32,000 nt of DNA from Promethearchaeota archaeon (lineage in GTDB: Archaea > Asgardarchaeota > Lokiarchaeia > Sigyniarchaeales > SOKP01), in assembly GCA_030606485.1 (NCBI GenBank), contig JAUWGH010000001.1:690001-722000 (forward strand), written 5' to 3'. Each line of letters begins with the position of its first letter. Position 1 is the stretch's first letter. The translations under genes and the position numbers were made by a program. The notes beneath the pieces are model-generated. The model was not told the origin of the DNA, did no database searches, and worked only from the letters and a program-made list of their open reading frames with translations. Below, piece by piece: positions 1-32,000 of the stretch.

Positions 1-454
1 CAAGAATAGGGTCTGCAATAATTGCTATGCTAATAGCACCTCCAATAAAAATTAATATATTTATATTTTCAAAAAGATGAGATACTATTGCCGCTTCCTC
101 ACCGAATAGATTTAACATTATAAATAAAAGTGCATTGAAAATAATAATAAGAATTATTGCAATAATTTTATGTACTATATGAGGATCAATTCGATTAATT
201 GTAAAAATATTTTTAAGATTGATTGTTAATAAAACAGCAGAATATATTAGTGGAATTCCAATGATAATCAAAAAAATTAGAATATAATTTGCTTTGGATT
301 CTATGAAATCTCCAAGATATTCATTAAATTCTGGCCAAAGCGGTTCTATCGCAATAAGAATCATTTCAAAAATAAATAAACTAATAAAAGCAATTATGAA
401 TACTAGAAGCCATCTTTTACCTTGTTTTCTATAAATTGATTCATACCAACGCAT
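1..454 (-). CDS. Multi-pass membrane protein, N-terminal part only (runs off the left edge); function unknown
   Basis: Manual translation from ATG at 454: MRWYESIYRKQGKRWLLVFIIAFISLFIF...GGAISIAIIADPIL, open for 151 codons with about 4 hydrophobic segments; not in the ORF track. Confidence 0.75.
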   Translation of the reverse strand, partial: MRWYESIYRKQGKRWLLVFIIAFISLFIFEMILIAIEPLWPEFNEYLGDFIESKANYILIFLIIIGIPLIYSAVLLTINLKNIFTINRIDPHIVHKIIAIILIIIFNALLFIMLNLFGEEAAIVSHLFENINILIFIGGAISIAIIADPIL

Positions 455-490
455 AATAACTAAATATTTACATCAATAATTAATAAAAAT

Positions 491-2155
491 TTAGTTATGA
501 CTATTCGATTTTCTCATTTTTTTGTGTTTTAAAACTTGACCATTTAGAACGCCTAAATGTTCTCCTTTTGCAACAGTGATTTTACCGTTTACAATGACAT
601 AATCAATACCCTCCGGATATTGACGACCATTTTCATATGTCGAATTATCTCTAATTGTTTGAGGGTCAAAAATAACTAAATCGGCTTTATAATTTTGTTT
701 GATTATTCCTCTATCTCTAAGTCTTAAAATGCTTGCGGGTAAAGAAGTCATTTTTCGAATAGCTTCTTCTAAAGATACAATTTGCTTCTCTCTAACATAT
801 CTTGATAAAATTCTAGGAAAAGTACCATAAGAACGGGGATGAGTATTTCCCTCAATAACCAAAAATCCATCAGAGCCTACACAAACAAAATCTTGTTTAA
901 ATAATGATAAAATACTTTTCTCCTCACTCATCTGCCTTATGGAAATCATTATGGAGCCTTCTTCATCTCTAATGAAATCTAATACAGCATCGTAAAATGA
1001 TCTTTTTGGATAAAGATTTTTTAATGCCTCGCCTAAAAATTTTCCTTCAATATGATGGTTTTTTAAAACACTAATTATTCTTATGTCTTTCTTGAAAGAG
1101 GAAAAAATTAGTTGTTTCATTAAGAATTTTGGAATAATCCGAATAATGAAAGGAAGATCTGATAAAAAAGTCGAGAATATCAAATCTAGGATTTCTGTAA
1201 CAATTTTTTTCCTTGCTTCTGAATTGGTTAAATTTTGTTCAAAATCATCATAAACCCAAGGGTTAAGTAAAATGCCTGATAAGCTGGTTGACGATTCTTC
1301 ATATGGATATAAATCCGCATGAAGAAAAATTCCTTGCTCCTCCTTAACATTTTTAATTAGATTTATGATATCAGGAGTGTATTTCCAAGCAAATTTACTT
1401 ACAGTTTTTAAATGAGAAATATGGACGCGAACATTCGAATTTTTGGCAATCTCTATAACCTCTCTAATTCCTTGTTCTATTATCCTTGTTCCTTCATTTC
1501 TCATATGTGTATCATATAAACCTCCATAATTATTTACAACCTTACAAAGTTCAATAATTTCATATGTTGAAGTGATTGAACCCGGAGGATAAACCAATCC
1601 CGTAGATAAACCAAAGGCGCCTATTTCCATTTCCTTTTTTACTATTTCTTTCATTTCCTCAAGTTCTTCTGAGGTCGCTGAACGATCTTCCAATCCTAAA
1701 ATGCAAACTCTTACATTTCCATGAGGTATAAAAAAAACAAGATTCGTTGAAACGCCTTTTTTCTTGAGTGCTTCCATATAATCTTGAAGGGAATCATATA
1801 ATTGTGATACTGATGAACCAAAAGCCTTAGTTATAAAGTTAGAATAATATTTTCGAACTTTTTCATTTGCGGGTGCTCGCCCAATTCCACACATCCCTAC
1901 TACAAGTGTTGTAACACCCTGCATTATGGCGGCTTCTGCTTTATTTACTTCTAATATAGTTAAATCAGCATGAGAATGCATGTCAATAAATCCAGGTGCA
2001 ATTATTTTATTTGAAACATCAATTATATCATATCCATCTCCCTCCAAATTTGAACCAATCTTTAGAATTTTATTATCTTTTATTGCAATATCGGATTTAT
2101 ACCTTGAAGAACCAGTTCCGTCAATTATCCATCCATTTTTTAGTAGAATTGCCAT
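491..2155 (-). CDS. N-acyl-D-amino-acid deacylase (D-aminoacylase, amidohydrolase superfamily)
   Basis: GFIDMHSHAD metal motif, GMCG (GNCG-like), HMRNEG, HISHLK, HPRSYGTFPR, ADLVIFDP. Confidence 0.9.
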   Translation of the reverse strand: MAILLKNGWIIDGTGSSRYKSDIAIKDNKILKIGSNLEGDGYDIIDVSNKIIAPGFIDMHSHADLTILEVNKAEAAIMQGVTTLVVGMCGIGRAPANEKVRKYYSNFITKAFGSSVSQLYDSLQDYMEALKKKGVSTNLVFFIPHGNVRVCILGLEDRSATSEELEEMKEIVKKEMEIGAFGLSTGLVYPPGSITSTYEIIELCKVVNNYGGLYDTHMRNEGTRIIEQGIREVIEIAKNSNVRVHISHLKTVSKFAWKYTPDIINLIKNVKEEQGIFLHADLYPYEESSTSLSGILLNPWVYDDFEQNLTNSEARKKIVTEILDLIFSTFLSDLPFIIRIIPKFLMKQLIFSSFKKDIRIISVLKNHHIEGKFLGEALKNLYPKRSFYDAVLDFIRDEEGSIMISIRQMSEEKSILSLFKQDFVCVGSDGFLVIEGNTHPRSYGTFPRILSRYVREKQIVSLEEAIRKMTSLPASILRLRDRGIIKQNYKADLVIFDPQTIRDNSTYENGRQYPEGIDYVIVNGKITVAKGEHLGVLNGQVLKHKKMRKSNSHN

Positions 2156-2295
2156 TAATTCTTTACCTTAATATTATTATCATCAATAAAATCTGTTGAT
2201 TAAATTTTGAATTAATTAAACATTCTTAATTTTTATTAATTATTTTCGATATCTTAAGATTTTTTTAGGTAAGAATTAATATTTATGTTAGTAAA

Positions 2296-2994
2296 TTGAC
2301 GTTTGAAAAATATGAATCCCGTTTTGAAGCGGGAATTATTTTAACGAAATTCATAGAAAAGGTAAATCCAGAATTAAATAATTCAATTGGAGAAAATCCC
2401 AAGAATTATTTTTGCTTTTGTATTCCAAATGGCGGAGTTCCGGTTGCTGAAGGATTTTGTAGTGAATTCAATATATCATATGATTTATTAATTGTAAGAA
2501 AAGTTAAGATACCGTATAATCCAGAGGCAGGATTTGGTTCAGTTACAACAGATGGAACTGTTCTATTAAACGATTATCTGTTATCTCATGTAGGATTAAG
2601 TGAGGCAGAAATAAATAAATCAATAGAAATTACTAAACAAGAGATCCAAAATAGGTTAGATTTTTATAATATTTCTTTAGATTTAGAAAATAGATATTCT
2701 CATATTAAAAATAAAACACTTTTTGTTGTTGATGATGGATTAGCCTCCGGTTTTACAATGTTAGCCGCTGTAAAAATGCTGAAGAAGTATGACCCAGCGT
2801 CTATTTATGTGCCTGTGCCAACTGCATCTAAAAGTGCAGAAAAATTGCTAATAAATGAGGTTGATGGTTTATTTTGTCCTCACATACCTAATACATGGCA
2901 TTTTGCCGTTGCAAATGCATATAAATATTGGTATGATGTACCTGAGAAAGAAGTGAAAGAGATCCTTTCAAAATCTAGATTTTACTTTATATAA
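2296..2994 (+). CDS. Type I phosphoribosyltransferase family protein
   Basis: IPNGGVPVA, VRKVKIPYNPEAGFG and PRPP-binding VVDDGLASGFTM; TTG start. Confidence 0.85.
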   Translation: MTFEKYESRFEAGIILTKFIEKVNPELNNSIGENPKNYFCFCIPNGGVPVAEGFCSEFNISYDLLIVRKVKIPYNPEAGFGSVTTDGTVLLNDYLLSHVGLSEAEINKSIEITKQEIQNRLDFYNISLDLENRYSHIKNKTLFVVDDGLASGFTMLAAVKMLKKYDPASIYVPVPTASKSAEKLLINEVDGLFCPHIPNTWHFAVANAYKYWYDVPEKEVKEILSKSRFYFI

Positions 2995-3125
2995 AAAACT
3001 AAAAAATTAATAAAAATTTGGACTCTTAAACCTTTATATATGATCGATACTATGCTACTCATAGTATTGAAAGAATAATATAAAATAAATACTATAATAA
3101 AATAAAAAATAAAAAATACACAGAG

Positions 3126-3671
3126 ATGAGAAACATTATAAAACGAGTAAAAGAATTAGGGCCAACTGCCTTAATTGCATCTAAAGAATTCAGAAATTTC
3201 GTTGAAAAATTTGAATCTGAAATAAATCGTGGCATTAGTACATTATGCATATTATCCATTATTAATCAAGCAGGAGATGAAGGAATGTATGGTTACAAAA
3301 TTCTTAAAGAATTAGAAGAACAAACAAATAATATGTTAGTTATTGAGGAGGGTACCCTTTATCCTCTTCTACGAAAACTTGAACGAGATAAACTGATTAG
3401 ATCAGAACGGAGAGAATTTAGTGGAAGACCAAGAAAATATTATTTCATGACTGAAAATGGTCTTAAGATCTACAATCATATTAATGGCTTTTTCACCAAA
3501 CTAACTGAATCTATTTCACCATTGATGGATATGAATGTTAATTTAAAAGAGGATTATATTTATTGCCCAAATTGTGCGAATAAAATTGATATTTCTAAAG
3601 AAGATTTGTATTTTTGCGAGATCTGTGGTTTAAATATCCAAGATTTAAAAGAAAGGAGGTTAAAAAAATGA
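3126..3671 (+). CDS. PadR-family transcriptional regulator with C-terminal zinc ribbon
   Basis: MYGYKILKEL...EEGTLYPLLRKLE...GRPRKYYFMTENG PadR signature; CPNC-x12-CEIC at the C-terminus. Confidence 0.88.
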   Translation: MRNIIKRVKELGPTALIASKEFRNFVEKFESEINRGISTLCILSIINQAGDEGMYGYKILKELEEQTNNMLVIEEGTLYPLLRKLERDKLIRSERREFSGRPRKYYFMTENGLKIYNHINGFFTKLTESISPLMDMNVNLKEDYIYCPNCANKIDISKEDLYFCEICGLNIQDLKERRLKK

Positions 3672-4720
3672 GTCAAGATATGGAAGCAATGGTAAAAAAA
3701 TACTTAAAAAATGTGAAGGAAAAATTACCTGAATGGTTAAAAGACAAAAAGAAGGAAGTCAAAGATATTTTGGCTGAGCTTGAGGGACATATTTGGGAAA
3801 AAGCTGAAGAATTATCAGATATTAATCAACCTACTGAGGATTCGGTACGATTAGCAATAGCCCATATGGGAACACCAGAAAGTATAGCAAGGGAGTACAA
3901 ACGTCGAGGAACACCTAAATATTACATAACAGAGGAACTTTGGCCACTTTATACGAAAATTTTGAAAATAATACTTGTGGTAATAATTGCAATTGCTATT
4001 TTTTCTACAGTATTAAATGTAATGACAGGTAACTTAGAAGAGGCTTTAAGTTTTTTCGGTTATTTCAATTATTTCATGGGATTTTTTTCAGCATTTACAA
4101 TAGTGTCAATAATTTTTGTTGTTTTATCAATGGAAGGTTATTTTCCTGAAGATTTCAAATCAGAAAGAGAACTTAAGAAGGAGGCTCGTCGGCTTGAAAT
4201 CGCTCGAGAAAAGGGATTACCTATAGCTCCCAGGACTGGGAAACCTTTAAAACCTTTTATAAGTCCCATTGGTGAAATTATTGGAGGAATCATTGTGGTT
4301 AGTATTGGTATATTTCTTATAACACTTCCTATTCCAGGTTTATTTAATTTAATGAATCCGGAATTTCTATTAATACTTCGTATTTTTGGAATGTTTACAT
4401 TAATAGAAGGAGTATTGGATACAACTCGTGGTGTTATTGGAAATTATCAAGTAAAGACCCATCAGGTAATTCATATAATAACGATTGGAGTAAAATTAGC
4501 TGTAGTACCATTAGCTGTTATTCTTTGGAGTCGCCCTGATATAATACCTTTTCTAAATTGGGATGATTCAACAAATACTTTGATTTATATAGGAGTATCA
4601 CCAGAATTCTATGATTTTTGTAGAAATATAATGGCTGTAATAATAGTAATAACAATACTTGTTCCAATAGAAGACATATACAAAATCATAAAGTTGGAAA
4701 AATATAAAGTAAAAAATTAA
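3668..4720 (+). CDS. Membrane protein with N-terminal HAAS-like helical domain (PadR partner)
   Basis: Probable true start ATG 3668 overlapping the PadR TGA (ATGA overlap). YLKNVKEKLP...ILAELEGHIWE...AIAHMGTPESIAREY is the HAAS-type pattern, followed by about 6 TM segments. Confidence 0.75.
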   Translation: MSQDMEAMVKKYLKNVKEKLPEWLKDKKKEVKDILAELEGHIWEKAEELSDINQPTEDSVRLAIAHMGTPESIAREYKRRGTPKYYITEELWPLYTKILKIILVVIIAIAIFSTVLNVMTGNLEEALSFFGYFNYFMGFFSAFTIVSIIFVVLSMEGYFPEDFKSERELKKEARRLEIAREKGLPIAPRTGKPLKPFISPIGEIIGGIIVVSIGIFLITLPIPGLFNLMNPEFLLILRIFGMFTLIEGVLDTTRGVIGNYQVKTHQVIHIITIGVKLAVVPLAVILWSRPDIIPFLNWDDSTNTLIYIGVSPEFYDFCRNIMAVIIVITILVPIEDIYKIIKLEKYKVKN

Positions 4721-4727
4721 AAATCTA

Positions 4728-4745
4728 TTTTTTTTTTTCTTTTTT
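4728..4745 (+). terminator. Oligo-T terminator between convergent genes
   Basis: T11-C-T6 starting 7 nt after the TAA at 4720. Confidence 0.6.
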
Positions 4746-4747
4746 AA

Positions 4748-7279
4748 TTAAAGTTTTAATTCTGCTTTAATGTAATTCTCATTTTTCTCTTGAATGGTTA
4801 CATTTTTATCATTTATGAGAATTGATGTAATTTCTAATATAGTTGGTATAAAAACCAGAATTTTAGAAACTTTTTTGCTAATTTCTATCTTAATTGATTT
4901 GTCCTTCAGTTCTGCTTTAATATTAATGATTTCTTCATCATCTATGATAGTATATTCAATTTTGTCTGTTTCATTTCGAGGCGTTATATATAAGGTTAAA
5001 GTATCCAAAGGTTTTTCTTCAACATATTGTATCACCGGTCCAAGTGGTAGGATCGTCCCCCCTTTAATAAAGAACGGAACCTTACTAATATCACAAACAT
5101 AGTCAATCCATTTGGGACCACAATATCTCTCTAAAGACCAATAATCATACCATTCTCCAGCGGGAATGTAGATTTTTCTTGAACTTTTTTTGGTTAAAAT
5201 GGGTGCAATGAGTAAATTTCTCCCAAAGAGAAATTCATCTTCAATGTTATATGTGGTGGGATCTTTATCAAATTCAAGTATTAAAGGATATAACATAGGA
5301 AAACCGTGCTCAGATATATAATGGGCTTCTGTGTAAATATAAGGCAATAATTGATATCTTAAATTCAACATATCTCGTGTTATTTTTTGAGCTTCTTTTG
5401 AATAATTCCATGGTTCTCGATAGCGAGGAGGGTTCCCATGGAATCTTATATGTGAATTGAAAATGCTAAATTGAGTCCATCGAATGTAGGCTTCGTCTGT
5501 AGGACTTATAATAAAACCCCCTACATCTTGGCTCCAGTAAGAAAAGCCTGAAAGACCAAGACTTAAGCCACCACGTAAAATACTTAACATACCTTCAATA
5601 GCACTTGAAGAATCTCCCGACCAATGTACTGGGTATCGTTGGGAGCCAGCATATCCGCTTCTCGCCCAAATAATGCCTTTACCATAAAATTCTTTAGTTG
5701 CTTCAAATGCTGCCTTTTGATACAATAATGGAAACAAATTATGCATCTCCCTACCATTATATTTTGAAAATTCTTGATGTGGCTCAATTATCTCACCAAA
5801 ATCAGTTTTAATAACGGCCGCTCCTAACTCAAAGAGATTTTTAAGTTTGTTTTGATACCATTTGATTAGATCAGGGTTTGAGAAATCTAATACAGCAGCT
5901 GGTTGGAGAAGAAAAGAAAAGGCACCATGATTTTTTGCTAAAATACCTAGCTTTTTTGCTTCTTTATATTGATACTTGGGGGATTTAAAAATATATGGGG
6001 TTTGCCATAAGGATGTTTTAAAACCCATTTCTTTTAGGTTATCCATCATTGCTTTTGGATCAGGAAATCTTTCATTATCAAAATTCCAATCACATTCCCA
6101 ATCCCCCTTAAACCACCCTGTATCTATATGTATAACATCACATGGATATTTCATTTCTCGTAATTTTTTTGCTATTTCAAGAACTTCATCTTGTTTACGG
6201 TAACTTATTCTTGACATCCACATACCAAACGACCATTTTGGAGGTACTTCTGCCTTACCTGTTAAGTCAGTATATTTCCCAAGAATTGTTTTTAGTGAAG
6301 GACCATAAAAGAAAAAATAATCAATTAAGCTCCCCTCTATTCCCATCATTATTTTACAGGTTTCACGAGTTCCAACCCAAAATGTGATTGGTTTGCTCTC
6401 ATTTATATATACTCCATAGCCACGAGTACTCATGAAAAAAGGAATATTCTTATATGTCCTCCCCGATGAATTACCCATGCCATCCGCATGCCATAGAGTA
6501 AAAGTTTGTCCCATCTTATTAAGTGGCCCAAATCTCTCCCCAAAACCATATATTGCCTCCCCAGGATAAGTTACAAATGTTTCTATTCCATACATTCTCT
6601 TTTTCTTCTTAAAATAAACAAAACCTAAAGGATATGAATCAACTGTTCCGATAAATTCATTCTTTGAGGAACCACTCGATTCTGTAATTATATTTCCTGT
6701 TATATCAAGAATTTCTATCCGAAAAAAGGCTTTAAAAATTTTTAAAGATAATAATTCAGTCTTGATTAGATAATATTCTTCTTTATCTTCTAATTCGGTT
6801 TTCAAATTGAGATCAGTAATATCCTGATAGATCATTGGAGTTGAATGTTCTGGAATTACATCTCCTTTAATACATCGAACTCGATAAATACCATCTTGAA
6901 TAAAGTCAATTTCCAATGTAAGTATTGTTGGTTTGCTACCTAATTTTGGAACTTCATATTCTTCTAAGAAATCTTCTGGAATTTCTTTTCGTATATATAT
7001 ATTATAAGCTTTACAAGAAAAAATGAAATTGTTTCCCCGTTGTTCCTTTAACTCAACTTCTTTAATACTATATGCTTTTTTATTTAATAATTTCTTGAAA
7101 AAAGTAAAAACATCAAACGGCGGATCTGCAAAATAGTCGAGAGGATGATCTGAAAGCCCCAGATTTAGAGCTGGTTCCGAATAAAAGCTATACCTTTTTC
7201 TTTTAAAAGAAAACGGATGTTTCAATCGTTCTTTAAGATAAAAAAGAAAGAGTTTTAAAATATTAATTTGTAATGCCAA
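4748..7279 (-). CDS. Glycoside hydrolase family 31 (alpha-xylosidase/alpha-glucosidase-like)
   Basis: IHIDTGWF, KTDFGE nucleophile motif, HWSGD, WSQDVGGF, RWTQFSIFNSHIRFHG, YLILEF/DEFLFG-type C-terminal region; TTG start. Confidence 0.9.
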   Translation of the reverse strand: MALQINILKLFLFYLKERLKHPFSFKRKRYSFYSEPALNLGLSDHPLDYFADPPFDVFTFFKKLLNKKAYSIKEVELKEQRGNNFIFSCKAYNIYIRKEIPEDFLEEYEVPKLGSKPTILTLEIDFIQDGIYRVRCIKGDVIPEHSTPMIYQDITDLNLKTELEDKEEYYLIKTELLSLKIFKAFFRIEILDITGNIITESSGSSKNEFIGTVDSYPLGFVYFKKKKRMYGIETFVTYPGEAIYGFGERFGPLNKMGQTFTLWHADGMGNSSGRTYKNIPFFMSTRGYGVYINESKPITFWVGTRETCKIMMGIEGSLIDYFFFYGPSLKTILGKYTDLTGKAEVPPKWSFGMWMSRISYRKQDEVLEIAKKLREMKYPCDVIHIDTGWFKGDWECDWNFDNERFPDPKAMMDNLKEMGFKTSLWQTPYIFKSPKYQYKEAKKLGILAKNHGAFSFLLQPAAVLDFSNPDLIKWYQNKLKNLFELGAAVIKTDFGEIIEPHQEFSKYNGREMHNLFPLLYQKAAFEATKEFYGKGIIWARSGYAGSQRYPVHWSGDSSSAIEGMLSILRGGLSLGLSGFSYWSQDVGGFIISPTDEAYIRWTQFSIFNSHIRFHGNPPRYREPWNYSKEAQKITRDMLNLRYQLLPYIYTEAHYISEHGFPMLYPLILEFDKDPTTYNIEDEFLFGRNLLIAPILTKKSSRKIYIPAGEWYDYWSLERYCGPKWIDYVCDISKVPFFIKGGTILPLGPVIQYVEEKPLDTLTLYITPRNETDKIEYTIIDDEEIINIKAELKDKSIKIEISKKVSKILVFIPTILEITSILINDKNVTIQEKNENYIKAELKL

Positions 7280-7324
7280 TTTCTTTTACCCCAATTATTT
7301 TATTGAATTCATCTATTCTTTACT
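7256..7324. repeat. 69-bp direct repeat, copy 1 (first 8 codons of the GH31 gene plus 45 nt upstream)
   Basis: 65/69 identical to 8754-8822, no gaps. Confidence 0.95.
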
Positions 7325-7442
7325 ATCAACTATTATGTTTTTTTAAGATTAATTAATAACCCCTTTTCAATTTTTTTAGAAAAAAGAATAACTCAGTATA
7401 GAACGGTTTAATTAGAATAATTAAATGGAGAAAAGAGTTTCC

Positions 7443-7456
7443 CTTTACGGGTAAAG
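7443..7456. promoter_or_regulatory. Palindromic candidate operator CTTTAC-GG-GTAAAG
   Basis: Perfect 6-bp arms; near-identical copy at 8055-8068 upstream of the adjacent HTH regulator. Confidence 0.6.
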
Positions 7457-7505
7457 TAATAATTATATTACTTAATTATCCATACTAATTAACTATACAT
7501 TTTAA

Positions 7506-8033
7506 TTGACTATAGATGTGATCCTTATGGCTCCTATATCTGCTATAATTGCTCCAGTGATGATTAACTTCCTCCACAATATATTTACTGTTTTGTGGAT
7601 TGGGGGTATGTTGACGCTTGCATTTACCGTTTTACCTGCAATCAGGAAAGTTCTTGGTAAATCCAAAGAAACTCAAGCATTGAATTCTTTGATAAAGAAA
7701 AAACTTAGTGTGTTAACCTACATCAGTATAGTTGGATTGATAATTACCGGGTTACTTATGTCTAATAAAGCCGTATTATCTGGGTTATCCACGGGCTTCT
7801 TAAGCTTTGGAAATGAATACTCGACCCTTATGAGTATCAAACATTTGTTATACTTCGTGATGATATTCTTAAGTTTGTTCCGCAGTCAGTTTGTGGATAA
7901 AGTTAAGAAATTTGCTCCAGAACAGAAACAGAAGCTTAATATGCTCACTCTAATGCTGAATATTCTTGCGGGATTAGCGGTTCTGTTCCTCAGTTCATAT
8001 GTTAGCGTACTTGCAGCATTACCAACACCTTAA
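7506..8033 (+). CDS. CopD/DUF4149-like four-TM membrane protein
   Basis: FLHNIFTVLWIGG, IITGLLM, LMSIKHLL pattern; real start may be ATG 7527 (preceded by GATGTGAT). Confidence 0.65.
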   Translation: MTIDVILMAPISAIIAPVMINFLHNIFTVLWIGGMLTLAFTVLPAIRKVLGKSKETQALNSLIKKKLSVLTYISIVGLIITGLLMSNKAVLSGLSTGFLSFGNEYSTLMSIKHLLYFVMIFLSLFRSQFVDKVKKFAPEQKQKLNMLTLMLNILAGLAVLFLSSYVSVLAALPTP

Positions 8034-8036
8034 AAA

Positions 8037-8052
8037 TTTTTTTTTATTTTTT
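8037..8052 (+). terminator. Oligo-T terminator
   Basis: T9-A-T6 just after TAA 8033. Confidence 0.55.
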
Positions 8053-8054
8053 CA

Positions 8055-8068
8055 CTTTACGGGTAAGG
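8055..8068. promoter_or_regulatory. Second copy of candidate operator (CTTTACGGGTAAGG)
   Basis: 13/14 identical to 7443-7456; 29 nt upstream of ATG 8098. Confidence 0.6.
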
Positions 8069-8097
8069 TTTTTCTAAAAAGATAATTTTCTTTTATT

Positions 8098-8739
8098 ATG
8101 CCTCAAGATATTGTTCAAATTAGGCTTGAAATAGACATCCCTCATGATAAATGGCTATTTAAATTTGTCGAAAAATATCCCGAATTAAATTTTTATATCC
8201 TATCTAAGTTTCTTATAGAGGATAATGCTGGGATAACTTTATTCCAAATAAGGGGGCTATCTGTTAAACAATTTATTTCAGATTTTAAGGAACAATTAAC
8301 TAAGAATTCTTCCCAAATCTTATTTGAAGGAAATGATCTTGTAATTATGAATATTAGAGTGATTGATCCATGGATTTTAAACACATTGATAAAAACTGAG
8401 CTTTTAATATTATATCCAATACTAGTAAAAGAAGGTAAAATAAGAATAGAAACTATTACTAATCGTTCTAAAGTTGATGATTTCTTAACAGAATTAGAAA
8501 AAAAAGGCATAAAAGCATCCATAGGAAGAATAGGATACAGCTTTAAATCTACTTTACTCACCCAAAGACAAAATGAAATATTAAATATTGCTTATAAAAA
8601 CGGATATTTTGACATTCCAAGAAAAATTTCATTAAGCGAATTTGCTAATAATCTAAATATATCTAAATCTGCTCTTTCTGAAACTTTGAGACGAATTTTT
8701 AAAAGACTTTCTAATAATTATCTTAAATCTAACAATTGA
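8098..8739 (+). CDS. HTH_10 / bacterio-opsin-activator-type transcriptional regulator
   Basis: C-terminal LTQRQNEILNIAYKNGYFDIPRKISLSEFANNLNISKSALSETLRR signature of this archaeal family. Confidence 0.88.
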   Translation: MPQDIVQIRLEIDIPHDKWLFKFVEKYPELNFYILSKFLIEDNAGITLFQIRGLSVKQFISDFKEQLTKNSSQILFEGNDLVIMNIRVIDPWILNTLIKTELLILYPILVKEGKIRIETITNRSKVDDFLTELEKKGIKASIGRIGYSFKSTLLTQRQNEILNIAYKNGYFDIPRKISLSEFANNLNISKSALSETLRRIFKRLSNNYLKSNN

Positions 8740-8753
8740 ACCACAATACAATA

Positions 8754-8822
8754 TAAAATATTAATTTGTAATGCCAATTTCTTTTACCTTAATTATTTTA
8801 TTGAATTCAATTATTCTTTACT
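8754..8822. repeat. 69-bp direct repeat, copy 2 (orphan GH31 5' end)
   Basis: 65/69 identical to 7256-7324. Confidence 0.95.
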
Positions 8823-8897
8823 TAATTATAAATATTACATTTAAATTTAGTAGAAATTGTAATTATAATAAGAAAGATTTGATTATTAAAATGTATT

Positions 8898-9860
8898 ATG
8901 ATGATTCAGACTAATCAAGAGATACAAGAGAGCCAAAAGTTAATATTAAATCTTAAAAAAGAGAAAGATGTTACAATTCTTGCTCATTATTATCAAACCT
9001 TGGAAATTCAAGAGATCGCAGATTATGTAGGAGATTCTTTGGGACTTTCAAAAATTGCCCGAGATCATACCAATACAAAGAATATCATTTTTGCTGGAGT
9101 TCTTTTTATGGCAGAAACGGCTTCCATTTTAAATCCCGCAAAAAGAGTGCTAATGCCAGATAAACAAGCCGGTTGTCCTTTAGCATCATTTCTTGATGGA
9201 AATACAGTGAATACGTATAAGGAAAAATATCCAGGGGTGCCAACAGTTGTTTATATTAATTCTACGGCTGAAACAAAAGCAGAAACCGATGTTGTATGTA
9301 CATCTTCAAATGCAATTAAGGTAGTACAGGGAATACAAAATGAATTTAAATCTAATAAAGTTTTATTTGGACCAGATGAGAATCTTGCTGATTATGTGAA
9401 ACAAAAAACAAGGATAAATATCATCAATTTGCCAGATGAAGGATTTTGCTATGTTCATAATGTCATTAAAGATTTGGATGTTATTAAAGTTAAAAATGAA
9501 CATCCAAATGCATTAATCACGGTACATCCAGAATGTAAAAGGGAGGTAAGAGAGCTTTCTGATCATATAGGTTCCACTAAGGGAATGTATGATTACGTTA
9601 AAAAAAATGCTTCAAAGAAAAATGAATTTATAATTGGTACTGAGCTTGGATTCGTCCAACGAGTTCAAAAAGATTTTCCAAATAATAAAATTTATCCCAT
9701 AAACGAAAATTTTATTTGTAGAAATATGAAACTTTCTACTTTAGAAAAAATATTTAATTTGCTAAATAATTTGAATAATGATAAATATAAAGTCACAGTA
9801 CCAGATAATATTGCAAATAAAGCAAGAATCAGTCTTGAAAAAATGTTAAAATATTCCTAA
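8898..9860 (+). CDS. nadA: Quinolinate synthase A
   Basis: ILAHYYQ, DYVGDSLGLS, GVLFMAET, AGCPLA, VVYINST, VVCTSSNA, GPDENL, CYVH, HPEC, IGTE. Confidence 0.95.
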   Translation: MMIQTNQEIQESQKLILNLKKEKDVTILAHYYQTLEIQEIADYVGDSLGLSKIARDHTNTKNIIFAGVLFMAETASILNPAKRVLMPDKQAGCPLASFLDGNTVNTYKEKYPGVPTVVYINSTAETKAETDVVCTSSNAIKVVQGIQNEFKSNKVLFGPDENLADYVKQKTRINIINLPDEGFCYVHNVIKDLDVIKVKNEHPNALITVHPECKREVRELSDHIGSTKGMYDYVKKNASKKNEFIIGTELGFVQRVQKDFPNNKIYPINENFICRNMKLSTLEKIFNLLNNLNNDKYKVTVPDNIANKARISLEKMLKYS

Positions 9861-10024
9861 ATTTCTACTTGATTAATCTGGAAAATTTAAATTAATAAAT
9901 TATTAAATAAAATATAGCAAAAATATTTTAAACAAAATTTAGATATTAGAATTATAAAAATATTGAAATAAAAATCAAATTAATAATAATATAAATCTAA
10001 AAATCACTTAAAACTTAATCGAGG

Positions 10025-10411
10025 TTGTATAAAATTCCGATAGGTATAATTATCATTAGATGGGATAACGAGATCGGCCCAATTAGCGAGGCTTTTTATC
10101 CAGAGAATCTAAAAATCACAAATAATCTATTAACTCAAGTTTACAGCTCCCACAGATATCAATCATTGAACCCCGGGTTTGCCTCCATTTCACTAAAGAA
10201 CAATAAAGTAGTATCCTTTTTCTCTGGCGTTGGCGATAATTTTGTGGAGATTGAGAATTACGTTGTAGCATTAGTATTACGTAGAGATGAGCAAACCCAT
10301 AAGTATAGAGAAATTCTTAAAAAAATTGCTGCTGAAATTTTAGGAAAAGTAAGGGAGGGGGATTACAAAAAAGCACTCCCATCGTTATATAAAGAACTTG
10401 CTAAAATTTGA
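10025..10411 (+). CDS. Stand-alone uDENN/longin-like domain protein (candidate eukaryotic signature protein)
   Basis: IIIIRWDNEIGPISEAFYP resembles the uDENN/longin N-terminal FD-x3-GP...P motif; 128 aa alpha/beta pattern; TTG start preceded by GAGG. Confidence 0.6.
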   Translation: MYKIPIGIIIIRWDNEIGPISEAFYPENLKITNNLLTQVYSSHRYQSLNPGFASISLKNNKVVSFFSGVGDNFVEIENYVVALVLRRDEQTHKYREILKKIAAEILGKVREGDYKKALPSLYKELAKI

Positions 10412-10427
10412 GATAGGAGGAAAAAAC

Positions 10428-11435
10428 CTATTCCTCCAAAAAATCCATTTTTAATACTACTTCTCCAAGATCGTTATATTCAAAAATATTTGCGGCAATT
10501 AATTTTTCTACGTATTTTTGAATAGTTACAGTAGGTATCCCCAATGCATTCTTCAAATCTGATAAAGATATGTGTTTTATTTGTCTGACAATTACAAATG
10601 CCTTGAATAGCGGTTCTTCTTCAAAAAGAGGTTGTAGTCGATTAAAAAATTCAATAACTTCAATATTCTTATTTTTAAAATCAGTTAGTTCTGTTATTTG
10701 GTTGGTCCGGCGTTTTACTTCTTCCTGCATCTCTTTATTTTCTTGATCTCGTTTATCATATTTAGTGATCAAATCATCATATTTCTTAACCATATCCTCG
10801 TGTAATTTTTGAGCAGTTTCTTTTGCTGATATAGACTCTTTTGTGGTAAGTTTATCTTCTAAAATCTTCGACTCTAACGATTTAACCTTATCTTTCAACT
10901 CCATCTTCTCTGTTGAAGCCTTTTCCCGTATAGTTTTAATCTGCTCTTCATATCCTTCTCTAATATTTTTCTCTACAGTTTCTAATTCCTGGATTCGAAT
11001 TTTTAAATTATTTATTTCTTCGGTTTTAAATCTAAATTTCGTGTCGATCTCTGCAATTGTAGTTTTTAGATCTCCAACAGTTTCAGATTTAACTTCCATC
11101 ATCTCTTGTAAAGGTTTGAATTGTTCTTTAAGTAATTCCATTTCTTTTTGCACTTCTGCAACCGTTGCGTTAGCAAGTTCAAGTTGAATAGACTTCTCAG
11201 AGATTTCTGCTCTTTGTTCACCAATCAATGTTTTCAGCTCAATTACATCTTCTGGGACATCATACATTGAATCAATTTTCTGTTTTTGCTGATCAATAAC
11301 TGCACTCTGATCTGCAATTACATTTTTTTGTTTTTCAACTATTTCAGTAAGCCGGTCAATTTTTGCTTGAGCACGTGCGCTTTCTTTTTCTTGACCTTCT
11401 ATTGAGTCAATTAAATTTTTAATATCTTTAGACAT
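10428..11435 (-). CDS. Long coiled-coil protein with C-terminal winged-helix-like domain
   Basis: About 270 aa of E/K/Q-rich heptads, then LFKAFVIVRQIKHISLSDLKNALGIPTVTIQKYVEKLIAANIFEY. Confidence 0.75.
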   Translation of the reverse strand: MSKDIKNLIDSIEGQEKESARAQAKIDRLTEIVEKQKNVIADQSAVIDQQKQKIDSMYDVPEDVIELKTLIGEQRAEISEKSIQLELANATVAEVQKEMELLKEQFKPLQEMMEVKSETVGDLKTTIAEIDTKFRFKTEEINNLKIRIQELETVEKNIREGYEEQIKTIREKASTEKMELKDKVKSLESKILEDKLTTKESISAKETAQKLHEDMVKKYDDLITKYDKRDQENKEMQEEVKRRTNQITELTDFKNKNIEVIEFFNRLQPLFEEEPLFKAFVIVRQIKHISLSDLKNALGIPTVTIQKYVEKLIAANIFEYNDLGEVVLKMDFLEE

Positions 11436-11547
11436 TTTTAAAATTCATTCCGACTTGAGTTATTAATTATTAAAGCTAGTGAGAATTAAATCTTATATTT
11501 CTTTTTGATTATTTAAAAATTAAATAATTTTTATTACTTTTAATAAT

Positions 11548-12117
11548 ATGCTGACTAAAGGTTTTTACTTTTATTCTTCTGAGTTAGAAAAAAACATTAT
11601 TATTTTATATCGTTTAAAAAGTTCTAAAGTTTTTCTTGAAAGTTTGAATTTGATAGAAAGTAAAAATCTCTCGAATTTCATTTCAGAGAATAATTTAATT
11701 GTTGAAAAATTTCAAAGTATTAATAATACCTCGTTAATAAAGTTGGTTAAAATTATTAATTCATATCTTAAAGGGCAAAGAGTTAATCTATATGATAGTA
11801 TTCGTAAATTAGGAATAATTATTGATTATAAAAAAACTTTTAAAACAGATTTTGCTTCGAGTGTAATAAGAGAATTATTAAAAGTGAAATATGGTGAAAC
11901 CATTTCCTATTCAGAATTGGCTTCTAAATTAAACTCAAAGGCATACAGAGCTGTCGGAAATATAATGCATAAAAATCCGTACCCAATAATAATTCCTTGC
12001 CACCGAGTGATTAACAAAAATGGGAAGATTGGAGGATTTATGGGATCAAATAATGATGAATCAACAATAAACCTTAAAAGAAAATTAATTAAACTAGAAA
12101 AAAATAGTAGAATGTGA
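11548..12117 (+). CDS. ogt: Methylated-DNA--protein-cysteine methyltransferase
   Basis: GETISYSELA...AYRAVG...NPYPIIIPCHRVI with active-site PCHR. Confidence 0.92.
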   Translation: MLTKGFYFYSSELEKNIIILYRLKSSKVFLESLNLIESKNLSNFISENNLIVEKFQSINNTSLIKLVKIINSYLKGQRVNLYDSIRKLGIIIDYKKTFKTDFASSVIRELLKVKYGETISYSELASKLNSKAYRAVGNIMHKNPYPIIIPCHRVINKNGKIGGFMGSNNDESTINLKRKLIKLEKNSRM

Positions 12118-12133
12118 AAAAATAATCATAAAT

Positions 12134-12466
12134 TTATTTAGTATTTTTTAAATCGGGAAATCTCTCAAAAACTAAATCTAAACCTTTTTTACATAAAGCA
12201 ACAATGCCTTTATTTTCATTTTTTACATGCTTCTGGAAAAAAGGTATCAAAGGTTTAGCAAAATTCCTATAATTAGTTATGTTATCTCTTTTTATATGCT
12301 TTGCCATATTATTAAATTGAATATCCAACTCCTTCAAAAGCCATAAAAGAGATTCATTTTGAGATCTTCTTAGTTCCAATGTCAATTTATCTGGATCTGC
12401 AACTTTTTGTAAATCAATATATTCAAACGTGTATTTACCTTTTTTATTATTTTCCCAAGCACTCAT
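12134..12466 (-). CDS. Hypothetical 110-aa helical protein
   Basis: ATG-started ORF with genome-typical composition; no recognised motif. Confidence 0.6.
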   Translation of the reverse strand: MSAWENNKKGKYTFEYIDLQKVADPDKLTLELRRSQNESLLWLLKELDIQFNNMAKHIKRDNITNYRNFAKPLIPFFQKHVKNENKGIVALCKKGLDLVFERFPDLKNTK

Positions 12467-12742
12467 TCTTTTATACCAGATTTTAAGTAATTTTAAGTCG
12501 TTGTTTATTATCTGAACTTACTAACAAACTTCAATTAATGTAAAGTAAAATGACTATTAAAAGTTTATAAATTTTAAGTAAGCACGTGCTAAACGTTAAA
12601 ATTATAAAGATTCATGAGATATTTAAAAATAAATATTACCGTAATATGATAAAAAATAGTTTCTTAATAATTAGAAAAAAAAGAAAATGTTAAAAAAAAA
12701 CATTCAATTTAAATTTTGAAATAAAATTATAAAGGAAGATCT

Positions 12743-12976
12743 TTACGTCAATTGTTTCATATCATCTTTCATAATTGTCTTTCTTTTTAATTCTCCCTTT
12801 GACTTCCCTTTCGATTTCTTTGGTAGTATATCAATAATTTGTTGAATATTGGCTTCGACTTGTTTATCAAGCCATTTAATAACATCATCTTTGACGTCTC
12901 CAGCCCTTCTTATCCCTAATTTACTAAAATACTCATCTACACGGCTTTTCATTAAAAATTTACTTTTATATGCCAT
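12743..12976 (-). CDS. Histone-fold protein with an extended basic L2 loop
   Basis: Helix1 LMKSRVDEYFSKLG, loop IRRAG, long helix2, then RKTIMKDD with R65-D72 spacing matching the histone R-D clamp (RKTIxxED). Confidence 0.75.
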   Translation of the reverse strand: MAYKSKFLMKSRVDEYFSKLGIRRAGDVKDDVIKWLDKQVEANIQQIIDILPKKSKGKSKGELKRKTIMKDDMKQLT

Positions 12977-13376
12977 TTTTTTTCCCTCTTTTTTTCTAGG
13001 TTAAAATTAATAAAATGAAGAAAATCATTTTTCTATTGATATAATTATTTTCTTTCTTAGTTTTTAAATGTTTTATTTTTACCTTATCTAGATATTGATA
13101 TTTTTGATTTTTTTGAATAATAATTTAAATGTTTTTAATAGGACTATAGAAAAATTTAGAAGAATTTTGTTCTTGTAATTGGCAATATTTTTATCTAATC
13201 AGTTTTTCAAGGGATTTGTAGAGAATCTGGCATTTTTAAACACCTATTGAGAGATTTATTTAAATTATGACTATTAGTTCATTATATTTGAAGAAATTAA
13301 CTATTTCAGAAATAATATTTAAATTAAAATTGTTATACATTATTTATCAATTAGAATAAAAAATGGTTATGAGTAA

Positions 13377-15089
13377 ATGTCTTTAAAGGAGATTAAACCA
13401 AAAACTTCTGTTGCGTATTTCAGTATGGAAATTGCACTTGACTCAAATATTCCTACATATAGCGGTGGTCTTGGGGTTCTATCAGGAGATACTCTTCGGT
13501 CTGCTGCAGATTTAGAAATCCCAATGGTTGCTATGTGTTTATGCTACTCATCTGGTTATTTTTATCAGATGTTCGATAAAGAGGGTAATCAAGAGGAGAA
13601 GGATATAAAGTGGAATTTCTATTATGAATTCGAAAAAATTCTTAATCCTATTAAGATACGGATTCAAGGAAAGGAGATCGCAATTTCCGCTTGGAAATAT
13701 AATGTTGTAGGACAGAGTGGTCACATAATTCCGGTTTATTTACTGGAAACAGATGTAAAAGAGAATGAACCTTGGCAGAGAGATCTTACACATGTTTTAT
13801 ATGATTCGACCAGTAGATTTCATAGAATTGTTCAAGAGATGATTTTAGGGATTGGAGGTATTAGATTACTTAAGTCGCTTAATTATGATAACCTTCAAGT
13901 ATATCATATGAATGAGGGTCATGCGGCTTTCATCACTTTAGAATTATTGAAAGAATTTAATGGCAATTTAGATAAAGTGAAAGAAAAATGCGTTTTTACA
14001 ACTCATACACCTGTTCCTGCAGGACATGATAAATTTGACTATAATTTAGTAAATGATGTATTTAGGGATAATTTACCAGCTAATATCAAGAAGTTGGGAG
14101 GAAAAAGTGAACTAAATATGACCATTCTTGCAGCAAATTGTTCGAGATACATTAATGGAGTTTCTAAAAAGCACGGTCAAATAGCACAAAAGATGATGCC
14201 ACAATATAAAATTGATTATATTACAAATGGCATTCATTTGCCTTATTGGGTTTCAGCACCATTTGACGAGATTTTCACAGAAAAGTGGCCTAGATGGAAG
14301 ATGAGGCCAGATTTTCTACAGAATGCAATAGAACTTGAAGATTTAGACTTATTTGATGCGCATAATGAAAACAAGTTTAAATTGATATCTTATCAAAAAG
14401 CCCATTCTTGGAATTTATTGGATGAAGAATTAATAACAATTGGATTTGCTCGTCGTTTTGCAACTTACAAGAGAGCCACTTTACCATTTCATGATATCGA
14501 TCGATTAGGAAAAATCTGTAGAGATAGAGTTCAATTTATTTTTGCTGGGAAAGCTCATCCGAAGGATCAAATGGGTAAGGATTATATTAAAAAGATATAT
14601 GATAACAGTATTTATTTATTTGATAATTATGGAGTAAAAGTTGTCTTAATGGAAAACTATAACATGGATTTAGCCCATTTAATAACGGCAGGAGTTGATG
14701 TTTGGCTAAATTGTCCTGATAGATATAGAGAGGCTTCAGGGACTAGTGGAATGAAAGCAGCCTTAAATGGTGCGTTGAACTTTAGTGTTTTAGATGGGTG
14801 GTGGCTTGAAGGATATAAAAAGAATCGGTTGGCTGGATGGGCAATCGGTCCAGATGATTCCGATCCAAAAGCAATAGAAAATAATTGGGATAGAGATGCT
14901 GAATCACTTTACACGGTATTAGAAAATGAGATTATTCCCACTTACATGGACCAGGATGAGTGGCTTTGGCGGATGAAGAACGCCATTGCACTTTCTGCGT
15001 ATTTCAATACTCACAGAATGATCCAGGATTATGCTGAAAAATCTTGGAATTTAATTAAACAAGATCCTTGGAAATTTATCCCAAAATAA
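13377..15089 (+). CDS. glgP: Alpha-glucan (glycogen/maltodextrin) phosphorylase, short type
   Basis: YFSMEI, YSGGLGVLSGD, HMNEGH, FTTHTPVPAGHD, FARRFATYKRA, PLP motif EASGTSGMKAALNG. Confidence 0.93.
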   Translation: MSLKEIKPKTSVAYFSMEIALDSNIPTYSGGLGVLSGDTLRSAADLEIPMVAMCLCYSSGYFYQMFDKEGNQEEKDIKWNFYYEFEKILNPIKIRIQGKEIAISAWKYNVVGQSGHIIPVYLLETDVKENEPWQRDLTHVLYDSTSRFHRIVQEMILGIGGIRLLKSLNYDNLQVYHMNEGHAAFITLELLKEFNGNLDKVKEKCVFTTHTPVPAGHDKFDYNLVNDVFRDNLPANIKKLGGKSELNMTILAANCSRYINGVSKKHGQIAQKMMPQYKIDYITNGIHLPYWVSAPFDEIFTEKWPRWKMRPDFLQNAIELEDLDLFDAHNENKFKLISYQKAHSWNLLDEELITIGFARRFATYKRATLPFHDIDRLGKICRDRVQFIFAGKAHPKDQMGKDYIKKIYDNSIYLFDNYGVKVVLMENYNMDLAHLITAGVDVWLNCPDRYREASGTSGMKAALNGALNFSVLDGWWLEGYKKNRLAGWAIGPDDSDPKAIENNWDRDAESLYTVLENEIIPTYMDQDEWLWRMKNAIALSAYFNTHRMIQDYAEKSWNLIKQDPWKFIPK

Positions 15090-15149
15090 GTGATTTTTTT
15101 CCTATTATATTTTTTAATTATTTTTTTTATGGAAATAATTTAAATCATT

Positions 15150-15632
15150 CTATATCTCATCTAAAATTGATAAAGAAGGAATTTGTATATACTTTTCAAA
15201 TTCATTTTCTTTAAAATAGTTAGAGAAGGTTTGCTCTAAAATGATTTTTAATGTATTAACTCCCTTTTCAAAACCCTTAAAATCAATTGCTTTAAGTAGA
15301 GTGAATTCCTTGGTTACTTCTATTTCGTAGGCTCCACTTTTTAATTGGGTATTTTCATATTTATCAATTATTTTTTCTAATTCCTTTTCTTTTTCTAATT
15401 CGGCACATAGTAAAATTAGATATTTATCAAAATATTTCTTTTTAAGATAACTATCTCTAATAGCAGTAGCGTCTAAAGGTATTCCAACCCTTTCTTTAAA
15501 CAAAATTTGCAAATCCGTTATTAACCTGCGAATTCTCGATTTATTATGTAATAAAATTAGATTTTTATGTAAAGCAAAGGATTGATTTTCATGGTATTTG
15601 AGAGATTTTAGTTTTTTCGGAAACTCATACAT
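15150..15632 (-). CDS. Stand-alone GH20 domain-2 (zincin-like) type protein without a catalytic barrel
   Basis: GAYEIEVT...LKAIDFKGFEKGVNTLKIIL...IPSLSILD matches the EgY.L.v...i.a....G...g..TL.QL...iP...I.D pattern of hexosaminidase N-terminal domains. Confidence 0.6.
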   Translation of the reverse strand: MYEFPKKLKSLKYHENQSFALHKNLILLHNKSRIRRLITDLQILFKERVGIPLDATAIRDSYLKKKYFDKYLILLCAELEKEKELEKIIDKYENTQLKSGAYEIEVTKEFTLLKAIDFKGFEKGVNTLKIILEQTFSNYFKENEFEKYIQIPSLSILDEI

Positions 15633-15708
15633 ATTAATTAATCAAGAAGGAAAACTATTAAATTTTTTTTAATATTAAATGAAATATAATTAAAAACTGT
15701 TAATATTC

Positions 15709-16698
15709 ATGCAAATGCAATTAGGAAAATTAAAACTCGAAAATAATTTAATTTTAGCACCTTTATTAAATATTTCAACAGGGCCTTATAGAAGGTTTTG
15801 CCGCCATTTTGGAGCCATTGGATTGGTTTCAGTGCCCATGTTATATTCAAAAAGATTTGTAGGCAAGCCAGAATCCGTTGAGCATGAACTTTTTAAAATT
15901 GAAAAAGAGAAACCAATTAGTGTCCAATTAATAGGTCCTGATACCGAATCAGTTAAAATGAGTATTGATTTTCTTAATAGTTATGGTTTTAATATTTTGG
16001 ATTTTAATGCAGGGTGCCCTTCCAGGAGAGCTATTAATTCAAAAGAGGGAGGTTATCTATTAAAGGACATTGATTTATTAAAAGTAATCTTGAATACGAT
16101 AATAAAATATTCAAATAAACCAGTTTCACTAAAATTGAGAACGGGATTTTATAAATCTAATGGGTATTTGGAGATAGGGAAGATAGCAGAAGATTTAGGT
16201 CTTGAATTTATTACATTACATGGGAGAACTGTAACAAAGCGATTTCAAAGTACAACTGTAGAATTAGATACAATAAAAAAATTAAAAGAATCGATATCAA
16301 TTCCGGTTGTTGGCAATGGAGATATATTTGATCCGGAGTCTGCCAAAAAAATGTTAGACTATACAGGAGCTGATGCAATAATGATTGGAAGAGGGTCCAT
16401 GGGGAATCCACAAATTTTTTCGGCTATTGAAAAATATTTAAAAACGGGAAAGAAAGAAACTTACAAAGTCCAAAAGGATTCATTGAAAAATATGATAGAA
16501 ATTTATGAAAATTGTATTGATACCTTTCTTTCCGGGATTGATTATCCTCATGATGATTTTAAATTTGTTGAGTTAAAAAGAAATTCTTTATGGTTATCCA
16601 AATTTATGAAAAATGCAACAGTATTTAGAAATAATATTAGTAAAATTAAGACCCTATATGACTTTAAGAGAGAATTAGACAATTTTCTTAGTAATTAG
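15709..16698 (+). CDS. tRNA-dihydrouridine synthase (Dus family)
   Basis: LILAP, DFNAGCP, SLKLRTG, ITLHGRT, VVGNGDI, IMIGRG. Confidence 0.9.
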   Translation: MQMQLGKLKLENNLILAPLLNISTGPYRRFCRHFGAIGLVSVPMLYSKRFVGKPESVEHELFKIEKEKPISVQLIGPDTESVKMSIDFLNSYGFNILDFNAGCPSRRAINSKEGGYLLKDIDLLKVILNTIIKYSNKPVSLKLRTGFYKSNGYLEIGKIAEDLGLEFITLHGRTVTKRFQSTTVELDTIKKLKESISIPVVGNGDIFDPESAKKMLDYTGADAIMIGRGSMGNPQIFSAIEKYLKTGKKETYKVQKDSLKNMIEIYENCIDTFLSGIDYPHDDFKFVELKRNSLWLSKFMKNATVFRNNISKIKTLYDFKRELDNFLSN

Positions 16699-16719
16699 GG
16701 TAAACTCCTTAATAATAAT

Positions 16720-17127
16720 TTAAATTTTCTCACAATCAACATGCTCCAATTCATTATGTTGATATATTCTCTTACCCCCCTGTTTTTTTAAAGCAATGAA
16801 TGAAAAATGGAATACTATTGCGGCACTCAAGAAAATAAGGGGGATAAAAAGATAATAAAGGAAGTTAAATAGAAGACAAATTACAAGCGAAATTATTCCT
16901 ATTAAATAAGTAATTATTACTTCAAATTTATTAGGTCTTTCTGGTTCGTCATCCTGAATTGATTCTAGTATAAACATAAAAATACCAAATAACGCAAGGG
17001 TTCCACATATAATAAAACTATTTGTATCTAAACTAAGAAATAATTCAAAAATACTCCACCAGATTATACTAATGATAAAGGTTATTCCAGATGATATTCG
17101 AACTGCATTTTTATAAGTTAATTCCAT
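16720..17127 (-). CDS. Hypothetical four-TM membrane protein
   Basis: Four hydrophobic stretches; no motif recognised. Confidence 0.65.
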   Translation of the reverse strand: MELTYKNAVRISSGITFIISIIWWSIFELFLSLDTNSFIICGTLALFGIFMFILESIQDDEPERPNKFEVIITYLIGIISLVICLLFNFLYYLFIPLIFLSAAIVFHFSFIALKKQGGKRIYQHNELEHVDCEKI

Positions 17128-17261
17128 TAAATAATTTATTTAATAATAATGTTAAAAAATTTTGGGTTTCTTTGGATGTAGATTAATACTTCGCATTTTG
17201 TTATCGAAATCACTTAGTCATTTCAATGATGATATACTTAAAAGTTTACTTTCATCGCTGT

Positions 17262-18281
17262 TTAGGTATATTTTTCCACCAAATCTTTAGGTGGAAAGAC
17301 ACCATCCTCAGTAATTACTGCCGAGACTAATTCAAATGGTGTAAAATCAAAAGCATAATTAATACAATTAACCCCTTCTGGAACAATTTGAACTTTTCCT
17401 AACACATAACTTACTTCTTTAGAATCTCTTTGTTCAATTTTCACATCTTCAAATGATTCGCTCATTGATAAAGTTGATACGGGAGCTGCTACATAAAATG
17501 GGATTTTATTATCTTGAGCAGCTAAAGCGACCATATATGTCCCAATTTTATTAAAAACACCATCTGATGTAATTCGATCTGCTCCAACTATGACTTTTTG
17601 GATTTTTCCTAATCTCATCATTAAACCTGAGGAACCATCTGAAATGACGCTTACTGGAATCTTATCATATTGCAATTCAAAAGCAGTTAATCGTGCACCT
17701 TGTAATCTTGGTCTGGTTTCGTCAGCAACTACTGAAATTTTTTTACCTTGTTCAATAGCAACTCTTACCGGAGCTAGTGCAGTACCATATTGAACGGTTG
17801 CAAGGGAGCCTGCATTGCAATGTGTTTGGACTGTATCTCCATCATCTAGTAATTCTGCTCCATATTTACCAATACTCTTGTTCGTGTCAATATCTTCCTG
17901 CCACATTTTTTTTGCTTCATCTATTATGATTTCAGAAAGCTCACTAGATTTTTTATCAACTCCCTCAATCTTATTTAAAATCCGATCTACTGCCCAAAAT
18001 AAATTTACAGCCGTAGGTCTTGTCTGTTTTATTAATTCTCCTGCTTCTTTTAATGAGCTCAGAAACTCTTCTTTATTTTTATTTTTAAATTCAATAGAAG
18101 CTAGGGCCATTCCCATCGCAGCTGCAACACCTATAGCAGGAGCACCCCTTATATTCATTATTTTTATAGCATTCGCAACATCTCTGTAATCTTCAAATTC
18201 CAAAAATTCAAGTTTCTGCGGTAGAATTGTTTGGTCGATCATTTTGACTTTATTTTCAATCCATTCAATAGAAGGAATCAT
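17262..18281 (-). CDS. mtnA: S-methyl-5-thioribose-1-phosphate isomerase (eIF-2B alpha/beta/delta family)
   Basis: IDQTILP, IRGAPAIG, RPTAVNLFWA, THCNAGSLAT, DETRPRLQGARLT, NKIGTY, FDFTP. Confidence 0.9.
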   Translation of the reverse strand: MIPSIEWIENKVKMIDQTILPQKLEFLEFEDYRDVANAIKIMNIRGAPAIGVAAAMGMALASIEFKNKNKEEFLSSLKEAGELIKQTRPTAVNLFWAVDRILNKIEGVDKKSSELSEIIIDEAKKMWQEDIDTNKSIGKYGAELLDDGDTVQTHCNAGSLATVQYGTALAPVRVAIEQGKKISVVADETRPRLQGARLTAFELQYDKIPVSVISDGSSGLMMRLGKIQKVIVGADRITSDGVFNKIGTYMVALAAQDNKIPFYVAAPVSTLSMSESFEDVKIEQRDSKEVSYVLGKVQIVPEGVNCINYAFDFTPFELVSAVITEDGVFPPKDLVEKYT

Positions 18282-18361
18282 AATCTTAACTAATATAATG
18301 CTTATTTAAAATTTAATAAAGAATAAGGAATTAAAGATTCAATCATTAATATTGATTTTTA

Positions 18362-18392
18362 ATTAAAGTGTTTTGAATATCTTTTTTTCTAT
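18362..18392. repeat. 31-bp perfect inverted repeat, left copy
   Basis: ATTAAAGTGTTTTGAATATCTTTTTTTCTAT is the exact reverse complement of 19796-19826. Confidence 0.95.
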
Positions 18393-18485
18393 GATATATA
18401 TCTACATATCACTTCCTTTCATAAAAGTTTTTCATTCATTTGATTTCATGATAGCACTCATCCGAGCTTTAAGGCGCAAGAACAA

Positions 18486-18569
18486 CTCCGGGTATATTAG
18501 GTCTTTATTTAACAAAAGAAAATATTTATATGAAGAACTCCTAATGGAGGAATAGAAAAACACTTTAAT
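18486..18569 (+). repeat. Diverged direct repeat of 19730-19826
   Basis: 18486-18559 vs 19730-19803: 59/74 identical without gaps, followed by a shared ACACTTTAAT after a 13-nt indel. Confidence 0.85.
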
Positions 18570-18592
18570 AAGATCGCATCAGACTTTTTATC

Positions 18593-19276
18593 ATGACAGA
18601 TGAAGGGAAAGAAGTATCAAAAGGGAAGTTTATTGGTGTAGTAACCTTTGTAACGTTCTTGCTTGGATTAGGAATGTTCATACCCGCTAATGATTTTCTA
18701 TGGGTTGAGGCTTGGATTGTACTCATTTTATTTTACGTGTTTTTTATAAATAATATCTTATATTTCAGCAAACACGACCCCGATTTAATCCAGAAACGCT
18801 CCAAACCAGAATTTAAAGAAAAATGGGATAAAATCGTGACTTTTTTTACATCCATCGGATTCATTCCGATTTTCTTCGTTCCCGGCTTAGATAGACAATT
18901 TGGATGGTCAAACGTACCCATTATAGTTGAAATAATTGGTTTTATCGCGTTTATTATGGGTGTCATTATTATTTTCTTAACAATGAAGGAGAATTCCTTT
19001 TTATCGAAGGCAGTGGAAATCCAAGAAGGACATACAGTTATTACCACGGGTCCTTATAAAATTGTTCGCCATCCAATGTATCTAGGCCTGATAATTTTTA
19101 TGACGGGGTGGTGCTTAGCCCTCGGATCGCTGTTTTCACTCATATTCGTGGCGTTCATAGTAATAGGTTTAATTATTCGCATTGTATTTGAAGATAAAAT
19201 GCTTCATGAAGAACTTGAAGGGTATAAAGAGTATGTTCAAAAAACTAAGAAGAAGTTAATACCCTTTATATGGTAA
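18593..19276 (+). CDS. Isoprenylcysteine carboxyl methyltransferase (ICMT/PEMT) family membrane protein
   Basis: ENSFLSKAVEIQEGHTVITTGPYKIVRHPMYLG...EDKML..EL.GYKEY. Confidence 0.88.
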   Translation: MTDEGKEVSKGKFIGVVTFVTFLLGLGMFIPANDFLWVEAWIVLILFYVFFINNILYFSKHDPDLIQKRSKPEFKEKWDKIVTFFTSIGFIPIFFVPGLDRQFGWSNVPIIVEIIGFIAFIMGVIIIFLTMKENSFLSKAVEIQEGHTVITTGPYKIVRHPMYLGLIIFMTGWCLALGSLFSLIFVAFIVIGLIIRIVFEDKMLHEELEGYKEYVQKTKKKLIPFIW

Positions 19277-19297
19277 AAAGGGTCTATTTTTATTTTT

Positions 19298-19753
19298 TTA
19301 TGTATCCCAGCCGCCCTTGGCTCTCGCTTCCTCGATATCCTTATCCACGACCAATGAAGGGCGCTTATATGCCGCCATCCCCTTGCAATGTTCCAGTACC
19401 TTCTCTTCCATCAGGGTCATCCCTTCATGAACTTTGATGTATGCAACGATCCCATTGGTAAAGATTTTATGCTCTGCGCCGATGACTCCTACAAATTCTA
19501 CCTCGGGCATTTCGGCGATGAAATCCTCCACCTCGGGAGGAAATACTTGAAATCCTTTTGGTTTTATTATGAATTTTCTCCTACCGGAGAGATGCAAGCC
19601 TTTTTCATCCATGTACCCCAAATCTCCCGTGTATAAAATTCCCTCGGTGGATAGAACCGCTTTCGTGGCTTCCTCATTTCCAAAATACCCCTTGAACACT
19701 TGAGGACCTCCCACGCAGACTTCGCCGATCTCCCCGTTTGTTAGTTCTTTATT
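19298..19753 (-). pseudogene. C-terminal fragment of a long-chain acyl-CoA synthetase (ANL superfamily)
   Basis: GEIGEVCVGGPQVFKGY, LYTGDLG, GRRKFIIKPKGFQVFPPEVE, YKRP; in-frame stop at 19754-19756 upstream; no ATG; the A10 LP...K segment is absent. Confidence 0.85.
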
Positions 19754-19795
19754 TCACGAAGAAAAATATTTAGATGAAGAAATCATTATAGAGGT

Positions 19796-19826
19796 ATAGA
19801 AAAAAAGATATTCAAAACACTTTAAT
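19796..19826. repeat. 31-bp perfect inverted repeat, right copy; includes the last 4 codons, stop and T-tract of the dehydratase gene
   Basis: Reverse complement of 18362-18392. Confidence 0.95.
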
Positions 19827-21275
19827 ATCTAGAATCTCCTTAATTAGTTTCTTTTTACTTTCAAAATTTGCTTGTCTTCTTATCATTATTCTCTGAGCTT
19901 GAGGGGAACCTGCCCCATGCATTGACTCTGTTCTATAACTCACGGAAGCAACACCCATAGTTAAATTCTCTATGAAGCGTAAGACTTTATATCGATCTTC
20001 AACAGAAACTTCATTGCAAGTACTGAGATATTTTTTTAATAAAGATCCGACCACTTCAGAATTAAAATCTGCCTCAGATGGTAATGTACAAATAATCCCT
20101 CCTGCAATATCTTCCGCTAATCTGCCAATTTCATACGGAAAACGAGTAACGTTTTGTTTACATACATTTGCTAAAAGCATGTCCATTTCATAATTCCCAG
20201 CTTCTCTCTGAAATCCTAATGAACTACAAGCAATTCCACAACTATAAAGGGTTTCATTTAAATGTACCATCTCAACTAATTTATCTTGAATGTGACTGGC
20301 TTTTTCTACTCCATTATATTCTGAAATCAAAGATGTTGCACCAATAAGAACATCTCCTACACCTACTTTGCAACCACCATATGATTGACGATGAAATCCA
20401 GCAAACCGATTAACTAATTCTCCCGAAAATTTAATCTCTCTCTTCATAAAAATGCGATCATTTGGGATAAATACATCTTCAAAAATTACAAATATTTCTT
20501 GACCACCATATTTATAATTTCCAATATCTAATTTTCCTTTTTCCATTTTTCGAGTATCACAGGATTGTCTTCCATATATTAATGTTATTCCCTTTTCGTT
20601 TGTATCAACTCCAAAACTAACAGCATATTCCTCTTCACCAGGTCGTAAAGATAAAGTTGGCATAATGATGGCTCTGTGTGAGTTTAAGAATCCTGTCTGA
20701 TGGATTTTTGCACCCCTTACTATAATTCCATCATCATTCTCATCCACAATATGTAAAAATGCATCCGGATCTGTTTGTTTGTTCGGTCTTTTACTACGAT
20801 CTCCCTTTGTATCTGTCATTGCGCCGTCAACGGTCAAATCTTGATTCTGGACCTCAATCCAGTATTTCTTGAATCGTTCATGATAATTGGTTCCATATTC
20901 CTTATCCATTTCATAAGTTACACTATATAATGCATTTGCAGTATCAAAGCCTACACAACGTTGGAAACAACAAGCTGTTTTTTGCCCCATTAATCTCTGC
21001 ATTTTTACTTTTTTTATCAAGTCATCTACTGATTGATGGATATGGGTAAATCGATTTATTGTTTCACCTGTTAAATGAGAAGTTGCTGTCAATAAATCTT
21101 TATATTCATCGATTTGAGCTAATTCATAAATTTTTTTAACTGAATTGATCGAAGGCGATATTACCGGATGATTCCAGAAGTCCTTAATTTTCTCCCCAAA
21201 CATGTACAAATTAACAGGTCTCTTTATACTTTCTAAATATTCTTCTGGACTTTTCAGTACCATTTTCATTTTCAC
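19812..21275 (-). CDS. abfD: 4-hydroxybutyryl-CoA dehydratase / vinylacetyl-CoA delta-isomerase
   Basis: CFQRCVG and HRQSYGGCK [4Fe-4S] ligand motifs, GAMTDTKGDRS, GAKIHQTG, ESMHGAGSPQAQ. Confidence 0.9.
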   Translation of the reverse strand: MKMKMVLKSPEEYLESIKRPVNLYMFGEKIKDFWNHPVISPSINSVKKIYELAQIDEYKDLLTATSHLTGETINRFTHIHQSVDDLIKKVKMQRLMGQKTACCFQRCVGFDTANALYSVTYEMDKEYGTNYHERFKKYWIEVQNQDLTVDGAMTDTKGDRSKRPNKQTDPDAFLHIVDENDDGIIVRGAKIHQTGFLNSHRAIIMPTLSLRPGEEEYAVSFGVDTNEKGITLIYGRQSCDTRKMEKGKLDIGNYKYGGQEIFVIFEDVFIPNDRIFMKREIKFSGELVNRFAGFHRQSYGGCKVGVGDVLIGATSLISEYNGVEKASHIQDKLVEMVHLNETLYSCGIACSSLGFQREAGNYEMDMLLANVCKQNVTRFPYEIGRLAEDIAGGIICTLPSEADFNSEVVGSLLKKYLSTCNEVSVEDRYKVLRFIENLTMGVASVSYRTESMHGAGSPQAQRIMIRRQANFESKKKLIKEILDIKVF

Positions 21276-21381
21276 CTAAAAATTGTGATAATATAATAAA
21301 ACAATAGCATTTATGATTTTATATTTAAAATAATATTTATAATAATATTCTCTTGATATAAACTCAATATAAAACTTTGGA

Positions 21382-21846
21382 TTAATTTGCATTGATTAAA
21401 CTTTTTCTCATAACAAAATGTTCAATTTCATTAAAAAGCGTATGACCTTTTCTAATTACTTTATAATCGAGTTTTTCAAAAAAGTTTTCGGCTGTTTTTC
21501 TAGCGTTTAATATAATAGATTCTAATCCAAGATTTATTGCTTGCATTTCAATTTTTTTCATTAAATTTTTTCCAATATCCATTTTTTGATATTCTTTTTC
21601 AACTGCTAAGAACCTTATTTGCCCTTCTTTTTCGTTATTTTTATGAAGACGTGCTGTTCCAATAATTTTGTTATCCAAAATCGCGATGAATGAATAAGAT
21701 TCGTCTTCTCTTTCATCTCTTTCGGATCCTTTTGGTTGATTCCATGGTTTTCTTAATAATCTCCATCTTAAATCGTATAATGCCTCAAGTTCTTCTTTTG
21801 AAGCCGCCTTCCGAATTATTAATTTTTCCTCCATTATATTAACCAT
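21382..21846 (-). CDS. GNAT-family N-acetyltransferase
   Basis: LRWRLLRKP, IIGTARL, QIRFLAVEKEYQKMDIG, LNARKTAENFFEKLDY. Confidence 0.88.
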   Translation of the reverse strand: MVNIMEEKLIIRKAASKEELEALYDLRWRLLRKPWNQPKGSERDEREDESYSFIAILDNKIIGTARLHKNNEKEGQIRFLAVEKEYQKMDIGKNLMKKIEMQAINLGLESIILNARKTAENFFEKLDYKVIRKGHTLFNEIEHFVMRKSLINAN

Positions 21847-21900
21847 CTTTTAATTTATAAAAATTAATTAATTTTGATTTGATTTTAATTATATAAAAAC

Positions 21901-22788
21901 ATGGCTAAAAATACAAATATCCCCAAATTAGTTAAATCTCCAATCATTTCTTGTTCTCGAAGAACAGATATCCCTGCTTTCCTTATGGATTGGGTTATTG
22001 ACAAAATAAAACAAGGCTATGTTGATGTTGTAAATCCTTTTAATCGAAAACAAGTTTATAGAGTATCTTTAAGTCCTAAAGATGTGAAATGCTTTGTTTG
22101 GTGGAGTAAGAATTTTAGTACCTGGATTAAATACTATAAAAACTACAATAATTTATTCAAATCCTATAAAGGGCACTATTTCCAATTCACAATTAATACA
22201 CCCTCAGAGTTGGAATCAAATCTAAAAATATCATTAGAAAAAAGATTTAAGCAATTTGAATGGTTGGTCAATGAATTCGGAACTCTTGCGGTCAATTTCA
22301 GGTATGACCCAATAATATTTTATAAATCAATGGATTCAGATAAAGTTAAACATAATTTACAACAATTTGATTATATTATGGAGAATATTGCAAGTTTTGG
22401 AATAAAAGAAATGATATTTAGTTTCGCAAATATTTATCCAAAGGTAAAAAAGCGAATGTTGGCAAGAGGAAATGTACCTCTTGAACTCTCTTTTAAAAAG
22501 AAACAAGAAACTCTCAGAAAATTAAAAAAAGTATGTGATAAGTTCCAAATGAAAATGATGGCTTGCTGTCAGCCGGATTTACTCAAAATCGATGGAATAG
22601 AACAAGCACATTGCATTGATGCTATAAAAATCCAAAAAATAGTTAAAGAAGAGATACCCTCACTTAAAGACACCGGACAAAGAAAAGATTGTGGGTGTCA
22701 TAAGTCAAAAGATATAGGAGGATATACAGGTATTTTTAAGTGTATTCATAATTGCGATTATTGCTATGCTTCTCCAGCTAAAAGATAA
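21901..22788 (+). CDS. DUF1848-family protein (C-terminal CxxxCxYC Fe-S motif)
   Basis: IISCSRRTDIPAF, FVWWSKN, FRYDPI, QRKDCGC...DIGGY...CIHNCDYCYA. Confidence 0.85.
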   Translation: MAKNTNIPKLVKSPIISCSRRTDIPAFLMDWVIDKIKQGYVDVVNPFNRKQVYRVSLSPKDVKCFVWWSKNFSTWIKYYKNYNNLFKSYKGHYFQFTINTPSELESNLKISLEKRFKQFEWLVNEFGTLAVNFRYDPIIFYKSMDSDKVKHNLQQFDYIMENIASFGIKEMIFSFANIYPKVKKRMLARGNVPLELSFKKKQETLRKLKKVCDKFQMKMMACCQPDLLKIDGIEQAHCIDAIKIQKIVKEEIPSLKDTGQRKDCGCHKSKDIGGYTGIFKCIHNCDYCYASPAKR

Positions 22789-22866
22789 GATTTTTAATAA
22801 TTTTTTCTTATTCAATTATTTAATAATTTTTTATTGGATCATTCAGAAAATGTCCCTAAGATTTTA

Positions 22867-23490
22867 TTATTCCTTTATAGACCTTTTTCCTATTCTAAAT
22901 GGAAGATATCTTCCTACTTTTTGCCTATAATCTTCGTAAATATCGCCAAATCTAGTTGATAAAAATTTCTCCTCGTCCCTAACTTTTGAATTGAATGTAA
23001 TTATATTAAAAATTGAAATTATTAGTGTAAAGAGATTTGGAATGATCAAAAAATTTCCAATAAATAGTATAAATATGCCAAAAACAATGGGATGCCTCAT
23101 AAATCTATATATTCCTGATGTAATTAGCTCTGTTTCCTCTAATGGAAACTCGATTCTGAAGTTTAATCCAAGCGCTTTAATTCCTAGAGATTCTATAATA
23201 AACGAGATTATAATAACAATTATTCCGATAATAATATAAATATCAAAGGAGAGAAATGCAAAACTCCAGAGATTTCTAATGTAATCGTCAAAGATAACAT
23301 ATAAAATAATATAAATTAACCAAATCATAATCGAAACTGAGGTTAGTCTGGTCAATAATGAACCTCCTTCGTGGGTTCCATGAGGATTCATACCTTTCCT
23401 CCTTACTGCAACCACAGGAACAATAACTCCAATTAAAAACAAGATTAATACAGTTATTAAAAATATCTTTATGAACAATGGCTCAATCAT
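22867..23490 (-). CDS. ICMT/PEMT-family methyltransferase
   Basis: LGLNFRI...ELITSGIYRFMRHPIVFG...EEKFL..RFGDIYEDY...VGRYLP. Confidence 0.85.
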   Translation of the reverse strand: MIEPLFIKIFLITVLILFLIGVIVPVVAVRRKGMNPHGTHEGGSLLTRLTSVSIMIWLIYIILYVIFDDYIRNLWSFAFLSFDIYIIIGIIVIIISFIIESLGIKALGLNFRIEFPLEETELITSGIYRFMRHPIVFGIFILFIGNFLIIPNLFTLIISIFNIITFNSKVRDEEKFLSTRFGDIYEDYRQKVGRYLPFRIGKRSIKE

Positions 23491-23543
23491 TTCAATTCAT
23501 TATGGGTATGTAATTAGTGGCTACATCTTACATTATCTTAACA

Positions 23544-24104
23544 TTAAAAAAATAAAAAATATCTTGGCACTTTTCTCTTATATTCCTCGTATGATTCCCC
23601 ATACTGCTCTAAAAGCCTTTTTTCTTCACCTAATATACTAAAATGTGAGCAAAATATAGAAATTATAAGAATGATCATCGAAAACCACGAACCTATAACT
23701 AAGGAATATCCAAGAAATATAATATATATCAAGACTTGTTGTGGATTGCGAGATATTTTATACAATCCTGTAGTAATCGGTTTATTAAAAGATGCATTTT
23801 TAAAATTAATTGTTGCTATACTCATTCCAATCAAACCTACTGAAAATAATATAATCCCAACTATAAATTCGATGGAGCCAATTTTAAGTGGCGTTAAAAT
23901 TATTAAAATTAAATTGATGAGAGTAAATAATTTTCCCACTACAGTAAAAGCTCTTTGTAGTTTGGTCCAATTTTTTCTATCAAGAAGTCTCGTAGATGCA
24001 TCTCTTGAAGAAGTTTTAAAAAGAATGACTAATATCAGAACATGAATTGTTAAGAATACCCATCCATTAATGCAACCTATTTCTAAATTTGGAAAAAATT
24101 CCAT
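23544..24104 (-). CDS. ICMT/PEMT-family methyltransferase
   Basis: PITTGLYKISRNPQ...EEKRLLEQYGESYEEYKRKVPRY. Confidence 0.8.
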   Translation of the reverse strand: MEFFPNLEIGCINGWVFLTIHVLILVILFKTSSRDASTRLLDRKNWTKLQRAFTVVGKLFTLINLILIILTPLKIGSIEFIVGIILFSVGLIGMSIATINFKNASFNKPITTGLYKISRNPQQVLIYIIFLGYSLVIGSWFSMIILIISIFCSHFSILGEEKRLLEQYGESYEEYKRKVPRYFLFF

Positions 24105-24371
24105 CTTAAAATCATTATTTTTGATTAGATTCTTTTATATTTTTTAATATAGTTTAGGGAGCTTTTTTTTTTATCCTTAATTATATAAAATATTCATTGA
24201 AATATTTAAATATTTAGATTAATCTAATTTCAAAAAAGTAAGATTGGATTTTCTTTATAGATTTTTTGAATTTGAATAAAATCTTAGGACTATTTTATAT
24301 TTAATTATTTTTTTTTAATAGAAAATTGCAGCTAAGAAGGAAAATATAAGTCAGAGAATTTAAATGGTATA

Positions 24372-25100
24372 TTATATATCCTTTAATTTTAAAATTAATA
24401 ATTGAAAATTATCCTCTAAATCATACTCAATAATTTTTTCTAATGGTTCTTTAATATTAGCTAGATAATGTAAAGAATGAGAGTCTGAACCAATACCTAC
24501 AGGAATTTTATGTTCTTTTAATTTATTAAAAAATAATCTGTATTCCGATGAGTAATATTTTGAATAACTATAGTTAAACTCAAAATATATGTTATATTCC
24601 TTCATAAATTCAATCAAATCTTCTAAATAATTATAAATTAAATATCCCGGATCAAAATGTGCTAATCCCAAAATCGGAAAATTGGAATCCGAGTTAATTG
24701 AGACTTTCCAATATTTAATTATCCTTTCAATTTTAACAGCATCTTTCATATTTTGAAGATGCTCAAATAAAATCAATTGGAATTTATCTATCTCAATATT
24801 ATTCTTTATATAATCGATCGAGCTTCTTAAATCAATTTCGACACCACTCAATAATTTCAGAGGTAATTTTTTTGACCTCAAGAATTCTTGATACTCTGAA
24901 ATTTCATCTAAATACCTTGAAATTTTTCTCCTACTGTTTAAAGTTTTAATAATATTTGCCTTCCAAGTATTTGTAAAATGATCTGTAATTGCAATATAAT
25001 CTAATCCTAATCTCAAAGATTCTAATACAATTTCTTCAATTGTTTTTGCCCCATCCGAAAAATTAGAGTGAATATGTAGATTTACTCTCGGAAACTCCAT
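24372..25100 (-). CDS. PHP-domain phosphoesterase
   Basis: NLHIHSNFSDG, AITDH, GVEID, LAHF, FEFN, IGSDSH. Confidence 0.88.
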   Translation of the reverse strand: MEFPRVNLHIHSNFSDGAKTIEEIVLESLRLGLDYIAITDHFTNTWKANIIKTLNSRRKISRYLDEISEYQEFLRSKKLPLKLLSGVEIDLRSSIDYIKNNIEIDKFQLILFEHLQNMKDAVKIERIIKYWKVSINSDSNFPILGLAHFDPGYLIYNYLEDLIEFMKEYNIYFEFNYSYSKYYSSEYRLFFNKLKEHKIPVGIGSDSHSLHYLANIKEPLEKIIEYDLEDNFQLLILKLKDI

Positions 25101-25385
25101 GTTCTTTAATTCTACAATAATCCATAGTTTTTAAAAATATTTATAAAGTTTTTCAATATTAAAATATGTAAAATATTAAATTTTTGAAACCCAAATTAAA
25201 AGACCAAGCAAATTTTTAATAAAAGAAAAGAATCCCAGATTTCACTCTCGTTTGGAAAAAATATTAGGTAAAAATTATGTATTATACTTCGATGAGAAAA
25301 GAAATAGATTAGTAAAACCTATAAAAAAGATTCTTTTTCGAAAAATCCATAATTATTAAATATCAGATAATTATAAATTGTAATT

Positions 25386-26015
25386 ATGAAGATAAAATGG
25401 ATATCCCATGCATGTTTTCAAATTATAACAGAATCTGGTAAGGTTATATATTTAGATCCTTATGAAATTCCTACTGGCTTAGAAAAGGCAGATATTGTCA
25501 TTTCAAGTCATTCTCATGGAGATCATATGGATAGTTCATCGATTAGAAAAATATCAAAAGACTCTACAATTGTAATTGGACCTGAAAGTGAATCAGATAA
25601 TTTAACAAAATTTAATGGCAAAGGTTTAAAATTAGGAGTAATTTTTGAGGTAGAAGACATTAAGATACAACTTGTTCCCGCATATACTATCAAAAAGAGT
25701 ACTCATCCAAAAAATAGAGGGTGGGCAGGTATAATAATTGAAGCAGAAGGAAAGAGAACTTATCACGCCGGAGATACAGAACGAATTCCGGAAATGAAGG
25801 ACTTAAAAGATATTGATGTTGCGATGCTTCCATGTGGGGGAACTTACACCATGGATTTTGACGAATCTACTGATGCTGCGTGTGATATTAACCCAAAAAT
25901 CGCAATTCCCATGCATAATTGGGGTAAGGATTTAAACCAATTTAAGGACATGTTGAAAAATAAAAATCCAGATATAATAGTTGAGATTTTAGAAGATAAA
26001 GATCTTCAACTATAG
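25386..26015 (+). CDS. Metallo-beta-lactamase-fold hydrolase
   Basis: WISHACF, SHSHGDH, YHAGDT, AIPMH. Confidence 0.9.
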   Translation: MKIKWISHACFQIITESGKVIYLDPYEIPTGLEKADIVISSHSHGDHMDSSSIRKISKDSTIVIGPESESDNLTKFNGKGLKLGVIFEVEDIKIQLVPAYTIKKSTHPKNRGWAGIIIEAEGKRTYHAGDTERIPEMKDLKDIDVAMLPCGGTYTMDFDESTDAACDINPKIAIPMHNWGKDLNQFKDMLKNKNPDIIVEILEDKDLQL

Positions 26016-26031
26016 TCTTTTTTTTATTAAT

Positions 26032-27258
26032 TTAACTTTGCTTGTTTGTTTTTAGATTTAATTTTTTAAATGCCATGAAAAATGCAACAAGAGAAAAAAT
26101 GGACATAATAATTCCCAACCAATAAGGTTCAAGCGCCCATAATATAAAACCACCAAGCAAAGGTCCTATTATTTGAGCAAAATTATCCAAAGCAGAGGAA
26201 TAACCATTTATTTTTCCTTGTTCTTTAGGAGTTACCGATTGAGTTATTTTACTACTGAGAGTACCCCTGGTGCAAGAAGCTGCAAAGCTAACAAATAATA
26301 ATAAAATTAAAGCTTGTTGCCAATATTGAGTAAATCCAATGAGAAAAAATATAACAGTAAATATACCTAACCCAAGTTTTAACATTTTGTTAAGACCTAA
26401 TTTATTTAGAGTAGGCTTAAAAAGAGTAAATCTTATAATTGCTCTAAATATGCCTGAGATCATCAATAACATTCCGATCTGAAATCCATCTAAACCAAGA
26501 ACGCTAGCTGCAAATAATGAAAAAGTAGATACATATATAATGAAAGACACCGTGTGGAACCCCCATTGAGTTAATAAGAACATTGCATTTTTATTTTTTC
26601 TAATTTTAATTTTTACTTTATCTTTGTCTTTTTTCACTCGATTATGTTTTGGCCAAGTTTCTTTTAATAAAAAGATAGTTAAAATAATTGTGAATAGCGA
26701 TAATCCCGCAGCAACTATTCCAGGTGCCATGATACCCCATATTGATAAAACTCCTCCTAGACCAGGACCAATAAGTGAAGATAAAACATGGCATACTCCT
26801 ACATTTGTCATTTGAATTGGTCTATCTTTCGGAGGCACGCTATCGCTAATAATAGCTTTAGCAATAGGATAATTCCCTCCGAAAATTCCATCAACAATAC
26901 GTGAAAGAAAAAGCATTTCTAAAGACGTTGAAAAAGCAAGCATTAAAAAGCCAACCATTGTTCCAATCTGAGATATTAATAATAATGGTCTTCGACCAAA
27001 TTTATCACTTAATTTTCCCAAAATGATTGCAAAAAAAAAAGAAAACATCGCATTTGTTGCCAAGAGGAGACCAATAATAAATTCATTAGTTTCAAATACT
27101 TCTACGAAAATTGGTAAAAATGGAATTAATATCGAAAATCCTAGAATATCGATAAAAATTGCTATCCATAAAGGGATTAAATTTGGATATTTAATTTTTT
27201 CTGACTTTTCAAAAGACCCTTGAAACCCATTAGAACTATTATTTTTTTCTTTTTGCAA
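26032..27258 (-). CDS. MFS transporter (TetA/DHA1-like)
   Basis: FIDILGFSILIPFLP, GKLSDKFGRRP, SRIVDGIFGGN, GPGLGG, EQGKING...IIGPLLGG; TTG start. Confidence 0.9.
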   Translation of the reverse strand: MQKEKNNSSNGFQGSFEKSEKIKYPNLIPLWIAIFIDILGFSILIPFLPIFVEVFETNEFIIGLLLATNAMFSFFFAIILGKLSDKFGRRPLLLISQIGTMVGFLMLAFSTSLEMLFLSRIVDGIFGGNYPIAKAIISDSVPPKDRPIQMTNVGVCHVLSSLIGPGLGGVLSIWGIMAPGIVAAGLSLFTIILTIFLLKETWPKHNRVKKDKDKVKIKIRKNKNAMFLLTQWGFHTVSFIIYVSTFSLFAASVLGLDGFQIGMLLMISGIFRAIIRFTLFKPTLNKLGLNKMLKLGLGIFTVIFFLIGFTQYWQQALILLLFVSFAASCTRGTLSSKITQSVTPKEQGKINGYSSALDNFAQIIGPLLGGFILWALEPYWLGIIMSIFSLVAFFMAFKKLNLKTNKQS

Positions 27259-27336
27259 TAGGTTTTACAATAATCCAAAATTTTTAAAAATAATTATTAG
27301 ATTATATAACCTAGAATTCCTTAAAATATTAGAATT

Positions 27337-27420
27337 ATGAAATCTATATTCAAAAAAAAGTGTAGACCAGGATTTCAAGTTAAAGTGGAGATTTTAGAGG
27401 ATAAAAATTTAATAGACTAA
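27337..27420 (+). pseudogene. Relic C-terminus of an MBL-fold paralogue (MKSIFKKKCRPGFQVKVEILEDKNLID*)
   Basis: VEILEDK identical to the end of 25386-26015 with synonymous changes; stop codon at the same codon offset. Confidence 0.65.
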
Positions 27421-27464
27421 ATTAAAATTTCTTCCATTTATTTCTTATAAAAAATGAATAGATC

Positions 27465-28721
27465 TTATTTTGAATTATAATATTCTGAATCCAAATTTGG
27501 AAATAGTTGTTTTTTCCTTCCGATTTTTTTTGAATATATAATCCCCAAATCGAATAGTTTTTTCAAGTGGTAGTGTATTGTTTTATGATCAACTCGAAAT
27601 TTTTTTGTGATCAAATTATTATATATTCCAGGATTTCTTTCAATCATTTCTAGAACCTCTAGTGTAAATTTACTCTTTTGGAGTTTTAAATCAATGTTGC
27701 TAATAGGATTTTTATTATAATATGGAAAATATGCAATATAGTTTCCAATTCTTTTTTTTCCAATAATTTTATAAGTTTCTAAGATATCTAAATGCCAAAC
27801 TAAATTTCCTGCAGCAATTCCAGTTTGTCGTAGTAATTCATTAAAATGAACCCCTGGGTTAGATAAGATTAGATCTATTATTTTATTTCGATTTTCATTT
27901 TCTAAGACTTCTTCTATGGTTAATCGATGAGCTCCTTTATCAATATTTATTAATCTATTTTTTAAGTAATTGATATAATCTGTTTTTGTGATAGCTAAAC
28001 CTAATGTAGCTATAACTACAATGATAATGATAATTAAGATCCATGGCCAAATATCTGAAGAAACGGAAACTTCATAAAGTGTAATATAATATTCAGTATT
28101 TCTTTCAAGATTTAGAATAGTTGTTTCTAAATAACTCTCAGAAGATGATTCATTAATTAATTCTTCTGTTGGAATAATCTGCCAAGATTCATTACTTAAC
28201 TCAAAAACTGCGATAAAATATGTCTTATTTGGATTTATTCCAAAATTTGAGGTCTTATTAAATTGAATAGTTAAATTTTGGATTGAATCATTTGAAATGA
28301 ATTGATATATACAATTAAACCGATATTCAAACCGATTATTTTTATAATTAGGATTACCTGGTTGTTTAGATAATCCAAAATTCATCATATTAGTCTTTGT
28401 ATTTATTTGAAACGATATTGATTGATTATTTTTTATCTTTATATAGAGCTCCCGATTTTGAATTTTATTATCATATTGGATATCGAAATCTATACTGACA
28501 TTTGTATTAATTCCAAATTGAATCCCATTTGAAAAATAATATGTAATTGATTCATTAGGATTGAGAAAATCATGAGTTGAGAAACCTGTAATGTTTTTCT
28601 TTTTAGCTAAAGTTGGAAGTATTGATAGATTGATTTGAATTAAAATGAAAAATATAATTAAAAAAGTGATTTTTATAAGTTTCTCCCGTGATTTAACATT
28701 TTGGGGATATTTTCCAACCAT
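27465..28721 (-). CDS. Membrane-anchored transcription factor: signal/TM, ~190-aa ectodomain, TM, tandem winged helix-turn-helix
   Basis: Hydrophobic ITFLIIFFILIQINLSILP and IWPWILIIIIIVVIATLGLAI; RNKIIDLILSNPGVHFNEL...LVWHLDILE and LEMIERNPGI...IHYHLKKL wHTH repeats. Confidence 0.85.
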   Translation of the reverse strand: MVGKYPQNVKSREKLIKITFLIIFFILIQINLSILPTLAKKKNITGFSTHDFLNPNESITYYFSNGIQFGINTNVSIDFDIQYDNKIQNRELYIKIKNNQSISFQINTKTNMMNFGLSKQPGNPNYKNNRFEYRFNCIYQFISNDSIQNLTIQFNKTSNFGINPNKTYFIAVFELSNESWQIIPTEELINESSSESYLETTILNLERNTEYYITLYEVSVSSDIWPWILIIIIIVVIATLGLAITKTDYINYLKNRLINIDKGAHRLTIEEVLENENRNKIIDLILSNPGVHFNELLRQTGIAAGNLVWHLDILETYKIIGKKRIGNYIAYFPYYNKNPISNIDLKLQKSKFTLEVLEMIERNPGIYNNLITKKFRVDHKTIHYHLKKLFDLGIIYSKKIGRKKQLFPNLDSEYYNSK

Positions 28722-28819
28722 ATTAATCCAATTTGTTTTTAATCAATATTTTTTTAAGAGTTCATTAAAAATTCAGAATAAATTAAAAAAAAAATTATTT
28801 AATATAGATTTTCTTAGTT

Positions 28820-29497
28820 TTACTTTCTTTTCTTTTTCCATATGATTAATCCTGTTATAGCTAAAACCGATACAATTCCTAATCCGATAATCCATGTAAT
28901 TGTGAAATCTTGTTCAAGATTTATTATAGTCCATGTTGAAAAATGATTTGTTTCAGTCACTAAAAACCCATCTTCAAGAACAGTCTCCACCGGAATCCAT
29001 GTTTGTGAATCCTCATCATAATAAGCCCAAGTGCCATGCTTATATTCATCTTCAATGTGCAATTTTAATTTCGCTTGAATGCTTCCATTAACTTGTAAAG
29101 CTACAACAAACCCTGCTTGATAGCGAAATCTATTCCGATTTCTGTTTTGATGTATTTCTCCCTTTAAGAGTCCAAGTTCAGCTTGTTCCTCAGTACATGT
29201 CATATTCATTTTAAGATCTTTAATTGTATTAATTTCAATCTCAAATATCTTATTCCCAATATTTAAGGCATCACACGATATATCTAAATCGAGATTAGCC
29301 GAACAATTGATTCTTAATTGTGTTCTCTGCCGAAAGCGATAATTAACTCTATTATGAGCCATTAGATGGATCTGTGTTGAGTCTCCATTGACATCAACTG
29401 TATTCTGGTTATCTGCTATCACATTTTGGGTACTATCGATGGAAAAAATTATTAAAAACAATAATACACCAAATAAAATCATTTTATTTTTTTTCAT
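28820..29497 (-). CDS. Single-pass surface protein with ectodomain paralogous to 27465-28721 and an HFS motif
   Basis: Signal peptide MKKNKMILFGVLLFLIIFS, ETNHFSTWTII (H185-F186-S187), TM about 198-220, KKKRK stop-transfer tail. Confidence 0.85.
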   Translation of the reverse strand: MKKNKMILFGVLLFLIIFSIDSTQNVIADNQNTVDVNGDSTQIHLMAHNRVNYRFRQRTQLRINCSANLDLDISCDALNIGNKIFEIEINTIKDLKMNMTCTEEQAELGLLKGEIHQNRNRNRFRYQAGFVVALQVNGSIQAKLKLHIEDEYKHGTWAYYDEDSQTWIPVETVLEDGFLVTETNHFSTWTIINLEQDFTITWIIGLGIVSVLAITGLIIWKKKRK

Positions 29498-29684
29498 ACT
29501 TTTAAACCTACTAATATGTTTCTAATAGAAAAGTTTGAATTTTGATTATAAAGGATTGAGGAATAAATTTCCCCATTTAAAAAACTGTAGGTTTAAGGAT
29601 TTTTTTTTAATTGAAAAAAATAAAAATATCAACTAAATATTAAAAATATACGAACTATTATGTAAATAAAGCGATTACCAATAA

Positions 29685-30227
29685 ATGAACAATAAAAAGA
29701 CAATAAAAAGGATTTTAATTTTTGGAATCATAATTATTGGATCAATTTTTTTTGGATTTTTAGGATTTTTATATCCTCCAATTCCCACTAAATGGAATAA
29801 AGACCCTTATTGTATAAATATTTACGAGTTATATAAATTCGCTAATGTCGTAGAAAATGAGCAAGTTGTAATAAATCAAGGAATAAACGATTATAATTAT
29901 AATGAATCATCGGATATTCTTTCAATATTCATAAACGATACTTTTCACAATATTCAAATCACTATTCAATTTAATAATTGGTCGAAACATGAAAAATACA
30001 ACATTATCGATATAAGAATAGGAAGTTCTTATTGCATTAAGGGAAAATCACTTCTTATTTCCGAAGGTATTGTATTAGGCATAGATATCGTGGAAATACG
30101 AAGCTATATAACAAATATTCTCTCATTGGCAGGATTAGCAATTATAGTTCCCTTGATTTTTTATTATTTCAAAGTAGATTTTAAAAAATTAAAAATAAGA
30201 AAAAAGGAATCGAGTAGAGGTTCTTAG
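29685..30227 (+). CDS. Hypothetical membrane protein (two TM helices flanking a beta-rich ~110-aa loop)
   Basis: Hydrophobic N- and C-terminal segments; 1-nt gap to the next gene implies an operon. Confidence 0.65.
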   Translation: MNNKKTIKRILIFGIIIIGSIFFGFLGFLYPPIPTKWNKDPYCINIYELYKFANVVENEQVVINQGINDYNYNESSDILSIFINDTFHNIQITIQFNNWSKHEKYNIIDIRIGSSYCIKGKSLLISEGIVLGIDIVEIRSYITNILSLAGLAIIVPLIFYYFKVDFKKLKIRKKESSRGS

Positions 30228-30228
30228 T

Positions 30229-30837
30229 ATGCCAGATTGGATTGCTCATTTAATGTTTGGAACAATTTTATCCTTCATATTGGGAATCAAAAAGGAGAAA
30301 AGGATAATTTTTTTAATTGGAAATATAATGCCAGATTTTTTAAGATTTCCTGTCTTTATTACAGAATTTCTAAATCTAGATTTACTTTCTGAATTTTTTA
30401 GTTACCCAATAAATGAATCCTCTCATTCTATTATAGGGGTTCTTGCTCTTGCGAGTCTCATTTCAATTTTTTTCGAGGAATCCCTTGAATCTTTAGAATA
30501 TGGAGAAATAAAGCACAATTTAAACACAAATAAAAATAACTATAAATTTAAATTGAACAAATTTCAATCGTTCTGGCAAACAAAAATAAAGAGCCCTTTT
30601 TTCTTGCTTTTTATTGGAGGTTTATTTCATATTTTTTTAGACAGCTTTATGTGGCCTTGGGCAGGAGGAATAAATTGGCTATATCCTTTTGATTTTGCAA
30701 TATTTCGGTGGAGTTTTAAATTATGGTGGCCCTCAAGTTTTGACGCAATAATTCTTTTATTTCCTATTTTTATCATTTCTTTGATTATAAAAAAAGTTTT
30801 AAATATCTATAAAGTTAAAAATCATTCAGAGCTTTAA
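30229..30837 (+). CDS. Membrane-bound metal-dependent hydrolase (YdjM-like)
   Basis: MPDWIAH, GNIMPDF, SHSIIG, GGLFHIFLDSF. Confidence 0.8.
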   Translation: MPDWIAHLMFGTILSFILGIKKEKRIIFLIGNIMPDFLRFPVFITEFLNLDLLSEFFSYPINESSHSIIGVLALASLISIFFEESLESLEYGEIKHNLNTNKNNYKFKLNKFQSFWQTKIKSPFFLLFIGGLFHIFLDSFMWPWAGGINWLYPFDFAIFRWSFKLWWPSSFDAIILLFPIFIISLIIKKVLNIYKVKNHSEL

Positions 30838-30903
30838 TGAGAAGGAAGTAAAATCGCTAAATAGATTTTATTTAAAAAAAGAAAAGTTATTTTGAAGGTT
30901 TTA

Positions 30904-32000
30904 TTAATCAGCAGTTATTTCTATATCCAACTGATCCAGAATCTCTATTAAATCTATTACTTCAAAACCCATATTGAACTTATCATTTGCATCAGATAAA
31001 TTCGTTCTGCAAAATGGACAAGTCGAAGACACAACTGTAGCTCCCGTTTCTTTAGCTTCTTCTAATCTCTCCTTCGAAATTTCTACAGACCAGTCGGGAT
31101 ATCCAATTTTAACGCCTCCTCCTGCTCCGCAACAATATGCGTCTTCTCTGTTTCTCTTCATTTCAACAAAATTAATACCCGGAATCTTCTTATAAACTTC
31201 TCTAGGAATCTCATATATACCAGAGTGCCTACCTAAATGGCAAGGATCATGATAAGTTACAGTTTTATCATAATTTGATTTGAATTTTAATTTCCCTTCA
31301 TCTAAAAGTTGTTTAACTAATTCGGCTGTATGATATAGTTTAAAATCGTATTCAACTCCAAATTTCTCAAAATCATTCTTTAATGTTCGATAACACCCAG
31401 CACAAGAAGTAATCACTTTAGTAGCTCCTGTTTCTTTAATTTTTTCAACATTATAATTCATAAAATCCTTTACGGGACTAATTTGCCCGGTTCTTATAAT
31501 TGGGCTGCAACAACAATGTTCATCGATTAAGGTAAAATCTATGTGGGCTTTTTTAAGAAATCTTAGAGTAGAATCTCTTAAATCTTTTTGACGATAATTT
31601 GATGTGCACCCTATATAATAGACCCATTCTGCTTTATCTAGTAAATTATATTCCTTTTTTAACTCTTCATTATCTGAATTTGGTTCGGCGTAAGGATTAA
31701 ACATTTCTGGGTTCGTAGTGCGTTCCAATAAATTTTTCTGCTTTTCAGGACAAAAACCGTTTTTAACCGCTTCAGCTCGGGCTGCTTCGATAATATCTAC
31801 CCAAAATTCATTAAATTTTACAAATCTGCAATTTTCAACACAATTTCCGCATGTACTACATGCATATAGAATATTAGCTAAATTATCACTCCATTGAAGT
31901 TCATTATTTATTAGACCAAAAATAAGCCACATCCGACCACCAGCACTATACGTTTCGAATCTATACTTGTTATAACTTGGACAATTAAAATCGGAATAAC
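30904..32000 (-). CDS. (Fe-S)-binding oxidoreductase with CCG domains (HdrD/GlpC-like); start lies beyond the right edge
   Basis: The frame stays open upstream of the ORF-track ATG (YSDFNCPSYNKYRFETYSAGGRMW); CSTCGNCVENC, YIGC, HCCCSP, SCAGC, YHDPCHLGR, CCGAGGG, TCPFC. Confidence 0.88.
   Translation of the reverse strand, partial: YSDFNCPSYNKYRFETYSAGGRMWLIFGLINNELQWSDNLANILYACSTCGNCVENCRFVKFNEFWVDIIEAARAEAVKNGFCPEKQKNLLERTTNPEMFNPYAEPNSDNEELKKEYNLLDKAEWVYYIGCTSNYRQKDLRDSTLRFLKKAHIDFTLIDEHCCCSPIIRTGQISPVKDFMNYNVEKIKETGATKVITSCAGCYRTLKNDFEKFGVEYDFKLYHTAELVKQLLDEGKLKFKSNYDKTVTYHDPCHLGRHSGIYEIPREVYKKIPGINFVEMKRNREDAYCCGAGGGVKIGYPDWSVEISKERLEEAKETGATVVSSTCPFCRTNLSDANDKFNMGFEVIDLIEILDQLDIEITAD

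Follow-up and report, generated by a model that had tools for sequence, protein, structure and literature searches.

What kind of protein does a short, lysine-rich gene in the genome of a Promethearchaeota archaeon encode, and what is the basic segment that interrupts its predicted fold? The window, by which we mean the whole 32,000-nucleotide stretch that was analyzed, has a G+C content of about 29% and comes from a 3.75-Mb genome in 13 contigs with a completeness rating of 100%. The open reading frame begins with ATG and encodes a 77-amino acid protein with a pI of 9.9 and 16 Lys residues. A preliminary description of the locus had called it a monocistronic histone gene preceded by 400 bp of non-coding DNA. 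The reading frame and its isolation are as described: the gene stands alone, with a 400-bp intergenic gap upstream (12977-13376), shared with a divergent α-glucan phosphorylase-like gene at 13377, and a 276-bp gap downstream. The features of the gene are as follows, the last two being putative signals read from the sequence.

12743..12976, minus strand: coding sequence of the HLoC-type histone-fold protein, 77 aa, stop codon included (open reading frame list, family matches)
12984..12988, minus strand: Shine-Dalgarno-like GAGGG, 7 nt 5' of the ATG
12675..12704, minus strand: candidate terminator, an AATGTT/AACATT stem with a loop of seven T, followed by a T-rich run

The candidate terminator lies about 40-70 nt past the stop codon. 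The upstream gap was also considered as the site of a special element because its conservation within the genus looked high, but that conservation equals the level of the flanking coding DNA and no such element is claimed. An Rfam scan of positions 12100-13500 returned a single sub-threshold snoRNA match, which we take as chance. Downstream of the histone gene, a 110-aa open reading frame (12134-12466, minus strand) has no Pfam match. A 189-aa protein (11548-12117, plus strand) carries the DNA-binding domain of 6-O-methylguanine-DNA methyltransferase in its C-terminal half, and its N-terminal 100 residues have no domain assignment. In a sister family, a FAD_binding_4 oxidase gene follows the related gene on the same strand (L012:1-1392, minus; L014:1854-3230, plus), a synteny absent from the window, and the 0.67-1.2 kb upstream of the sister-family gene is free of open reading frames of 70 aa or more.

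An exhaustive HMMER search of 1.84 billion representatives (E≤1e-3) recovered 43 homologues of the window protein. These homologues, together with orthologues in several Asgard families, rule out a chance open reading frame. The 28 single-domain proteins among them were aligned (alignment A1), and AlphaFold2 run with this alignment gave a model with a pLDDT of 89.8; from the single sequence the value was 67 overall and 51-57 in loop L2. The following elements were assigned, those from the model being predictions.

12920..12949, minus strand: helix α1, residues 10-19 (AlphaFold2 model with alignment)
12902..12919, minus strand: loop L1, residues 20-25, with Arg23 (alignment A1 and model)
12827..12901, minus strand: helix α2, residues 26-50, ended by Pro52 (AlphaFold2 model)
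12785..12823, minus strand: expanded basic loop L2, Pro52 to Lys64 (residue frequencies, loop length, pLDDT and hhalign gap)
12761..12784, minus strand: RxTxxxxD motif, Arg65, Thr67 and Asp72 (per-position frequencies)
12749..12769, minus strand: short helix α3, residues 70-76, the protein ending at residue 77 (AlphaFold2 model)

The three predicted helices agree with the first helix, long second helix and short third helix of the preliminary description. The clamp it had proposed between Arg65 and Asp72 is likewise present, as part of the RxTxxxxD motif that is common to nucleosomal and α3 histones and was defined previously (PMC11390915). Over 72 distinct copies of the domain, Arg65 is kept in 92%, Thr67 in 99% and Asp72 in 86%, and Arg23 in L1 is kept in at least 90% of the family (alignment A1).

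In an exhaustive structural search with the model, about 43 of the best 50 rows were histone-fold chains, with Z scores of 6.1-3.8; the matches among these 50 included TAFs, CENP-T/S/X, H3/H4/H2A/H2B, HPhA, HTkC and HBb. HTkC matched at Z 5.0 with 25% identity over 56 aligned residues (chain residues 3-59 of a 58-residue chain), and HBb at Z 4.5. The Foldseek list also consisted mostly of histone folds, yet every E value was above 1. Profile alignment with hhalign to the canonical histones of the same genome covered the whole fold (63 columns, E 4e-5, probability 70%). The assignment thus depends on the make-up of the hit lists and on the profile alignment, single scores being moderate (Z≤6.1, Foldseek E>1). 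On these grounds a histone fold with a shortened α2 and a short α3, as predicted by the model, is well supported.

Standard sequence searches are nearly silent on this protein. Searches with the single protein found no match in Pfam (E≤10), NCBIfam or PDB sequences, and the family profile gave only noise-level matches in the PDB, with the DUF1931 chain 9QT0 at E 0.23. A Pfam scan of 28 family members identified no common family, one member matching PF00808 at E 0.12. When the source genome was searched with DUF1931 (PF09123), nothing scored above the cut-off and the gene was not matched. There was no tblastn match among 50,697 phage records and no fold match among viral models at E≤0.001, and a fold search of the ESM Atlas returned only unnamed look-alike clusters. 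The comparison with histone families that the preliminary description had suggested shows the relationship in the profile alignment with the canonical histones and gives this protein no direct match to PF00808 or DUF1931.

By sequence, the window protein is a member of the HLoC family, which was named by Cho et al. in July 2026 (bioRxiv 10.64898/2026.07.02.735847). Their Supplementary Tables 2 and 3 contain HLoC.1 and HLoC.2, which have the same loop motif, and Supplementary Table 3 prints the protein ABR01_05950. The latter is identical to the protein of a sister species (L017, in the same-genus genome G040), which is 93% identical to the window protein. An HLoC.1-like protein of the sister family shares 46% identity with the window protein (E 7e-20), and the family profile matches the window gene at E 3.5e-28. 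Named database members of the family come from Helarchaeota and Helarchaeales, and Cho et al. give its range as Lokiarchaeia, Helarchaeia and Sigynarchaeia. For four Lokiarchaeia in culture, their Table S1 gives HLoC shares of summed iBAQ of 2.4%, 2.0%, 0.93% and 0.21%. In their similarity network the family is peripheral and was "excluded from further analyses"; the words "loop" and "insertion" are absent from the main text, and one legend labels HLoC a "face-to-face histone". We found no use of the name in the other literature searched. A survey by Laursen and Luger (PMC13260811) was conducted with PF00808 and PF00125 and probably missed the family, since PF00808 does not detect the window protein. 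Novelty is therefore not upheld: the preprint had already catalogued the HLoC histones, among them an orthologue within the genus that is 93% identical, although HLoC was not studied there. What is added here is the fixed length of the loop, the tandem doublets, the fusions to TIR, WD40, SAP and LRR domains, and the patchy presence of the gene.

The size of the L2 insertion was estimated in several ways. In the hhalign alignment, the canonical histones of the same genome have an 8-residue gap facing Lys56 to Leu63. The Arg of L1 and the Arg of the R-K-T sequence are separated by 42 residues in the window protein and by 33 in HMfA. BLASTP against an Asgard DUF1931-type α3-truncated histone gave 30% identity over the full fold with 12 gap positions, and structural alignments with HPhA, HTkC and HBb left 10-16 residues of the model unaligned. 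An hhalign comparison with three Asgard α3 histones was weak (13.6%) because that profile is thin. Overall, the segment from L1 to R-K-T is about 8-13 residues longer than in canonical or α3-truncated histones, in line with the insertion originally proposed. Helix α2 is 25 residues long in the model, and since Pro52 cuts it about 4 residues short of the canonical end, the predicted non-helical stretch comes to about 15 residues versus about 5.

The preliminary description had seen in this stretch, which does hold 6 Lys among the 13 residues from Pro52 to Lys64, an internal tail open to modification. Residue frequencies over the 72 distinct domain copies define a different kind of element, with the family motif P-[KR]-K-[ST]-[KR]-G-x-x-K-G-E-L-K. 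Pro52 is present in 100% of the copies, Gly57 in 99%, Gly61 in 90% and Leu63 in 89%; basic residues occupy position 53 in 88%, 56 in 96%, 60 in 86%, 64 in 92% and 65 in 94%; and only positions 58-59 vary freely. The window protein is also basic at positions 54 and 66. Of 82 true domain copies, 75 have a spacing of exactly 12 residues between Pro52 and Arg65, and each loop of deviating length (8-9 or 16) belongs to one copy of a tandem doublet. One further match, P0010 (1182 aa, 17 "stretches"), was discarded as a low-complexity false match. In the alignment-based model the loop has a pLDDT of about 90, with isolated strand-type residues at positions 53 and 63 in the DSSP line. Because its length is fixed, its conservation is the highest in the family and it is predicted to be ordered, the L2 stretch is not a tail; as modeled, it is an ordered, family-defining element and the hallmark of HLoC.

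We surveyed 301 genomes of the phylum for HLoC and obtained matches in 15, the source genome included. These comprised all 4 genomes of the same genus, all 7 of the sister family (among them a 4.4-Mb single-contig genome) and one genome in each of two further families of the class, one of which carries four copies. Strong matches among the 301 genomes were confined to four families of the same class. In the source genome itself, a profile search found a single copy. The remaining two matches, both weak, came from another Asgard family (L022:1495-1734, plus strand; L023:1408-1653, minus strand). These 79-81-aa proteins match HLoC helices 1-2 at E 5e-6, lack the L2 insertion, have a longer C-terminal helix and have no Pfam match; they may be insertion-free relatives of HLoC.

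A second search, with the window protein as query, detected HLoC in 5 of 5 genomes of the genus, again counting the source genome. Another 76 genomes, drawn from the family's 12 other genera and in many cases 95-100% complete, gave no real match, so the gene is dispensable. This patchy presence suggests either that the gene was lost repeatedly or that a single fast-evolving lineage kept it. In the tree, the clade of the genus sits on a long branch of 1.48 changes per site. An origin of this gene from Helarchaeales was considered, given the shared R-K-T sequence and short L1, and set aside: the tree places the clade inside the Lokiarchaeal group, with weak support, and no transfer is claimed.

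The HLoC domain is also found in larger proteins. Tandem doublets include P0007, P0013, P0019, P0021, P0037 and P0039, among others. Fusions place the domain behind a TIR domain (P0008, P0011, P0032), together with a SAP domain (P0006), before LRRs (P0029) and after a WD40 propeller (L024). The three TIR proteins, from metagenomes, are 400-420 aa long and consist of an N-terminal TIR_2 domain, an acidic linker and two C-terminal tandem HLoC-type domains; such a pair on a TIR effector could be a DNA- or nucleic-acid-binding module in Asgard-like archaea. One genome of the same class (G294) has four HLoC-type genes. The first encodes the 456-aa WD40 β-propeller fusion (L024:355-1725, plus strand), and others lie at L025:1213-1839 (plus strand) and L026:1456-1770 (minus strand); the forms other than the WD40 fusion include a 208-aa protein with the domain behind a helical N-terminal region and a 104-aa protein with a Lys-rich C-terminal tail. 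A search for longer fused relatives scored none, which is weak evidence, and a link to the Lokiarchaeal "Rab GTPase histones" of Schwab et al. (A0A0F8XJF6) is therefore hypothetical. The doublets fit a histone-dimer unit and the SAP fusions fit association with DNA, and the TIR, WD40 and LRR fusions could point to protein-binding instead of DNA-binding roles.

Taken together, we consider it probable that HLoC is an abundant dimeric DNA-binding chromatin protein in which the basic L2 loop enlarges each L1-L2 contact. The protein would form the usual head-to-tail histone dimer, a unit supported by the natural tandem doublets, and would bind DNA non-specifically on its α1/L1-L2 face. With the loop placed against DNA according to general histone-dimer geometry, the ordered loop would project about five conserved Lys/Arg residues (positions 53, 56, 60, 64 and 65) at each of the two L1-L2 sites. 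If these residues widen and strengthen the DNA contact, HLoC would be an accessory chromatin protein, abundant and working alongside the products of the seven canonical histone genes. Hypernucleosome stacking is probably lacking, since the loop would sit at the dimer-dimer contacts of nucleosomal and face-to-face histones. The pI, the SAP fusions, and Arg23 and Thr67, which match DNA-contacting positions named in PMC11390915, argue for DNA association. A more specific version, which we put forward only tentatively, is that the fixed-length basic loop might give HLoC its own way of binding DNA; two Lys-bearing arms, one at either end of the dimer, could for instance clamp DNA or enter its groove and bend or bridge it like HU/IHF arms, and in that case the domain might serve in nucleic-acid sensing in the TIR, WD40 and LRR fusions of Asgard archaea.

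The conserved loop could instead be mainly an oligomerization element that replaces the four-helix-bundle or face-to-face contact, for which other histones use L2, α3 and the end of α2, and builds an HLoC-specific tetramer or polymer, DNA being contacted by the classical residues only. The insertion falls exactly between the positions of the residues that hold face-to-face tetramers (Arg at −6 and Asn at −2), the strict length and the conservation of Gly, Pro and Leu63 are typical of a packing interface, and the preprint legend uses the term face-to-face histone for HLoC. Five conserved Lys/Arg positions, however, would be unusual for a homotypic interface; natural doublets often have one loop of 8-9 or 16 residues, which suits independent DNA-contact sites more than a symmetric interface; and the Arg and Asn are unconserved at the sequence-equivalent positions 59 and 63. 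We regard this explanation as unlikely.

Considerably less probable is an internal tail that is flexible and regulates chromatin through acetylation or methylation of its lysines. In its favor are the density of 6 Lys per 13 residues, the low pLDDT of the loop when modeled from the single sequence, and the modification of lysines in N-terminal histone tails by Asgard archaea, which have writer and eraser enzymes according to the preprint (bioRxiv 10.64898/2026.07.02.735847). Tails vary in length and sequence, however, and this segment is Gly- and Pro-punctuated, spans 12 residues in 75 of 82 copies with near-invariant Pro, Gly, Gly and Leu, and is modeled at a pLDDT of about 90 with the alignment; the accessible text of Cho et al. 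reports no modification of HLoC. Regulation by modification as such would be compatible with an ordered loop, which could still be modified.

Least probable of all is that HLoC is a small non-chromatin histone-fold adaptor for RNA or protein, merely basic and abundant, as the fusions to TIR, WD40 β-propeller and LRR domains typical of signaling or immune-like proteins, the dispensability of the gene in most genera of its family, and the observation of Schwab et al. (PMC11390915) that some prokaryotic histone-fold proteins do not organize the genome would allow, but which is countered by the retention of the L1 Arg, the L2 Thr and the RxTxxxxD clamp, by the fusions to the DNA-binding SAP domain, and by a proteome share close to that of known nucleoid proteins. 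The original observation at this locus is confirmed and its reading is supported in part, the fold, the L2 expansion and the motif holding while the tail and the novelty do not.

Lokiarchaeia rank with the nearest relatives of eukaryotes in culture, and work on their chromatin is active. HLoC makes up as much as about 2% of the Lokiarchaeal proteome, yet it had been set aside as too divergent. As a finding it is no novelty: the family was already on record, and so was an almost identical orthologue. What sets HLoC apart is not a variable tail but a basic loop, strictly conserved and placed at the DNA-contacting L2 site. This loop, the doublets and the reuse of the domain with TIR, WD40, SAP and LRR partners provide testable hypotheses for a protein known by name only.

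The closest known proteins are HLoC.1 and HLoC.2 of Ca. Lokiarchaeum ossiferum B35 and HPsC of MK-D1, which fall in the same length class of 76-80 aa. The HLoC histones and the window protein have in common the Leu-Pro sequence, the 12-residue basic loop, the sequence R-x-T-I-x-x-[ED]-D and a short α3. Unlike other HLoC proteins, those of this genus have an L1 that is shorter by two residues, carry R-K-T where R-I-T is usual, and contain a KSKG-KSKG repeat within the loop.

Nucleosomal histones (HMfA/HMfB, HPhA; PF00808) share with HLoC the Arg/Ser/Asp pattern of L1 and the RxTxxxxD motif. HLoC differs from them in the lack of a PF00808 match, in an L1-to-L2 stretch longer by about 9 residues, in an α3 of 7 residues versus about 10, and in having no C-terminal extension for a four-helix bundle. 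According to the model and the hhalign alignment, the window protein has neither of the two nucleosomal traits that permit stacking through a four-helix bundle, which are a short L2 and an α3 close to 10 residues long. The source genome has nucleosomal-type genes as well: seven canonical histone genes with eight PF00808 matches, as six singlets and one doublet. Two of the singlets encode 82-aa, HLoB-like proteins with Lys-rich N-terminal tails (L002:1492-1740, minus strand; L005:1438-1686, plus strand), and the doublet is 156 aa long (L007:1267-1737, plus strand).

Face-to-face histones with a truncated α3 include HTkC of Thermococcus kodakarensis (PDB 9F2C), HLp of Leptospira (PDB 9QT0) and D4GZE0 of Haloferax. 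The likeness of helix 1 and of the C-terminal end to face-to-face and bacterial histones, pointed out in the preliminary description, is borne out by the 30% identity to the Asgard DUF1931 histone and by HTkC, which at 25% is the solved chain of highest identity to the window protein. Like HLoC, these proteins have a shortened α2, a short α3 and RxTxxxxD near the protein end; according to Schwab et al. (2024; PMC11390915), α3 histones have an α3 of 3-4 residues and an α2 that is 4-5 residues shorter than in nucleosomal histones. The 7-residue α3 of the window protein is intermediate, and most family members end 1-6 residues past Asp72. Face-to-face histones assemble two dimers into a toroidal tetramer, held together by an Arg and an Asn that are conserved immediately ahead of RxT (PMC11390915); the Arg of this contact is R45 in HTkC, and the R45A variant is dimeric. 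They lack the 12-residue loop of HLoC, and in HLoC neither the Arg six residues before the RxT Arg nor the Asn two residues before it is conserved: position 59 is variable (N/S/R/Q) and position 63 is predominantly Leu, although the insertion makes positional equivalence uncertain, and the last turn of α2 has no conserved Arg, only Lys50 in 47%. Because DUF1931 is blind to the protein, the Arg and Asn are unconserved and the extra loop lies exactly at the face-to-face interface, we file the window protein as HLoC, related to the face-to-face histones but not assigned to them.

HBb (Bd0055) of Bdellovibrio bacteriovorus (PDB 8CMP, 9EZZ) resembles the window protein in its small basic α3-truncated fold and its R-K-T sequence. 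Unlike HLoC, it is bacterial and has no L2 expansion. It binds as a dimer that does not stack in the manner of nucleosomes, and we propose the same mode for HLoC. HBb bends DNA according to PMC11317129.
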